From a bacterium (GTDB taxonomy: Bacteria; Patescibacteriota; Gracilibacteria; UBA4473), in contig JAACPJ010000001.1 in the NCBI GenBank assembly GCA_009995455.1, positions 150,991 to 214,990 of the forward strand: DNA of 64,000 bases, given 5' to 3'. The first letter of the stretch is position 1, and each line of letters opens with the position of its first letter. A program made the position numbers and the translations under genes. This document shows, piece by piece, positions 1-64,000 of this stretch. Below the pieces are notes generated by a model, which was given only the letters and a program-made list of their open reading frames with translations, was not told the DNA's origin and did no database searches.

Positions 1-49
1 TGTAGGTGAAGCTGTCGTAATTATCGATGAGCAGTAATTTTTTGGGCAT
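1..49 (-). CDS. glutamine amidotransferase component II of anthranilate/aminodeoxychorismate synthase (TrpG/PabA-like); first 16 codons only, gene runs off the left edge
   Basis: Reverse complement of 1-49 translates MPKKLLLIDNYDSFTY, the canonical LIDNYDSFTYN start of class-I GATase TrpG/PabA. Same strand as, and downstream of, the component-I-like gene. Confidence 0.55.
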   Translation of the reverse strand, partial: MPKKLLLIDNYDSFTY

Positions 50-71
50 CTAAATTTAATAAATAATTTTT

Positions 72-719
72 TCAGGCTTTTTTTAAATGGTATTCGGCCG
101 ATTTTGCTTTGGTGAGTTCTGAGCCCTGCCACTTGGCGCGGCCAAGTGTTAAACTTTCAAGACTAAAGGTAAGCGGTTCAAAGTTTCGATTAATTTCTTT
201 GCCTAAAGGCTTTGGGTTCTGCACGCCGTAAGCGACTGAAATATGCGGTAGATAATTAGTGTAACGAAACTCTGGGTGTTGCGAGAAAGGAATCTCGTTG
301 CAAAGGGTTTCATGCAGTTGTTGTAACCGGCCAGTAGGGTCATAAACTTCGGCCCACAGCGTCGTAGGAAATACATTAAAATTTTGCAGTTCTAGGGCAA
401 AACCTGGCGTTTGTGAGGTGATATCATCCAAAGTTTTTTTCATAAACGAGAGATCATTTTTTTGGAAATGCGTTCCCAGTCTCCCCGGCAAAGTAAGCGT
501 TAAGTGCATCTCTTCTGGGCTCAGCCAAGAACCGCCTTCTAAAGCAAAATCTTCTTTAAATTTATGGGCTAAATCACAAAGTGCTTGAGCGGTTTCTAGC
601 GGTAGCGGGCTTTCTATAAAATAACAAAAATCCGCTTCTTGTTCCCAAGTGATTTGACCAAATTGGGCGTGGTTTTTCTGCCAATTCTCGTTAAATTTCT
701 GACTTAAATTTTCCTTCAT
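72..719 (-). CDS. 2H phosphoesterase superfamily protein (LigT / 2',5'-RNA-ligase-like)
   Basis: 215-aa ORF with both diagnostic H-x-T/S-x motifs: MHLTLTLPG and LPHISVAYG. Confidence 0.6.
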   Translation of the reverse strand: MKENLSQKFNENWQKNHAQFGQITWEQEADFCYFIESPLPLETAQALCDLAHKFKEDFALEGGSWLSPEEMHLTLTLPGRLGTHFQKNDLSFMKKTLDDITSQTPGFALELQNFNVFPTTLWAEVYDPTGRLQQLHETLCNEIPFSQHPEFRYTNYLPHISVAYGVQNPKPLGKEINRNFEPLTFSLESLTLGRAKWQGSELTKAKSAEYHLKKA

Positions 720-747
720 ATTTTGGTTTTAGTAAGCGGGCGGAAGC

Positions 748-2103
748 TTACGAATTTCGCAGCCCATAGTTAAAGATTTTGCATAGACTCTTGGCTTTAT
801 TATGCACTTCTAACCATTCTTTTTTAGGGTCAGAATCTTGCACAACCCCAGCCCCAGTACGAAACCGAGCCACTCCATCTTTAAGAAAAAAAGACCGGAT
901 CGCGATACAAAGTTCCATGTTGCCATCAGCGGAAAAATATCCCATCGCCCCGCCATACAAATTTCGTGGAGCGGTTTCAAATTCTTGGATGAGTTTTATG
1001 GCTCGTAATTTAGGCGCCCCGCTAAGTGTCCCGGCCGGAAAAATCGCTTTAAAAAAATCGACCGCATCAAAATCTGTTTTGATCTGCCCTTCAATATCAG
1101 AAACCAAGTGCATCACGTTAGCAAAAAATCGACCGTATTTTTCTTTCACCACTTTTATAGAATTGGTTTCACACACTTTTCCTAAATCGTTTCGGCCTAA
1201 ATCAAGCAGCATATCGTGCTCGGCGTTTTCTTTGGGGTCACTGGCCATTTCTGCCAAAATCGTTTGGTCTTGTGCTTCGGTTTTACCGCGATAACGCGTG
1301 CCCGCAATCGGGCTATAGGTAACCGTTTGCCCTCGTTTAGAGCCTAAAATTTCGGGGCTAGCGCCACACACTTGTCCGTGTTCGCCAAAGTCAAAAAACA
1401 CTAAATGCGTCGTGGGTTCAACGACCCGTAAAATCGAATAAAAATCGACGCCGTCTAAACCCTTGGTGTCTCGTTTAAACCCGTTACTAATAATCATCTG
1501 AAAGATTTCTCCGTCTAAGATTTTTTGTTTGGCCTCGGCCACTTTTTTACCAAAAGTCTCGCCAGATTGTTCTGATTCGAATGCTGAAAAATCAGCGTAG
1601 TCTTCATTTTTTAAAGCGGTTAGATCCACTTTAGGGTCTTTGAAGTTACGGGCGGCATTTATAATTTCTTGATTTTTCGCGCTAAACAAACTTTTGTCAC
1701 CGACGGTTTGAATGGCAAAAATCTTTTTATCGGCGTGATCAAAGGCAAAAAAATGTGAGAACTCGTAAAATAAAGTGTGTGGGTATTCACTTGGATTGCC
1801 GGCTAAATTCGGTTCAATTTCATCAAAAATTTCCCAGTTAAAATAACCCACCAAACCGCCTGAAAACGGAAAACTTTTTGGAAACGGTTTTGACTGGGCA
1901 ATAGCGGCTTTTAATTGCTCGAAACTATCTTCTTTCGTCACTACCTCTTGCACGGGCACAGCGGCAATCAGCGAAAACTGATTATGGTCATCTTGCATCG
2001 CAGATTCGAGCATAGCGCAAGGCGCCCCAAAATGTTCGCGCATCGCTTTAAAAACCGAAATCGGCGTTAGTTCACTTTCATAATCAAACACTTCTAAAAT
2101 CAT
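748..2103 (-). CDS. chorismate-binding enzyme, anthranilate synthase component I / aminodeoxychorismate synthase family (TrpE/PabB)
   Basis: 451 aa. C-terminal chorismate-binding signature GAPKLRAIKLIQEFETAPRNLYGGAMGYF, ELCIAIRS, GAGVVQDSDPKKEW. N-terminal MLESA motif. Confidence 0.85.
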   Translation of the reverse strand: MILEVFDYESELTPISVFKAMREHFGAPCAMLESAMQDDHNQFSLIAAVPVQEVVTKEDSFEQLKAAIAQSKPFPKSFPFSGGLVGYFNWEIFDEIEPNLAGNPSEYPHTLFYEFSHFFAFDHADKKIFAIQTVGDKSLFSAKNQEIINAARNFKDPKVDLTALKNEDYADFSAFESEQSGETFGKKVAEAKQKILDGEIFQMIISNGFKRDTKGLDGVDFYSILRVVEPTTHLVFFDFGEHGQVCGASPEILGSKRGQTVTYSPIAGTRYRGKTEAQDQTILAEMASDPKENAEHDMLLDLGRNDLGKVCETNSIKVVKEKYGRFFANVMHLVSDIEGQIKTDFDAVDFFKAIFPAGTLSGAPKLRAIKLIQEFETAPRNLYGGAMGYFSADGNMELCIAIRSFFLKDGVARFRTGAGVVQDSDPKKEWLEVHNKAKSLCKIFNYGLRNS

Positions 2104-2420
2104 GTCTTTGGAAAAACTTTAGGAAATACTTCACGTCCAACGCCAAACTGTAATTCGGCACTACCGCGAGAAATTTGGGTAATACTAACACCTAAACGCT
2201 TAGCAATTTCTCGTTGCGGATGCCCCGCCATCAGCATCTCTATAAGCGAATATCTATCGCACAGAGTTTGACATTCCTTTGGCGTAAGAAAGGCACGTAT
2301 AAAATTTTCAACGTCTTTTTCGTTGTCCATTTTGGAAATAATTGATGCCATTTTTTTTAAAATTTGAGCTTCTTTTTTTGTCATTTTGTAACGGTTAAGC
2401 AGTACAAAATTATTCATCAA
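2100..2420 (-). CDS. TrpR/YerC-family DNA-binding protein (Trp-repressor-like)
   Basis: LTPKECQTLCDRYSLIEMLMAGHPQREIAKRLGVSITQISRGSAEL parallels the E. coli TrpR core [47 protein letters not shown]. Its stop overlaps the start of the TrpE-like gene by 4 nt. The true start may be the internal MTKKEAQ. Confidence 0.7.
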   Translation of the reverse strand: MMNNFVLLNRYKMTKKEAQILKKMASIISKMDNEKDVENFIRAFLTPKECQTLCDRYSLIEMLMAGHPQREIAKRLGVSITQISRGSAELQFGVGREVFPKVFPKT

Positions 2421-2443
2421 AACAAAGATGTCAAAAAGAATGC

Positions 2444-2908
2444 TTAGCCTTCTTCTTTATTTGTAATGGTAGCAACCGCGAGTACCTGCATAATTTGTCC
2501 GCGAAAGCTAATGGTTTCTAAATTTTGGAACAACGCTCGCAAATTGTTTCGATCTACGATTGCGGGCAACAGAAAACGACCACCTACATCAGGTTTTATA
2601 GCACATTTTTGTAGTTGCAGTCGTGAAAAAATGGCTGTTACCATTTCTCGTTCATCTTCAATTTTAATGGTTGTTTTTGGGGCAATTACTCCCAGTATTC
2701 TGGCGGTATATTTGCCAGATTCTCCTAGAATTTCGGCTAACTTGTTTTTATCAAATTCTAACAATAAAGCGTCTATGTTTATTTCCTCTCCCAGTTTTTT
2801 GGGATCCACAATAATTTCTAAATCATCAGATCCGTATGCGGTTCTTAATTCTGATTTAAGCGAAACGCGACCTTTACCGTCGAGCTTAAAAATTTTTTGT
2901 CCGTGCAT
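2444..2908 (-). CDS. MraZ-like (double SpoVT/AbrB-type) protein
   Basis: 154 aa, MraZ-like length. Two DxxGR-type motifs at MraZ-like spacing: KLDGKGRVSL near the N-terminus and PDVGGRFLLPAIV in the second half. Not in a dcw (rsmH-ftsL) context. Confidence 0.5.
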   Translation of the reverse strand: MHGQKIFKLDGKGRVSLKSELRTAYGSDDLEIIVDPKKLGEEINIDALLLEFDKNKLAEILGESGKYTARILGVIAPKTTIKIEDEREMVTAIFSRLQLQKCAIKPDVGGRFLLPAIVDRNNLRALFQNLETISFRGQIMQVLAVATITNKEEG

Positions 2909-2982
2909 CTATTTGTTTATAAAAATAATTTCTAATTATGTCAATATTTATCATACGTTAAAACCCTTTAAGATAAATAATA

Positions 2983-3453
2983 ATGATAATTATAGGAATA
3001 GATCCGGGCTACGAACGATGCGGTTTTGCCGTGCTCGAGCAAACAGGAAACAAAACAGCCTTACTGACTTTTGGAACCATTAAAACCAAACCTAAGGCAG
3101 ATTTTTTAGTCCGCCAAACCGAGATTGCTCAAGATTTTACCGCTTTGCTGGAAAGGTACAAACCCCAAAAGTTGGCGATTGAAGATCTATTTTTTGCGCA
3201 GAACGTAACGACGGGGTTAAAGGTCGCTCAAGTGCGAGGGGTTTTAACGCACATCGCTTACGAGGCGGGTTTAGAGATTGTGGAACCGAAACCGACTGAA
3301 GTTAAAAAGTTTTTTTGTGGAGATGGGCACGCCGATAAAAAAGCCATGCAGCAAATGGCGCAGCTGACTTTTAACCTTAAAGACTCTCCTAAAATTGATG
3401 ACGCCGCCGATGCCATCGCCATGGCCTATTATGGAGCCTTGGTAAGAGTCTAG
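2983..3453 (+). CDS. ruvC: crossover junction endodeoxyribonuclease RuvC
   Basis: 156 aa. N-terminus MIIIGIDPGYERCGFAVLE is the RuvC catalytic-Asp motif; C-terminus DAADAIAMA. Confidence 0.9.
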   Translation: MIIIGIDPGYERCGFAVLEQTGNKTALLTFGTIKTKPKADFLVRQTEIAQDFTALLERYKPQKLAIEDLFFAQNVTTGLKVAQVRGVLTHIAYEAGLEIVEPKPTEVKKFFCGDGHADKKAMQQMAQLTFNLKDSPKIDDAADAIAMAYYGALVRV

Positions 3454-3506
3454 CTGGAGGGGGTTAAAAGCTAGTCAAAAGGGATGTTTTAAGGTATAAT
3501 AAGCCA

Positions 3507-4451
3507 ATGCCTGAGGAGGAAGAAAAAAAAGAATCGACCGAGAAAAAATCGCAGATTACACCCGCGGAGGCAGAAAAGCGTGTCAGTACGGCTGTAGCTG
3601 AAGTGATTCCGGACGAAAACGATAGTTTGTTAATTGAAGAAGATGGTGACCCTTTTTGGGTTATTCAGAGAGTCTTTTGGGGCATTTTAAAAACGGGCGC
3701 CTTACTGGCTTTGCTGCTTTTTTTAATTTGGTTGGTTTGGAGGCCAAGTTCTTTTTTGGGCAACGGAAACGAGCCTGAATTTGAGTTTGAACCAGAACAA
3801 GTCGAAGAAGTACAAGTGCCAGAAGAAAATAGGAATGCCCCTTGGTGGAAACGCCTTTTTGGGGGCGGTGATGAAACGCCTGAACCAGAATTTACACCTG
3901 AAAACCCAGAAAATCCAGCACCACAAAATCCAAATTTAGAATCAACCGATCCTACGCAAATTGCGTACGAATTAGAAACGGCACGAGTATTGCTGGTTCG
4001 AGGTATTATTCCGCAATCGGTGCAATGGTTAAGGCAGGCAAAAACGGTGGGGGAGATCTCGATGCAAGTGCTACGGCAGGGTTCGCCGCAAGCGCGTTCA
4101 CGGCAAATTGAAGAAATCTTGGCCGCCGCTGACGACTTGTTTGTCCAATCCGCTAATTTACAAATTCAGCTGCAAGCCGAAAGAGATTACTTTTTAACCG
4201 AAGGGAATGCCGCCAATGCTAGAACGGCTGAATTAGAGCAGCAAATTGCATATGCCCTGCAAGTGCTGGATCCGGTTCCGGTGGAGGCTTTAGTGGCCGA
4301 AAAAATTGCTTCTCAGCAAAACGCGAGCTTTTTCATGTCGAACGCTAAAATCCGCGATACACTAAATCGAAATATCCAAACTTTCGATCAGCTTCTACGA
4401 CAGCGCTCCATTCCGCTGTTAAACCCGGCCACGGAGATTCGCGCCAACTAA
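3507..4451 (+). CDS. hypothetical membrane-anchored protein
   Basis: 314-aa ORF with an acidic N-terminus, one hydrophobic helix (VFWGILKTGALLALLLFLIWLVW), a P/E-rich linker and a helical C-terminal part. No recognised family. Confidence 0.5.
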   Translation: MPEEEEKKESTEKKSQITPAEAEKRVSTAVAEVIPDENDSLLIEEDGDPFWVIQRVFWGILKTGALLALLLFLIWLVWRPSSFLGNGNEPEFEFEPEQVEEVQVPEENRNAPWWKRLFGGGDETPEPEFTPENPENPAPQNPNLESTDPTQIAYELETARVLLVRGIIPQSVQWLRQAKTVGEISMQVLRQGSPQARSRQIEEILAAADDLFVQSANLQIQLQAERDYFLTEGNAANARTAELEQQIAYALQVLDPVPVEALVAEKIASQQNASFFMSNAKIRDTLNRNIQTFDQLLRQRSIPLLNPATEIRAN

Positions 4452-6105
4452 AAAGCAAACCTAAATTCTTTTTCAAACGCTGCCGTACCGGCTTTGGTAA
4501 GTTGATTTGCCGCGGCCAGTCTGTTTCATACATATCTTGCATTTCTATTTCTAGCGAAGTTTTATCCACCGCTGTAGATTCATAGTGGTAGGCCATTAAA
4601 GATTCTTTCCACTGAGGGCGGTTTAACAGTACCGCAAAAAAATCGTCTTGGGCTTGATCCTTTAAGTTTTCGTTCAGGCTTTCTTGCAGAATTTGTTCGA
4701 CCACGGCTAATTGTGCTTTTGCACTGCCAACATTAGAATTACTGCCACCTGGGTCTATTCCGACAATCGTTTCAATGGCGGTGTGACTTTCACCACTTTG
4801 ATCGGTAACGGTTAGTTTGAGCTCGTGTTCACCGGCCGTTTCAATATAAAACCCGGCTGGATTTTTTTGATCTGAAAGAAACTGCTGATCAAATTCCCAA
4901 AGAAAAGTTTTTAAGTCTTTTGGGCCATCTGGATCCGTTGAATATTCACCCGTTGGGTTGAGCAAAAACGAAACCTTGGCGACGGATTTTTTTGAACCTT
5001 GCAACGTAATAATGGCTTTAGGAGCTTGGTTTTTAGTTGTATTTTCTTGCCCCCGAGAACCGTTAAAATGCTCAAACCAATCGGTGTTTAGTTGGTTATC
5101 ATTTCCCCCAATGGGGCGCGCGACAGATTGATTTGGAACTAGGTTTTCAATCGAAACGCATTCGCTTTTCCATTGACCGGCTTCAATAAATTTTTGCACT
5201 CTTTTTCGTTCGGTTTCGCTTAATTGTTTCTTTTGCCAACATAACGTATCCATCCATGTTTCTTGGCTAGTTCCCGCAAAACTAATCAATTCTACGGTGC
5301 CAGAACCGCCCGATAAACCATCACGTTTATTGCTATGGAATAAATGCTCTCCGGCTTTGCCTTGGTCTGGTGTGCCAATTAAAAAGGTGAGTATATCTCC
5401 TGGACTTACAAAATAAGCCTCCTCAAAATACCAAAGCGGCGTGCCGTTATGTTTTAATTCGGTGTACTGCAGGTTTATTTTTTCTGGTCCTGAAGCGATT
5501 TTTATTTCAATAAAATCAGCCACGTCACTATCAACCGAGACCTCATTTATTAAAGCCCTAAACTCTGTTGAAGTGGTGGCGAGTATGGGATTTTTTTGCC
5601 CCTTAGAAGACTCAAAACCGACTTGATGTGGCGCGCGAACGTTAATCGTTTTGAGCTGCTTTGTCGGTTCGTCCCAAACTAAAACTTCACGTTCTTCGTA
5701 ATCTTTGGTCGACCGGCTCGCAGCTTTTGGGTAATTAATCTGATTTAAAATGGCCCCTTCACCATTTAAAATTTGCAGGGTTCCACCATCGTTGGGAAGT
5801 CCAATTGGACTCGGTGAAAACACGAAATAGCCCTTTCCCTCTAAGGCAAAAACTAATGGGTTTTCGGTGACTTGAACGCCTTCGCCAGGCATTATTTTAT
5901 CTATTATATCGGTGAACGGTTTGGGCTTATTTTTGTCATTGCTTAGCTGCCATTCACTCAAATCAACTTCACCCTTTTGTGTCACTTCAAACTCAAACCA
6001 TTCGGGTTCATTGGCTAAAGTATGGGGAGCAATTTCGGTGATTTGCACCGTTTGGGCTAAAGCCAAAGCGGGAGCCAGTACTCCAATAAGCATTAAGGTT
6101 TTCAT
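4345..6105 (-). CDS. secreted protein with lamin-tail-like (LTD) segments and a PKD-like domain
   Basis: Signal peptide MKTLMLIGVLAPALALAQT. LTD-like strings ITEIAPHTLANEPEWFEFEV and INEVSVDSDVADFIEIKI. PKD-like HELKLTVTDQSGESHTAIETI. Confidence 0.6.
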   Translation of the reverse strand: MKTLMLIGVLAPALALAQTVQITEIAPHTLANEPEWFEFEVTQKGEVDLSEWQLSNDKNKPKPFTDIIDKIMPGEGVQVTENPLVFALEGKGYFVFSPSPIGLPNDGGTLQILNGEGAILNQINYPKAASRSTKDYEEREVLVWDEPTKQLKTINVRAPHQVGFESSKGQKNPILATTSTEFRALINEVSVDSDVADFIEIKIASGPEKINLQYTELKHNGTPLWYFEEAYFVSPGDILTFLIGTPDQGKAGEHLFHSNKRDGLSGGSGTVELISFAGTSQETWMDTLCWQKKQLSETERKRVQKFIEAGQWKSECVSIENLVPNQSVARPIGGNDNQLNTDWFEHFNGSRGQENTTKNQAPKAIITLQGSKKSVAKVSFLLNPTGEYSTDPDGPKDLKTFLWEFDQQFLSDQKNPAGFYIETAGEHELKLTVTDQSGESHTAIETIVGIDPGGSNSNVGSAKAQLAVVEQILQESLNENLKDQAQDDFFAVLLNRPQWKESLMAYHYESTAVDKTSLEIEMQDMYETDWPRQINLPKPVRQRLKKNLGLLFSWRESPWPGLTAEWSAVVEADRKFGYFDLVYRGF

Positions 6106-6222
6106 GTTTTAATTTCTAAGTCCTCATGCGTTTTTCAGCAACGACCAAACAACATGAAACCTTCATGAAGATTGGAAGCCCCTTAGTTGCTGAAAGTCTT
6201 TAAATCACTAGTTTAAAACGGA

Positions 6223-7542
6223 ATGGTACGGTTACTTAAATTATATGCTTTGCGGGGTGGCGTTTTGCTAGGAATTTCAGCTTTGGGCTCGAAATTCCTG
6301 GGGCTCTGGCGTGACCGGTTAGTGGTTTCGACTTTTTCACCCGAGAGTTCAGACTTGGTTTACGCCGCGTTTCGAATTCCAGATTTCTTTTATTATTTGC
6401 TGGTTGGTGCCACGGTTTCGGTAATTTTTTTACCGCGGTTAGTAGGTTTGTCAGAGCGAGAAAAAATAGAGTATATGAGTTCCTTTTTGTGGGGTGTTTT
6501 AGTGTTTTTTGGCGTTTTAAGCGCCTTTTGTTTTTTAATGGCTCCAGTTTTAGCTACCTGGTTCGCCTCTGGGTTTTCACCAGACATACAACAAGGCGTG
6601 TCCAATTTAGCTCGTTTTCTTTTTGGGTCTGTTTTTCTGTTATCACTTTCAAGCGTATTTGCCGCCGCCCTGCAAGCGCAGCAACGGTTTGTCTCAATTG
6701 CATTAGCGCCATTGTTTTACATGGGTTTTATTGCCTTGGGGCTTTATGTGTTTAAAGATTATTTTGGAGTTAACATTGTCGGATACGGCGCTTTGGCCGG
6801 CGCGATAACCCATTTGCTGATTACCAGCGGGGCTTACTTTTTGACTGGGCAAAGGGTGGCACTCGTGTGGAAAAAACCAGCCGCCGCCTGGCTAAATTTT
6901 TGGCCAGATTTTGGCAGACGCGTTTTTAATAACGCCGCTTTTCAAATAAACCAAACCGTCGACATTTTAATTGCTTCTTTTTTGGCCATAGGCGCTGTCA
7001 CCTCTTTCACCTTGGGCACGAATCTGGGGCATTTTTTGCTTTCAATTGTCGGGCTATCAGTAGCCAATTCGGCTTTTCCAAAGCTGGCAAACGCAAAACA
7101 CAATTACCCGCTGCAACGTAAAATTTTGCTCTCTTCGGCAAAATGGATTTTTTTCTTTTGTGCTCCGGCGGCAGTGGTCTGCGCGGTTTTTTCAACTCAA
7201 ATTCTACAACTGCTTTTTACGCTAGAGAACGAGCGTTTACAAATGGCGCAAGTCGTCTTTTTCTGGACGGTAATTAGTTTGCCTTTGACCTGTGTTTTGC
7301 CGTTACTGGCACGGGTTTTTCTGGCTAATGATGATACCGTTAGCCCTCTTTACGCTACTATTATTTCTTTAGTGGTCGCCACCAGCACAGCGGCCTATTT
7401 AAGTTTGGTGTATTTACCTAAAGATCAAGCCATTCTGGGTTTAGCGTTGGGCAATTTCGTCGCTAACACATTAGGTTTTATTTTATTTATCAGTTTAATC
7501 TGGTGGAAATACGAACGTGTTCACAAAAATAATCATGTTTAA
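6223..7542 (+). CDS. murJ: lipid II flippase MurJ/MviN family
   Basis: 439 aa, polytopic. The N-terminal LGLWRDRLVVSTF...AFRIPDFFYYLLVGATVSVIFLP matches the MurJ pattern (GFxRDxxxAxxFG...AFxxPNxxRRxxxEGAxxxAFVP). Confidence 0.8.
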   Translation: MVRLLKLYALRGGVLLGISALGSKFLGLWRDRLVVSTFSPESSDLVYAAFRIPDFFYYLLVGATVSVIFLPRLVGLSEREKIEYMSSFLWGVLVFFGVLSAFCFLMAPVLATWFASGFSPDIQQGVSNLARFLFGSVFLLSLSSVFAAALQAQQRFVSIALAPLFYMGFIALGLYVFKDYFGVNIVGYGALAGAITHLLITSGAYFLTGQRVALVWKKPAAAWLNFWPDFGRRVFNNAAFQINQTVDILIASFLAIGAVTSFTLGTNLGHFLLSIVGLSVANSAFPKLANAKHNYPLQRKILLSSAKWIFFFCAPAAVVCAVFSTQILQLLFTLENERLQMAQVVFFWTVISLPLTCVLPLLARVFLANDDTVSPLYATIISLVVATSTAAYLSLVYLPKDQAILGLALGNFVANTLGFILFISLIWWKYERVHKNNHV

Positions 7543-8428
7543 AGCCGAATTTACCGTTCTCGAATCTGAAGCCGGACAGCGTGTTGACGCTTTGTGCGCC
7601 CTAAAATACCCGCATATTTCGCGATCTCGTTGGACAAAACATGCGGAATTTTTGTGCGAAGAGATGGAAAAAAACGCTAAGACAAAAGTGAAAACTGGTG
7701 AAGAATGGGAAGTCAGCTGTGCTGAAGAATCCAATGTTGATCACCTAGAGCCTTGGGATTATCCTTTAGAAATTTTAGCGGAAACCGACACCTACCTAGT
7801 GATTAACAAACCCTACGGTATTTCGGTTCATCCCTCTAGTTCAGAAAATTCAAACGAAACTATGGTTAATGCGCTAGTGCACCATTTTGGAGCTAATCTA
7901 GCCGAAAATTATGATGAAATTGAAGGCCGAAAAGTCGCGCGTCCGGGGTTGGTTCACCGTTTAGATAAAACCACTTCTGGTGTTTTATTGATTGCTAAAA
8001 CGAATCAAGCACACAAATTTTTTCAAGATAACTGGAAAGACTTCGAAAAAACTTACTACGCTAAAGTTCAAGGAGGTCCACCAGCGAATGGAAAAATTGA
8101 GTCTGGTATTGTACGAGACCCTTACAATCGAAAAAAAATGAAAGCGACCCAAGACCCAGACAAGTGGTCTGTGACAGAGTTTGAAACCATTTCAATTAAA
8201 CCTGGTAACGACGTCATTAAAAGTGAAGCGCTTTTAAAAGTGAATATCAAAACCGGCCGAACGCACCAAATTCGTGTGCATCTCAGTTCGATTGGCTTTC
8301 CGGTGATTGGGGATGAACTTTATGACGGACCAGCAGCCAAACGGATTATGCTGCACGCAACTAGTCTTAAATTTATAGACCCAGATACGGGCAAAGAAGT
8401 TTTGGTGGAAAAAGAACGACCGTTTTAA
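7535..8428 (+). CDS. RluA-family 23S rRNA/tRNA pseudouridine synthase (RluD-like)
   Basis: Catalytic motif HRLDKTTSGVLLIAKT and GRTHQIRVHL. The ORF track starts at a GTG at 7517; the ATG at 7535 is preferred and overlaps the murJ stop by 8 nt. Confidence 0.85.
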   Translation: MFKAEFTVLESEAGQRVDALCALKYPHISRSRWTKHAEFLCEEMEKNAKTKVKTGEEWEVSCAEESNVDHLEPWDYPLEILAETDTYLVINKPYGISVHPSSSENSNETMVNALVHHFGANLAENYDEIEGRKVARPGLVHRLDKTTSGVLLIAKTNQAHKFFQDNWKDFEKTYYAKVQGGPPANGKIESGIVRDPYNRKKMKATQDPDKWSVTEFETISIKPGNDVIKSEALLKVNIKTGRTHQIRVHLSSIGFPVIGDELYDGPAAKRIMLHATSLKFIDPDTGKEVLVEKERPF

Positions 8429-8498
8429 ATTCCAGCTTTTTTTGAAATAGACTTTTTATTATTTCGTATTAATAATAGAAATGAGATTATTTTTTTAA

Positions 8499-9566
8499 AT
8501 GCCGGATATTCCACAACGCTTACCCGATGGTTTAAACCCAACTGCAAAAATCGAAAATGTAGATGGTTTTTTGTTTATGCTGGAAAGTCTTCTGCCAGCA
8601 GAAGCCGAGGTGATGTGGGTTTCTCCAGCCGCACAGTCTGAGCAGCTAATTTCAGTTCGATATGGTGAATATGTGATTTATTTTTCGGGAGAAGATTTAT
8701 CGGGCGATGATTTTTTAAATTGGCATGATTTTTATGATCCTCAAAAATTAAAGAAATGTCTAAAGCGACGTTTAAAAATAGACAGAGCTCATTCAAGCCA
8801 AAGTATTGCCACCTTTGTTCGTCAAGCCATTCACGCGTTAGGGATGGAAGAATTATTAGTTATTGAAACTCATGAAGATAGAGTCTCGATTACAGACCAT
8901 GCCGATGGAAATGTTTATGGGGAAATCTATCAAAATGGCTCGATCCTAAAAACTTTCCAAAGCGTAAGAGCCGAAGTCGAAGCCATCTTAGAGATTCCAG
9001 CTTTAGAAGGGGCGGATAACTTTAAAGGTTTTGTAGAGTTATTTGAATCGGTGAATGCCAACGAATTTCAGGGGGCTTTTACCTTCGCCCCTTTTAACGA
9101 AAGCGATCTGGAAATCACCTATGGTAATGGGAAGCGTAAACGTAAAAAAAATTTTATCAGAATTTGGATAGACGAATTTTTTTGGAAAGAAGGGGTGAAT
9201 CGGAAGGACTTAGTCGATTTTTTAACCGATCAAATAAAAGAACGCTTAGATGATCGGCGACTGGAATATTTGTTGTTTATGAATTTATTTCGGCAAGTAG
9301 CGGCCGATTACCCCGACCTTAAATATCGCATTGGGCTCAACAACGCTCGCTTTGTGAGTGCCGATAGAAGGCAGTGTTATTTTTTAGGCATCAGAGGCAA
9401 AGTGGAGGAATCCTTAAAGCCAACCCCTTATAGATTTTGTGCGGAAAACGGCTACCAGTATGGGGAAATAGATTGCGGAAACTTTTTAACCGAGTCGGCC
9501 TTTCGTACATTTCTAGAATACGATTTAGGCTACGCTTCCCCAAAAAAGCTTTTACAGTCAGAGTGA
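8499..9566 (+). CDS. hypothetical protein (orphan, cytoplasmic)
   Basis: 355-aa uninterrupted ORF with no competing frame. No recognisable motif. Confidence 0.5.
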   Translation: MPDIPQRLPDGLNPTAKIENVDGFLFMLESLLPAEAEVMWVSPAAQSEQLISVRYGEYVIYFSGEDLSGDDFLNWHDFYDPQKLKKCLKRRLKIDRAHSSQSIATFVRQAIHALGMEELLVIETHEDRVSITDHADGNVYGEIYQNGSILKTFQSVRAEVEAILEIPALEGADNFKGFVELFESVNANEFQGAFTFAPFNESDLEITYGNGKRKRKKNFIRIWIDEFFWKEGVNRKDLVDFLTDQIKERLDDRRLEYLLFMNLFRQVAADYPDLKYRIGLNNARFVSADRRQCYFLGIRGKVEESLKPTPYRFCAENGYQYGEIDCGNFLTESAFRTFLEYDLGYASPKKLLQSE

Positions 9567-9631
9567 CCGCAGGCTTAAAAGTTTACAATTTTAAATTTTA
9601 GTTTATTTTTTTGTAAATCAATTTTTGTAAT

Positions 9632-10147
9632 ATGTCCGTAGAAACCAAACTAGCCGAACTTGAATATACAAGAGAAGAGCAATTAAAATCTGCAGAAGGA
9701 ATTGCCCTAGAGATTATGATTGAAACTGATGAAGCAAGTGCGGTATCTCGAGCATTAGTTTTACAGGTTTTAGATGATTTTAAAGGAGAATTTAAACCTA
9801 ATTACGAGCAAGTTCGAGCGGCTTTGAAAAAACAAGATATTTCTGTGAGTGAAGTAGAAGCGGTAATTTCTGATGCGGTATCCGAGATTTGTTCACCTGA
9901 ACTAGCTATGGGGGCCGCCAAAAAAGTTCTGGCGATAGTAAATGAAGCGGCTAGCCGTGGCGCCGAAAGTGCTTTGGTGGCGTTTAAAACTAATATTCAG
10001 GCCATTAAAAAGGCAATTAAATCGGTTAAGCCCAGCGGTAAAATGTTAGACGCGGAGTTGGTCTATAATCAAATGGCGGTTATTTTTCCGTCACTAACCA
10101 ATAATACCGAAGCAAAAGTCTTCTTTATGGCTACGTTTAAAGACTAG
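9632..10147 (+). CDS. hypothetical protein (helical, orphan)
   Basis: 171-aa ORF in its own intergenic slot. No recognisable motif. Confidence 0.45.
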   Translation: MSVETKLAELEYTREEQLKSAEGIALEIMIETDEASAVSRALVLQVLDDFKGEFKPNYEQVRAALKKQDISVSEVEAVISDAVSEICSPELAMGAAKKVLAIVNEAASRGAESALVAFKTNIQAIKKAIKSVKPSGKMLDAELVYNQMAVIFPSLTNNTEAKVFFMATFKD

Positions 10148-10149
10148 GT

Positions 10150-11970
10150 TTAGCTGACTAACACCGCTTTAATACGCCTGACTCCGCGACTTGAAGACTC
10201 TTCTTTTTTAATTTTAAAAGCGCCTTTCAGTTCGTTGGTATTTTTAACGTGTGGGCCACCACAAAGTTCTCGTGTCCAAACCTTGCCGGTGTCATCTTTA
10301 AAGGTGAATACTTTGACAATGTCTGGGTATCGTTCCCAAAAACTGGCTTCAATCGTTTCATCTTGCTCAGCGTCTACTTTTGGCACTTCTTCGTAAACTT
10401 GCTCCGCATTGGCGGCAATTGCGGCGTTAACGTAAGCCTCAACCGCTTCTTTTTCTTCATCTGTCATTTTATCACCGTGCGTAAAATCAAAGCGTAAACG
10501 CTCGGCGGTAATGTTACTCCCGGCTTGATGTACGTGCGTGCCTAACACTTCACGAAGCCCGGCCAAAAGCAAGTGAGTAGCGGTATGAAGGCCCGTTTCG
10601 ACCTCAATGTTTTCTCGGCTCATTCCTCCTTTAAACTTCCCTTCGGCTCCCGCTTTAGATAAAGCTTGATGCGCTTTTTCGGCTACCTTGAAACCTTCGG
10701 TATCGACTTTTAAACCGGCCTCAGCGGCTAACTCTTCGGTCATTTCAATTGGGAATCCGTAGGTTTGGTATAAATCAAACGCAACGTCTCCGCTTAAAAT
10801 CGTTTCGGCATTAGCGGCTACTTTTTGAAACTGTTTTTCTCCTTTTTCAAGCGTGGTTCTAAATTGTGATTCTTCCCGGCTCAGTTCTTCTAAAATAAAA
10901 TCTTGGTTTTTTATAAGTTCTGGATAGTGGCTGCCTAGTTTGTCAATAACGGCTTTTGCAATAGTGTGGCAGAAATTATTTTCAATGCCAAGTTTGCGGC
11001 CATGTCGAACTGCTCGTCGGATAAGACGGCGTAAAATATAACCTTGATCTACGTTCGAAGGCGCGACGCCATCGCCTAAAATAACCGTTGAACTTCGCAG
11101 GTGGTCTGCCACAATTCGAGCTGAATTATGTTTTGCAGAATCACCGACTGGATTCTCAACAATACCGTTAAAGCCACTAACTTCAGCAATGGCGGCTAAA
11201 ATATCGGTAAAAGCATCAGTTTGATAAACCGAAGTTTTACCGTTTAGCACGGCCACCGTTCGTTCGAGTCCCATGCCTGTATCTACATTTTGGGCTGGCA
11301 GTTCTTCCAGGCTCCCATCGGGCAATTTATTGAACTGCATAAATACATCGTTCCAGATTTCAACCCAACGCGGATCTTCCCAGGTTTCTTGGTAAGGTTT
11401 ATCCAGTTCAGGCGATTCTGGGTCTCCGGTCCAGTAAAACATTTCACTGTCTGGGCCACAAGGACCGGTTTCGCCTTTCGCCCACCAGTTTTCGGCGGCA
11501 TCTAAATAGGCAATTTTATGTTCTGGCATACCGTTCTTTTTCCAAATACCAGCCGCTTCTTCGTCACGTGGGGCATTTTCATCGCCTTCAAATACACTCA
11601 CTGCTAAACGCCGTAGTGGTAGTTCTAATTCCTTAGTTAAGAATTCAAAACTCCAGGCAATTTGGTCTTCTTTAAAAAAGTCACCCAAACTCCAATTGCC
11701 TAGCATTTCAAAAAAGGTCAGATGTGTGGCATCGCCCACTTCTTCGATGTCTCCAGTTCGCACGGCCTTTTGGCTATTGGTCAGTCGCGTTCCTAGCGGA
11801 TGAGGCTCTCCCATCAAGAAAGGCACTAACGGGTGCATTCCAGAATTGATAAAAAGTGCCGTTGGGTCATTTTCTGGCACCACGCCGGCTGAAGGAATAA
11901 CCGCATGGTCTTTTGATTTAAAGAACTCAAGCCATTTAGTTCGAAGACTGTCAGTAGTGTATTGCATCAT
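10150..11970 (-). CDS. alaS: alanine--tRNA ligase, short form (catalytic + editing domains, no C-Ala domain)
   Basis: N-terminus LRTKWLEFFKSKDHAVIPSAGVVPENDPTALFINSGMHPLVPFLMGE. Editing-domain HTATHLL and CGGPHV motifs. Ends at RRIKAVLVS after 606 aa. Confidence 0.9.
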   Translation of the reverse strand: MMQYTTDSLRTKWLEFFKSKDHAVIPSAGVVPENDPTALFINSGMHPLVPFLMGEPHPLGTRLTNSQKAVRTGDIEEVGDATHLTFFEMLGNWSLGDFFKEDQIAWSFEFLTKELELPLRRLAVSVFEGDENAPRDEEAAGIWKKNGMPEHKIAYLDAAENWWAKGETGPCGPDSEMFYWTGDPESPELDKPYQETWEDPRWVEIWNDVFMQFNKLPDGSLEELPAQNVDTGMGLERTVAVLNGKTSVYQTDAFTDILAAIAEVSGFNGIVENPVGDSAKHNSARIVADHLRSSTVILGDGVAPSNVDQGYILRRLIRRAVRHGRKLGIENNFCHTIAKAVIDKLGSHYPELIKNQDFILEELSREESQFRTTLEKGEKQFQKVAANAETILSGDVAFDLYQTYGFPIEMTEELAAEAGLKVDTEGFKVAEKAHQALSKAGAEGKFKGGMSRENIEVETGLHTATHLLLAGLREVLGTHVHQAGSNITAERLRFDFTHGDKMTDEEKEAVEAYVNAAIAANAEQVYEEVPKVDAEQDETIEASFWERYPDIVKVFTFKDDTGKVWTRELCGGPHVKNTNELKGAFKIKKEESSSRGVRRIKAVLVS

Positions 11971-12049
11971 ATTTTTTAGTGACCTATTTATAATTAAAAA
12001 CCAGCTTGAGACAAGCGGGGTAATAACTTCTTGAACTTAGAGTGAGAAG

Positions 12050-12499
12050 TTATTTGTAAAAAACTCGGATGGCTCGGGCTGGACCTTCACCGACAGAATC
12101 AGAAGATAGTTCTGGGAAATTGTTTAACACCCACATGTGAACCACTCTTCTAAAATAAGGCGGCATAGGTGGAAGTTTGATTTCGCCAAGGTTTCGTTCT
12201 TTCATCAAATCAATAAACTTCTCGGCTTTAGCGATCATTCGGTCTTCTTGATCTTTGCGGTAGTGGTCTACATCCACACACACAAAAAGGTTTTCACTGC
12301 TTTGCGCGTACAACATGTTTTTCAGTAAGGTTTGGATGGCGTTAAGCGTTTCCCCGTTTTTCCCAATAAGCCGCGCTGGAGTCGAACATTCAATATTAGC
12401 CCGGTACTGACCGTGCTCTTCAGTGATAGTGACACAGTCATAATCCGCTCCAAATTTATCTAAAAGGAGCTTTAGCGCTTTCTGTATAATCGTTTCCAT
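12050..12499 (-). CDS. KH + R3H domain RNA-binding protein (Jag/KhpB-like, lacking the Jag_N domain)
   Basis: KH GXXG motif LIGKNGETLNAIQ. C-terminal R3H-like RRVVHMWVLNNFPELSSDSVGEGPARAIRVF. Confidence 0.7.
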   Translation of the reverse strand: METIIQKALKLLLDKFGADYDCVTITEEHGQYRANIECSTPARLIGKNGETLNAIQTLLKNMLYAQSSENLFVCVDVDHYRKDQEDRMIAKAEKFIDLMKERNLGEIKLPPMPPYFRRVVHMWVLNNFPELSSDSVGEGPARAIRVFYK

Positions 12500-12532
12500 G
12501 AGGATTTTGGCGAAAGAAAAGGTTCGAACTTT

Positions 12533-12562
12533 ATTTTAAGTGACCTTTGACAGAGTGTCAAA
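12533..12562 (-). promoter_or_regulatory. sigma70-like promoter for the jag-like gene, embedded in a 17-bp perfect palindrome
   Basis: TTTGACA-GAG-TGTCAAA at 12546-12562. On the minus strand, TTGACA (12561-12556) is followed by a 17-nt spacer and TAAAAT (12538-12533), about 35 nt upstream of the ATG at 12499. Confidence 0.4.
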
Positions 12563-12670
12563 AAACATCCTCTATCGGCTGGCAATAAAGGGTTCGTATT
12601 TTTAGCGCTAAAGAAGTAAAATGGCTTTGAAAAAAAAGCATCAATCAATTGTTACTAGCCCTTTTAACGT

Positions 12671-13753
12671 ATGAAAAACACGGATAATCTCGCCAAATGG
12701 TTAAAGAATTCTGAGTGGGACGCCTTCTTGGTCACTAATCCCCAAAATATTGGTTATTTAACAAACTTTTGGGGTAGTTTTGGTTTGTATCTACAGACCC
12801 GGTCAGGAAAGTATTTACTCACTGATGGTCGTTATAGCGAAGTAGCCACTACTTTAACGGACGTGGAATTTATTGAATATAAAGGCGGTATTCCAGAAGA
12901 TTTTATAAACAAAGTCCGTGGCAAGATTGCGGTTGAAGACACACTGACGCTTGCGCAATTTAAAAATTATGAAGCCTGGTTTAAAGATTCGCATCTAGAG
13001 CCCGTTGCGGGCGTGGTTGAAAAATTAAGACGTCAAAAAAATAATTCTGAATTACAGATTATGAGAGCAGCGCAAATGCAGACCGATAAAGTACTCATCC
13101 CATTTCTGCAACAACATTTACGTGTGGGAATTAGCGAACGTCAGCTTAAATTTAAACTCGACCAAGCCTTGCAAGCGGAGGGACGCTTTGGGCTCAGTTT
13201 TGACAGCATTATTGGTTTTGGCCCTGGCAGCGCTTTGCCGCATTACATTTCTGGGGAAAGAGCGTTAAAAGACGGCGACAACATTTTGATTGATTGCGGG
13301 GTGATTGATCGGCATTACTGCAGTGATATGACGCGAAACTTTGTGTTTGGAAAACCAAGCGAATCGTATTTAAAGGAATTTAAAGATTTGCTATCGGCGC
13401 AGATTAAAACTTTAAAGGCGGTTAAAGCCGGGGTAGAAACAGCAAATTTAGATAAAATGTGTCGTGACGAATTAGGCGATTTAGCGGAATTTTTCAAACA
13501 TTCTTTGGGGCATGGAGTGGGGATTGAAATTCACGAAGCTCCAACATTAAGTGCACGCAGTAAAGAAGTTTTGCAAGTGGGGGACGTGATTACCATTGAG
13601 CCGGGTGTTTACCGACCTGGTCACTACGGAATTCGGATTGAAGATTGCGTAATTGTGGAAGATTCGGGCTTCGAATGTCTGACTAAAACCACCAAAGATT
13701 TATTAAGTTTTAGTGAAAACGGGGGCGTGCAAGTGTTGGTGACCTCTGCATAG
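12671..13753 (+). CDS. M24 family Xaa-Pro aminopeptidase/dipeptidase
   Basis: 360 aa. Metal-ligand motifs IDCGVIDRHYCSDMTR, HSLGHGVGIEIHEAP, TIEPGVY, IRIEDCV. Confidence 0.85.
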   Translation: MKNTDNLAKWLKNSEWDAFLVTNPQNIGYLTNFWGSFGLYLQTRSGKYLLTDGRYSEVATTLTDVEFIEYKGGIPEDFINKVRGKIAVEDTLTLAQFKNYEAWFKDSHLEPVAGVVEKLRRQKNNSELQIMRAAQMQTDKVLIPFLQQHLRVGISERQLKFKLDQALQAEGRFGLSFDSIIGFGPGSALPHYISGERALKDGDNILIDCGVIDRHYCSDMTRNFVFGKPSESYLKEFKDLLSAQIKTLKAVKAGVETANLDKMCRDELGDLAEFFKHSLGHGVGIEIHEAPTLSARSKEVLQVGDVITIEPGVYRPGHYGIRIEDCVIVEDSGFECLTKTTKDLLSFSENGGVQVLVTSA

Positions 13754-13763
13754 TGGAGCGTGG

Positions 13764-14840
13764 ATGAATCACACTCCCTACTTGCTGGCATTGCACCGAA
13801 GACTGAATTTAACCAGACCTCGCTTTGAAAAACTAAACGCCTTTTTTGCCGAGGATTGGCAAAAAGCGTATCAAGGCCGTATCAGTGATTGGCAGGCAGC
13901 GGGCCTTGATAAAGCCTCTATAGAAAAATTTTTTGCTTCAAAGGAAGTGTTTTCTCCCATTACTGAATATGAATTGTTGCAAGGTTGTGGTGCTAGTTTT
14001 TTTACGTGCTTTGATAGCGCTTACCCAGATTTATGGCACAACATCGCACAACCACCAGCCTTGTTTTTTTATAAAGGGAATGGGCAAAACTTAAACGCTA
14101 AGTCGATCACGGTGGTTGGTTCACGAAAGGTGACCGATTACGGGCGGCAGATTTTGCAAAAAGTACTGAAGCCAGTTTTTGAAAAACGTTTGAACGTGGT
14201 GTCGGGCTTGGCTTACGGCGTTGATGCGGCCGCCCATCAGTTGGCTTTAGCCGTTGAGGCTCCGACGGTGGCGGTTTTAGGGAACGGTATTGATGAAATC
14301 TACCCTAAAAATAACCAGCCATTAGCCGATAAAATATTAGCCGCTGGCGGTACGATTATTTCTGAATACCTACCAAAAACCGAAGCCCGCCCAGAATATT
14401 TTCCGCAAAGAAACAGATTGGTGGCCGGATTAAGTCAGGCGACAGTGGTGGTTGAAGGAGCGCTTAAATCGGGCAGTTTAATTACCGCTCGGTTGGCAAA
14501 CGATTTTGGCCGTGATGTTTGGGCGGCCCCAGGCGATATTTTTCGCACTAATTCAGCGGGATGTAATCAGCTTATTTCGCAAGGGGAAGCGGCTGCCTTA
14601 GTCAGTAGTGACTTGCTTTCAGAAAAACTTAATCTGCTTAATACAACAGTGTTGCATGATATTGATTTAAGTGATTCGGAAAAAGATTTAATCCGTATTT
14701 TAAAACAAAAGCCGGCCTGGCAATTAGAAGATTTTATGAATGAAATGCGACGACCTCCCTCTGAAATTAGTGGAATTTTAACGATGCTAGAGATTAAAGG
14801 GGTTTTAAAAAACACGGGTAGAAGTGTTTATTTGTCTTAA
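13764..14840 (+). CDS. dprA: DNA-processing protein DprA (Smf)
   Basis: ITVVGSRKVTDYG, SGLAYGVDAAAHQLAL, FPQRNRLVAGLS, and a C-terminal winged-helix tail. Confidence 0.85.
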   Translation: MNHTPYLLALHRRLNLTRPRFEKLNAFFAEDWQKAYQGRISDWQAAGLDKASIEKFFASKEVFSPITEYELLQGCGASFFTCFDSAYPDLWHNIAQPPALFFYKGNGQNLNAKSITVVGSRKVTDYGRQILQKVLKPVFEKRLNVVSGLAYGVDAAAHQLALAVEAPTVAVLGNGIDEIYPKNNQPLADKILAAGGTIISEYLPKTEARPEYFPQRNRLVAGLSQATVVVEGALKSGSLITARLANDFGRDVWAAPGDIFRTNSAGCNQLISQGEAAALVSSDLLSEKLNLLNTTVLHDIDLSDSEKDLIRILKQKPAWQLEDFMNEMRRPPSEISGILTMLEIKGVLKNTGRSVYLS

Positions 14841-14881
14841 AATAATTTGTCTTTTTGTCAAAATTTGGTATTCGGTAATAG

Positions 14882-16531
14882 ATGGAGAAAGGCAAAGCCC
14901 CTCAATTCTTAACTTTAACGGAGCAAGTCTGGTGGAACGACTTGTTTGAAGATTTTGAAAGTGTGGCTTCGGACGACGCGATTGAATTTTATCGTGGCCT
15001 TTTCAAAGAATATTGTGACGGAGGACAGCCCGCTCGCAAAAATGAAGCTGACAAGGCCTCATACGCAGAAGATGTGCCTCGAAGTTGGGGGCATTTTAAT
15101 TTAGCGGGAAATGTGGAGGGAGAAGATATGGACTTAATTGTGGAGCCGTTGGACAAAATTAAGCTGGGGTTTGAAAATTTTTTAAGGACACGAGGGAAAT
15201 ATCATTTTTTCACTGAATGCGTGGAAAGACCTGAACTGTGTGGAGATTTGTATTTTGATCAATTAGAGGTGTTTTATGACGATAACTTTGAGGGCTTAAC
15301 GCATTTAAACAAAGAAGGCGTGCAAACCCTTAAATTAGAAATTCAAGATAGAGAGAGATTCGGTTGCACCGAGATTCAGTTTGCCTTGATTATTGCTCAC
15401 TTGAAGAAGCTTTATGATCAATTTAAAGCGACTGGCGGTCGTGATCCGCTTGAATTTGATTGGTGGTCATCGGTCCCAGATAATGTACGACACCAATCGG
15501 GAGTTGTGTTCACTCCAACGGTGTTTCGAAACTTGTTTCGAGCCGGGTTAACAGATTTTGGACCCTCTTTCGTAAACCATATACCAGACCTTCAAATCAG
15601 AAGAGCGATACTTGAGAGTTTAGAATTTGCGGTTGATGATTCGGAGGACGAAGACGAAGAGCCGATTGATGTTAGAATTTGGGATCACATGCAACGGGTT
15701 AAGTGGTATCTAGACACTTTTAATCTTCCCCCTTTGCACCAGAACACGATTTTCAAAGTTGTGCTTTCAATGGAGCCGCCTTATCGAAATCGAATGAGGA
15801 ATAAAGAGGTCAGTCAATCCGATCCAACTCGGCCAGAACCGCATTTTAGTCATTTTTTACGAGTTTTAAGAATCGGGCTCGGTTTAATTGATTCTGTTCG
15901 AAAAAAAAATTATCGCCTAGAGGGAGATTTAGCGCATATGTTTGATGATTTATACACCGATGAAACTCAAACCGAAATTGACCCAGATAATTTACTTAGT
16001 TACTGTATTGAGCTCTTAACCCATGATTTAGAAGAGGATTGGAAAATCACGGGTATTAGTAATCCACAACAGGTAAAAGCTTTTTTGCGAGATTTAATTC
16101 CCACTCAATATCCAAAGAAAGCCCAGTTGCTTGAGCGAGTGGCTTTCACGTCCCACGCTTTAAATTCAAAACACTACGATTCACGTGAACAAAGTTTAAG
16201 AGTGTTGCGGTCAGATTTAAGTTTAGCGCGTATAAAGCTGCCGGATATGCTGCAAAATCACAGTTCTCCTTATACCAATAAAAAAGAAAAGCTGCGGATG
16301 TATTCGGACCGTTTTTTAGCCAAATTTTGTAATCAGGGTTTGGTTCATATTGTTCCAGACCGCTTGATGATATCGGCATTAGCGCAAAACCCAGTGCTGC
16401 CAGAAGCTGGTGTGGTTTGGGCTAAGGTGCAAGAATCTATTACTAATGCCTACGCAACAGATGATATACAGAGCTTGGCCGATCGGTTAAGCATTCCCTT
16501 GGCCCAAAGTGATCAAGAAATGTTTTATTAA
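14882..16531 (+). CDS. hypothetical protein (orphan, 549 aa)
   Basis: Long uninterrupted ORF with no recognisable motif. Its stop overlaps the convergent phosphohexomutase stop by 4 nt. Confidence 0.5.
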   Translation: MEKGKAPQFLTLTEQVWWNDLFEDFESVASDDAIEFYRGLFKEYCDGGQPARKNEADKASYAEDVPRSWGHFNLAGNVEGEDMDLIVEPLDKIKLGFENFLRTRGKYHFFTECVERPELCGDLYFDQLEVFYDDNFEGLTHLNKEGVQTLKLEIQDRERFGCTEIQFALIIAHLKKLYDQFKATGGRDPLEFDWWSSVPDNVRHQSGVVFTPTVFRNLFRAGLTDFGPSFVNHIPDLQIRRAILESLEFAVDDSEDEDEEPIDVRIWDHMQRVKWYLDTFNLPPLHQNTIFKVVLSMEPPYRNRMRNKEVSQSDPTRPEPHFSHFLRVLRIGLGLIDSVRKKNYRLEGDLAHMFDDLYTDETQTEIDPDNLLSYCIELLTHDLEEDWKITGISNPQQVKAFLRDLIPTQYPKKAQLLERVAFTSHALNSKHYDSREQSLRVLRSDLSLARIKLPDMLQNHSSPYTNKKEKLRMYSDRFLAKFCNQGLVHIVPDRLMISALAQNPVLPEAGVVWAKVQESITNAYATDDIQSLADRLSIPLAQSDQEMFY

Positions 16532-17910
16532 GCTTGGTGTTTTTCTAGCACGCCCATCAAGAGTTCTTTTTTCTCTTCTAGGCTTTCGTGATTCCGCGCT
16601 TCAAGTCGTAACGCGATTTTTGGCGAGGTATTCGAGCAGCGGATAATCGCCCATTCTTCATGTCCAAAATCAATTCGAATCCCATCAAGCGTGTTTGCAT
16701 CTGGAAAAATTTCTTTTAAATCGACGATCACTTTTTCGAGTATTTCAAATTTCGCTTCATCATCAACGGTGATTCTTTCAGAAACTTCCAGCATATCATC
16801 CCAACCAACGGTGACTTCTATTTCTAGCTCCGGGTTGCTTTCAATCGCTTCAATAAATCTTAATGTGGCCAGCAAAGCGTCATCATGACCGTAAAAGTTT
16901 TCACCAAACATAAAGTGTCCCGATTGTTCACCTCCAAGTAAGGCCTTGTTATCGTGCATGGCGTGTTCAATGTGTGAATGCCCCGTTTGTGATAAAATAA
17001 CGTTCGCGCCTTTGGCCGTTAATTTGGTAATGAGTAATTGTGAACTCATCGCATCAAGTACAATATTAGCGCCTAGGTTTCGCGTCAAAAAATCACACCC
17101 CAGCACGTATAAAATTTTATCGGCACTGAGCACCGTGCCGTCTTTCAGCAAAACACCAACCCGGTCACCATCGCCATCAAAGGCTAAACCTAAATCGTGT
17201 TTTCCACTTTCCATTTCTTTTTTCAAAAACGCTAAATTTGCCACGCGTTCAGGGTCTGGTTGGTGGTTGGGGAACGTGGTATCTAAATCACAAAATAGTT
17301 CTTTTACTTCGTGTCCAAAGCTTCGTAAAAAGTCTGGGTAAAACATACCTGGAATCGCATTGCCCGCATCCACCACGAGTTTTAACGGCGTTTGCTCGGG
17401 CGTAATTTCTTTAATTTTTTTAATATAATCTTGCAATAAATCGACGGTTTCACACGCATCTAAAACTTCACCAGGGGTTTGCCCTAAACGGCAGTCAGCG
17501 CATTTAGCTAAATCTTTAACTTTTTGAATTTCCTCTCCACTTACCGCCCCATTTCGGTCCGTCAGTTTTAAACCGTTGTCACCAGCGGGATTATGCGAAG
17601 CCGAAATCTGGATAGCCGCATCAAAGTTGCCGTGATGGAAGCCAAAATAATTAACGGGTGTCGGAATCGCCCCCCCCCAAGCCACGTCACAGCCAGCCGC
17701 TTTCAAGCCAGAAATAATAGCCGGGTAAAGTTCGGGCATAGATTGCCGACCGTCACCAGACACCAGCACTTTGGGTTCCACTATATTATGTTTGGCTTTT
17801 AAATACTGGCCAAACCCCTGAGCTACGGCCATAAAACCATCTTCGTCAAAGTCCACAAAGGCTTCACCACGAATGTCATAAGCCCGAAAAATTTTGTCGT
17901 GTAAAATCAT
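16528..17910 (-). CDS. alpha-D-phosphohexomutase (phosphoglucomutase/phosphomannomutase/GlmM family)
   Basis: Active-site loop ISASHNPAGDNGLKL, metal loop FDGDGDRVG, sugar loop GGEQSGH. Confidence 0.85.
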   Translation of the reverse strand: MILHDKIFRAYDIRGEAFVDFDEDGFMAVAQGFGQYLKAKHNIVEPKVLVSGDGRQSMPELYPAIISGLKAAGCDVAWGGAIPTPVNYFGFHHGNFDAAIQISASHNPAGDNGLKLTDRNGAVSGEEIQKVKDLAKCADCRLGQTPGEVLDACETVDLLQDYIKKIKEITPEQTPLKLVVDAGNAIPGMFYPDFLRSFGHEVKELFCDLDTTFPNHQPDPERVANLAFLKKEMESGKHDLGLAFDGDGDRVGVLLKDGTVLSADKILYVLGCDFLTRNLGANIVLDAMSSQLLITKLTAKGANVILSQTGHSHIEHAMHDNKALLGGEQSGHFMFGENFYGHDDALLATLRFIEAIESNPELEIEVTVGWDDMLEVSERITVDDEAKFEILEKVIVDLKEIFPDANTLDGIRIDFGHEEWAIIRCSNTSPKIALRLEARNHESLEEKKELLMGVLEKHQA

Positions 17911-17973
17911 GTTTTAGAGGGGAAAGAAAAGCGACGCTTTTCAAGTCGGCTTGATTATGCCAAACTTCAGTTG

Positions 17974-19590
17974 ATGCAACGAATAAAAGGTCTAAAAATC
18001 TATGTTTTCTTCACTTTAGTGTTAGTACTGGGGTTGATTTTAGGGCCGAATTTAAAGTGGTTTAGCCCGACTCGATGGTGGGGACAAAGCTTAGTCGTGT
18101 TGATGAACGAGAACGAAGCTCGGCCTTGTGGCGGTTTTGTTACCGCTTATGGCGTTTTGAATTTACCTTTTGGTGGCGTGGAATTAAAAAACAGTTTTGC
18201 TTTCCCTGAACTTAATTTAGGGCTGAGCCCTGAACCGCTTTCACGAGTGTCGATTGACCAAAAATTTTGGGATTTAGGCACTTCGCCTAATTTAAACATT
18301 TGCGCGCAAGAATTTGTGAGCGCTTACGAACGCGCCAGCGGCAGTTACCCCGACCGCGCGCTTCTGATTCAATCAAGCGTGGTGGAAAATTATTTAACCG
18401 CCTTAGGCGCAATTACCGCCGGCGACTTGACGTTAAGTGGGCAGAAATTTTTTGCGGTTACCTCAAGACTGGTGGCCGATATTGATCGGCACGACGAAGA
18501 CGCTCTTGATGGACGGAAAGATCCGCTTAATTTAGTGGGAAAGAAGTTAGTGATCAGCACGCTTTTGCGACCTTGGAAATGGCACGCGATCAGCCAAGCG
18601 ATTTATGAAGCCGAAGCTCGGGGCGCTATTTACCAGCACCGCCCGGGGTATGAAAATAAATTTCTGTGGACGGAAAACCAAGATTTCACCATGGCTTTGA
18701 GTGAATGGAATTTAGGCGGAGGAAAAAGTTCAAGATATTTAGATAAACAATGGAATGTGCGTTTAAACCAAATCACCAAAACGCAGTGGGAACTGATAAA
18801 CGATATTACCGTGACGCATTTAGGCGGCCGCGATGAACCGTTATCACAAGCCTGGCAGGGCGGGTTTGAGTTTAATTTTTTTAATCGGGAAGAGCGCTTT
18901 GTGCCAGCCACGATTGTGCCAGGTGGTCGTTTTACGCACTCAGAAACCTTTTTGGTAAACCAAACTCAATTAACCACGTTTATGGAGGATTTACCGCCTC
19001 GATATAATTTAAATCTCTATGCACCGCCGTACCAAGATTGGCACGCCAGCTTGCAGGTTCGAGCCTTGGCCCAACAAATGGTCGAAAGTAATACCGACGC
19101 CTTAGAGCCAAAGGAAAACACGGCGCTCTGGCAAGGCGATATTTCACTACAAGGCGAGCCGTTTAGCTTTAATTTGGTGCCCGATACTTTAGCGCCGTTT
19201 TTAACGTGGCATAAACCACTACCCAATCCTTCACCAGAAATTACCGAGCTGTTAGATTTAGTGCCCGGGGACGTGGTCGTGGAACTGCACTTTAATGAAC
19301 CGATTGATATTCTAAACGCGCGCCCCGCCACGCTAGAAAACGGTTGGAGACGTTATTTATCCAGTGACTTAAACATCTCACTGACCGATAGAAATTACGA
19401 AGTGCCTTACACCATCGAAAACCTCAGCCCACAAAGCGCGCTGTTACTAACAGATAACACGACGTTACTGCTTAAAGTTCGTCCGCAACCCTACCAAACC
19501 GATGAACGGTATTACATAGAAATAAACGATATTGCTGACCAATGGGGTAACACCAGAACCATTGATAATCGCACGGTGATTACGCGCTAA
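17974..19590 (+). CDS. DUF4012-like membrane-anchored extracellular protein
   Basis: N-terminal TM IYVFFTLVLVLGLILG. LMNENEARPCGGFVTAYGVL resembles the DUF4012 core (N-x-E-x-R-x-x-GG-F-x-G-x-Y-G). ATG at 17974; the track begins at a TTG at 17971. Confidence 0.55.
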   Translation: MQRIKGLKIYVFFTLVLVLGLILGPNLKWFSPTRWWGQSLVVLMNENEARPCGGFVTAYGVLNLPFGGVELKNSFAFPELNLGLSPEPLSRVSIDQKFWDLGTSPNLNICAQEFVSAYERASGSYPDRALLIQSSVVENYLTALGAITAGDLTLSGQKFFAVTSRLVADIDRHDEDALDGRKDPLNLVGKKLVISTLLRPWKWHAISQAIYEAEARGAIYQHRPGYENKFLWTENQDFTMALSEWNLGGGKSSRYLDKQWNVRLNQITKTQWELINDITVTHLGGRDEPLSQAWQGGFEFNFFNREERFVPATIVPGGRFTHSETFLVNQTQLTTFMEDLPPRYNLNLYAPPYQDWHASLQVRALAQQMVESNTDALEPKENTALWQGDISLQGEPFSFNLVPDTLAPFLTWHKPLPNPSPEITELLDLVPGDVVVELHFNEPIDILNARPATLENGWRRYLSSDLNISLTDRNYEVPYTIENLSPQSALLLTDNTTLLLKVRPQPYQTDERYYIEINDIADQWGNTRTIDNRTVITR

Positions 19591-19767
19591 TAAAAAACAT
19601 TTGCCAAAGCGGGTAAATCTTCTTATATTCCGCAGGCTCACTCGTATTATTTTTGCCGAGCAAAGCCCCGCGCAGGCGGGTGCTATCTAGGTTTTGCGAG
19701 GTGAGGAGGAGATGATGAAATATTGAAGTTCCCGCAGGGAACGTAGAAATGAAATCATCGACGACGA

Positions 19768-19842
19768 TCCCGAGTAGCTCAGTGGTAGAGCAGTTGGCTG
19801 TTAACCAATTGGTCACTGGTTCGAGTCCAGTCTCGGGAGCCA
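19768..19842 (+). tRNA. tRNA-Asn (anticodon GTT), CCA encoded
   Basis: Cloverleaf read by hand. Acceptor TCCCGAG/CTCGGGA. D arm GCTC-AGTGGTA-GAGC. Anticodon arm GTTGG-CTGTTAA-CCAAT. Variable loop TGGTC. T arm ACTGG-TTCGAGT-CCAGT. Discriminator G, then CCA. Confidence 0.9.
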
Positions 19843-21653
19843 AATTCCTTTAAATGGTAGTTAATACCTTTTTTAGGGTTTCCTGGAATATGAGAAATAT
19901 CTGATTGAGCTAGTATATCAAAAGGTTTTAGCCATTCCATCTCAACACGATCCTTCCAAACTTTAAGGTTCGAACCTAGCGATAGTAGCAAAGCTTTTTT
20001 GGGTTCGAACTCAGCGTCAGCCATAATTGATTTAGCATCGCGCATGACTTGAAGTTTTTGCCAAGCTTGCTCAAACGATTCTTCGTGTTCTTCTTTTAAG
20101 GACTCTATTTCGCCTTGAGTTGTATAAATATCCTCTTCTACTCGAACGATAGTTTCTTCTGCTTCTTTTCTCTTAAGTTCGGATAACTCTGGAAGAAATT
20201 GCACTCTTTTTAAGTTGCTTTGTTCCTCTTCGAGTTTTTGGATTTTCTTTTTTAGTCTGTCTAGGCTGGCTTTGTAGATTTTTTCCTGCTCTAGCCAAAG
20301 CGTATAGAGCTGTCTCCGGAAGACTTCGAATAATCCGTCGGTAATTACGATCTTTGATAGCTCTTTTTCAAGATTTTTAGCTACCGCCTTCAAGGTTACT
20401 GAAGGTGAGGCTTTTCGATTTTTCCCCCAAACGGGCTTACCATTTTCTAACTTGTTAGCGAGAGGCGTAAATCTTTCAATTAAAGAGCACTTAGTCGTTT
20501 CATTAATCTCCTCGCTACATTGAGGGCATTTAGAGGTGTCGTTTTTAGTTTGCCAGCGATGTTGACAGCTAGAGCAAGTGAAACGGTTCTTAGACTCGAA
20601 TAAAAGCCGTGCGGGTCTCGTTTCGCCCTCTTTAGTGATAAATTCAAACTCTCCACTTACTGCAAACCCGGCTAGTAGTTCACCTAAGCCGACGGCTTTT
20701 TCATACTTAGCGTGCTTAAAGCCTAAACGTTGAAGCACCATTTGCGCCTGGTTGAACTCTTCTTCTGAAACCATCGTGGGATGATTCCCCTCAAGCCACA
20801 GCTCCTCTTGATCTGAAGGATCTATACTCTTAAGAAGACCTTGATAGTACTTATTTCTAAAACACTCTCGAACTTGAGAGTCGCTAATCACTCGCTCCCT
20901 TCCGCCGTAGGTGTGAACAATCCCAAGTTCTTTTTTTCGATTATATATCTCTTTAAGAGAATACTGACCGCTTATCAGCATTTCCCACAGTTCACGCATT
21001 TTTTCAAAATTTTCCGAGTGCGCCTCTACGGACTTTTCGCCTTTCTCTGTGCCTACATTCAAATAGCCGACTGGCGCCTTCCCGGTAGTCCCTCCTGCTG
21101 AACGCTTCCGATTCATCCCGGAAGCCGTGTTCTTTCCTCGCTGGTCGTTTTCAAATTTAGCGACGGACATAAAGAGCGAAAGCGTGAACTTATCAGTCGC
21201 AGAGTTCGTAAAAACCTTGTCTACCGTTCTTATTTCTTCGAGGTAAGACTTTTGCGGATTGCTTTGGTACGGATCGAGTAATTGAACGATTGTACCGGTA
21301 TCTTCGGCATTGCGAGAGAGCCGGGAGAGATCAGTACAAATTAGTACATCGAATTTACCTTTCTTGATTTGTTCGATCATATTCAAGAAAGCTTCCCGAT
21401 TAGCTTTCTTCCCGGCGTAGCCTCTGGCAGGAACTTTGGCAGAGCCATCTTCGCGAAATAAATCGACCCCCTCCTCGCCTTTCCAAATTAAACTCCTTTC
21501 TGAATATCCTTCGTTTACTTTTTTCTGGGCTTCAAAGTAGTTTCTAAGATCCTTTTCTTGGCGTTCTAAAGAGTATTTTTGCTTATTTTTACCAGTACTT
21601 TCATCGGAGTCCTTTGAGGACTTCCGCATATAGACTACACACCGAAGCGCCAT
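19779..21653 (-). CDS. large serine recombinase (integrase of the tRNA-Asn island)
   Basis: Resolvase catalytic domain VVYMRKSS...SLERQ...VLICTDLSRLSRN. Recombinase domain. Zn-ribbon FTCSSCQHRWQTKNDTSKCPQCSE. Long coiled coil. The last ~21 codons (GSRDWTRTSDQLVNSQLLYH) are the antisense of the tRNA-Asn 3' half. Confidence 0.9.
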   Translation of the reverse strand: MALRCVVYMRKSSKDSDESTGKNKQKYSLERQEKDLRNYFEAQKKVNEGYSERSLIWKGEEGVDLFREDGSAKVPARGYAGKKANREAFLNMIEQIKKGKFDVLICTDLSRLSRNAEDTGTIVQLLDPYQSNPQKSYLEEIRTVDKVFTNSATDKFTLSLFMSVAKFENDQRGKNTASGMNRKRSAGGTTGKAPVGYLNVGTEKGEKSVEAHSENFEKMRELWEMLISGQYSLKEIYNRKKELGIVHTYGGRERVISDSQVRECFRNKYYQGLLKSIDPSDQEELWLEGNHPTMVSEEEFNQAQMVLQRLGFKHAKYEKAVGLGELLAGFAVSGEFEFITKEGETRPARLLFESKNRFTCSSCQHRWQTKNDTSKCPQCSEEINETTKCSLIERFTPLANKLENGKPVWGKNRKASPSVTLKAVAKNLEKELSKIVITDGLFEVFRRQLYTLWLEQEKIYKASLDRLKKKIQKLEEEQSNLKRVQFLPELSELKRKEAEETIVRVEEDIYTTQGEIESLKEEHEESFEQAWQKLQVMRDAKSIMADAEFEPKKALLLSLGSNLKVWKDRVEMEWLKPFDILAQSDISHIPGNPKKGINYHLKEFGSRDWTRTSDQLVNSQLLYH

Positions 21654-21680
21654 ACTTTATTTTTTATAAAATCATCATGA

Positions 21681-21848
21681 TTATAAACACTTTCTTAAAA
21701 ATAAAGTAACCGCTTCTCCGGTTTGCCTTAATTCAGGTAGAGATAGCTGGATTTGGTAATCTTCCCTCAAAACTCTATCCAAGTCTTCGAGAAACTCTTC
21801 GTTGTTTTTGTAGGGAACTACATTTTTGGGGTACTGAAAACGCGACAT
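21681..21848 (-). CDS. small hypothetical protein upstream of the recombinase (possible accessory or directionality factor)
   Basis: 55 aa from MSRFQYPK (65 aa from the track start at 21878). Lies 27 nt upstream of the recombinase on the same strand. No recognised motif. Confidence 0.35.
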   Translation of the reverse strand: MSRFQYPKNVVPYKNNEEFLEDLDRVLREDYQIQLSLPELRQTGEAVTLFLRKCL

Positions 21849-22230
21849 GAGACAAATAATCCCAGGGGAGTGTCGCACAAAGTGCGCTCATTTATTTGTC
21901 ACAATCGTCCTTCACTGGGTTATTAAAGAAGGCGGTCGCAGCTACCTGTTTTAAAACGGATGAGTCAGGAAGCACCTCAATTCCGAAATCGATCTTAGAG
22001 GTACTTTATTTTTTTTCAAGTTTTAGGCGTTCGGGCGTAAGTGTTGCAAAAAGCAGTGTTTTAATAGAAAATATTTATGCACTTACCAATTCGATTTACC
22101 TTACGGGCTAATTTTTTAATTAGCGCGAATGGGGAACTAAAGATGGGGCAATTTCCGTCTAACAGTTCTCCGTAAGGGAAATTGGTAGGTGCAACGGTAA
22201 GTTGCCCCTTTTTTGTTTAACCCTGTTAAG

Positions 22231-22542
22231 ATGAAACTAGTTTATCCCGTAAAGTGTCCTACCTGCGAATACGAAGGCGAAAGTCTTCCACGAACACCCT
22301 TTAATTGGTTCTTAGCCGTCGTTCTACTGTTTTTAGGGATTATTCCGGGGGTTATCTATATCGCATTCGTAAAAACCCAGCAGAGCCGATTTAAATGCCC
22401 TCGCTGTAGTTCTCCTAGCTGCTACGCTACCGGCGAACCAAAACCGGCGCCAAAAGTCGAAAGGAAGCTTAACCGAACAGAGATGTTTATAGTCGCGATT
22501 CCGATTATTTTGATCATCTTAATGATCGCTTTAAATCAGTAG
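22231..22542 (+). CDS. small membrane protein with split zinc-ribbon (CPTC...CPRC)
   Basis: 103 aa from the ATG at 22231 (the track begins at a TTG at 22213). CxxC pairs flank the TM helix WFLAVVLLFLGIIPGVIYIAF; a second C-terminal TM is FIVAIPIILIILMIAL. Confidence 0.5.
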   Translation: MKLVYPVKCPTCEYEGESLPRTPFNWFLAVVLLFLGIIPGVIYIAFVKTQQSRFKCPRCSSPSCYATGEPKPAPKVERKLNRTEMFIVAIPIILIILMIALNQ

Positions 22543-22662
22543 AAAATCAGCCTCATCTTAGGGAAGTTTTTTTAGCTTAAACAAGCTTTCCTATAGCTTC
22601 GGATAATTCCGGAAAATTTTACGTTTCTTATAAGTTGAAAAAATTCCGGAGAGATTCTAAGT

Positions 22663-24612
22663 TTAGCTTTCTACAGACTCGAATAAATCATGAAAGCCAA
22701 TAGTTAAAGATTGTCTCTGTTCACCGCTTAAATCAAAGTCACTTCCAAACCAAAGGTAACAGCCAGTTATAATTGCGATAAATACCAAAAATCCAAACAT
22801 AATTTGAGGCGTTCTTTTTTTGTTATCTAAACGAGTAATGGCATAGATCAAGAATCCAAATATGCATAATGAGCATGCGAAAAAGACAGTAAACGCAACC
22901 GCCATTTTCAAGCTTTCAATTCCTTCGTAAAGCCTGATAGAGCTGGAAGAAAATATTACTAATGCGGAGAATATGGCAAGAACCTCTACGGTTCTCTTTA
23001 AGTTGCTTTTTTGCTCATCTCTTAAAGTTTCTCGAACTTCTTTAATATGATCTTTTTCATCTTCTAAAATTGACAGTTTATGTAGATTTTTCTCAATGTG
23101 TTGCAGATCAGTTTCAACAGTATGTCTAATAAAAGTAGAAAGTGAGAAAACTTTTGGACAAAAAGATAAATTAAATCCCGCAAAACAAGGGTATGTGAAT
23201 CTTCCCATTTCCATATAAAGTTGGCGCGCACGGTTTAATCTTTTTTCAGATTGCCTGATAACTTTTTCTGATTCGGCTAAGGTCTTATTTAAATTCTTTG
23301 CTTTAAGGTAGTAGTACACTCCAAGTTTATACTCTCTAAAGTAAGATGGATGGTTTGAATCGTTCTCATCGGTGTCATAAGTACTTTCGATCTTATCTTC
23401 GAGCTCCTTATTAGTTGAACCTTGGTAGTAGTGATCTATTAAAAAAGAAAGATGAAAATTCTCGATATATAGAATATTTTTCTCTCTAAATAGAAGATCA
23501 TGTTCGTTTTGAGTACTATTTTCGGATCGTATAAACTCAATGATATTCTGTATCAATTTATCTCCTTTGTCTGAATATCCTACAAAATCTTTTATGTATC
23601 TAGCTATGCAAATTGATTTTTCCCAGCCGAAGTCGGCTATGCTTTTTACCGATTCTTTTTTTAGAGCTTCAGACAATGAGGTTTTACTAAGCTCTCTTAA
23701 TAGTTGTTTTTTTGCATCTTTTTTTGAAAGCCCTTCAAAATAAATTTTTTTCTCAAGTTCATCAGCTACTTTATGAAAAAATGTCACTTCATAAAGGTCT
23801 AAACATTTAGGGGTGTTTTTAAGAAGTTCCTGAAAGCTTATCTCATCTTCTCTAGATGAATCAATTTCATGCTTCCATATTAGAAAATCTAAGAATTGTA
23901 TTAATTTTTGAGAGTCTGGAATGCTATTGAAAGTTTTTAACTTTGAACGTGTCTCTCTAAGATTTATTAGGTTTTCATAAAGCCCAATATGCTCTCTAGT
24001 ATCGGTAATAGTATTCATCTCAAAGCTCCATATCTTGATTAAAAAAGCCGTAAGAGCATCATGGCTTAATTCTTTTTTATTCATTCGGCTCTCCAAAATT
24101 TTATTTTTGGAAAAATTTAAAGTGTCATAGCCGTTGTTTGATAATATGCCTTTAATTTTTCTGACACTCCTAAAAACATCCTGAAGAAAGCCTAGGTAAG
24201 ACTTTAAATTATTTAGATCCTCTATATACTCTTGGGTTAATTTTTTCAATGAGTGTATTATTTTACTCGCCTCCTCTTCTGGTGTTATCTCCTCTTGTGA
24301 CTCTTCTTCGCCTTCTTCGCCATAGTCTTTTTCATTTTTAGCTTCGTAATTTTCCGCTACAGCAGCAACTGTTGCGAAAACTTCAATATCTTTCTCTTTA
24401 ATATCAAGTTTCTCCTCTAACTTAAGTAAAACTTTCTCAAATTTTTCTAGCCAAATTGAATTCCAAAATTGACCTTTACACAAAGAAGTAAAAAGTTTTT
24501 CACTTAAGCTAGGCATATCTGCTTTTAATGCTCTAAGAAGAGGGATTTGGTTATGTCCGTCTAAAATACTTTCAAGATTCTCTAGGAACTCATCAGATAT
24601 AGCATCGCTCAT
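22663..24612 (-). CDS. large K/E-rich helical protein with three C-terminal transmembrane helices (candidate toxin/effector)
   Basis: 649 aa. About 530 aa are soluble with no recognised family. TM segments follow: VLAIFSALVIFSSSS, MAVAFTVFFACSLCIFGFLIYAI, IMFGFLVFIAIITGCYLWFG. The start overlaps the upstream gene's stop by 20 nt. AT-rich. Confidence 0.6.
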   Translation of the reverse strand: MSDAISDEFLENLESILDGHNQIPLLRALKADMPSLSEKLFTSLCKGQFWNSIWLEKFEKVLLKLEEKLDIKEKDIEVFATVAAVAENYEAKNEKDYGEEGEEESQEEITPEEEASKIIHSLKKLTQEYIEDLNNLKSYLGFLQDVFRSVRKIKGILSNNGYDTLNFSKNKILESRMNKKELSHDALTAFLIKIWSFEMNTITDTREHIGLYENLINLRETRSKLKTFNSIPDSQKLIQFLDFLIWKHEIDSSREDEISFQELLKNTPKCLDLYEVTFFHKVADELEKKIYFEGLSKKDAKKQLLRELSKTSLSEALKKESVKSIADFGWEKSICIARYIKDFVGYSDKGDKLIQNIIEFIRSENSTQNEHDLLFREKNILYIENFHLSFLIDHYYQGSTNKELEDKIESTYDTDENDSNHPSYFREYKLGVYYYLKAKNLNKTLAESEKVIRQSEKRLNRARQLYMEMGRFTYPCFAGFNLSFCPKVFSLSTFIRHTVETDLQHIEKNLHKLSILEDEKDHIKEVRETLRDEQKSNLKRTVEVLAIFSALVIFSSSSIRLYEGIESLKMAVAFTVFFACSLCIFGFLIYAITRLDNKKRTPQIMFGFLVFIAIITGCYLWFGSDFDLSGEQRQSLTIGFHDLFESVES

Positions 24613-25105
24613 TTAATATCTCGTTAGTATCCATAGCACTTGCTCTTCTATTACTCTTTAGTGCTTCCATAAAAGGCTTTCGCCACGCTTCCCAACGATG
24701 AGAGACCTCTACTAGATAGTCTTCTTTTCTTCTAAGTAATTCGTTTTCATTACCTTTTAAACTAGATATTGCCTCTTTCAATAAAATAGTAACTTCATCA
24801 TCAGTACAACAATCTGGAGCGTTTCCAGAAACTCCAGACTCATGACATTCTTGCATGAAGCCTTTGTTAACCTTTAAGAATCCATATGAATCGTCCTCAA
24901 CTGGACCCTTGGGAAGGGCTACCCATTCATCGAAGGTGCTAAGTAATTTTTTTTCTAGAACACAGGTGAAAAATAAGAGCTTCATTATCTCTACGAAAGT
25001 AAGCTTGGGATAGGCTCTTTTGCCAGTATGTTCTTCAGCAACATCCTGATAACTATTGTTGAGAAGAACTAGAAAAGATTTAAAATAATCCTCCTTAGTT
25101 TGCAT
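24593..25105 (-). CDS. Panacea (DUF4065/SocA/GepA-like) domain protein, candidate antitoxin
   Basis: 170 aa. The core LTFVEIMKLLFFTCVLEKKLLSTFDEWVALPKGPVEDDSY parallels the DUF4065 pattern LT-x-LKLQKLLYF...F-x-AW-x-x-GPV-x-x-x-x-Y. Confidence 0.5.
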   Translation of the reverse strand: MQTKEDYFKSFLVLLNNSYQDVAEEHTGKRAYPKLTFVEIMKLLFFTCVLEKKLLSTFDEWVALPKGPVEDDSYGFLKVNKGFMQECHESGVSGNAPDCCTDDEVTILLKEAISSLKGNENELLRRKEDYLVEVSHRWEAWRKPFMEALKSNRRASAMDTNEILNERCYI

Positions 25106-25177
25106 GGTGATTTTTTTTATAATCTAAATATATACTTTATAATTTATATAGTAAACCGTTCTAAATTTTGACTGTTA

Positions 25178-26308
25178 TTAATGAGCTTCACTCAACCCTA
25201 CCGAGTTTGCCACGTAATCACAGATTGGCTTAAGTAGGGTTGAGAGGTCTTGATCAAAATCTTCCAGCAGAACCTCTGGGATAATTAGATTATCTCTTTC
25301 CACCGGATAAGTGTCATCGAAATCTCGTCCGCCGTTGTAAACTTCATGACCTTTTACGCCTAGGAGGCTTAAGGCGACCACAATAGGGCATTCAATCCCC
25401 AAATCTTTTTGAGTACCTAAATATCGCCTTACATGACCCTTCAGCCTTTCTGGAAGATCGTAAACCGGGAAACGATCTGGGCTTAAGTACGTCGAAGTTG
25501 CGGCTTCAATTATTCCGCTCCTAAATACCTGAACGTAGGTCGCGTGACTTTGGTCTTGCGCCTGACTGTAACTAGCGAAGCCTTCGATGTTTATCTTCCA
25601 AGTACAAGCTCCATTTCCCATCGGCTTAGGGTAATCTCCAGGAAAAGATTCGTGGCTCTTTAGCTCTAAATTCGGCGCGTTTGAAAAAGACTGAAGGGGA
25701 ATTAGATGTATAACAAATTTTGCCTCATTCCCCATTTTTACGGTCGCTTCATCGGCTAAAATTTTTGCAAGTCGGTCGGATCTAAACTGCTGAATTTTAT
25801 TTTCTAGCCCTTCCGAGTCTAAAAACAGTCTGCGGATCTCATAAACGTCCAGCTTTTGCTTCCCTGCCGAAGTCCTCGAATAGAACTTCCCGCTCTTAAG
25901 CATGTGCGGAGATGACCAACTAGCCGGAATTTTTAAAATCAAAACGGTCTTATCATCTATCAAAACTGGTTTTATGTCTATCGCTGGGATTCTCGGATCT
26001 ATTTCCGAAGTTATCAGTTGCTTTAGTCTTAAAACCTCTCGATCGGTGTCGTCCGACTCTATTCCGTGCAACGCGTACCGCGCTTCGCCTTCTGCAGGTT
26101 CCTTATTTTCTGATATACCAAAAATCAAATATCCGCCCGAAGCGTTTGCAAAAGAAGAAACTGCTGCTAAAAACCTTTGCTTTCCTTGATCTGTAGCTTC
26201 AGGTAAGTCGCGCTTGTATTCGAGCGTCTTACTTTCTGACGTCTGATTATCGATTAGGCGCTGGATAGTTCCTTGGTCGATTGAGGCAAACGGTTCGGTT
26301 ATTTCCAT
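25178..26308 (-). CDS. AlbA_2 (Schlafen-like) domain protein with unknown C-terminal domain
   Basis: The N-terminal ESKTLEYKRDLPE...FLAAVSSFANASGGYLIFGISE matches the AlbA_2 pattern E-x-x-x-LEFK...AFANT-x-GG-x-L-x-x-GV. Confidence 0.6.
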   Translation of the reverse strand: MEITEPFASIDQGTIQRLIDNQTSESKTLEYKRDLPEATDQGKQRFLAAVSSFANASGGYLIFGISENKEPAEGEARYALHGIESDDTDREVLRLKQLITSEIDPRIPAIDIKPVLIDDKTVLILKIPASWSSPHMLKSGKFYSRTSAGKQKLDVYEIRRLFLDSEGLENKIQQFRSDRLAKILADEATVKMGNEAKFVIHLIPLQSFSNAPNLELKSHESFPGDYPKPMGNGACTWKINIEGFASYSQAQDQSHATYVQVFRSGIIEAATSTYLSPDRFPVYDLPERLKGHVRRYLGTQKDLGIECPIVVALSLLGVKGHEVYNGGRDFDDTYPVERDNLIIPEVLLEDFDQDLSTLLKPICDYVANSVGLSEAH

Positions 26309-26450
26309 ACGAGTAAACTAGCAGATCCTTCCAACGTTTTCTATCAGCTTGGTTCTTTTCCGGGGAGGGATCTCTTACTAGAAACTCTAAGCCGAGGCTT
26401 TAATACGCGATAACTCCTCATTCCAAGTGCTGTGTAACTTGGTCTTCAAA

Positions 26451-26516
26451 GTCCCCCTGTTAGGCTTATACCCGTTAGATAAAATGGTTCGAACCACGAA
26501 AGTACTAGGGGAGCCA
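26451..26516 (+). repeat. degenerate tRNA-Asn-like remnant / att repeat
   Basis: 26508-26522 GGGGAGCCATTCCTT repeats the tRNA 3' end plus flank GGGAGCCAAATTCCTT (19835-19850). It is preceded by TGGTTCGAACCA (T-arm-like), and TCCCC at 26452 could pair with GGGGA. Too short and mismatched to be functional. Confidence 0.4.
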
Positions 26517-26855
26517 TTCCTTCGTTTCAGCGAAACGAAGCAGGACATCAAACGGTTCACGCAGGTCATAGACCAGCTTTCCGTTTTTTAGTCGTAGGTT
26601 CGAAGTCACTAAAGTGAGTAATTGCTGTTTGCGAGGCTCTGAATCTTCACGAAATAACAGGCCTGCTTTTTGGGCTAGGTCTAGAACGGCTAAACTAGAG
26701 TTTAAGAAGGTTTCATCTTTGCGGCTGGCGTCGGTCAGTTCTTCTTGTAGATCTTGCTCTTCAGACTTAAAGCGAGTGACAAGTTTGTCATACTCATCGG
26801 TTGTAATACACCAATTTCTACACAGACTTAGAAGCTCTAACAGTTGAATAAAACC
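26505..26855 (-). pseudogene. C-terminal remnant of a second large serine recombinase (no start codon, N-terminal ~500 aa missing)
   Basis: Open frame of 117 codons with no Met. It ends ...DSEPRKQQLLTLVTSNLRLKNGKLVYDLREPFDVLLRFAETKEWLP*, which aligns with the intact recombinase tail ...EFEPKKALLLSLGSNLKVWKDRVEMEWLKPFDILAQ...KEFGS. The stop lies at the tRNA-like repeat, as in the intact copy. Confidence 0.65.
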
Positions 26856-26949
26856 ATTAATGCCTCACTTGGTTATAAATGAATAAATAACAGCTAATCG
26901 GTTATGCATTAGAGAAACTCATAAGATTTTATCTGAAAAGAAGCAGTTT

Positions 26950-27753
26950 TTAACCTCTTGATTCAAGCGGGATAAAACATTGTAGGTAAATCATAAGTCC
27001 GTTTGGTAGATCAAATGTCATTGGCAAGCCGCTGGCATTACTTTTGTGCCATATACCTAACCCCGTTGATTTACTCATGGTTAATGTTTGTATGCCCCCG
27101 TACCATAAGTCCTGTGCGATGATAGTTTTATCGTTGTTTTTTAAAATTTTCCACGCTTCCCCACTGGTTGCACCACCACCAACGGCCGCAGAGGTTAGAA
27201 AAGTTATAGTATCATTAGGATTTATGATAAAAGATAGCTCGTCTGTACCTGGTTTCAAATTGGATTCAACGGCTGAATAATCTAAGTATTTACCTTCATT
27301 GCTACTTGGCCTAGCTCCATTTTTTTCAAAAAAATAGGCGGTTTCTTGCGCTTTACACGGAAAACTTTGACCGATCATTTGTTCGGGAAACAGTTTTTTC
27401 TTTTCAGATTCTGTGAAAAATTCATCTACATCTGGGAACTCTTCTTTTAATTCTACAAGAATTTCTGAATAGCTCATAAAACTATTATTTTTCAAATCCT
27501 CAGCAAATTCATAGGGACTTACGTAATCTTCTTGAAGCTCTATTGGGACTGTTTTTTTCTCCTGAATCGATTTAGCCATAGCTAAATCATTTTCAAGTGT
27601 TTCGTTTTTTTCTTCTAGTTGCTTAATTTCGTCATATAGTGCTTCCTCAAATGAGGAAACTTTTGGGGTGTTTGTATTTAACGTCGATGAATTTTGGTCT
27701 TCACAGCCAGAAATAATTGTCACAGTCACGAATAATATAAATATTCTTTTCAT
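26950..27753 (-). CDS. lipoprotein, unknown function
   Basis: Lipobox MKRIFILFVTVTIISGC from the ATG at 27753 (the track ORF extends to 27798). Short coiled coil, then a globular domain. Confidence 0.55.
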   Translation of the reverse strand: MKRIFILFVTVTIISGCEDQNSSTLNTNTPKVSSFEEALYDEIKQLEEKNETLENDLAMAKSIQEKKTVPIELQEDYVSPYEFAEDLKNNSFMSYSEILVELKEEFPDVDEFFTESEKKKLFPEQMIGQSFPCKAQETAYFFEKNGARPSSNEGKYLDYSAVESNLKPGTDELSFIINPNDTITFLTSAAVGGGATSGEAWKILKNNDKTIIAQDLWYGGIQTLTMSKSTGLGIWHKSNASGLPMTFDLPNGLMIYLQCFIPLESRG

Positions 27754-27839
27754 ATGTTTTAGTTTAACGGCTTTTTTTGTTATCAGCAATCTGAACAAAG
27801 GCTAGAGAACAAAGTTAAATCTACTTATAAGACAAGGCT

Positions 27840-27953
27840 ATGAGTGTTTTTTATACTAAGTTATGTGTGTTTTTGTTAGTATTGGTGCTTGTTGCTCAGC
27901 CATTTCTATTATCCTTCCAAATCTGTTTACTTGCTTGTGATACCGAGTTCTAA
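27840..27953 (+). CDS. possible small hydrophobic peptide (37 aa)
   Basis: ATG at 27840 preceded by AAGG. Translates MSVFYTKLCVFLLVLVLVAQPFLLSFQICLLACDTEF*. An intrinsic terminator follows 30 nt downstream. Below the ORF-track size cut-off. Confidence 0.3.
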   Translation: MSVFYTKLCVFLLVLVLVAQPFLLSFQICLLACDTEF

Positions 27954-27983
27954 ATAGAAACGGAAGCTTGAGCCAACAAAAAT

Positions 27984-28011
27984 GCATAGATCTTACGATC
28001 TGTGCTTTTTT
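27984..28011 (+). terminator. intrinsic terminator
   Basis: GCATAGATC-TTAC-GATCTGTGC (9-bp stem with one G:U) followed by TTTTTT. Confidence 0.6.
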
Positions 28012-28082
28012 GTTTAATTCAAAAGTGCGCCAAACCAAAATTTAATTAACTTAATCAAATCTTCATATATGCTTAGGTCATT

Positions 28083-28421
28083 ATGAAAACGCTTGAAGAA
28101 CTAACGCAGCTGCTGATCAAATTTAGAAATGACCGAGATTGGTCTCAATTTCATAATTCCAAAGATCTCGCTTTAGCTCTTTCAATTGAAGCTGCAGAGC
28201 TAAATGAGTTGTTTTTGTGGAAGTCAGAAAAAGAGGCCGAAAATATAAACAAAGTGAGGCTCGGCGAAGAGTTAGCCGATGTTTTGGCTTATGCCTTACT
28301 TTTGGCTGAAAAAAATGATTTAAATATTGAAGAAATTGTGAGAAATAAAATTAATTTGAATGCGGGAAAATACCCCATTCACAAAGCCAAAGGGACTTCT
28401 GAAAAATATACTGAACTATGA
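28083..28421 (+). CDS. MazG-like nucleotide pyrophosphohydrolase (DCTPP1/YpjD-type all-alpha NTP-PPase)
   Basis: 112 aa. FRNDRDWSQFHNSKDLALALSIEAAELNELF and EELADVLAYALLLA carry the EExxE/ExxD metal motifs of this family. Confidence 0.8.
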   Translation: MKTLEELTQLLIKFRNDRDWSQFHNSKDLALALSIEAAELNELFLWKSEKEAENINKVRLGEELADVLAYALLLAEKNDLNIEEIVRNKINLNAGKYPIHKAKGTSEKYTEL

Positions 28422-29980
28422 TAGAAGTAACTACTTTTGATTTTAGGGCTGACACTTTGTTGAAATTAAAAAAATTTCACTACGGAACCGATTGGCCGGC
28501 GGTTTATTTTTTAGAGAACGGCAAGGAAGCTTACATTGGTGAGGCGGTAAATGTGCTTCGTCGTGGTAAGGAGCATTTAAAAAATCCTGATCGGCAGAGG
28601 CTAAAAAAAATTCACATCTTGTCAGACTTTGAGTTTAACAAATCAGCGTCTTTGGATATTGAGTCTTGGTTGATTCAGTACTTATCGGCGGACAACAAAT
28701 TTAAGTTACAAAATGGGAATGGTGGTTTAAAAAATCACAGCTATTTTGATCGTCCAAAATATGAAGCGAAATTTGAGCAATTGTGGGAAGACTTAAGAGT
28801 CGCTGGTTTAGCGCAAAAAACTTTATTAGAACTAAGAAATTCTGACTTGTTTAAATATTCGCCCTACAAAGCTTTAAATGAAGATCAAATAGAGGTAGTG
28901 GGTGTCTTGATGGCAGAAATTAAGGCAAAAAAAATCAGCACGCATTTAGTGCATGGCGGAGCCGGAACCGGTAAAACGATTTTGGCGACGTACTTGATGA
29001 AGCAATTAATTGGGGATCAACATTTGGATTTAAAGATTGCTTTAGTGGTTCCAATGACGTCTTTACGAAAAACGCTAAGGCAAGTTTTTAGAAGTATTGA
29101 AGGTTTAAATTCCAATATGATACTTGGTCCTTCCGATGTATTTAAAGCGGATTACGATTTGTTAATTGTGGATGAAGCGCATCGACTTAAAAAAAGAAGA
29201 AATATTTCTAACTACGGTTCTTTTGATATTAATAATAAAAAATTAGGACTTGATAATAACGGAACGGAGCTTGATTGGATTATGCGAAATTCTAAGCATC
29301 AAATATTTTTTTATGATGAGCATCAATCGGTTAAACCATCTGATATAGGACCAAATAAGTTTAAAGAGTTAGATGCCATTGAGCATAATCTGGCACAACA
29401 AATGCGCGTTAAGGGTGGGGATCAATACATTAATTTCATCCATAGTTTATTTTCTTCACATCCAACCTTATATAAAAATCACGAAGACTATGATGTCCGA
29501 TTCTGTGAAAAGCTCGAACCGATGATTGGTTTAATTAAAGAGAAAGAAAAAGAGCATTCATTGGCTCGTATGGTGGCGGGTTATGCTTGGGATTGGGCGT
29601 CGAAAAAAGATCCAAACGCTCATGACATAGAGTTAGACGGTTTAAAATTAAAATGGAATAGTTGCATAGAAGGCTGGGTGAATTCGAAAAACGCAATAAA
29701 TGAAATTGGGTGTATTCATACGGTTCAGGGATATGACTTAAATTATGTGGGAGTCATTATTGGACCGGAACTTTCTTATGATTTTGAAACGAAAGAATTT
29801 ATTTTTAAACGAAAGCTTTATAAGGACAAAAACGGTCATGTAGGCGTTCGAGATGAGGAAGAGCTAAAAAAATATATCATCAATATTTATAAAACACTTC
29901 TAACCAGAGGAATCCGTGGAACTTATGTGTACGTCGTTGATAAAAATTTAAGAGAATATTTGAGGGATTACTTTTCATAG
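28418..29980 (+). CDS. GIY-YIG nuclease domain fused to a DUF2075 (Schlafen group-III-type SF1 helicase/ATPase) domain
   Basis: N-terminus VYFLENGKEAYIGEAVNVLRRGKEH...SLDIESW is GIY-YIG-like. Walker A GGAGTGKT and Walker B LLIVDEAHRL are present. C-terminal GCIHTVQGYDLNYVGVIIG is typical of DUF2075. The ATGA overlap with the MazG-like gene indicates translational coupling. Confidence 0.7.
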   Translation: MIEVTTFDFRADTLLKLKKFHYGTDWPAVYFLENGKEAYIGEAVNVLRRGKEHLKNPDRQRLKKIHILSDFEFNKSASLDIESWLIQYLSADNKFKLQNGNGGLKNHSYFDRPKYEAKFEQLWEDLRVAGLAQKTLLELRNSDLFKYSPYKALNEDQIEVVGVLMAEIKAKKISTHLVHGGAGTGKTILATYLMKQLIGDQHLDLKIALVVPMTSLRKTLRQVFRSIEGLNSNMILGPSDVFKADYDLLIVDEAHRLKKRRNISNYGSFDINNKKLGLDNNGTELDWIMRNSKHQIFFYDEHQSVKPSDIGPNKFKELDAIEHNLAQQMRVKGGDQYINFIHSLFSSHPTLYKNHEDYDVRFCEKLEPMIGLIKEKEKEHSLARMVAGYAWDWASKKDPNAHDIELDGLKLKWNSCIEGWVNSKNAINEIGCIHTVQGYDLNYVGVIIGPELSYDFETKEFIFKRKLYKDKNGHVGVRDEEELKKYIINIYKTLLTRGIRGTYVYVVDKNLREYLRDYFS

Positions 29981-30130
29981 ATTATATCTTTCCTCACCTT
30001 TCCTCTTGCCATTTTCAAAAAAACCCCTATGGTTGGTTTCCAATAGCGTCGAGTTTTAGCCGGGTTTAATTTAAAAAGTAAATTCCTATCACCATCACTA
30101 GCGGAATTTATTTTTTAACCATTTCAAACT

Positions 30131-30325
30131 ATGAAAGGTACTATCAAAAACGTATTGAACGGATTTGGATTCATTTCTCCAGAAGACGGAGGAAAAGACA
30201 TCTTCTTCCACGCAAACGATCTTGAAGGTGTAACGTTTGATGAACTACAACCAGGTAACGAAGTTACTTACGAAGTTGGTTCTTCTGACAAAGGCCCTAA
30301 AGCCGAACAAGTGGCTCTTGTATAA
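30131..30325 (+). CDS. cold-shock protein (CspA family)
   Basis: 64 aa. RNP1/RNP2-like [17 protein letters not shown]. Confidence 0.9.
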
Positions 30326-30350
30326 TTACAATCCACACTTCAAAACTAAA

Positions 30351-30381
30351 AGCCGTTCCCTTGGGAGCGGCTTTTTTTTTG
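30351..30381 (+). terminator. intrinsic terminator of csp
   Basis: GCCGTTCCC...GGGAGCGGC stem followed by T9. Confidence 0.8.
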
Positions 30382-30405
30382 TTTTAAACCTATAATTTTT
30401 GCCTA

Positions 30406-30434
30406 CCCCCTTGTTAAAGGGGGCGAGGGGGATT
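30406..30434. repeat. G5/C5 palindromic repeat element, intergenic copy
   Basis: CCCCCTTGTTAAAGGGGG-CGA-GGGGGATT. Near-identical in design to the copy inside valS at 44145-44176. Confidence 0.6.
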
Positions 30435-30466
30435 GGTCATTAAGCGTTCAACTTTAACGCCATCAC

Positions 30467-30892
30467 TTATTTCAGCGGTTTAATAAAAATAAAACCCAGC
30501 AAGCGTTTAAAACCCGTTTTAAAATAAAACTTATGGGCTTTAGTGCGCCACGGCGACGAGAATAACAAAACATAATCGTGTTTTTGTTTCCGGGCCTTGG
30601 CCTCAATTTTATTCAGAGTTTTACGACCAAAGCCTTTCCCTTGTGCCTCGGGGGAGATGGCCAAATATTTTAAATAAAACCATTTACGTTTAAAAATCAT
30701 CAACGAGGTAAATGCGGCCAGCCCGAGGATTTTAGGCGACTTTTTTTTGTGTTTGATGGCGTAAAACCGGTGTTTCCCTTGAACAAACTTAAAGAGTTTA
30801 AAAATTAACCAAAACCCCAGAAAAGGAAAAAGCACCCAAAAGATTTTGGCGGCCTGTGGGTGTTGTTTTGGTTTTAAAGGTTTTATTTTCAT
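30467..30892 (-). CDS. small GNAT-family acetyltransferase-like protein with hydrophobic N-terminus
   Basis: Motif A LAISPEAQGKGFGRKTLNKIEAKARK. N-terminal FWVLFPFLGFWLIF. Short (141 aa) for a GNAT. Confidence 0.5.
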   Translation of the reverse strand: MKIKPLKPKQHPQAAKIFWVLFPFLGFWLIFKLFKFVQGKHRFYAIKHKKKSPKILGLAAFTSLMIFKRKWFYLKYLAISPEAQGKGFGRKTLNKIEAKARKQKHDYVLLFSSPWRTKAHKFYFKTGFKRLLGFIFIKPLK

Positions 30893-30895
30893 GTT

Positions 30896-30939
30896 GATCC
30901 CGGGATCAGCGAATTCTTAAGGTCTTAGATCCCGGGATC
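30896..30939. promoter_or_regulatory. two identical 12-bp palindromes GATCCCGGGATC, 32 bp centre to centre
   Basis: Copies at 30896-30907 and 30928-30939. The first covers positions -4 to -15 of the GNAT start (the SD position). The second encodes the last codons (DPGI) of rdgB. Confidence 0.4.
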
Positions 30940-31530
30940 TAAGTCGGAAAGAAACTCAGACATTTGTACCGCTGCGCGCCCACGATGTGAAAACTCGGCT
31001 TTGGTGGCTTTGTCCATCGCGCCAAAAACTTCGTCCGCGTCTTCGGGTAAAAACACACTCGAAACGGGAATACCAGCTTCAATCGGGGACTGAGGGAAAT
31101 CAACAATTTCACCCGCACTTTCCCCCAGCACTACTTTTTCGGTGTTATCGGCTGGGTCAAAATAAGCAATCGCGGAATAAAAAGTAGCGTCGCGGTTTTC
31201 TTCATCCCGAATTAAGGCTAAAAACTGGTCAATCCAGTCGTGGTCGTCTTTGGCGTTAATTTCTCGTTTGGTTTTCAGACCAAATTTTTCGGGAAAAGCC
31301 GAGAGTCTTAAACCCGAATCTTCAGCAATCACCGGCGTATTTAGTTTTTTGGCGTAGTACTTCGCCTTTAAAAGCGCATTACTTTCAAACGTGTCACCGG
31401 TTTCTTCGGGTTCTTCAACGCCTGAGAAATCTGCTAAAGTTTTCCAAGTGATGTGTTTTATATTTCCAAAGAACAGCTGCATTTCTCGCGCCTTTCCCTG
31501 GTTTGTAGTGGCCAGAGTAATCGTTTTCAT
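30925..31530 (-). CDS. rdgB: non-canonical purine NTP pyrophosphatase (RdgB/HAM1 family)
   Basis: ITLATTNQGKAREM, EETGDTFESNALLKA, AEDSGL, SHRGRA motifs. Confidence 0.85.
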   Translation of the reverse strand: MKTITLATTNQGKAREMQLFFGNIKHITWKTLADFSGVEEPEETGDTFESNALLKAKYYAKKLNTPVIAEDSGLRLSAFPEKFGLKTKREINAKDDHDWIDQFLALIRDEENRDATFYSAIAYFDPADNTEKVVLGESAGEIVDFPQSPIEAGIPVSSVFLPEDADEVFGAMDKATKAEFSHRGRAAVQMSEFLSDLDPGI

Positions 31531-31850
31531 AATCCGAGTTTTTTTAGTTTCTCGACGGCGTTTACCGATTGATCGGGTTTAAACCGGAGAATAAACGCGC
31601 GCCTTAATTCCAATTTTTGCAGTAACAAATGACCGATCTTTTTTTCCATCCGTTTGAGTTCTTTCAGGTAACTGGCTGGGCCCCCGAGGCTGCGCACAAA
31701 TACATCTACCAGCCCTAAATCGCCCGAGACTTCAATCGCCGTCACGGTTACAAACCCCATTTTATCTGGGTCTATCAGCGGACGCATAATTTCTGGTAAC
31801 AAGTGTTCCATGGTGCCCGCGAGGCGTCGGCTTCGGTCTGACATTTTCAT
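31527..31850 (-). CDS. rbfA: ribosome-binding factor A
   Basis: RRLAGTMEHLLPEIM...VTVTAIEVSGDLGLVDVFV...LRRAFILRF follows the RbfA pattern. The start is taken at MKMSDRS (31850) rather than the track start at 31922. 4-nt overlap with rdgB. Confidence 0.75.
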   Translation of the reverse strand: MKMSDRSRRLAGTMEHLLPEIMRPLIDPDKMGFVTVTAIEVSGDLGLVDVFVRSLGGPASYLKELKRMEKKIGHLLLQKLELRRAFILRFKPDQSVNAVEKLKKLGL

Positions 31851-31953
31851 CAAGTCGATATTAAGCAAAAAAGCTTGGCTGTCACTCACGATATTAAGTT
31901 CTAGTGAATTGTGGTTCGTCATTTGCCCGTTTAGGGGTTATGATGGGCGACGA

Positions 31954-34167
31954 ATGAAATACTGTTTTCTCGATCTTGAAACCACTGGCTTTGAAGCGGC
32001 CAAAGATTCTATTATTGAAGTTTCTTTAGTCGTGGTTGAAGACGGTGTTGAAACCGGCCGCCTCGACCAAGTCATTATCCCTGATAAATCGTTGTTGTCT
32101 GATTTTGTATCGCAGTTAACCGGGATTGATCAAAACGAAATTGATACCAATGGCGTTTATTTTACCGAGGTAAAAGACGAAGTGCAGGCTTTGGTAGCAG
32201 GCACCGTGATTGTGGGGCACAACATTGATTTTGATATTAATTTCTTGAAAGGGAATGGCATTAACCTAGACGATTGTGAGCGCATTGATACGCATGAATT
32301 GGCCCGAATTTTACTGCCAAAAGAGTCAAGTTTTGCGCTGGAAGTGTTAACTAAAAATTACGGTTTTACGCATGAAGACGCCCACCGAGCCATGAGCGAC
32401 GTGTTAGCGTCTAAGGACTTATTTGAGATGTTATTACAAAGAATTGAGGATTTGCCCACTGAATTTTTAGACCGCATCAATGGTTTTTTATGCCACGAAA
32501 CGACTTGGTATGCCCGACATTTATTTTTAGCCGAAACGGGCAGCCCAAAGGCGCAGGCGCGCCCCAAAGACAATGGTTCAGTGACCATTAATCATTCTTT
32601 AAGCCCGAAGGGGGAAAAAGCGTTCGACGCTTTAAACGAACACCACAATGTGTTTATGCGCGTCAGTGATACGCGTCATGCCACCGACACCCAAAGTAGT
32701 TTAGCCCAAAAGCTTTCAATTGCGGGGCAAAAAGTGTGTTTAATTACGCCTAAGCTCAGTTATTTTCCGGATTTCCCGAGTTTGCCAACCCCAGGGGTTT
32801 TGTTTGACGCTTTACGCTGCCCGGCTTTTTTGGCCGCTCGAGACAACCAACTAAACGACGCCGATACAACTTTTTATTTAAAGTGTTTGTATCGTCATTA
32901 TTTAGGCTACCGCGGGTTATGGGATTTTGATTTATTTTTTAAAGAACGCGATTTGTGGAACGAGGTGAATGCCACTTCACTCGAGAGCCCTATTTTTAAG
33001 ACCGTGGCTAAAGAAAAAGCCACTGAACCGGTGCTTACTTGTACCCCAGACGCTTTTGCCCAGTTGCACGCGGAGGCCTGTTTGGCCGACCGAGTGGTAA
33101 TTATTGATGAAGGAGAGTTGTGTGCCGAACAATGGCTGCAAGCGCCCACGAAGCGCTTTAATTTTTATCCGCTGCTGCACAGCGTTGATGATAACACCGC
33201 TCAAGCAACGCAGTTTTTTATTGCCCGGTTTGTGCGTGATTTCTTAGAACCAATTTTAGGAAAAACTATGAGCACATTCCCCGAAAGGTTGTTGCTGAAA
33301 AACGAAGACCAACTGCAACGTTTTGCCGAAGATATTGAAAATCTTTTACCCGAAGAGGATAAAGCCCAGTGGTTAGAGTGGTTAAATCCAAGTGATCCAA
33401 AGTTAGTTCGTTGGGTGGTTTACGCGCCTGAAAGTGGCAATTTGATGTGGCATTCTTGGCATCCAGATGCGTGGCGAGAACTAAAAAGCGCGCTTCATAC
33501 GCGCGCCAAACTGGTGATCGTACGGCACGATATTCACGCCAATGACCGTATTTTTTTCCGGGTCTTTATGGGGGAAATCGAAGGCGAAATCCTCGATTTA
33601 CGAACCGAAACCAAAACGCCAAAACTTGTTATTCCAGACGACGTAGTTTCGCAAACCTCACCCGATTTTAACCCCTATTGTGTGGCTCAAATCGAGCGAG
33701 TTTTTAACAGCGCAAAAGCGAATGTTGCCGCTAATTTCTCGAGCCTTGAAACGCTTCGTTCCAGTTTTGATGCCCTGCAACCAAATATGAGCAATGCCCA
33801 ATTTTTAGCGGCTGAGAAGGTCATGGGGGGAGACGGAAAAATGCTGGAGAAACTGAGTCAGCATCAAGACGATAAAATTTTGTTACTTTTCCAAAAAATC
33901 TTAGATCCAGAGTTAGAGAAATACGAATGGTCTGATTTAGTGGTGCAAAAGTTTCCTTTCGGCGCGCCCGATCCATTGCTCGAGAAAATAGAAGAAAAAA
34001 TGAAAGAAGTGGGTAAAAACTTTTTTGCCGCTTGGGTGATGCCGCGTTTAACCTCGACTTTAAGCCGGAAAGTCGGTCAGTTTCCCAACCTTGAAACGGT
34101 GCACTTTTTAGATCCACGTGAAAACTCACGTTGGGGGAAAGGTGTACTAGATGAAATTTTTAGATAA
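31954..34167 (+). CDS. DnaQ-like 3'-5' exonuclease domain protein with long DinG-like C-terminal region lacking a Walker A motif
   Basis: Exo motifs FLDLETTGF, GHNIDFDINFL, HRAMSDV. A VVIIDEGE (DEAH-like) box lies further downstream, but no GxGKS/T was seen. Start at the ATG at 31954 (MKYCFLDLE); the track start at 31810 overlaps rbfA. Confidence 0.65.
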   Translation: MKYCFLDLETTGFEAAKDSIIEVSLVVVEDGVETGRLDQVIIPDKSLLSDFVSQLTGIDQNEIDTNGVYFTEVKDEVQALVAGTVIVGHNIDFDINFLKGNGINLDDCERIDTHELARILLPKESSFALEVLTKNYGFTHEDAHRAMSDVLASKDLFEMLLQRIEDLPTEFLDRINGFLCHETTWYARHLFLAETGSPKAQARPKDNGSVTINHSLSPKGEKAFDALNEHHNVFMRVSDTRHATDTQSSLAQKLSIAGQKVCLITPKLSYFPDFPSLPTPGVLFDALRCPAFLAARDNQLNDADTTFYLKCLYRHYLGYRGLWDFDLFFKERDLWNEVNATSLESPIFKTVAKEKATEPVLTCTPDAFAQLHAEACLADRVVIIDEGELCAEQWLQAPTKRFNFYPLLHSVDDNTAQATQFFIARFVRDFLEPILGKTMSTFPERLLLKNEDQLQRFAEDIENLLPEEDKAQWLEWLNPSDPKLVRWVVYAPESGNLMWHSWHPDAWRELKSALHTRAKLVIVRHDIHANDRIFFRVFMGEIEGEILDLRTETKTPKLVIPDDVVSQTSPDFNPYCVAQIERVFNSAKANVAANFSSLETLRSSFDALQPNMSNAQFLAAEKVMGGDGKMLEKLSQHQDDKILLLFQKILDPELEKYEWSDLVVQKFPFGAPDPLLEKIEEKMKEVGKNFFAAWVMPRLTSTLSRKVGQFPNLETVHFLDPRENSRWGKGVLDEIFR

Positions 34168-34202
34168 ATTGATTTATTTGGGAAAAATGCTAAAAAGTTG
34201 CT

Positions 34203-35339
34203 ATGTATTTTGGGGCTTTGCAAATGGGGGAAAACGCTGAAGCGCAAGACGCGGCTGCAGAACGTTTGCAATATGGAGATGAGGCGGTGTGGGCTTTCAA
34301 ATATAAAGGGGTATTACCAACGTATCTAAGACAACAGGTTTCAGGCGTTTTAACGCTGCATGATTATACCTTCGCGCGATATCTTGAAGCGGCAGAGGGA
34401 AATCGACGCGTAGCACAGGTTTTATGGGAAGAAAATCTGCGTCGTATTAAGGTGGCTTTACCGGAATACGAAATTACGGGCTTTGCTTTAGACCCAGAAG
34501 GCGAAGAAGTACGAGCGTTTATGCATTACACGCGGCAGAACTTAGCGAAATCTAAATACACGCTGCCCCGTTGGGATGACTGGAATCAAGTGTTTTACGA
34601 GAGTAATGGCGGCCAGTCTGATTTACTGCCAGGCATAGATATCCCGCGAGCTTTAACCAGCCTGACAACCAATTATGACGAGGTAAAAGCTTTGTTCTTA
34701 CAGCACAAAGAGCACATTTTAGAGATTCTTGAAACTGGTAATTTAGTGATTATTAGCAATCATTGTACGTGGCTTAATTTACCTTTGATTGCGGCTTTTT
34801 TACATGAAACTTTAGAGATTCCACTCGATCGAATTAACACCATTTTAGGCGGGGCTTTAACGACGCAGCACGCGGGTTTTGAAGTCGCCAATATGAATAA
34901 TTTATATAAAACCGTGCCCGATACTCCAAACGGGCGGTTAGATACGGTCGCACCGGAGTTGCAAAAAAGTGTGCACCAAAAATTTGGGATGGCTTTTATG
35001 CGCCAGCTGAAGCAAACCGGGCACGTATTTTTGATAAGCCCTGGAGGAACCACCGATAAAGTGACCCCTAAAACCATTGAGTTGCTTGAAGCGTCTGAAG
35101 GGACGAAACATCTGCTAGCGAACCTTGGTAAGAAGCATCATATTTGGCCTATCGCGACGCATTCAGGGGCTTTGTATACGCAGCAAAAAATTAAGCCTGG
35201 CGCTTTACGGTTAACCGAATCGGGTATCATCGAGCCCGGTGGAACCGTAAAGGCTTTAGAAGTGCTTAGACAATCTATCGAGACGCTCAACGTTGATCGA
35301 AAAGTTTTAGTACATCCCGAAGAAGCCTTTGCGAGATAG
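34203..35339 (+). CDS. hypothetical protein (weak acyltransferase-like motifs)
   Basis: 378 aa. ISNHCTWLNLPL loosely resembles the NHxxxxD block, and LISPGGTTDK the FPEGT block, of PlsC-type acyltransferases, but the Asp is not conserved. Confidence 0.45.
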   Translation: MYFGALQMGENAEAQDAAAERLQYGDEAVWAFKYKGVLPTYLRQQVSGVLTLHDYTFARYLEAAEGNRRVAQVLWEENLRRIKVALPEYEITGFALDPEGEEVRAFMHYTRQNLAKSKYTLPRWDDWNQVFYESNGGQSDLLPGIDIPRALTSLTTNYDEVKALFLQHKEHILEILETGNLVIISNHCTWLNLPLIAAFLHETLEIPLDRINTILGGALTTQHAGFEVANMNNLYKTVPDTPNGRLDTVAPELQKSVHQKFGMAFMRQLKQTGHVFLISPGGTTDKVTPKTIELLEASEGTKHLLANLGKKHHIWPIATHSGALYTQQKIKPGALRLTESGIIEPGGTVKALEVLRQSIETLNVDRKVLVHPEEAFAR

Positions 35340-35379
35340 AGCTTGCTGAGTAGACTCATAACCTCTTCAAATTTAAATC

Positions 35380-35823
35380 ATGCAATTGCCAAAATTTTCA
35401 CTCCCAGCTTCTGATGGAAAAACCTATACCGATAAAGATTGGAAAAATAAAAAAGTTGTTTTATACCTTTACCCGAAAGACGCAACGCCGGGTTGTACTT
35501 TAGAAGCCAATGATTTTCAGCAACTTTACAAGGCGTTTCAAACGTCTGAATTTGAAATATTTGGCCTCTCAAAAGATTCTGTCACTTCGCATGAAAAATT
35601 CTGCAGCGCGCAAGAGCTAGAATTCCCTCTGCTTTCAGATGCCGAAGGCACTTTGATCAGCGGCCTTAGCTCATGGATTGAAAAAACTTTGATGGGAAAA
35701 ACTTACATGAGCACTGATCGATCAACGTTCATCCTTGTAAACGGAAAAATCGTGAAAGAATGGCGGGGTGTTAAACCAGCCGGACACGCGGTTGAGGTGC
35801 TGGAGTTTTGTCAGAACTACTAG
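35380..35823 (+). CDS. bcp: thiol peroxidase Bcp (peroxiredoxin)
   Basis: VVLYLYPKDATPGCTLEANDF contains the peroxidatic Cys motif (PxxxTxxC). Confidence 0.85.
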   Translation: MQLPKFSLPASDGKTYTDKDWKNKKVVLYLYPKDATPGCTLEANDFQQLYKAFQTSEFEIFGLSKDSVTSHEKFCSAQELEFPLLSDAEGTLISGLSSWIEKTLMGKTYMSTDRSTFILVNGKIVKEWRGVKPAGHAVEVLEFCQNY

Positions 35824-35884
35824 TTTTAAACAGGCTCAATATGACCCCGGGGTCTGGTAAACTAATTTAGTTTTAGGAGCGAAT

Positions 35885-36415
35885 TTATTTTTTAACGTAT
35901 AAATACAGCGTGGATTTACCCAACTTAACCGTTTTTTTGGGCGTTAATTTTTTGATGGGGAAATCGTAGCTTATTAAGCGAAATCCCGGTTTAAGCGTCG
36001 ACCATTTTTTGGTGTAAATATCGGCCATAATGGTGTCCCACAGGTAACAATAAATCACGTCGGCTTGGCTTAAATCGAGCGTGAAAAAATCTTGGTTTAT
36101 AAATTCGATTGGCTGGTTTTTGGCTTTAAATCGATTGATCCATAAAATGGGTTTTAAAACTTCCACTCCAATGTATTTGGCGTTTGGTTCGGCTTTAGCG
36201 GCCGTAAATAAAAAAGGCGCCCACCCACAACCAAGCTCAAAAACGGTTTGCCCAGGCTTAATTTCCGCGAATTCTAAAGCCTGGTTAATAACGGTTTTAG
36301 ACGTTGAAATTAAAGGCACTTTGTAGCGAAACATGAACACTAACAAATAGGTCCAAAAAACGGTGCCCATTAAAAGAACTACTAACAAAGCTATAAGCAG
36401 AAAATCGATCATCAT
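35885..36415 (-). CDS. class I SAM-dependent methyltransferase with N-terminal TM anchor
   Basis: TM LLIALLVVLLMGTVFWTYLLVFMF. Motif I VFELGCGWAPF. GVEV acidic loop. Confidence 0.5.
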   Translation of the reverse strand: MMIDFLLIALLVVLLMGTVFWTYLLVFMFRYKVPLISTSKTVINQALEFAEIKPGQTVFELGCGWAPFLFTAAKAEPNAKYIGVEVLKPILWINRFKAKNQPIEFINQDFFTLDLSQADVIYCYLWDTIMADIYTKKWSTLKPGFRLISYDFPIKKLTPKKTVKLGKSTLYLYVKK

Positions 36416-36500
36416 TTTAGTATCCAGTACTGATTGGTCTTCGCGGTTGAGCCAAAAGCTCCGCCAAAATTTACGCCTGCGAATTCAAAGACTCCAAAAC

Positions 36501-39500
36501 TCATACCTCACTACTACCAAAATTCTGCCAATACTCAATCTCTTTGCGGTCGTCTTCGCTTAAACCGTTAACGTCAATTAGTGGGAATTCTAAATTTAAA
36601 ACGGCTCGATTGGCTTCTTTTAATTCGGCAATCACGGTGGCACGATCTTCGGCCGTTACTTTTAAAGTCCGTCCGCCCAATTTGCCGCTTGGTTCGGGCG
36701 TTAAAAATTCAATCGCGCATTCCGATACTTGCCAATTAACCCCCGGGGATTGTTTCGCTAAAATATCGTAAAAAACAAGCTGTCGCCACAGCGCCTCGCC
36801 GGGTTTCACTGGTTTTGGCTTCCCTGATTTGTAATCAACAATGGTGGCGGTGTGCTTTTTTGGGTCGTTAAACACAATCTTATCCATTTTACCGGTAATA
36901 CTGATCCCTTCTACTTGCGGATTAAAGTGTCCAAAATCGTATTCAAGTTCAAACCCAAACGGATAATCTTGTGCAAAATTAAGTAGTTTTTCTTGGTAAT
37001 AATGAGTGAGAATTTCTTTCCCGTGATCGAGCCATTTTTCAAGCTCATCGGCTTTAATATTGTGGCCTCTTAAGGCTGATTCGTATTCTTGAAGCATTGA
37101 ATCAAGCGAGACTTTTTGATTTTTCTCCAGCGCGTAAAAAGAGCGTTCCAGTGCTTGATGCAGTGAAGTGCCCAGCGCCATATGGGGCAGCGGGCGTCGT
37201 GGGAATTTATAGAGTCGTTGGTACAAAAACTGACGTGGGCAATCCAGGTAAGTTTGCAAACTAGAGACCGACCAACGAAAGTTTTTCACTCGGTCTTGTA
37301 AAATTGAACGTTCGGCCGCGGTTAAGGTTTTTTCGGCTTGTTGATAAAAAACCGGCAACAGCGATTGTAGTTGTACTTCTAGCGCACTACTTTCGGTTTT
37401 TTCGCTTAAGTTCTCTGGGATTTCATGCCAAAAAATTGAAGGCGTTTTATCGCGGCCACTAAAGTCACTGGCCGCGTAACTGAGATAAATTTGTGATTTA
37501 GCTCGCGTTAACGCCACAAAAAAGAGACGACGTTCTTCTTCATTTTCATCAAATTCTTGCGTGTTTAGTTGTGGTAAAGCCATGCCGCCTTTGCTGCGGG
37601 GGTTGCCCCAAGCTTTATCTTCAAGCCCGGGAATAAGCACCACTTCAAACTCTAACCCTTTAGATTTATGCGCAGTCATCAGCTGCACGGCGTGGGCGTT
37701 TTGCGGGACTTTATCAGGGAAAACGGGAATATTTAATTCTTGGTGCAAACCCACTAAATTTAAAATTTCGTTAAGTTCTTGGTTAAAGCTGATTTTTTTT
37801 CGAAAATTTTCGGTGTGGGTTTGTTCGCGAATCCAGGCAATAAACTTTCGAATCGCTTGCCAGTCTTCCAAGCGGTTGTGCGTAGTTAAAAAGGGCGCTA
37901 AGCCAGATTCATACAAAAACTTCTCGGCCATGACGGCCGCTCGGGTATGGCTGTAATCACGACGTGCGGTGATAAAATACTGAAAAAACTGATTTAATTT
38001 TTCGCTCGTGCTCGGTTGATCAAGCAAGGTTTGGCTCATAGATTTTCCTGATTCTCGATTTAAAGAAAGCTGCAATAAGGCTTCGGGTTCAATACTTAAA
38101 AAATCACAATGGAGTAGTTCGAATATTTTTTCGTCGTCTTTCACGTCAGCAAAAACCCGCAGCATTAACAGCAGTTGCCCTACCGCCTCGTTGGTGAAAA
38201 TATTTTGCGCTACTAAGGCCGAAACCGGAATATCAAACTTTGGTAACTCGCGGGCGAGTTCAGCAATTTCACGATTTTTTCGCACTAACACCGCAATCTC
38301 GCCACCTGGGATTCCAGCCTTTAAATGGCCTTTAATGGTGTCAGCGAGAAAAGCAATTTCGGCCAATCGGCCAGACAGTTCGGCCTGCACAATCCGCCCT
38401 GGGTTTTCACTGGTAAAGCCTGTTTTTTGCGCGGTTAAATGTTTGTCTTGATTCGCGCGTTCTTGGTTGTGCGAAACGCTGTTGTAAGCCGCATCTAATA
38501 CGTTTTGGTGCGAGCGGTAATTTTCGGTCAGCGTGATTTCGAGGTGGGTTGGGAACTGGGTTCTAAAATCGGTAATATTGGCCACACTGGCGCCTTGAAA
38601 CCGGTAAATTGATTGGTCGTCATCTCCTACGGCAAAAATATTGGGCGCTTCAATGCCTTCGGTTAACTGCCATAAAATCGCGTTTTGCGAGGCATTTGTA
38701 TCTTGATATTCATCCACCAACAAATACTGGAATCGTTCTTGTAGATCGAGTCTTAAATTCTCGTTTTGCTTAATTTCGGCCACCACCCAATTAATCAAAT
38801 CATCAAAATCATATAAACCGCGCTTGGTCATTTCGGCGGTGTACGCTTCCCACAGCTCGGCCAGTTCTTCCATTTTTGCCACTTTATCTTCAATTTTGGC
38901 TTTGGCTTGGGGTTTCCAGTCACCGGGCATAAATTCTTTAAATTTTCGTTTATAAAAATTTTCTGGATCTTGTTCCAAACGCTCTTTTTCCGCCGGAATT
39001 AAATCTCTTAAAGTTTGCGGAGTTAAATTCTCACGTTTTAAATCACTCACCGCGCTTAAAAAATCGTATTGATGCACAAAGTCATCCCAGACGCTGCTAA
39101 AATACGTCCATTTTTTTTGTTTTATCACGGTTCTAAAAACGAGGGCTTTTTGCAAATCGTCCCCAATTTCTCGTTCGCCAATTAAAGGGTAAAAAACGTG
39201 TGGATTGTCATCCATCACCCACTGACAAAACCCATGAAAAGTCATAATTTTTACTTGGTAAGCCGCTTCGCCAATCCAAGTTTGCAGCCGGTTCCGCATT
39301 TCGACCGCGGCACTTTCGGTAAAGGTTAGACACAAAATATTTTGTGGATTCGCACCAATACCAGAGTTTAAAATATGAGCCACTCGCGTCGTTAACATAT
39401 GAGTTTTCCCTGTTCCCGGTCCGGCCAGTACGAGCACTGGCCCATACAGTTGTTCCACGGCTTGACGTTGCGCAGGGTTTAAAGTACTAATAATTTGATT

Positions 39501-39515
39501 TAAATCTTTTATCAT
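36501..39515 (-). CDS. UvrD/PcrA-family SF1 helicase fused to a C-terminal PD-(D/E)XK (AddB/Cas4-like) nuclease domain
   Basis: LNPAQRQAVEQLYGPVLVLAGPGTGKTH, LLVDEYQDTN, TAHKSKGLEFEVV, VALTRAK. C-terminus YLDCPRQFLYQ...GKMDKIVF...IVDYKSGK. Confidence 0.85.
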   Translation of the reverse strand: MIKDLNQIISTLNPAQRQAVEQLYGPVLVLAGPGTGKTHMLTTRVAHILNSGIGANPQNILCLTFTESAAVEMRNRLQTWIGEAAYQVKIMTFHGFCQWVMDDNPHVFYPLIGEREIGDDLQKALVFRTVIKQKKWTYFSSVWDDFVHQYDFLSAVSDLKRENLTPQTLRDLIPAEKERLEQDPENFYKRKFKEFMPGDWKPQAKAKIEDKVAKMEELAELWEAYTAEMTKRGLYDFDDLINWVVAEIKQNENLRLDLQERFQYLLVDEYQDTNASQNAILWQLTEGIEAPNIFAVGDDDQSIYRFQGASVANITDFRTQFPTHLEITLTENYRSHQNVLDAAYNSVSHNQERANQDKHLTAQKTGFTSENPGRIVQAELSGRLAEIAFLADTIKGHLKAGIPGGEIAVLVRKNREIAELARELPKFDIPVSALVAQNIFTNEAVGQLLLMLRVFADVKDDEKIFELLHCDFLSIEPEALLQLSLNRESGKSMSQTLLDQPSTSEKLNQFFQYFITARRDYSHTRAAVMAEKFLYESGLAPFLTTHNRLEDWQAIRKFIAWIREQTHTENFRKKISFNQELNEILNLVGLHQELNIPVFPDKVPQNAHAVQLMTAHKSKGLEFEVVLIPGLEDKAWGNPRSKGGMALPQLNTQEFDENEEERRLFFVALTRAKSQIYLSYAASDFSGRDKTPSIFWHEIPENLSEKTESSALEVQLQSLLPVFYQQAEKTLTAAERSILQDRVKNFRWSVSSLQTYLDCPRQFLYQRLYKFPRRPLPHMALGTSLHQALERSFYALEKNQKVSLDSMLQEYESALRGHNIKADELEKWLDHGKEILTHYYQEKLLNFAQDYPFGFELEYDFGHFNPQVEGISITGKMDKIVFNDPKKHTATIVDYKSGKPKPVKPGEALWRQLVFYDILAKQSPGVNWQVSECAIEFLTPEPSGKLGGRTLKVTAEDRATVIAELKEANRAVLNLEFPLIDVNGLSEDDRKEIEYWQNFGSSEV

Positions 39516-40005
39516 GCAGAAATTCTGGCTTTTAGTAACGGTAATTTATTTAGTCGGTTGTTCTACTCCAGAGGTTAATACAACCGAGGAAAACACACAA
39601 ACAGTGAACGTTGATTTAACGCAAAATCAAGAACCAGACTTGGTGGTTGAAGCCCCTATGACGGAGCCCTTAAAAATTAATGACCAAGAGTTTTTTGTGG
39701 AAATTGCCGATACACGTGAAGAACGGGAACTAGGTCTTATGAACCGTGAATTTATGCCAGAAAACATGGGTATGATTTTTGAATTTCCAAATACCGCCCC
39801 ACGAAATTTTTGGATGAAAAATACCTTGATTCCGCTCGATATGATCTGGCTGGATGAAAACAAAACCATTGTCGATATTCAAGCGGCCGAACCTTGCACG
39901 ACCGAAGAATGTGCGGTTTACAGCGGAAAGGCACCCGCGATGTATGTTTTAGAACTTAATAAAGGCGTATTAAAGGCGTCAGTTGGAGACCGGGTAGAGT
40001 TTTAA
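39514..40005 (+). CDS. DUF192-family lipoprotein
   Basis: Lipobox VIYLVGCS. DUF192 core ADTREERELGLMNREFMPENMGMIFEF...FWMKNTLIPLDMIWLD...YVLELNKG. Confidence 0.7.
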   Translation: MQKFWLLVTVIYLVGCSTPEVNTTEENTQTVNVDLTQNQEPDLVVEAPMTEPLKINDQEFFVEIADTREERELGLMNREFMPENMGMIFEFPNTAPRNFWMKNTLIPLDMIWLDENKTIVDIQAAEPCTTEECAVYSGKAPAMYVLELNKGVLKASVGDRVEF

Positions 40006-42950
40006 AAAGCGGTTTCAATTTTTAAGTCGGGTAAACCGAGTTCTTCCAAGGCGTCCAAATCTTCTTGGCTGCGTGCCACAATAATAACGCCTTCTTTTTG
40101 GCAGTGTTGCATGACGGTTTCAAAACTTACAAAAACAGGTTCGGTTTGAACAAATAAGCCAATATCCGCTTTCTGCCACATCGAAATTAAGGTTCGAATA
40201 AAGTTGCAGTTCTCGGCTTCACCGTGAGTGAATGTGAACTCGGACGCTGCTGTAGGAGAGGTAATTTGAACAAACTGTGACTGCTCTTCTGGGCTCAGTA
40301 AATCCCAAGCTTCTAAGGCTATTTTAGTCATGCGCTCAGAAAAGGCTCCCACACTTGAACGATGCGCTAAATCGTCAATTTTTTGACCTTGTTTTAGGGT
40401 TTGCCAAAGTCGTAATACGGCATATTTCTGCCAACGGGCATCGTTTAGAATCAAGTCATAATCGACTTGGGATTTAGCGGCATCAAAATGCTTTTCTTCT
40501 CGAAAAAATGCGTTTTGATAAACCGTTAACCCCGCATCAGCAAAATCGGCCCAACTGCCATCCCATACAAAACCGCGTCCGTTAGCAATAGATTTAATTC
40601 TACCTTTTTCGTTATTAAGTCGATTGACTAAATTTAAGTACGAACTTTTAGATTCTTTACTTGATTTAGCGCGTTTTCTTTCCGTCTTGAATGAAAAATG
40701 ACTGGCATCATTCGGGCGATCTTTTTTGCCCGCTACTAAAGGTGACTTATCGGGTGGAAGAGTGATAATCCCCATCATGCAAACCGTTCCAATCGCCCAT
40801 CTCGCGGCTTCATTTTGCCAAGATTCTGGGGTATTATCTTCAAATTTAAGTTCAAAAATTTCACTTGGACCTTCGGCCTCACGATTAATTTTTATCTGGA
40901 ATTTAATTCCAACATCTTTGATATCAAATTCAATATGATCCAGGACTACGTTTCGGTCTTTTTGGCTTTCCAGCAAACCTTTAACAAAGGTGGCTTTAAT
41001 GCCGGCCTTGGCCAGTTGGGCGGTTAAATGTTTCATTTTAGGAATAAAAGCACTCGCCACACAGGTTTTGTCCCACGAGTATAAAGGCAATTCGAGACCC
41101 TTTGGGCCTCTATGAACCCCTTGTTGATATTCTTCCCAGGGTTTAAAGCTAATGGCTTCGCGGCAAGCTTTTCCTTTCGCTTTTCTAAATTCGTTGGCCT
41201 GTCTCCACTCAGAAATTTCGCGTCGAATCTTTTCTCTTTTCTCTAGAGCCGAATCTTTTTCCTGTTTCGCAATTGCCCATGAAACCAGCAATGCCATTAA
41301 CTCATCATCTAAATCGGGCGAAAGTGCTTTAAAGGTTGGATGCACAATTTTTAAAGTCACAGCATCAACGGTGAAAGTCTCTAAGCAATTAAAAACTTTT
41401 GTGCCCGTCCGCGGTGCAAAAGTAATCAAATCTCCCTCAAGTTGAATTGAGGCAAAAATTTCCTCGAATTTATCAATATACTCAATCAGCTGTTCGGCTA
41501 AATGCGTTTGCCAATCAAGTTCATTGGCAAGATCCATCGCTTCTACACACGGCTGACATTTTGTAAGTGGGGTTCTTAAATTGTCAGGTAGAACTGGTTC
41601 AAATTCTTGAATAACAGAAGTCTGAATTTCAGTGGCGACTTGTGGCGCTGGATTAATAACTTTTCTGGTTTCGCACCAAAATTCTTCTGGTACACCGCTG
41701 GTGCTATTGGCATTTGGAAAAGCGGTCGATCTATCGCATAAAAACCCCGACACTTGGTAGTCAAAATTTTGCGGTTTTTCAATAATAGCTTTTTGCAGTT
41801 CTTCCCAAGTGGCAAAACAATAAATGGTCGTGTTTTGCGTTTTTCGGCTTCTCGCAACCCCTCTAACTACCAAGTGTAAAAAAGTACCTGCAGGCCAAGG
41901 ACTGGTTGAAATTTCTAGTTGTCTTCCTCTGCATCTTGAATTAATACTTTGTGGTGGGGCGTATTTTACTTCTGGAGCTTTAATTATTGCTTGAACTTTT
42001 TCCCCCGTGAGTTGAGCCACTCCCTTTGGGGCTTGGATTTCTTTAGCTACTGGGGTGTTTATAAAACGTCTGTAAAACGATTTTGGAATTCCATCCCGGT
42101 ACTCCCACAGGGTTTCAACGGCTTGGAGTAACAATTGGTTTTCATCATTTAAAGCCGTTTGTTTCGTTTCAAAAAATATTTTCCAGAGCGGTAAAAATCG
42201 ATCAGCGGTTAGGGTGTCATCGAAACTTAATTTAGTGCAGACACGTAAAAATACAGCCACTTCCAGAGCGGTTAAAAGCGCTGATTTTAAGGCTTCATTT
42301 TCTTTTAATAAATCTGGTTTTAATAACGCCGGTGTGCACAGAACAATCCACTCAGGGTGAGTCTTAAATTGCTCTATTCCCTCATCACTACTTAAATAAT
42401 TCGTTAATTCTGCGTGTATGTCTTTTTCTAATTTATTAATAGAAGCCGCTTTTTGTACGCCTTTAAGCGGCGGGAAAAAGATTAAACGCTCACTAGAAGC
42501 ATTATGGTTAACAAAGTTCAAGCGGGCGGCGACAGCATTTTTAAGAATTAATTCAGTCGCTTTAGCATGGTTAACTAAAAGGCTTTGGTCATTTTTTTGC
42601 ACAGACTCTTTAACTTGTGCCTGCGCATAAAATTGATTTATGGAGGCCAATAATCGCATAAAAAAATCGTCTAAAGCCCCTTCCTCTAATGCGTAATCTG
42701 GCATCGCCTTAGCCTCAGTCAAATAGTACAAAACCTGGTTAATCGTAATCGATCTTGATTTGGCATAGGCGGCCTTAATACCCTCGGCAAATTCTTGCCC
42801 ATGTTCTATAACTATTTGTGCAATTTCAGTCGCATCCACTATGGCTTGGTGGGTTCGCTCGAAAGTTTCACCGTTATCGGCAAAAACCTGTTCTGCTAGT
42901 AAATTACTTTGGTAGGCTTCAGATTCTTTTAAGGCCAAGGTTCTTCTCAT
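40002..42950 (-). CDS. large hypothetical protein (982 aa, orphan)
   Basis: Uninterrupted 2.9-kb ORF. No signal peptide, TM helix or known catalytic motif recognised. Confidence 0.55.
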   Translation of the reverse strand: MRRTLALKESEAYQSNLLAEQVFADNGETFERTHQAIVDATEIAQIVIEHGQEFAEGIKAAYAKSRSITINQVLYYLTEAKAMPDYALEEGALDDFFMRLLASINQFYAQAQVKESVQKNDQSLLVNHAKATELILKNAVAARLNFVNHNASSERLIFFPPLKGVQKAASINKLEKDIHAELTNYLSSDEGIEQFKTHPEWIVLCTPALLKPDLLKENEALKSALLTALEVAVFLRVCTKLSFDDTLTADRFLPLWKIFFETKQTALNDENQLLLQAVETLWEYRDGIPKSFYRRFINTPVAKEIQAPKGVAQLTGEKVQAIIKAPEVKYAPPQSINSRCRGRQLEISTSPWPAGTFLHLVVRGVARSRKTQNTTIYCFATWEELQKAIIEKPQNFDYQVSGFLCDRSTAFPNANSTSGVPEEFWCETRKVINPAPQVATEIQTSVIQEFEPVLPDNLRTPLTKCQPCVEAMDLANELDWQTHLAEQLIEYIDKFEEIFASIQLEGDLITFAPRTGTKVFNCLETFTVDAVTLKIVHPTFKALSPDLDDELMALLVSWAIAKQEKDSALEKREKIRREISEWRQANEFRKAKGKACREAISFKPWEEYQQGVHRGPKGLELPLYSWDKTCVASAFIPKMKHLTAQLAKAGIKATFVKGLLESQKDRNVVLDHIEFDIKDVGIKFQIKINREAEGPSEIFELKFEDNTPESWQNEAARWAIGTVCMMGIITLPPDKSPLVAGKKDRPNDASHFSFKTERKRAKSSKESKSSYLNLVNRLNNEKGRIKSIANGRGFVWDGSWADFADAGLTVYQNAFFREEKHFDAAKSQVDYDLILNDARWQKYAVLRLWQTLKQGQKIDDLAHRSSVGAFSERMTKIALEAWDLLSPEEQSQFVQITSPTAASEFTFTHGEAENCNFIRTLISMWQKADIGLFVQTEPVFVSFETVMQHCQKEGVIIVARSQEDLDALEELGLPDLKIETAF

Positions 42951-43055
42951 CTTTGCTAATTTAAATGTTTTTAAAAAAAATCAAATTCTAATTTGTAGAA
43001 TTTTTAGACAGAGGCGTTTTTTGACAAAAAGCTTTCTAGAGCTACTTTAAACACG

Positions 43056-43094
43056 ATGAAACACTTAATGGTCGTAGTCGAACTTTATTTCTAA
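43056..43094 (+). CDS. candidate valS leader peptide MKHLMVVVELYF (three consecutive Val codons)
   Basis: ATG AAA CAC TTA ATG GTC GTA GTC GAA CTT TAT TTC TAA. It starts about 7 nt after a possible TTGACA(43021)-16nt-TACTTT promoter, so the transcript may be leaderless. No SD. Confidence 0.35.
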   Translation: MKHLMVVVELYF

Positions 43095-43098
43095 ATTG

Positions 43099-43148
43099 AA
43101 GGCGAGACTTCGATGACTTTTATACTCGCCTTAAAGCGAGTTTTTTTT
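43099..43148 (+). promoter_or_regulatory. candidate transcription attenuator (antiterminator/terminator pair) upstream of valS
   Basis: AAGGCGAG (43099-43106) pairs perfectly with CTCGCCTT (43125-43132). Alternatively CTCGC (43125-43129) pairs with GCGAG (43136-43140), followed by T8 (43141-43148). The valS ATG is at 43163. Confidence 0.45.
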
Positions 43149-43162
43149 ACAATCTTTACACT

Positions 43163-46100
43163 ATGGAAAAAGCCTATAACCACCTGAATTCAGAAGCCGA
43201 TATTTATAAAGCTTGGGAAGAATCTGGCGCCATGCGCGCAGATGAAACGTCAAACAAGCCGCCCTTTACGATTCCTTTGCCGCCACCGAATGTAACGGGA
43301 GAATTGCATTTAGGGCACGCCGCTATGCTGGCGATTCAAGATATTTTGACGCGTTATAAAAAAATGCAGGGCCACGAAGTGTTGTGGTTACCAGGCACCG
43401 ATCACGCTGCTATTGCGACTGAAAATGTGGTGATCAAGCATCACGGTAAGCAGTCGCGTGAGGAGTGGCCGAGTCGGGAAGACTTTATGGTTGACGCTAA
43501 AGCTTTTGCCGATGAAAAACACGACAACATTGTGAATCAAATGAAGCGAATGGGATCGTGGCTTGATTGGAGCCGCGAAGCCTACACCTTCGACGAACCG
43601 CGAAATTTTGCCGTAAACCGAATTTTTAAAGATTTATATCAAGACGGATTAATTGAGCGTGGTTATCGCCTCATTAACTGGAGCGTGGGCGCGCAATCGG
43701 TACTATCTGATGACGAATTAGAATGGGACGAAGTCAAAGAACCTTTTTTCTATATCAAATGTGGAAAGTTTATTATGGGAACGGTTCGGCCAGAAACCAA
43801 ATGTGCTAACTCGCCATTAATCGTGCATCCAGATGAAGACTACGTGGAATTTGAAAATTCAGCAGGAGAAAATTTTATCGTGATCAAGCGTTTGTATGAC
43901 GACAAAGAAAAATTTTTCAAAACCCTTAATTTCTTAGACGCTGACGCGGATTATAAAGTTTTAAAAACCACGAAAGGTTCTGATTTAGTGGGCGAAAAAT
44001 TTAGCGCCGAAACCTATGCGGGAATGCGAGATTTTTACGTGATCGCTGACACGGTCATTGACCCAGAAAAAGGCTCTGGAGCTATGACCATTTCAGCGTC
44101 CCATTCAGCCGATGATTACAATTTAGCTAAACGTTGGGAGAAGTCCCCCTTGTCAAAGGGGGATTTAGGGGGATTTATGCCGCCGAAAGATTGGTTTATT
44201 CAAAAAATTGATTTTGCAGGGAACATGACCGAAGTGGCGGGCCCAGTGGCGGGCTTTTCAGTGAAAAAAGCACGGAACGTTTCGGGTAAATTACTAGAAG
44301 AAAAAGGGTTGCTGGTCGGGAAAGACATAAATTACGAACACCGAGTACCGCTTTGTTACCGGTCTAGTTGCGTGGTTGAACCGATGATTTCGCCGCAGTG
44401 GTTTATTATGGTGGAAAAAGAATACACCCACGCACTTGATGGAAAAACAACGTTGAAAAGGCAGATGCAAGCCGCCGTCCGTGGCTTTGAAAATGAAGAT
44501 CCAGCGGTTCAAATCATTCCGGAACGCTTCAACAAAGAATATTTTAGATGGATTGATAACCTGCAAGATTGGTGTATTTCACGCCAGATTTGGTGGGGAC
44601 ACCGAATCCCGGTTTGGTATGACGAACAGCAAAATATTCATTTAGCCGAAGAACAAGAAATCATCTTTGCGCGTCACGGTGAAAGTGTCGGCAATCGTGA
44701 TAGTAAGGTGCAAGGCGTGGATGATCCGCTCACCGATAAAGGCCGAGCGCACGCGCAAGAAATGATTGAGGTTTTAAAATCTGAAAATGTGGGCGTGATT
44801 GTAACGGGCACTTCGGCCAGAAATACCGAAACCGCCGATATTATTGCCAACGGTTTAGGCGTTAAAGTGGTGCATATTGAAGAACTAAGTTCTTATGATA
44901 CGAAAGACGTAGCCGGTATGAGCATTGATGATATTGGTCGAGTGGCCGCCATAAAATACTGTAAAGAAAACGGGAAAGGGGAAGATTTTGACGTCTTCGT
45001 TGAACGTTTAAGAATTGGTTTAGAGAAATTAAAGGCCGTGCGATCAAAGGGAAAAATTGTGTTTGTCACCAATCGTTCTATTTACTCGGTACTGCAAGTG
45101 CTACGAGATGGTGGAGATACGTCTGATATTTTTGAAAAACGATCAAAAAATTCACATTTACCACACGGAGTTATTGATCGTTGGCCTATTTTCCAAGCGC
45201 CCGATTTGCCAAATTTAAGACAAGATGAAGATACGTTAGACACTTGGTTTAGTTCGGCCTTGTGGCCGTTCTCAACCCTTGGTTGGCCGAATAACGAGGC
45301 GCCCGATTTACAAAAATTTTACAACAACGCCGTTAATGGCCAAGGGACAGATGTTCTAGAAACTGGTTGGGATATTTTGTTTTTCTGGGTGGCGCGAATG
45401 ATTATGTTTGGCCGTTATGCCACCAATAAATTTCCGTTTCATACGGTTTATTTGCACGGTATGGTAACCGATGAACACGGTAAAAAAATGTCGAAATCAA
45501 AAGGGAATGGGATCAATCCCATTGATATGATTGAAGAATACGGAGCCGATCCGGTTCGTTTGGCTTTGGTGATTGGTTCTACGCCAGGGCAAAAAATTCC
45601 GATTGGCCCCAATAAAATTAAAGGCTACCGAAACTTTGTAAATAAAATGTGGAACGCCACCCGATTTGTGGGCCTGCAATCAGCTGACTCTGAAACAGGA
45701 GCGTATGAAAGATCGGTTCCGACTCAGCCGTCAGCAGACAATTTAAGTCTTACCGATCAATGGATTTTATCTAGACTTAGCACCGTTTGCGCCGAAGTTA
45801 AATCGTCGCTTGAAGCGTATGATATTTCAACCGCTGGAGACAAGATTTATCACTTTGTTTGGGGTGAGTTTTGTGATTGGTATTTAGAAGCCGCTAAAGT
45901 GGAACCAAACATTGATGTACTGAGGTATGTGTTAGCCGAGATTTTAAAACTAACCCACCCGCTGTGTCCGTTTATCACGCAGCAATGTTGGCAAGAACTG
46001 TTTTCAGACAGCCTGATTATTGAGGAATCATTTCCAAGTTTAAGTCTTGAAAATCCAGAAGCGGTTAAGCAATTCACAACCGTTCAAAATATTGTGGGGG

Positions 46101-46495
46101 CGATTAGAACTTTGCGGGCTGAAAAAAATCTGAATCCTAAAGATAAAATTGCGGCCGGTATCAAAACCGATGAAGCGCATTTAAAATCGGCTTCAGATCT
46201 CGTAAAAGCCTTAGCTAATCTTTCTGATTTAGAAGTTGCCGCTCAAGCAATAACACCGGAACATAGTGCCACCACGATTGTCGATAATTTAGAAATTTTT
46301 GTTGATATACCCTTCGATGCGGATGCAGAAGCGGCTCGAATCGAAAAATTGAAAACGGAATTGTCTCAAAAAATTGCGGGACTTAAAGGACGCTTAAGCA
46401 ATCCAAGTTACACTGAAAAAGCGCCACCCAAGCTCGTTGCCGAGACTCAGGCACAATTGGAACAAGCTGAGTCAGAGCTGCAAAAACTGAGTTAA
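43163..46495 (+). CDS. valS: valine--tRNA ligase carrying an inserted histidine-phosphatase (PGAM-like) domain
   Basis: HIGH (ELHLGHA), CP1 editing ([23 protein letters not shown]), [39 protein letters not shown], and a C-terminal coiled coil. The insert between [10 protein letters not shown] and [12 protein letters not shown] begins [12 protein letters not shown]. Confidence 0.9.
   Translation: [1110 protein letters not shown]
44145..44176. repeat. G5/C5 palindromic repeat element, in-frame copy inside the valS editing domain
   Basis: CCCCCTTGTCAAAGGGGG-ATTTA-GGGGGATT, translated as [11 protein letters not shown] between AKRW and [10 protein letters not shown]. Confidence 0.6.
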
Positions 46496-46509
46496 ACTGT
46501 ATCTAATCT

Positions 46510-46544
46510 GCGTTTATGGGGGCTTGGCAACCGTAAACGCTTTT
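46510..46544 (+). terminator. probable intrinsic terminator of valS
   Basis: GCGTTTA...TAAACGC (7-bp stem, 17-nt loop) followed by TTTT. Confidence 0.45.
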
Positions 46545-46576
46545 ACCGGCGGGCAGAACGTTTTAAAATAAAAATA

Positions 46577-47581
46577 ATGAAAAGGGGACTTTTGATCGGA
46601 TTACTTCTCGGATTGTTTGGTGCCTCGGTCGCCCGGGCTGCGATTAATAATATTGATTTTATTCCGAATAAAACCCCAGGAAGCGCTATGTCAGCGTTGG
46701 AATTTAATACCATCATAAAAACTTTAGTGGGCATTGATCGTGATGACAAAAACACCAGTTTACTAGATGATGACACCTATGGTATTGGAATTGCTGATGG
46801 ATATTCACCAACCGAAAAGTTAGAAGTTAATGGGAATGTTAAAGCCACGGCCTTTATTGGAGACGGCGCTTTACTGACCAATGTAACCACAACCAGTCTT
46901 TGGGCTGAAAGTGGGGGCAATATTAATTATGGAAGTGGAAATGTGGGAGTGGGCGATGCTTCGCCTGAAGAAGCTTTGACGGTGGCGGGAATCGTAAAAG
47001 CGACCAATTTTATGTACCCAGATGGAACTTTAGTTTCAGACACGGGCGGTGGCGCTAGCGGCGAATGGACGGCAAATGGTTCTAATATTTACCGAGCCTC
47101 TGGATATGTGGGAATCGGAGTTCCAGTTCCCACGCAAACTTTAGATATCAACGGTCCTTTACGGGGGCGAAGTGTTATTACGGCGGCAGATCCTTGGGAT
47201 GGAACCGGGATTCAGATTGGAGGGAATTTACTGGGGTGGGCAAATCAAGGCGGAACCAACGATGCTGATTCGGTCAATGGGGCACCTGACTTGTGGCTGA
47301 CAGCTAGCAATCAAGTTTATGTTCGTTCGCCTGGGGGTTTAAATGTAAATCAGAAAGTTTCATCGCCTTCCTATTGTGATGAAAACGGGCTCAATTGTTT
47401 TGGAACGCCTCGAATTGATATCTTTAAAATTACTACCCAAACTTCTGGTCTGACAGAAGACGCTGACACGGCTTGCCAAGCGAGTGGATATCAAGGTTAC
47501 TGGGCGGGTATGAACCAAAATGGTTCAGAAATTATTTTGTGTTATGTTATTTCAGGAATTCCCATTTATCTCAATTATTAA
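46577..47581 (+). CDS. secreted protein with three tail-fibre-like G-x-G-x-x-x-P-x-x-x-L-x-V-x-G repeats
   Basis: Signal peptide MKRGLLIGLLLGLFGASVARAA. Repeats GIGIADGYSPTEKLEVNGNVKATAF, NVGVGDASPEEALTVAGIVKATNF, YVGIGVPVPTQTLDINGPLRG. Confidence 0.55.
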   Translation: MKRGLLIGLLLGLFGASVARAAINNIDFIPNKTPGSAMSALEFNTIIKTLVGIDRDDKNTSLLDDDTYGIGIADGYSPTEKLEVNGNVKATAFIGDGALLTNVTTTSLWAESGGNINYGSGNVGVGDASPEEALTVAGIVKATNFMYPDGTLVSDTGGGASGEWTANGSNIYRASGYVGIGVPVPTQTLDINGPLRGRSVITAADPWDGTGIQIGGNLLGWANQGGTNDADSVNGAPDLWLTASNQVYVRSPGGLNVNQKVSSPSYCDENGLNCFGTPRIDIFKITTQTSGLTEDADTACQASGYQGYWAGMNQNGSEIILCYVISGIPIYLNY

Positions 47582-47583
47582 AC

Positions 47584-48258
47584 ATGCAGGTTAAACATTT
47601 ACTCCTTTTAGTTGTTTTGATTCTAATGATCCCACCGGGGTTTTATTATTTGATGAATCAGAGTTCAAATCCTGAAAAAGAAGAACCCTTCGAGTATGAA
47701 GTGGTTCAAACGGGTCCTGACTCAATATCAGTTAAAATTTCTGAAAACGGAGAAGCGGCAGAAAGCCCCTACTACGACCAATTCGTTAAAAAAATTAAAA
47801 GCACCCCTACGTGGCTGGTTCAAGATGCTAACTTTCAGGGTTGTGTGACCAAAGCGGTAGACAATTGTGTGGCTAATACCACTCAAAAAGAAGCCCAGTT
47901 ACTTCAATCAGATAGCTTGTGTGACGCTCTGCCTCCTTCAGAAGCCGCTAATTGTAAAAATCAATTTCACTACACCAAAGCCATTCAAACCAAAGATATA
48001 AGTTTATGTGAAAAAATTACGAATGAGTTTCAAAGAAACGCCTGTCAGAACGGAGTTTTCACTCAAAAAGCCTTGGAAACCCGCGACCCGCGTTGGTGTG
48101 ACAAAGTAACTACCGCCAGTAACACCACTCCAGGGCTGGTAAGTCCGGAAAAACAAAATTGTTTAAACTTGCTGGACTTACAAAGAGGCGCTTCTGACAG
48201 TACTTTTTTGAATAGCGACTGGGATGACGAAGTGATGCAAGAAACAATTTTAAATTAA
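47584..48258 (+). CDS. secreted/anchored Cys-rich repeat protein
   Basis: Start at MQVKHLLLLVVLILMIPPGF (ATG 47584; the track start at 47473 overlaps the upstream gene). About four ~30-aa repeats, each with paired Cys (C...NC.N). Confidence 0.5.
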   Translation: MQVKHLLLLVVLILMIPPGFYYLMNQSSNPEKEEPFEYEVVQTGPDSISVKISENGEAAESPYYDQFVKKIKSTPTWLVQDANFQGCVTKAVDNCVANTTQKEAQLLQSDSLCDALPPSEAANCKNQFHYTKAIQTKDISLCEKITNEFQRNACQNGVFTQKALETRDPRWCDKVTTASNTTPGLVSPEKQNCLNLLDLQRGASDSTFLNSDWDDEVMQETILN

Positions 48259-49034
48259 GAGGCGATACCGAGTAATTTTTCAAGCCAATCTCCAACCACA
48301 AAAGCGACCGTTGCGGCAATGCCTCCTAAAAACAGGGTTTCAAGCACAGCTCTAGCTTTGTTTGTTTGATTTACGGCGCCTTTTAAATAACCAATGATGA
48401 CAAACGCGATCGCGGTTGTGAAACAGGCAATCGTAAACGCATTTGGAAGTTCAATTCCAGCAACTAGTGCGTAAACATAGGGGCTAATAGGAATAAAACC
48501 GAGGATACAAAAGGCCGTAAAGGTTACGAGCGCATTGGCACTCGGATGTTTTTCTTCTCTAATAAGACCATGTTCACCCACCATCATTTCATCCACCCAT
48601 AAATCTTGATGCGTTGTAATGTGATGCACGATGTCTTCTAGTAATGGGCCAGAAAACCCCTTAGCTTTATAGATCTCACGTATTTCTTCGGTTTCTTCTG
48701 CCGGGAATTTTTCGGTTTCAGTGTACTCTTGGGTTTTAATATGGTCGTACCGTTCTAAATCCGTTTTGGTGGAAAGAAAGCTGCCAATAGACATTGATAG
48801 GCCGTCGGCCAACATGTTTGAAATACCTAAAATTAATACGACGCCTGCTCCTAGTTCTGCCCCAGAGGCCGCCGCTACCACGGCAAAGGTCGTAACCGCG
48901 CCATCAATGCCTCCGTATACAAATTCAGGGACAAAGGCTTCGTATTTTCCGAAGAATGATTTGCGGTGTGAAACGAGTTCATCGTGGGTTTCAAAGTTTT
49001 CAAGATTTTTAGACATGCTTTTAATTTTTACCAA
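48255..49034 (-). CDS. VIT1/CCC1-family iron/manganese transporter
   Basis: FVYGGIDGAVTTFAVVAAASGAEL, LADGLSMSIGSFLS, and C-terminal TM helices. Confidence 0.7.
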   Translation of the reverse strand: MVKIKSMSKNLENFETHDELVSHRKSFFGKYEAFVPEFVYGGIDGAVTTFAVVAAASGAELGAGVVLILGISNMLADGLSMSIGSFLSTKTDLERYDHIKTQEYTETEKFPAEETEEIREIYKAKGFSGPLLEDIVHHITTHQDLWVDEMMVGEHGLIREEKHPSANALVTFTAFCILGFIPISPYVYALVAGIELPNAFTIACFTTAIAFVIIGYLKGAVNQTNKARAVLETLFLGGIAATVAFVVGDWLEKLLGIAS

Positions 49035-50391
49035 ATAAGACGGGTAGTAATTGGGCGACGGTTTTAATGGGTTCTACTTTTAAGCCTTTAGGAATTTCTA
49101 TTCCAGTAGGAATATTAGGCGTAATAACTCGCTTGAAGCCTAGTTTCTCAATTTCTATTAACCGGGCATCTAATTGTTGAACTCGGCGTACCTCACCAGA
49201 TAAACCAACTTCTCCAAGCACTACGGTGTCGGCTGGAATTTCTTTTTCGAGTCTTGAGGAAAGCACGGCGGCGACAATTGCTAAATCTGCTGCTGGATCG
49301 GTAATTCGTAATCCGCCAATGACGTTTAAATAAGCGTCATGTTGTTCACAGGTAAAAGGTGTAAATTTAGCGACGACGGCCAGCAGCAGGTGGAACTTAC
49401 TTAAATCAAACCCATGAGAAGTTCTTCTCGGTTGCCCAAAATTCGTTTTAACGGTCAAAACTTGCAGCTCTAGTACAAAGTTCCTAACACCATCCCGCAA
49501 AGCCGTGATAACTGATCCTTGCGTGTCTAAGGCCCTCTCAGCTAAAAAGAATTCAGCCGGATTACTCAACGCCTGCAATCCAGCACCGCGCATTTCAAAA
49601 ACACCTACTTCAAGCGTGGATCCAAATCGGTTTTTTGGGGCTCTTAAAAGTCTCAGTTCCGAATTTCTTTCCCCTTCTAAATAAAGCACCACATCCACCA
49701 AGTGTTCCAGCACCTTTGGGCCCGCTAGTTCGTCGTTTTTAGTTACGTGCCCAATAATTAAAATTGTGGTGTTGGTTGATTTGGCCAGCTTCAACAAGAT
49801 TTCAGCGTTCTCTCGAATCTGACTGACCGAACCAAAACGGCTATTTTGCAGCCCTACCATTTGGATAGAATCCACCACCACAAAGGCGGGTTTATGTTTT
49901 TGCACGGTGGTAATAATGTCTTCCAAAGCATTGGTTGAAAAAATCCGTTCTTTGACGCCATGGCTTGAAGCGCCATCAAGGAGTCTTTCGGCGCGGTTAA
50001 AAACCTGGTCGCGGCTTTCTTCTCCCGAGAAATAAAAACCTTGATTGAGTTCTAAAAAAATCTGCAACGACAGCGTTGATTTTCCAATCCCTGGGTGCCC
50101 GCCAAAAAGCGTCACCGAGCCGGGAAAAAACCCACCGCCCAACACTCGGTCCACTTCTGTTTTGCCGACTTCAAGTCTTTTAATATTACCGGTGCTGTTG
50201 TCAGAACTTTGATTGGCCACCAGCGTTAAATCAACCCCAGCTTCAATTTTGCCTGAACCTTCGTTTTTTAACTTTGATTCTCTAAATTCTTTCAGCGTAT
50301 TAAAAGCGCCACAATTGGGGCATTTCCCTAGCCAAGTAGGAGCGGTGTCGCCACATTCGTTACAGACGTATTGGGTTTTAACTTTGGCCAT
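49021..50391 (-). CDS. radA: DNA repair protein RadA/Sms
   Basis: Zn finger YVCNECGDTAPTWLGKCPNCGAFNT, Walker A GHPGIGKST, KNRFG motif, Lon-like C-terminal domain. Confidence 0.9.
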   Translation of the reverse strand: MAKVKTQYVCNECGDTAPTWLGKCPNCGAFNTLKEFRESKLKNEGSGKIEAGVDLTLVANQSSDNSTGNIKRLEVGKTEVDRVLGGGFFPGSVTLFGGHPGIGKSTLSLQIFLELNQGFYFSGEESRDQVFNRAERLLDGASSHGVKERIFSTNALEDIITTVQKHKPAFVVVDSIQMVGLQNSRFGSVSQIRENAEILLKLAKSTNTTILIIGHVTKNDELAGPKVLEHLVDVVLYLEGERNSELRLLRAPKNRFGSTLEVGVFEMRGAGLQALSNPAEFFLAERALDTQGSVITALRDGVRNFVLELQVLTVKTNFGQPRRTSHGFDLSKFHLLLAVVAKFTPFTCEQHDAYLNVIGGLRITDPAADLAIVAAVLSSRLEKEIPADTVVLGEVGLSGEVRRVQQLDARLIEIEKLGFKRVITPNIPTGIEIPKGLKVEPIKTVAQLLPVLFGKN

Positions 50392-50422
50392 TTCATACCG
50401 ACTGTACTGATTTTTTTAAAGC

Positions 50423-51229
50423 TTAATAGTCGGGCCGGTACTGAAACTCCCAAGACTCCCCTTGGCCCTGGTTTGGTTTAGACCCGATCGGATAATTCTC
50501 TTTAAAACCATGCGCCGCTGCTATTTCTTTGAATTGAATCCAAGCCGGATGATCGCGCACTTCGGCACAAGTTTTTCCTAGGGCTTCTTTTTGACCCGGA
50601 AAAAATTCGACCACATCAATGGCTGGATTACCTGCAATAGAATGCTTACTACAATAAGGCGGTGCTAAGATCGAAAAAATAGCTTCTAGATTGATTTTTT
50701 TGCCTTCTATATTTATTTTACGGTAACTGCCAGTAACCATTAAGTAGAGCTGATAAGCGGGCGATCGAAACCCAGAAGCAATAGTTATAGTTTGTGATAC
50801 TTGCGCTTGATAATCCGCAATCAGTTGCCCCCATTTTTGAGCGAGATCGGTTGGTAAAATTTGATCATCAACCGCTAGAAAATCGTGTTGTTCGGGTTCG
50901 GTTAAACTCCCATGTATAATTTGATAATCTTCTAATTGATAATGTTCGAGAACCCTTTGAGTGTTTTGGGGATTGGCAAAAAAATCTATAAGCGCCAAGG
51001 CTGCCGCTTGGTTTTCTGGTTCCTCAACTACCACAGATTGCCCTCTAATTAATTTTTTAGATTGAGCGACAAACGCTCTTAAATCATTGAAAGTGCTGCG
51101 TCGTTGTGGAGCGCTTCCATCCAAAGCGCCTTTAATAAAACCTTCTAAGTGAACGGCTTTTTCAGCGTAAAATTCACTCAAGCTTTCCACGTCTAATAAA
51201 TCAAAATCAATCGAGGCTTCTAAAGGCAT
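50423..51229 (-). CDS. M15-family D-alanyl-D-alanine carboxypeptidase (VanY-like)
   Basis: SGFRSPAYQ, SKHSIAGNPAIDV and ESWEF correspond to the SxHxxGxAxD and EPWH-type zinc/catalytic motifs. Confidence 0.6.
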   Translation of the reverse strand: MPLEASIDFDLLDVESLSEFYAEKAVHLEGFIKGALDGSAPQRRSTFNDLRAFVAQSKKLIRGQSVVVEEPENQAAALALIDFFANPQNTQRVLEHYQLEDYQIIHGSLTEPEQHDFLAVDDQILPTDLAQKWGQLIADYQAQVSQTITIASGFRSPAYQLYLMVTGSYRKINIEGKKINLEAIFSILAPPYCSKHSIAGNPAIDVVEFFPGQKEALGKTCAEVRDHPAWIQFKEIAAAHGFKENYPIGSKPNQGQGESWEFQYRPDY

Positions 51230-51284
51230 TTCTGCCAGACTTTAAGAAAAAATAAATACTTGGCGAACTATTTACCTAAAAAGT

Positions 51285-52283
51285 CTAGACCTTGGAGCGA
51301 CAGTTTTCGACCCATTCACGGTTCGCTAAATACCATTCGATAGTTTTTGGCAAAGCTTCTTCAAAAGTGTGTTTTGGTTTCCAGCCAAGTTCTCGTTCTA
51401 ATTTGCTAGCGTCCATGGCATATCTCCGGTCATGGGCTTTACGGTCTGGTACAAAGCTAACCTCTGAATTCGATTGGGGAATATGAGATTTAATCTGTTC
51501 CACAATTTCTAAATTTGTTTTTTCGTTGTGCCCCCCAATATTCCACACTTCACCGGCCGCGCTTTTTTCAAAGGTGAGTAAAATGGCTTCACAGTGATCT
51601 AAAACATATAGCCAATCGCGAATGTTTTGCCCATCACCATAAAGGGGCAGCGGTTCGTTATTCATCGATTTAAAAAGGAAAAACGGAATCAATTTTTCGG
51701 GAAACTGATAAGGACCATAGTTATTAGAACAACGCGTTATAATCGTATGCATGTCATAGGTTTCGTGCCAAGAGTTAACCAGCACATCGCCTGAAGTTTT
51801 AGCAGCGGCATACGGACAGTTTGGGTTTAAGGGTGTGTTCTCGGTAAAAAAAGGCCGGCTTTCAAAGGGCAAGTGTCCCGTATCGCCTAAGTCCCCATAA
51901 ACTTCATCGGTCGAAACCTGGTGATATTTTTGTAGCTCAAATTCGCGTGCTAACTCTAGTAAAACATGGGTGCCAATTATATTAGCGTTAATAAAGGGAT
52001 CAGAATCAACAATTGATCGATCAACATGCGTTTCAGCGGCAAAGTTTATTAGCGCATCAAATTTTTCAGCGGCAAATAAGTCTTTCATAAATGGCTTATC
52101 GGCAATATCGCCCTGAACGAATTTATAGTTTGGGTGAGATTCAATATCCCTCAGGTTTTCAAGATTCCCAGCGTAAGTGAGTTTATCTAGATTAACGATG
52201 GTGTAGTTTCGTTCTTTTAAAATATGACGCACAAAATTGCTGCCAATAAAACCCGCTCCACCAGTGACTAGAATTTTCATCAT
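51285..52283 (-). CDS. rfbB: dTDP-glucose 4,6-dehydratase
   Basis: MKILVTGGAGFIGSNF, STDEVYG, YAAAKTSGD (YxxxK), RCSNNYGPYQFPEKLIP. Confidence 0.9.
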   Translation of the reverse strand: MMKILVTGGAGFIGSNFVRHILKERNYTIVNLDKLTYAGNLENLRDIESHPNYKFVQGDIADKPFMKDLFAAEKFDALINFAAETHVDRSIVDSDPFINANIIGTHVLLELAREFELQKYHQVSTDEVYGDLGDTGHLPFESRPFFTENTPLNPNCPYAAAKTSGDVLVNSWHETYDMHTIITRCSNNYGPYQFPEKLIPFFLFKSMNNEPLPLYGDGQNIRDWLYVLDHCEAILLTFEKSAAGEVWNIGGHNEKTNLEIVEQIKSHIPQSNSEVSFVPDRKAHDRRYAMDASKLERELGWKPKHTFEEALPKTIEWYLANREWVENCRSKV

Positions 52284-52341
52284 TTGAATCTTAAGGCTTT
52301 TTTTTGGCTTTTCACCTAATTTAAGTAAAAATGATTCGCAC

Positions 52342-52416
52342 GCCGTCGTAGCTCAGTGGTAGAGCACCGCCATGGTAAGGCGGGGGTCCCGGGTTCAAAT
52401 CCCGGCGACGGCTCCA
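52342..52416 (+). tRNA. tRNA-Thr (anticodon GGT), CCA encoded
   Basis: Acceptor GCCGTCG/CGACGGC. D arm GCTC-AGTGGTA-GAGC. Anticodon arm CCGCC-ATGGTAA-GGCGG. T arm CCGGG-TTCAAAT-CCCGG. Discriminator T, then CCA. Confidence 0.9.
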
Positions 52417-52430
52417 GATTACAAATAATT

Positions 52431-52458
52431 AAAAAAGCCCCGAATACGGGGCTTTTTG
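52431..52458. terminator. bidirectional intrinsic terminator
   Basis: A6-AGCCCCG-AATA-CGGGGCT-T5, between tRNA-Thr (+) and the convergent acidic-protein gene (-). Confidence 0.8.
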
Positions 52459-52481
52459 TTTAAAAATTAGCGGTGTCTGTA

Positions 52482-53069
52482 TTAGTTACCAAAACCAAAC
52501 CAGCTTTTGATGCTAATCCAGGCTTTTACAAAAAAGTTGGCGTCTTCATCAACATTCGCTTCGGTTTCAGATTCAACTGATAGGTCTGCATCAATACGAT
52601 TCATCATTTCTTCCCCTTCTTCCATCATATTTTCCATACCTTCTTCCATCGCTTCGGCTCCAGCCTCGATTTCCGCATCAACGTCTACCATAATTTCATT
52701 GGTAGCGTTCATCATATTATCAAATCCGGCTTCAAGGTCGGCGCCAATATCCGTTGCCGCATCGGCCGTTGCATCAACAGCGGCATCAAAGTTCGCTTCA
52801 AGCTGATTCATGTCTGAAGTGAAAGTTTCGATCATGGCACGGTCTTCAATTTGAATGTCTCCATCAGCACTATTATTAGCATCAACTTGCATAATACGGC
52901 GTTCATTGGCGTTAGTTTCAATATTGTTATTACTTTCGATTTGAACATTTACATCATCATTGATCATCGCATCAGCATTCATTGAAGTGGTAACGGCACC
53001 GGTTTGAGCCAAAGCTAGCACGGGGCTAACCATCAAACTTAGTACGAAGGCAGTGTTAGTAATTTTCAT
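52482..53069 (-). CDS. secreted, highly acidic low-complexity protein
   Basis: Signal peptide MKITNTAFVLSLMVSPVLALAQT, then D/E/A/N/M-rich sequence (ADA, EAG, MEEG repeats). Confidence 0.5.
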   Translation of the reverse strand: MKITNTAFVLSLMVSPVLALAQTGAVTTSMNADAMINDDVNVQIESNNNIETNANERRIMQVDANNSADGDIQIEDRAMIETFTSDMNQLEANFDAAVDATADAATDIGADLEAGFDNMMNATNEIMVDVDAEIEAGAEAMEEGMENMMEEGEEMMNRIDADLSVESETEANVDEDANFFVKAWISIKSWFGFGN

Positions 53070-53253
53070 TTTTTATGGGTTAAGTATTATCACCAGTTAT
53101 ATAATACGGATTAGAATTAAAAATGCGACACCTTTATATACTTTTTTAATTACAGTTAATTTATTTTTAATTAAAAAATGTTTCGCTTCCAAAATAATCA
53201 AAGTATTTAACGATTAATTCTGAGGTCTAGTTTTTATGATTTAGATAGATAAA

Positions 53254-54432
53254 GTGAAAACCGTGAAAACTTACCTTCTCGTTCTTGGTCGTCATCCCGA
53301 ACTTTCACGGGCAGAGCTTCGCGGCAAAGTTGATGAAATTTTTTACGATGAGGAAAAGAATTTATTACTCGCTGAAAATCTGCAGTTTACGAATCCTCGA
53401 GAGCTGCCTCGGGGCGAAGAACAGCTGTTTATTGACCAACTAGGCGGCACGATAAGAATGGCGGAGGTGGTAGGCGAATATTTCGATAAAACCCAATTAC
53501 AGCAAGTTATATGGAAACGCATAGCCGCCGCAGAAAAGTTTAAGTGTGGCTTTAGTGTGTTTGGTGGCGGCAACAAATTACTCTCTGATTTAATTTTCAG
53601 CACAAAGAGTCATTTTGATAAAATCCGAGTCGAGAATTATAACCAAGAAAACTTAAGTTCTGGCCAAATATTTCAGCGCCGTATTTTACAAAAAGGACAC
53701 GAGTTTATTATTTGGAAGCGTGGTGAATCTTATTTGCTGTGCGAAACGGTCGCCAATCAAAACTTAAGAAACTACGAATTGCGTGACCGTAAAAAGGATT
53801 TTCGTGATGCTAAAATGGGAATGCTGCCACCAAAGTTAGCTCAGATTTTGCTGAATTTAGCGACGCAAAATGGTTCAGAGGATTTAACCATTGTAGATCC
53901 TTTTTGTGGAAGCGGAACGGTTAACATTGAGGCCGCGATTGCCGGCTTTAAAACACTCGGTTCAGACTTAAATGAAAGATTTGTTGAAAAAGCGGGTGAA
54001 AATTTTCAGCAAATGGCAGAAAAATTTCGTTACGAAAATACGGCTGGCCAATTTAGAACTATAAATGCGAATCGATGTTTATCAGACGTTGAAGTATCAA
54101 ATCCAGTTATTGCCACCGAGGGGTGGCTGGGAGAAAATTTTGAAGCGCGCCCAGACCGAGAAACCATTCACAAAAACGCCGGAGAAGTACTCGATTTATG
54201 GCGTGGCGTTTTAAACCATTTAGCAGAGCACAAGGTGCAAACGATTGCCGGCTGCTTGCCGGCTTGGAACCGGGCAGGAAGCAAGCAAACCGTCAGTGAA
54301 AAATTTTTACTGCACGCTCAAAAACTGGGCTACAAACCAACGCTTTTTGCCAACGGTAAGCCAACGACTTATTACGAACGGGAAGATGCGTTTGTGGCTC
54401 GAGAAGTGTTTGTGTTAAAACGAATCGCTTAA
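53254..54432 (+). CDS. UPF0020/Trm11-like SAM-dependent RNA (guanine-N2) methyltransferase-like protein
   Basis: MLPPKLAQILLNLA...IVDPFCGSGTVNIEAAIAG is the characteristic motif. GTG start. Confidence 0.6.
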   Translation: MKTVKTYLLVLGRHPELSRAELRGKVDEIFYDEEKNLLLAENLQFTNPRELPRGEEQLFIDQLGGTIRMAEVVGEYFDKTQLQQVIWKRIAAAEKFKCGFSVFGGGNKLLSDLIFSTKSHFDKIRVENYNQENLSSGQIFQRRILQKGHEFIIWKRGESYLLCETVANQNLRNYELRDRKKDFRDAKMGMLPPKLAQILLNLATQNGSEDLTIVDPFCGSGTVNIEAAIAGFKTLGSDLNERFVEKAGENFQQMAEKFRYENTAGQFRTINANRCLSDVEVSNPVIATEGWLGENFEARPDRETIHKNAGEVLDLWRGVLNHLAEHKVQTIAGCLPAWNRAGSKQTVSEKFLLHAQKLGYKPTLFANGKPTTYYEREDAFVAREVFVLKRIA

Positions 54433-54494
54433 GTGAAGAAATCATTAATTTAGCCTTTTGACTCCCAAAGGCTTTGTAGCGTATCAACTGAGTT

Positions 54495-55199
54495 ATGATA
54501 CGGCCTTTAAAGATAACGACCGCCACGCGTTTTTGGCAGCGCCTCTGTGGCATCAAGAAAGTGGCTGATATAGAAACGGCGCTTTATTTTCCGCGTTGCA
54601 AAGCGGTTCATACCTTTGGTGTAAAAAAAGCTTTAGATTTATTCTGGGTGTCACGGAGTGGCTTAATTATTCAGCAAAATTTCAAAGTTCCAGCCAATAA
54701 AATTAAAGCCTGCTCGAAAGCCTATGGGGTCGTAGAAGTTTTTTCTCAGCTGAACCCAAAATTAAAACTCGGTGATAAGATTAAATTACCAGGCCAAGCT
54801 TTGGTTGAAAGTGCTTTGGTTTTACCCGTTTTGTTTTTACTGCTTTTTGGGTTTTTAGAGTTGAGCTTAATGCTGCAAAGTCAGCAGCGTTTAACGCACC
54901 AGGCTCATTTGGCAACGCAAATACTGTCATTAACTAATAACGATGAAAAGCTCGCAGGGTCGTTGCTAAGCGCCTACCAAGAAGATGAGATACAAATAAG
55001 TATTACCAGCCTAAAGTCTGGTTCGGATCTGGAAATTACCTCAGCTGAAAGACGTTACAGCGACCTAGTTCAAGTCAGTATTGGGCAACCTTATACGCTC
55101 AATATTCCTTTTTTTAATCGTCCTAACTTTGATTTAACCGCTCAGGCCAGCGCAAGAATATTGTGCCAAAATTTAACCACTCCGTTTCAATGCGATTAA
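54495..55199 (+). CDS. DUF192-like domain fused to a TadE-like pseudopilin segment
   Basis: N-terminus ATRFWQRLCGIK...CKAVHTFGVKKALDLFWVSRSGLII...AYGVVEV is DUF192-like. After about 108 aa comes GQALVESALVLPVLFLLLFGFLELSLMLQ, a TadE/Flp-type hydrophobic motif. Confidence 0.45.
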   Translation: MIRPLKITTATRFWQRLCGIKKVADIETALYFPRCKAVHTFGVKKALDLFWVSRSGLIIQQNFKVPANKIKACSKAYGVVEVFSQLNPKLKLGDKIKLPGQALVESALVLPVLFLLLFGFLELSLMLQSQQRLTHQAHLATQILSLTNNDEKLAGSLLSAYQEDEIQISITSLKSGSDLEITSAERRYSDLVQVSIGQPYTLNIPFFNRPNFDLTAQASARILCQNLTTPFQCD

Positions 55200-55759
55200 A
55201 ACTGTTTTTCTGGTATTGGCTGAGCGACCAACAGGGCTTTGTGGTCGCTTTCACCGCTTTAGTTTTACCGGTCATTCTGATGTTAGGGGTGCTAGTTCTG
55301 CAAAGCGGACAGCTTTATATTCGTCAGGCGCAATTACAGTTTTCTGTTCGTCAGGCGGCCAACAGCGGTTTAATTCCGTTGGCTCAGGCTTTAAAGGCCC
55401 AGGCAGAAGCCAATTACCAAAATTCATGCGAAGTTGAGTTTCCACCAGACGAGTGTGATTCAAGTTCGTGGCAAGATTTTTTAAGTTCAACTGAAGCTCA
55501 CGCTATGGCTGCACAAGCCAACATTTATGAAGCCGTTGAGAGCGAAGTCACACAATTTTTAGAAACGACTGATCCGAAATTATTTCTAGCGGCTGAAAAT
55601 TTAACTTTGGTGTTTCCGGTTCCAAACCAAGGAGATCATCGAATCAGCGCGCGAGTCTTGCTTAAAGAGCGGCAAATTTCTTGGTTAGGAAATATTCTAA
55701 GACCTGAAGATTATTCCATAGAAGTAGAAGCGCTGTCTTATTTGAATCTTGAATCATGA
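55190..55759 (+). CDS. TadG/TadE-like pilus assembly protein
   Basis: QGFVVAFTALVLPVILMLGVLVLQSGQLYIRQAQLQFSVRQAANSG resembles the Tad N-terminal motif. ATG at 55190 preferred over the track start at 55163. Confidence 0.45.
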   Translation: MRLKLFFWYWLSDQQGFVVAFTALVLPVILMLGVLVLQSGQLYIRQAQLQFSVRQAANSGLIPLAQALKAQAEANYQNSCEVEFPPDECDSSSWQDFLSSTEAHAMAAQANIYEAVESEVTQFLETTDPKLFLAAENLTLVFPVPNQGDHRISARVLLKERQISWLGNILRPEDYSIEVEALSYLNLES

Positions 55760-56478
55760 AAATTTTACCATCGTTTTTAAAACTAAAATTATCGGCCCGA
55801 AAAACACCACTTCCAATGGTGATGACTCCCTATAGGGCGGCATTAGAAAAAACACAAAAACAGTATTTTGTTGGGCTGGTTTTGCTTTTGTGTGCCCTTG
55901 GCTACTACAGTTATTTTTATATTGATTCCCAAGCGAACGCCCAGAAATTAAGCCCAAGATTAAGTGCTAAAACTGATTTAATATATCCACACGTTTTAAC
56001 CTCAGAAGATTTAATTTTTACCAAAATACCCAACAAGTGGCTTCCAGAGGGGAGCTTCGAAAATGCTGAATTTTTAGTTGGTAAAACGCTCGTTAGAAGC
56101 ATCGTTAAAAATGAAGTTTTGGTAGCAGCCGATATAGCACTCCAACAAGACCCAAATTCTATTACCGCTCAGTTCAAAGAAGATTTTGCTTTTACTATCG
56201 GCGAAGATTGGCTGGTTTCAAAATTACCCGGACTCAGCAAAGGAGATCTGATAGATGTTTTGGTGACAAATCCAAAATTAAGTAATGATTCAACCATCAC
56301 CATTGCTTCAGGGTTAAAAGTTATAAAAGTAGACTTGGCGAATGGCCGAAAAAATTTAGTTTTGAATGTTACAACCCAGCAAGCCCAAGGCCTGCTTTTT
56401 AGCCGTGGTCTTCGCCTGCCAATGCAAATTTTAATTCACAGCGCTCCGCAGCATTCGCCCAGCAATTTACTTTTTTAA
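55756..56478 (+). CDS. CpaB/RcpC-like Flp pilus assembly protein (SAF domain)
   Basis: N-terminal TM FVGLVLLLCALGYYSYFYI. SAF-like LTSEDLIFTKIPNKWLPEGSFENAEFLVGKTLVRSIVKNEVLVAADI. Confidence 0.5.
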   Translation: MKILPSFLKLKLSARKTPLPMVMTPYRAALEKTQKQYFVGLVLLLCALGYYSYFYIDSQANAQKLSPRLSAKTDLIYPHVLTSEDLIFTKIPNKWLPEGSFENAEFLVGKTLVRSIVKNEVLVAADIALQQDPNSITAQFKEDFAFTIGEDWLVSKLPGLSKGDLIDVLVTNPKLSNDSTITIASGLKVIKVDLANGRKNLVLNVTTQQAQGLLFSRGLRLPMQILIHSAPQHSPSNLLF

Positions 56479-57189
56479 ATGACTCAAATAATTTCTTTTT
56501 TCAGTCCCAAAACCGCGGGCGCTAGTAGCGTTAGTTTAAACGCAGCACTTCTTGTGTCCGCGCACTATCCAGACAAAAGTGTGGCCTACATTGAAGTGGC
56601 AGGTTGGAGTTCACAACGTTCAAGTCTAGCGGCAACCCATCAATCAACTTGGTCCGATTTGCTAGCGTTTCATAGAACTGATGAATGGCTGCCCAACTTA
56701 CTCAATCGAGGTAAATTTAGTTTAGGGGTGGACGTTTTTTTCTCCCCGATAGCTTCGGCATATCCAGACTTTGAAAAAGATCTTTCAGCTGATTGGTTGA
56801 AGCTTTTATCTCAGAAATATGAGGTAGTGGTTTTAGATATTAACAACGCCGCTCCAGGGCCTTGGCAGGAATTTTATTTATCGCAAAGTGATCGTGTTGT
56901 TGGTGTGGTTACACCAGATCCAGTTTCTATTACTGCGTGGAAAGACTGGAGTGCAAATTTCGCGAAGCCCGAAAAAATAAGCTGGATGATGAACCAGGTG
57001 GCCAGATTTGATCAGAAAAAATTACAGGTAAAGTTTACACATTCAAATTATAAATTTATCGGAACATTACGCTCAGAGCCTCTAAAGTTTTGGTATCAAA
57101 TTTATCAAAGCTTCCCCGTGGCATGGCAAAAAAAATCTAAGTTTAAAAAAGACTTAAATATCCTACTTCCTCAAATTTTTCAGCGATGA
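56479..57189 (+). CDS. TadZ/CpaE-like ParA/MinD-fold protein with degenerate P-loop
   Basis: Position and length fit TadZ. ISFFSPKTAGASSVSLNAALLVS replaces the KGGVGKT(T) deviant Walker A. Confidence 0.35.
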   Translation: MTQIISFFSPKTAGASSVSLNAALLVSAHYPDKSVAYIEVAGWSSQRSSLAATHQSTWSDLLAFHRTDEWLPNLLNRGKFSLGVDVFFSPIASAYPDFEKDLSADWLKLLSQKYEVVVLDINNAAPGPWQEFYLSQSDRVVGVVTPDPVSITAWKDWSANFAKPEKISWMMNQVARFDQKKLQVKFTHSNYKFIGTLRSEPLKFWYQIYQSFPVAWQKKSKFKKDLNILLPQIFQR

Positions 57190-58403
57190 GCCAAATGGAA
57201 AAATTGCATCAAACTGGGGTAGAATATTTGCTTGAGTATTTACGAAAATCTCTTTCAAGTGACCCGTTAAGCGAACCATTGGAACAGGTAGCCAGTCATT
57301 GGTTATCGTCTCAAAATTATCTAGTTCCCCAAAAGCAATGGTTAGAACTTCGTGACTCATTGTTACATGCTGTGGTTGGTTTTGGCCCTCTCGAATTATG
57401 GTTAAAAGATCCACAAATAAGTGAAATTATGGTCAATGGCTACCAACAAATTTATTTAGAAAGAGGCGGAAAACTTGAGCTGGCTCAGCAATGTTTTGCT
57501 TCGAATGATCAACTCTTGCAAGTTATTAACCGCATGGTCGCTCAAGTAGGACGCCGGATTGATGCCAGCCAGCCGCTTGTTGATGCTCGATTACCCGATG
57601 GATCAAGAATCAACGTCATTATTCCTCCATTAAGTTTAAACGGACCAGTTCTAACGATTAGAAAATTTCCCACCAAGCCTTTTAAATTATTTGATTTAAT
57701 AGCTCAAAACTCAGTGAATAAAATGATGGCTGATTTGCTTAGTTTACTGGTTCAAACCAAACAAAATATTTTAATTTCAGGTGGAACTGGTGCTGGTAAA
57801 ACATCGACTTTAAATGCCTTAGCGATGTTAATTCCTCATCAAGAAAGGCTTATTACCATTGAAGATTCTGCCGAGATAAGAATCGATCATCCGCACTTAA
57901 TAACCCTTGAATCAAGAGCCAATAATTTAGAAGGCGAGGGATCAGTTTCTATTAGAGATTTAATTAAAAATGCTCTGCGAATGAGGCCTGACCGGATTGT
58001 GGTTGGTGAAATACGTGGCGGGGAGGCTCTTGATATGTTGCAAGCTATGAACACGGGGCATCAAGGGTCTATAACCACCGTACATGCGAATGCCCCTTTA
58101 GAGAGTTTGTATCGGCTTGAAACCATGGTTTTAATGGGAGATGTTAATTTACCGATTACGGCTATCCGTCCGCAAATAAAACAAGGTATAAATTGGATTC
58201 TTCAACAAAAGAGATTGCCCTCTGGGAAACGTAAAATCACCCAAATTGCATGGTTAAATTCTGATTTAAAAACTGAAGAATACGACGTTCAAACCGTCGC
58301 GTATTACGATGAACGAACAAAAACATTTAAATCGAGTGGTTTTTTCCCTGAAATTTTAAAAGACCAAGCTTCTGCATCACTTATTAAATGGTGCCAAAAA
58401 TGA
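57186..58403 (+). CDS. CpaF/TadA-family type IV pilus/secretion ATPase
   Basis: Walker A ISGGTGAGKTSTLNAL, Asp box ITIEDSAE, Walker B RPDRIVVGEIRGGEA, His box GHQGSITTVHAN. Confidence 0.9.
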   Translation: MSQMEKLHQTGVEYLLEYLRKSLSSDPLSEPLEQVASHWLSSQNYLVPQKQWLELRDSLLHAVVGFGPLELWLKDPQISEIMVNGYQQIYLERGGKLELAQQCFASNDQLLQVINRMVAQVGRRIDASQPLVDARLPDGSRINVIIPPLSLNGPVLTIRKFPTKPFKLFDLIAQNSVNKMMADLLSLLVQTKQNILISGGTGAGKTSTLNALAMLIPHQERLITIEDSAEIRIDHPHLITLESRANNLEGEGSVSIRDLIKNALRMRPDRIVVGEIRGGEALDMLQAMNTGHQGSITTVHANAPLESLYRLETMVLMGDVNLPITAIRPQIKQGINWILQQKRLPSGKRKITQIAWLNSDLKTEEYDVQTVAYYDERTKTFKSSGFFPEILKDQASASLIKWCQK

Positions 58404-59272
58404 TTAATAATTTTGATTTTTTATTCGGTTTTTTATTCAATAATTCGCTGTTTTTTTGGGCGCTAGTTTTATGTGCTATTACTTTTTTCGTGTTAATCTT
58501 GGTCCGTCTTTTCGTCTGGTTTGAATGGCAACGGCCTTATATTTGGTTTTGGAATCAAACATTCAAAGAACCTGAAAAATCAGCTTTATCTCCTTCACTT
58601 AAGAAAGCCTTAATCGTCATTATTTTAAGCGTTGTTTGCTTTATTTTTTGGGGACGTATTGGCTTAGTTTCAGCCCTACTCTTCGGTTTATTGCTGTTAA
58701 TGATTTTAAAATTTAAAGGAACCACGGATGATAAAAAACAGCTAGAAAAACAGTTGCCTACTTTTATGAGAGCTTTAGGGAGTACTTTGAAAGCCGGTTA
58801 CAGTGTGCCACAAGCGTTGGAGTTTGTGTCTTTAGAAACGGTAAATCCTCTGAAAAATAAACTTAAAGAAGGGCACCGTTTACTGCTCATTCAGCAACCA
58901 CTAAATTTAGTACTTAATGATTGGAGAGACAAAGTTAAGGTGCCTGAATTCAACTTTTTAACCGATAGTTTGCAATTACAAGTCAGCAGTGGAGGAAACT
59001 TGGTTCAAAGTTGTTACGCCGTAGCGAAAATGTTAGATGAGAGGGTAAAATTAGAACAAGACATCCGTTCGTTCACCGCTCAGGGGAAAATGAGTGGTTT
59101 TTTAATGGCGTTGCTATGGCCGATTTCATTGGCTTTATTTGCTTGGCTGTCGCCCTCACATGTTGAAGTTCTTTTTAGAACCACTGCCGGACAAATATTG
59201 CTTAGCTTTTCATTCTTGCTGGAGCTACTCGGTTTTTATTTTATTTGGCGCTTAATTCGTTTAAAAATTTAA
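58388..59272 (+). CDS. TadB-like inner-membrane platform protein (T2SSF domain)
   Basis: Polytopic. LPTFMRALGSTLKAGYSVPQALEFV is the T2SSF-type motif. Follows the ATPase with a 16-nt overlap. Confidence 0.6.
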   Translation: MVPKMINNFDFLFGFLFNNSLFFWALVLCAITFFVLILVRLFVWFEWQRPYIWFWNQTFKEPEKSALSPSLKKALIVIILSVVCFIFWGRIGLVSALLFGLLLLMILKFKGTTDDKKQLEKQLPTFMRALGSTLKAGYSVPQALEFVSLETVNPLKNKLKEGHRLLLIQQPLNLVLNDWRDKVKVPEFNFLTDSLQLQVSSGGNLVQSCYAVAKMLDERVKLEQDIRSFTAQGKMSGFLMALLWPISLALFAWLSPSHVEVLFRTTAGQILLSFSFLLELLGFYFIWRLIRLKI

Positions 59273-60142
59273 ATGATTCTCTTTTTAATTTCGGGCTTGG
59301 CGATTATTTTTTTACTTCTTAAGATTTGGCAATTTTCTCCGAAAAATCCTTCTCGAGCTTGGCCTCAAATAAGAAATGAACCGAGTGTTGTTAAATTTGA
59401 AGGTCTTAAAATTGTAAAATATATCAGTCTGCTTTGGTGGGCTCAACCAGGAGCGTTCGTGCAGATATTAAGCGTAAAATCAATCACAAGAACATTGCCG
59501 CAGCCTTTCTTAAATATATCTCAAAATGAGTTTTTAAGTTTAAAACAGTTTTTGTGGAGCATTGGATCGGTCTTATTAATTATTAGTTTATGGGTGACGG
59601 ATTTATCGCTTAAGAATTCATTAATTTGGATTAGTTTACTGCTGGTAATAGTTTTATTACCTGATATTTTTCTGCTTCAAAAAAGTCGTTTGTTTCAACG
59701 GCAGTATGAAAAACAAGTCCCATATTTTTTAGATTTACTGACTTTAACCTTGCAAGGCGGCAGTAACTTAGAGCAGGCGTTAATTTCCACCACTCGAAAT
59801 TATGACAGTCAGTTAAGCCGTACAATTTCCCATAAGTTGAATGAGCTTAATTGGGGAAGAAGTTTAGAAATGCTTTTTAAGGATTTAAGCCTTGAAATTA
59901 AAGATGAGGATTTTCAGCATTTTTTGCACAGCGTCATTCGGGCCAAAAAGTTAGGGGTCAGTTTATGCCAAACTCTTATTATTCAATCAGAAATTTTAAG
60001 AACCAGGCGACGCCAAAAAGCCGAGGAGTTGAGTCGGACCGCTTCGGTAAAAATTAGCATTCCATTGGTACTCTTTATATTTCCCGCTTTGCTGATTATT
60101 TATATTGGCCCGGGTATTTTACAGCTACTGGAGCGCACATAA
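59273..60142 (+). CDS. TadC-like inner-membrane platform protein (T2SSF domain)
   Basis: VPYFLDLLTLTLQGGSNLEQALIST and a C-terminal TM pair. Its start abuts the TadB-like stop. Confidence 0.6.
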   Translation: MILFLISGLAIIFLLLKIWQFSPKNPSRAWPQIRNEPSVVKFEGLKIVKYISLLWWAQPGAFVQILSVKSITRTLPQPFLNISQNEFLSLKQFLWSIGSVLLIISLWVTDLSLKNSLIWISLLLVIVLLPDIFLLQKSRLFQRQYEKQVPYFLDLLTLTLQGGSNLEQALISTTRNYDSQLSRTISHKLNELNWGRSLEMLFKDLSLEIKDEDFQHFLHSVIRAKKLGVSLCQTLIIQSEILRTRRRQKAEELSRTASVKISIPLVLFIFPALLIIYIGPGILQLLERT

Positions 60143-60145
60143 AAT

Positions 60146-60703
60146 TTGCTTCAATTTTTGAAGTCTCGTATCATTACGAGCAACATAAACGTAAATAGTT
60201 TTTTGCCTGACGCCACTCTTTCTGGCCTGACCGTGCCGGTAGAAATAGTTGTGCCAGAGCCACTTTCACAAGAACGAACATTAGACCAGGTTTTATCGGT
60301 GCTTGAGTGCATTGAGCCGATGAACCAAATACCTTTCTTAGATTGGGCTAACTTGGTTTTAGACCAGGCGGATCGCGCCAACGATTTAACCGAGATTAAG
60401 CACGCCTTAATGCTGGTTCAACAACAATTAGAACACCGTTTAAATCAGGTCGACCCAAGTCTTAGTTTATCAAAATTCAAACCACTAGAGCCGATTGGCA
60501 AAGACGGCTTAAGGTTTATCCCAACGCCAGAGTTTCAAGAAGCTTTTAACCGTTTTCGATTTAACCTTTTGGCTCGAATCCATGATCTTAATCCACAAAG
60601 AATGAACCTCGCTCAGTGTAAACCTGGAACGAGCGTTAAATTTTGGTATTACATGCACATTGAAAAATATATGCCAGGCGGGTTTTACGATCAAACAAGC
60701 TGA
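60146..60703 (+). CDS. hypothetical protein at the distal end of the Tad-like operon
   Basis: 185-aa ORF (TTG start in the track), 3 nt after the TadC-like stop. No motif recognised. Confidence 0.35.
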   Translation: MLQFLKSRIITSNINVNSFLPDATLSGLTVPVEIVVPEPLSQERTLDQVLSVLECIEPMNQIPFLDWANLVLDQADRANDLTEIKHALMLVQQQLEHRLNQVDPSLSLSKFKPLEPIGKDGLRFIPTPEFQEAFNRFRFNLLARIHDLNPQRMNLAQCKPGTSVKFWYYMHIEKYMPGGFYDQTS

Positions 60704-60711
60704 AAAATAAT

Positions 60712-61152
60712 CTAAAATCTTTTGAGGTCTTGCTGCGCTGCCCGATCAATCGATCTTTCTTTGAGCACCTGTTTTTTCTCGTGACGTTTTCGTCCTTTTC
60801 CAATCCCCAGTTCGCATTTAATTTTGCCTTTGCTCATATAAACTTTAAGGGGTACCACCGCGATTTTTTGTTCTTGTTGTTTAGCACTCAGTCTTAAAAT
60901 TTCTTTTTTATGGAGCAGTAATTTTCGGGGTGCGTGTGGATCTTGAGCGCCCGCTTCACCAAATTTCCAAGGCGTAATTTTACAGTTAACAAGCCACGCT
61001 TCGCCGTTATCAAGCCGAACCCAAGCGCCTTTCAAATTCCCTTCTTTTTTCTTTAACGATTTCACTTCCCAGCCCGTTAAAACCATACCGGCCTCCACAG
61101 TGTCGGTCAGTTCATAGTCAAAACGGGCTTTACGGTTTTCCAGTAAAATCAT
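60712..61152 (-). CDS. smpB: SsrA-binding protein SmpB
   Basis: NRKARFDYEL, GWEVKSLK, LLLHKKEI motifs. Confidence 0.9.
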   Translation of the reverse strand: MILLENRKARFDYELTDTVEAGMVLTGWEVKSLKKKEGNLKGAWVRLDNGEAWLVNCKITPWKFGEAGAQDPHAPRKLLLHKKEILRLSAKQQEQKIAVVPLKVYMSKGKIKCELGIGKGRKRHEKKQVLKERSIDRAAQQDLKRF

Positions 61153-61206
61153 TCAGAGTTGTTTATAGCACATATTTGGCGCTTGTCATGAAGGACTTTT
61201 AAATCC

Positions 61207-62892
61207 CTAGGCCGAGGCATTTTTATTCATGGCTTTAGCAGCGGCAGTTCGTTCTCGGTTTTCAGCCTCTTTTTTAAGATTGACAACGTATTGCTGCAGC
61301 GTGATTTTTAGCACCATTGGGTCCGCTTCAATGGTTTCAAACTGCTTTTCTTGCCATAATTGCCACGCTAAAGCTTGAGCGGTTTCTTCTTTATCGAGAT
61401 CTTCGCCTTTAATTCTTTTTTCAATTATGGTTTTAGTATTTGGATTTCCCAGCAATTTTAAAATTTCAGTCGTTTTAGGCTCAATAGCGCCTTTTAGCTC
61501 TTCCCAAAAAGCATACACAAAACCGACAAAATTTTCTTCTCGGCTAAAACGAATTTCGGTTTCTGGCACAAATTTTGGTTTAGTGAAATTACTTTGTTTG
61601 GCCGTAAACTTATGAAATTCATCTTCAATGATGGCCTGGCTTCGGTTTAGTTTTTGGGCGATGCGCTTTAAATACTCATCAACTTCGATCGGTCTTTGCA
61701 CTAACTTTAAAAAGAAAAAGAAGCTATCAAGGAACTTTTTTTCGCCCTCAATTCCCTGTGGTAAATTTTTAGCAGCGAACCGTTCTAAGAAAAAATCTAA
61801 GGCTGGTGGGCAATCTTCAATCATTTTTTGCAACACTATGGCGTTATTTTCATTCACTAAAAAATCACCAAAGTCTTTCACTTCATCAAGGCTAATGACA
61901 AACGGATTGAGTTCCATTTCCAAACACATTTCAACGCCTTTAAGCGTCGCTTTTTTACCAGCCAAGTCGCTGTCGAACGCCAAGTAAAAATTACTGGTTA
62001 AACGTCTTAGGGTGCGTAAATGATCATCGGTTAAAGCCGTGCCACAAGTCGCCACCGTATTCGTGAAGCCCCGTTCATGAGCAAATATTACATCCAAATT
62101 CCCTTCGACTAAAATCACGGCGTCTAGTTCTTTAATACTGTTTCTGGCGCGATCTAAGCCAAATAAAGTGGCTGATTTATGGTAAACGGGGTTTTCGGGT
62201 GAATTTACATATTTCCCTACTTTTTCTCGCTCTAAAATGTCGCGGCCTGAAAAGGCAATAATTTCACCGTTACGCGGTTCACAAATTGGAATCATTATCC
62301 GTCCCCAAAAGCGATCCATCATGGCCTGATCCCCAAACGATCTTTCAAAAGCCACGCCTGATTCGGCAATGAGTTTTTCTTTAAATCCTTTTTTGAGTAA
62401 ATGCTGGGTGAGGCCGTCTTTGCTATCACCTCCATAACCCAGTTGCCAGCGTTCTACCATGCCATCACTTAGACCGCGATTTTTGGTATAGGCTTTGGCT
62501 TTGGGGGTATTTTGCCAGGTTGTGGCAAAATACTCTGCGGCGGCTTTATGCAAAGAAAATAAATCTTGTTTATCATTTTTACTAGGGCCTTTATCGGCTC
62601 CAAAATCTTTGGGAATCGCGACCCCTGCCATATCGGCTAAAATTTCAACGGCTTCGCGAAAACTACAGTTTTCAATTTTTTCTATAAAACTAATGGCGTC
62701 GCCCCCTTCGGCAGCACCAAAGTCATACCACATTTGTTTTTCGGGGCTGATAGAAAAACTAGGCGTTTTTTCGTTTCGAAACGGACTGCGACACACAAAA
62801 TTTTTGCCGGCTTTTTTGACCTCCGCGTATTTGCGAACAATCTCAATTAAGTCGACTCGAGCTTTAACGTCTTCAACAAATCTGTCGTTCAT
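61207..62892 (-). CDS. dnaG: DNA primase DnaG (zinc-binding motif degenerate)
   Basis: N-terminus VEDVKARVDLIEIVRKY...CRSPFRNEKTPSFSISPEKQMWYDFGAAEGGDAISF. TOPRIM EGNLDVI...DSDLAGKKAT. Start taken at MNDRF (62892), because the longer track ORF would run up to rnpB. Confidence 0.85.
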   Translation of the reverse strand: MNDRFVEDVKARVDLIEIVRKYAEVKKAGKNFVCRSPFRNEKTPSFSISPEKQMWYDFGAAEGGDAISFIEKIENCSFREAVEILADMAGVAIPKDFGADKGPSKNDKQDLFSLHKAAAEYFATTWQNTPKAKAYTKNRGLSDGMVERWQLGYGGDSKDGLTQHLLKKGFKEKLIAESGVAFERSFGDQAMMDRFWGRIMIPICEPRNGEIIAFSGRDILEREKVGKYVNSPENPVYHKSATLFGLDRARNSIKELDAVILVEGNLDVIFAHERGFTNTVATCGTALTDDHLRTLRRLTSNFYLAFDSDLAGKKATLKGVEMCLEMELNPFVISLDEVKDFGDFLVNENNAIVLQKMIEDCPPALDFFLERFAAKNLPQGIEGEKKFLDSFFFFLKLVQRPIEVDEYLKRIAQKLNRSQAIIEDEFHKFTAKQSNFTKPKFVPETEIRFSREENFVGFVYAFWEELKGAIEPKTTEILKLLGNPNTKTIIEKRIKGEDLDKEETAQALAWQLWQEKQFETIEADPMVLKITLQQYVVNLKKEAENRERTAAAKAMNKNASA

Positions 62893-62946
62893 GTGTGGGA
62901 CTTTACTTTTAGCGATCTTTGAACTACAAATCAACTGCTCTTTCGA

Positions 62947-63305
62947 GAGGCAATACGTCTCGAGTAATCGAGGTGAGGAAAGTCCGAGCTACCAGCGAAT
63001 GCGCATTTACGGCTAACGGCCGCTCCGTGATTTGGTAACATTTCATGAGGGAAAGTGCCACAGAAACTATACGGCGTCCCGCTTTGCGGGAAAACCGGTG
63101 AAAAGTCCTTTTAAGTTAGGAAATCTAAGGCGCAAGCTTTAGAAGTTGGAAAACCCAAGTGGGTAGCTAGGCGGGTGGCCCGGAGAGTGTTAGTTTGCAT
63201 TCCAACGTTGATCACGTTCCGGTTCCGTCGCTCGAGGTGTTTAGTAATAAACATCCCAGATAAATTTTGCCTGAAAAACAGAACTCGGCTTACCAGAGAG
63301 AGAGC
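62947..63305 (+). ncRNA. rnpB: RNase P RNA (bacterial type A-like); ends approximate (+/-15 nt)
   Basis: Conserved blocks GAGGAAAGTCCGAGC (62985-62999), AGGGAAAGTGCCACAGAAA (63058-63076) and ACAGAACTCGGCTTAC (63278-63293). CTCTTTC at 62948 can pair with GAGAGAG near 63298 as P1. Confidence 0.85.
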
Positions 63306-63426
63306 CCCTTCCGGGGGAAACCAGTTTCCCCCAGAGACCCCCTTCTTAAGTTGAAGTCGCTTACTTAGGGAACCCGCAAGACCCTAAGTTTCGCTCCCTT
63401 TAAAAATATGTCATGCTTTAATTGAA

Positions 63427-64000
63427 ATGAAAAAAAAGATCTGTCTCTTTGGCGCGTCGGGTTTACTGGGCTCAGAATTTAAAAAAATCTTTGAAGCCCA
63501 GAATCTAAATTTTATAGCGCCTAAAAGTAACGAGGTTTCGCTTCTTAAACACGATAAAGTGCTGGATTACTTAAAGACTGAAAAGCCTGATTTAATCGTT
63601 AATTGTGCCGCTTACACGGCGGTCGATAAAGCGGAGACCAATAAAGAAATTTGTTTCAAGCTTAATGCCGAAGCGGTTCAAAATTTAGTGAAAGCGGGGA
63701 TTCCCCTGATAAATTTTTCAACCGAATACGTTTTTAACGCTCCAGCCGATTTAGAAATTCCTGAAGATTACCCGCGTGACCCTCAATCGGTTTATGGTAA
63801 ATCAAAGGCTAAGGGTGAAGAAGCTTTAGAAGCGTCAGACATTGACTGGTGGAACATACGAACTAGTTGGTTGTGGAGTGAAGGCAGTAACAATTTTGTT
63901 TCGACGATTCAACGGTTAAGCGAAAAATACGATGAGATTAAAATCATTGATGACCAAATTGGACGCCCTACTTATGCGCCAGAATTGGCGGCTTTTGTGG
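63427..64000 (+). CDS. rfbD: dTDP-4-dehydrorhamnose reductase (partial, runs off the right edge)
   Basis: Translates MKKKICLFGASGLLGSEF...DLIVNCAAYTAVDKAE...INFSTEYVF, the RmlD N-terminal Rossmann and catalytic pattern. Confidence 0.8.
   Translation, partial: MKKKICLFGASGLLGSEFKKIFEAQNLNFIAPKSNEVSLLKHDKVLDYLKTEKPDLIVNCAAYTAVDKAETNKEICFKLNAEAVQNLVKAGIPLINFSTEYVFNAPADLEIPEDYPRDPQSVYGKSKAKGEEALEASDIDWWNIRTSWLWSEGSNNFVSTIQRLSEKYDEIKIIDDQIGRPTYAPELAAFV

Follow-up and report, generated by a model that had tools for sequence, protein, structure and literature searches.

A Histidine-Phosphatase-Fold Module Replaces the Zinc-Knuckle CP3 Loop of a Valyl-tRNA Synthetase in a Gracilibacteria/Peribacteria-Type Bacterium

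In the 64,000-nucleotide stretch of DNA analysed here (the window), we found a valyl-tRNA synthetase (ValRS) in which a complete module of ~190 residues, with a histidine-phosphatase fold of the PhoE/CobC/PspA type, replaces the small Zn-knuckle loop of the CP3 subdomain. Few known enzymes are as highly conserved as the bacterial aminoacyl-tRNA synthetases, which only rarely contain an entire additional enzyme domain. The host of this ValRS is a standard-genetic-code bacterium of the CPR (Patescibacteria), from the Gracilibacteria/Peribacteria group, and TGA is the stop codon of 4 of the 33 long open reading frames in the window. A preliminary description of this DNA knew of no described aminoacyl-tRNA synthetase with this architecture. 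This agrees with the literature that we searched, which yielded no description of a histidine-phosphatase domain inside ValRS or IleRS. The proteins themselves, however, are already present in public databases, where NCBI names them "class I tRNA ligase family protein." NCBIfam has no model for a ValRS or IleRS bearing a His_Phos domain.

The valS gene occupies positions 43163 to 46495 of the forward strand, as do all of the features given below by coordinate, and comprises 1110 codons and a TAA stop, as delimited by the list of open reading frames, NCBIfam matches, and a full-length AF2 model. It encodes 1110 amino acids with no in-frame stop, and the product passes both NCBIfam valS equivalog cut-offs (822.3 bits versus 704 for NF004349 and 746.5 bits versus 612.1 for TIGR00422). 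The first Rossmann half, the CP core, the CP1 editing domain, and CP2 lie at 43202 to 44620, placed by motifs and by Pfam tRNA-synt_1, the first stretch of which covers residues 14 to 521. This part contains the substrate-site motif PPPNVTG (residues 40 to 46) and the HIGH motif, in the form HLGH (43307 to 43318; residues 49 to 52), and its last element is the CP2-CP3 linker motif WCISRQIWWGHRIPVWY (44570 to 44620), within which WWGHRIP begins at residue 477 (nucleotide 44591). The second Rossmann half (45215 to 45754), placed by motifs and by a HMMER alignment to 1gax that spans residues 678 to 1103, starts with LRQDEDTLDTWFSS (45215 to 45256; residues 685 to 698), which includes DTLDTWFSS (residues 690 to 698), and carries KMSKS (45485 to 45499; residues 775 to 779). 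There follow the anticodon-binding domain (45755 to 46150, residues 865 to 996; Pfam Anticodon_1, E = 2e-34) and the C-terminal coiled-coil tRNA-binding arm (46316 to 46489, residues 1052 to 1109; Pfam Val_tRNA-synt_C, E = 1.4e-9). The genes around valS are unannotated open reading frames, VIT1, and RadA, and they are uninformative on function.

The protein thus resembles the Thermus thermophilus ValRS-tRNA(Val) structures (1GAX/1IVS) in its Rossmann halves, HIGH and KMSKS motifs, CP1, CP2, anticodon-binding domain, and coiled coil; T. thermophilus ValRS (1gax_A) was the best Foldseek match of the full-length AF2 model (E = 6e-53; target-normalised TM, 0.80), and HMMER matched the two sequences with an E value of 2.7e-143. 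Unlike ordinary ValRS, in which the CP1 editing motif reads ..LKVTPAHD.NDY, the window enzyme has GAMTISASHSADDY, with Thr at the position where Lys is expected; LKVTPAHD is kept in its relatives P0127, P0134, and L005 (all mapped by eye). We take the canonical Lys of ..LK(V/I)TPAHD.. to be K277 of the Escherichia coli enzyme. Judged by its sequence, in which all domains and the class I signature motifs are present, the window protein is probably a working ValRS.

The stretch that separates WWGHRIPVWY from DTLDTWFSS, earlier put at ~190 amino acids, is enlarged as claimed: we counted 203 residues, against about 30, usually forming a Zn knuckle (the CP3 subdomain), in ordinary ValRS. A relative, P0128, has 31 residues here with a plain four-Cys knuckle, and only about 20 residues of T. 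thermophilus ValRS are unaligned at the position of the insert. Where 1GAX/1IVS have a Zn-knuckle segment of ~20 to 30 residues after WWGHxIPxWY, the window enzyme has a phosphatase-fold domain of ~190 residues, and, unlike ordinary bacterial ValRS, it is without any Zn-ligand cysteines; C471 and C600 are the only cysteines in residues 470 to 700, every knuckle Cys having been lost. The insert begins with the linker DEQQNIHLAEEQE (44621 to 44659, residues 487 to 499; clade alignment), whose IHLAEEQE is invariant in all four clade genes and resembles the IHLP.EQK of distant ValRS inserts. The phosphatase-fold domain itself (44660 to 45178; residues 500 to 672) was delimited with PF00300, AF2, Foldseek, and residue mapping. 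It is followed by the last β-strand and C-terminal linker, RWPIFQAPDLPN (45179 to 45214; residues 673 to 684), the AF2 strand corresponding to insert positions 179 to 188; this segment is also one copy of a 37-nucleotide direct repeat (D1) at the 3′ junction, which exceeds all 300 codon shuffles. The first and last β-strands of the module sit at its two sequence ends.

We assigned the CP subdomain names by homology to IleRS. In IleRS, CP3 comes after the CP2-CP3 linker (WxxSRxxxWG), with the Zn motif present or absent (PMC7955072, PMC7191050); the linker lines the tRNA-binding pocket (PMC7955072), and CP3 is a structurally variable subdomain (PMC7191050). By this homology, the insert occupies the peripheral, variable CP3 subdomain directly after the CP2-CP3 linker. 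Its earlier placement in the catalytic core is correct in terms of linear sequence but not in terms of the subdomain to which the site belongs.

The similarity of the insert to branch-1 histidine phosphatases is far above chance. Residues 500 to 642 matched Pfam His_Phos_1 (PF00300) over profile positions 1 to 153 of 194, with a score of 74.7 bits (E = 1e-20; gathering cut-off, 21.7), and an AF2 model of the insert was of high confidence (pLDDT, 95.1; pTM, 0.91). The top 50 Foldseek matches in the PDB all belonged to the histidine phosphatase superfamily (probability, 1.00; TMq, 0.57 to 0.74), and a profile built from 17 inserts found CobC (6nru) at 9e-28 and PhoE (1ebb) at 5e-27. Profile search and structure prediction therefore both bear out the family membership that had been read from motifs alone. 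In fold (TMq, 0.71 to 0.73; probability, 1.0) and in size, the insert is like the small broad-specificity branch-1 phosphatases PhoE/YhfR (1H2E, 1EBB), CobC alpha-ribazole phosphatase (6NRU, 6E4B), PspA phosphoserine phosphatase (4IJ5), and a riboflavin-pathway histidine phosphatase, HFP (9MMH), with which it also has the RHGE..N, LT..G, S..R..TA, and GE motifs in common. On its own, it reached none of the following NCBIfam cut-offs: dPGM_arch NF038349 (the best scorer, 43.2 versus 225), CobC TIGR03162 (38.6 versus 162.9), PspA NF045917 (38.5 versus 350), GpmB NF002901 (36.5 versus 261), and SixA TIGR00249 (14.2 versus 74.5). Neither these equivalogs nor the closest PDB structures allowed a substrate to be assigned, as the matches were all generic.

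Several circumstances might suggest that the insert is an artefact or non-functional, that is, a chimera, a frameshifted pseudogene, or a spliced-out intein-like element: the sequence is metagenome derived, the relative L001 (GCA_942491595.1) is broken by frameshifts, and the 37-nucleotide repeat lies at the 3′ junction. Against this, the identical full-length 1110-residue protein occurs in 49 blocks of independent public assemblies, on contigs of up to 398 kb, and has NCBI accessions from several of them, orthologues with an insert identity of 72 to 89% show the same architecture, and intact orthologues are present at five other loci. The identical copies and these orthologues exclude a chimera or frameshift. 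In L001, frame changes split not only valS but also its neighbours ftsH and uvrD, and we therefore regard this as a noisy assembly; genetic code 25 was rejected for L001, since its translation shows frame changes and no in-frame TGA. An intein was likewise rejected: no Hint family appeared among the Pfam hits at E ≤ 1, and the junctions (..WYD|EQQ.. and ..LPN|LRQ..) lack the intein pattern Cys/Ser...His-Asn-Cys/Ser/Thr. Of the marks of a mobile element, base composition showed no GC or skew step around the insert, and the flanking repeats were only short ones, the 37-nucleotide repeat included. The insert is under strong purifying selection, with dN/dS values over four orthologues of 0.06 to 0.16, compared with 0.03 to 0.06 for the rest of the gene (rough values, as dS was saturated at >1). 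The artefact reading is thus effectively refuted and, together with the superposition on 1gax_A and the continuous frame with both ValRS halves intact, these data agree with the preliminary description in making this a genuine domain insertion rather than a gene fusion or a disruption.

The phosphatase domain starts with IIFARHGE (44660 to 44683; residues 500 to 507), whose R504-H505-G506 (44672 to 44680, exactly as first reported) provides the nucleophile His505 and the flanking Arg. Residue mapping placed the Asn of RHGxxxN at N511 (44693 to 44695), the second Arg at R553 (44819 to 44821) within TSARNTETA (residues 550 to 558), and the GE pair at residues 606 and 607 (44978 to 44983). Two catalytic positions are substituted. 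The block of the second His, VTNRS (45065 to 45079; residues 635 to 639), has Asn at the position of that His (N637; AAT, 45071 to 45073), presumably the equivalent of PhoE H151; this exchange had been recognised earlier. A further one, absent from the earlier account, is Ser577 (44891 to 44893), which is aligned with the general-acid Glu that we take to be E83 of PhoE, although this loop is aligned with less certainty and has an Asp, Asp579, two positions later. Downstream, the "type A" tail RSKNSHLPHG (45140 to 45169) adds four further invariant polar or basic residues (R660, K662, N663, and H668).

R504, H505, G506, N511, and R553 are invariant in the clade of the window enzyme and nearly so across 47 embedded or related domains, all 47 of which have the catalytic Arg and His (RH). 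Of the 169 alignable domains from the top 150 representatives, 162 have the second His, and Asn at this position was confined to the window's clade (the window enzyme and its four orthologues), occurring in none of ~160 other domains. The general-acid column is Glu in 156 of ~185 other domains, leaving ~15% non-Glu. Most copies keep the full catalytic set (Arg-His, Arg, Glu, and His) at 25 to 30% identity across the family. Within the clade, the blocks RHGES..GNRD..KVQG.DDPLT, GTSARN.ETADI, IVFVTNRSIYSVLQVLR, and KRSKNS.LPHG are invariant and the cap region is variable, His505 and the phosphate-pocket residues R504, N511, and R553 being the most conserved part of the insert.

An exhaustive search of protein representatives revealed that the insertion is not a one-off. 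Among ValRS sequences, at least 20 distinct ones contain between one and four His_Phos domains, placed at two sites (CP3, the CP-core/CP2 junction, or both), and at least seven IleRS sequences have them too, either in CP3 or within the anticodon-binding domain. The Zn knuckle of P0243 and P0039 is split by the insertion, with one Cys pair on either side, and a close relative of the window enzyme, P0287, has an extra, fully canonical domain at the other site beside its N-variant copy. The named hosts are, in every case, "Candidatus Gracilibacteria" or Peribacteria. Stand-alone proteins of ~180 amino acids interleave with the inserts in a rough tree, and their genes adjoin those for NUDIX, RNase Y, RNA m5U methyltransferase, and TilS proteins. 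In this group of bacteria, small phosphatases have repeatedly entered the connective-peptide loops of class Ia synthetases or been swapped among them. A word-index protein search with the insert alone as the query gave no match; with its flanks included, most of the hits were ValRS fragments that aligned through those flanks, and PF00300 was found only in P0001 and P0039. For a scan of loci, the 17-sequence insert alignment was too diverse, and we used a 6-sequence type A alignment with a single peptide pattern, which located at least 3 loci in GTDB and at least 13 in metagenomes; because of the single pattern, these are lower bounds and not prevalence.

We consider it probable, on balance, that the window encodes a functional ValRS whose inserted module is under selection, binds phosphate, and has been catalytically slowed or repurposed. 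The module would have its two end strands next to each other and form a side branch that leaves the synthetase undisturbed. The family overall would be a true phosphatase tethered to a synthetase. To go by residue conservation, the window copy would still bind a phosphorylated ligand, perhaps with phosphorylation of His505 itself, and have slow or no turnover. Ligand binding with so little turnover would make an efficient phosphatase unlikely and this copy most probably a ligand-binding, regulatory, or structurally required module near the tRNA 3′-end entrance, our leading guess for the ligand being a nucleotide or RNA-end phosphate. Inserts far from the tRNA 3′ end, such as those in the anticodon-binding domain of IleRS, argue against a mechanism that needs exact placement.

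The domain may be more active than this, given that Asn can still hydrogen-bond phosphate and D579 could serve as the acid. A fully competent phosphatase, working through substitutes (D579 as the acid, N637 as a hydrogen bond donor, or R660, K662, N663, and H668 of the tail), is possible if rather doubtful; its substrate would be something made or dealt with at the synthetase, either a nucleotide (AMP, ADP, Ap4A-type products, or PPi) or a 3′-phosphate or 2′,3′-cyclic phosphate of the tRNA end before charging. The strict conservation of the nucleophile and both arginines, the purifying selection on the core, and the invariant tail residues all speak for it. Histidine-phosphatase domains fused to Nudix (mycobacterial MutT1) or RNase H (Rv2228c) domains act on nucleotides, and the corresponding models, NF052459 (Nudix-His_Phos, MutT1) and NF005567 (RNase H/acid phosphatase, Rv2228c type), match the insert weakly. 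We take their functions to be 8-oxo-GDP hydrolysis for MutT1 and alpha-ribazole or acid phosphatase activity for the Rv2228c type. As in the window, a CobC/PhoE-like domain is here combined with a nucleic acid or nucleotide enzyme, but these are end-to-end fusions with other partners and not insertions within a fold. The RNA and nucleotide genes beside the stand-alone relatives point the same way, although such neighbourhood evidence is anecdotal, small CPR genomes being rich in genes for RNA and translation. The site also adjoins the linker that lines the tRNA 3′-end pocket (PMC7955072). Against full competence, the general-acid Glu is missing in addition to the second His, whose replacement by Asn recurs in none of the ~160 domains from outside the clade. 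The extra canonical domain of P0287 likewise suggests that the N-variant copy is not the ordinary supplier of phosphatase activity, and, as no NCBIfam equivalog cut-off was reached, the sequence names no substrate.

The same two substitutions could be accommodated by a purely structural stand-in for the Zn-knuckle CP3 that this lineage has lost, in the form of a stable plug that the fold of the synthetase now needs but that neither binds a ligand nor catalyses, and such a plug would fit with the variable, replaceable nature of CP3 (PMC7191050), the loss of every knuckle cysteine in this lineage, and the tolerance of the same kind of domain at several loops. We find this improbable, since a plug would not keep R504, H505, N511, and GE606-607 invariant together with R553, nor does it fit with pocket segments that are the most conserved while the surface cap varies, or with a family that keeps the whole catalytic set at such low identity.

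Relative to PhoE, CobC, and PspA, which are free-standing, the insert differs in being embedded in another enzyme, in having Asn for the second His and Ser for the general-acid Glu, and in the extra conserved tail R.KN....HG(I/V) borne by the type A inserts. In two paralogous synthetases, three or more different loops have received or exchanged this one fold, which occurs in one to four copies, and its recurrent insertion with the catalytic residues mostly kept suggests a role in connection with tRNA charging that is under selection. A broader proposal, which we offer tentatively and think unlikely as it stands, is that this is a recurrent module of class Ia synthetases (ValRS and IleRS) in Gracilibacteria/Peribacteria-type CPR bacteria that adds a second activity or a sensor. 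It might clear away a phosphate that blocks the tRNA 3′ end or one carried by a nucleotide by-product, or it might act as a phospho-His "switch" by which the phospho-metabolite state of the cell is linked to the charging of tRNA, the Asn/Ser variant of the window then being a derived sensor form. If true, synthetases would have a level of function or regulation that has so far gone unrecognised in minimal-genome bacteria, whose uncultured, episymbiotic way of life and small genomes make them hard to study otherwise; if the insert were only structural filler, it would be a useful catalogue entry of modest importance. The canonical, Asn/Ser-substituted, single, and tandem forms make up a natural set of variants for probing the role of the module, and the synthetases that bear it offer a marker that breaks automatic annotation and a case study of domain insertion into essential enzymes. 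A precedent for a class Ia synthetase with a whole extra enzyme domain is the IleRS with a GNAT domain (NF040702, ileS_w_GNAT); this model matches the window ValRS partially, in the synthetase part only, and its added fold is GNAT and not histidine phosphatase.

The valS open reading frame (ORF) of the window (43163 to 46495, + strand, 1110 codons, TAA stop) encodes a valyl-tRNA synthetase (ValRS) that looks intact. The protein scores above the cut-off of each of the two NCBIfam valS equivalog models (822.3 versus 704 and 746.5 versus 612.1), contains the tRNA-synt_1, Anticodon_1, and Val_tRNA-synt_C domains, keeps the HLGH, PPPNVTG, DTWFSS, and KMSKS motifs, and aligns with T. thermophilus ValRS before and after the insert (E = 2.7e-143), in agreement with the preliminary description, which had considered both halves intact. 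Its coordinates were also all borne out when the ORF and its motifs were checked: WWGHRIP starts at residue 477; IIFARHGE (residues 500 to 507, with R504-H505-G506 at nt 44672 to 44680), TSARNTETA (550 to 558), and VTNRS (635 to 639) lie in the insert; and LRQDEDTLDTWFSS occupies residues 685 to 698. A full-length AlphaFold2 model, built from a shallow alignment of 11 sequences, had a mean pLDDT of 78.5 and a pTM of 0.70, with the insert as its most confident region, and best matched 1gax_A (E = 6e-53, TM 0.80 normalised to the target). The genetic code of the window is standard, TGA terminating 4 of 33 long ORFs.

The insert had been read from its motifs as a histidine phosphatase, and comparisons of both profile and structure support that assignment. 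Pfam His_Phos_1 matched it with 74.7 bits (E = 1e-20; gathering score, 21.7), a profile of 17 homologous inserts matched CobC (6nru, 9e-28) and PhoE (1ebb, 5e-27), and the best PDB matches of an AlphaFold2 model of residues 491 to 684 (pLDDT 95.1, pTM 0.91) were all small branch-1 phosphatases (9mmh, 1h2e PhoE, 4ij5 PspA, CobC, and Rv2419c; probability 1.00, TMq ~0.7). The insert came nowhere near the cut-off of any of the specific NCBIfam equivalogs CobC, dPGM, PspA, GpmB, and SixA; membership of the superfamily can be claimed but a substrate cannot.

The insertion is real, in frame, and under selection. The same 1110-aa sequence recurs without change in 49 indexed blocks of public assemblies; of its contigs, 24 were examined, which are up to 398 kb long and come from different JGI samples, and NCBI has the protein under several accessions with the title “class I tRNA ligase family protein [bacterium].” Orthologues at loci L004, L007 (protein P0121), L008 (protein P0287), and L011 have the same uninterrupted architecture, with 72 to 89% identity in the insert, and base composition shows no step. 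Among the four orthologues, dN/dS (Nei-Gojobori) was 0.06 to 0.16 for the insert and 0.03 to 0.06 for the remainder of the gene, ratios that are rough because dS is saturated but that leave the constraint clear. Taken together, the 49 identical blocks, the uninterrupted orthologues, the even composition, and the constraint rule out an assembly artefact.

In the window ValRS, 203 residues separate the end of WWGHRIPVWY from the start of DTLDTWFSS; the same interval is 31 residues, with a Cys-x2-Cys...Cys-x2-Cys knuckle, in P0128, a ValRS with no insert at this position, and only ~20 residues of T. thermophilus ValRS are unaligned there. In isoleucyl-tRNA synthetase (IleRS), ARDWNVSRNRYWG is the linker between connective peptide (CP) subdomains CP2 and CP3 and part of the tRNA-site pocket, and CP3 then leads into the second Rossmann half (PMC7955072); CP3 topology varies among IleRSs, some having a Zn motif that others lack (PMC7191050). 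The ValRS motif DWCISRQIWWGH is the homologue of this linker, which places the insert in CP3, a peripheral and variable subdomain. The earlier claim of an insertion into the catalytic core thus stands as to the insertion but not as to the Rossmann core itself. P0243 and P0039 still have the knuckle, its two Cys pairs separated by the phosphatase domain (WYCLHCK...insert...CSKCGK...QDEDTLDTWFSS), and this seems to be how the domain originally entered; no knuckle cysteines are left in the window's lineage. A 37-nt direct repeat (45180 to 45216 and 45282 to 45318; 28 of 37 positions identical, a score reached by none of 300 codon shuffles) encodes RWPIFQAPDLPN, which is the insert's C-terminal linker, and, 34 residues further on in the ValRS core, GWPNNEAPDLQKF. 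The peptide pair is also found in P0121 and P0287, and the repeat may be a relic of the insertion junction.

An exhaustive search, run with only the insert as query against 1.84 billion representatives and supplemented by GTDB and metagenome scans, showed that the insert belongs to a recurrent family of such insertions in ValRS and IleRS. Several ValRSs carry one domain in CP3 (P0121, P0125, P0126, P0131, P0134, P0143, P0153, P0233, P0235, P0243, L005, L006, L012, and L014), P0128 carries one at the other site (site 1), at the junction of the CP-core strand (..SPQWF..) with the CP2 helix (..TTLK..), and P0122/P0287, P0124, and L001 carry one at each; P0127 has tandem copies in CP3, and P0123 has four domains in total. 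Among the IleRS carriers (ileS equivalog, 857 and 830 bits versus a cut-off of 621), P0132, P0149, and P0217 have a single or double insertion in CP3; P0157, P0231, and P0259 pair a CP3 domain with another within the anticodon-binding domain; and the fragment P0171 starts with a domain at the latter position. Every example with an organism name comes from Ca. Gracilibacteria or Ca. Peribacteria, the latter being the source of P0149 (MBT4020988.1). The 1538-aa ValRS P0124 has a further segment of ~240 to 280 residues (residues ~630 to 870) that separates the first of its phosphatase domains from CP2. At L001 (4369 to 8188; GCA_942491595.1), frame changes split the two-domain ValRS into four called genes; the neighbouring ftsH and uvrD are likewise split, which makes frequent assembly errors a likelier cause than recoding.

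Stand-alone proteins of ~176 to 183 aa (P0129, P0133, and P0138) have the same two tail types as the inserts, type A ending in R.KN....HG(I/V/F)W and type B in W.M.N.E, and in a rough neighbour-joining tree, drawn without support values, stand-alone, site-1, and site-2 copies were interleaved within each type. The syntenic P0287 (L008, 6001 to 9834), ~82% identical to the window ValRS outside the insert, has a type-B domain at site 1, whereas the window has ordinary uninserted sequence there (VEKEYTHALDGKTTLK; region compared, 44400 to 44560), implying that gain, loss, or allele exchange at this site was recent.

Mapping of residues onto PhoE through the profile alignment placed R504, H505, N511, R553, and GE606-607 in the insert, with Ser577 at the general-acid Glu position and Asn637 at that of the second His, as the preliminary description had noted for the RHG His, its flanking Arg, and the Asn in place of the second His. 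The Arg-His pair is invariant across 47 embedded or related domains, all of which have the second His except those of the window's clade and one stand-alone protein (Tyr). Among domains of the top 150 representatives, that position is His in 162 of 169, with Asn only in the window's clade, and the general-acid column is Glu in ~85%. Judged by these residues, the window's clade has retained the nucleophile and phosphate pocket and lost two catalytic residues, and we infer that catalysis is retained in the family taken as a whole. Members of the clade are invariant in the segments that form the pocket and in the type-A tail, and they vary in the cap region; P0287 combines the Asn variant in CP3 with a type-B copy at site 1 that is canonical throughout.

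The window insert probably still binds a phosphorylated ligand and may itself be phosphorylated, turnover presumably being slow; it would then serve in binding or regulation, or be needed for structure, near the entrance for the tRNA 3' end. The main alternative is that substitute residues keep it an active phosphatase, acting on a nucleotide or RNA-end phosphate. A weak and anecdotal hint of this comes from stand-alone relatives that adjoin RNA or nucleotide genes: one directly follows a NUDIX gene (L009, 292 to 1303), one is separated by 2 nt from the RNase Y gene that precedes it (L025, 3484 to 5540), one overlaps the end of a TRAM/tRNA-U5-methyltransferase-family (RNA m5U methyltransferase) gene (L027, 1309 to 3161), and one is divergent from a TilS-FtsH pair (L029, 3025 to 4543). 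Another weak hint is that NCBIfam names record the same fold fused with RNase H and with Nudix. Mechanisms that depend on exact geometry are made less likely by inserts far from the 3' end, such as those in the anticodon-binding domain of IleRS.

A full-text literature search, incomplete in coverage, found no report of a synthetase with an embedded histidine phosphatase, consistent with the earlier remark that no such architecture was known to have been described. The architecture is already visible in precomputed Pfam annotations, both component folds are known, and extra domains have been recorded in synthetases before, as in the NCBIfam model of IleRS with GNAT. To a synthetase specialist, the surprise lies mainly in recurrent insertion at several sites, in several copies, and in two paralogous enzymes.

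The CP1 editing-domain motif of the window ValRS (44078 to 44119, residues 306 to 319) is GAMTISASHSADDY, the canonical form being ..LK(V/I)TPAHD.ND(Y/F); the counterpart of K277, a Lys that matters for editing in E. coli ValRS, would be Thr. Some insert-bearing relatives (P0127, P0134, and L005) retain the canonical motif, and editing may be altered in the window's clade. Around valS lie ORFs with no Pfam family on record, one of 982 aa upstream on the opposite strand (40002 to 42950, − strand) and two downstream on the + strand (334 aa, 46577 to 47581; ~224 to 261 aa, 47473 to 48258), and the relatives have these same neighbours, with VIT1 and RadA next in order. The bacterial class A RNase P RNA (62937 to 63309, + strand, 148.6 bits), tRNA-Asn(GTT) (19768 to 19842, + strand), and tRNA-Thr(GGT) (52342 to 52416, + strand) are ordinary.
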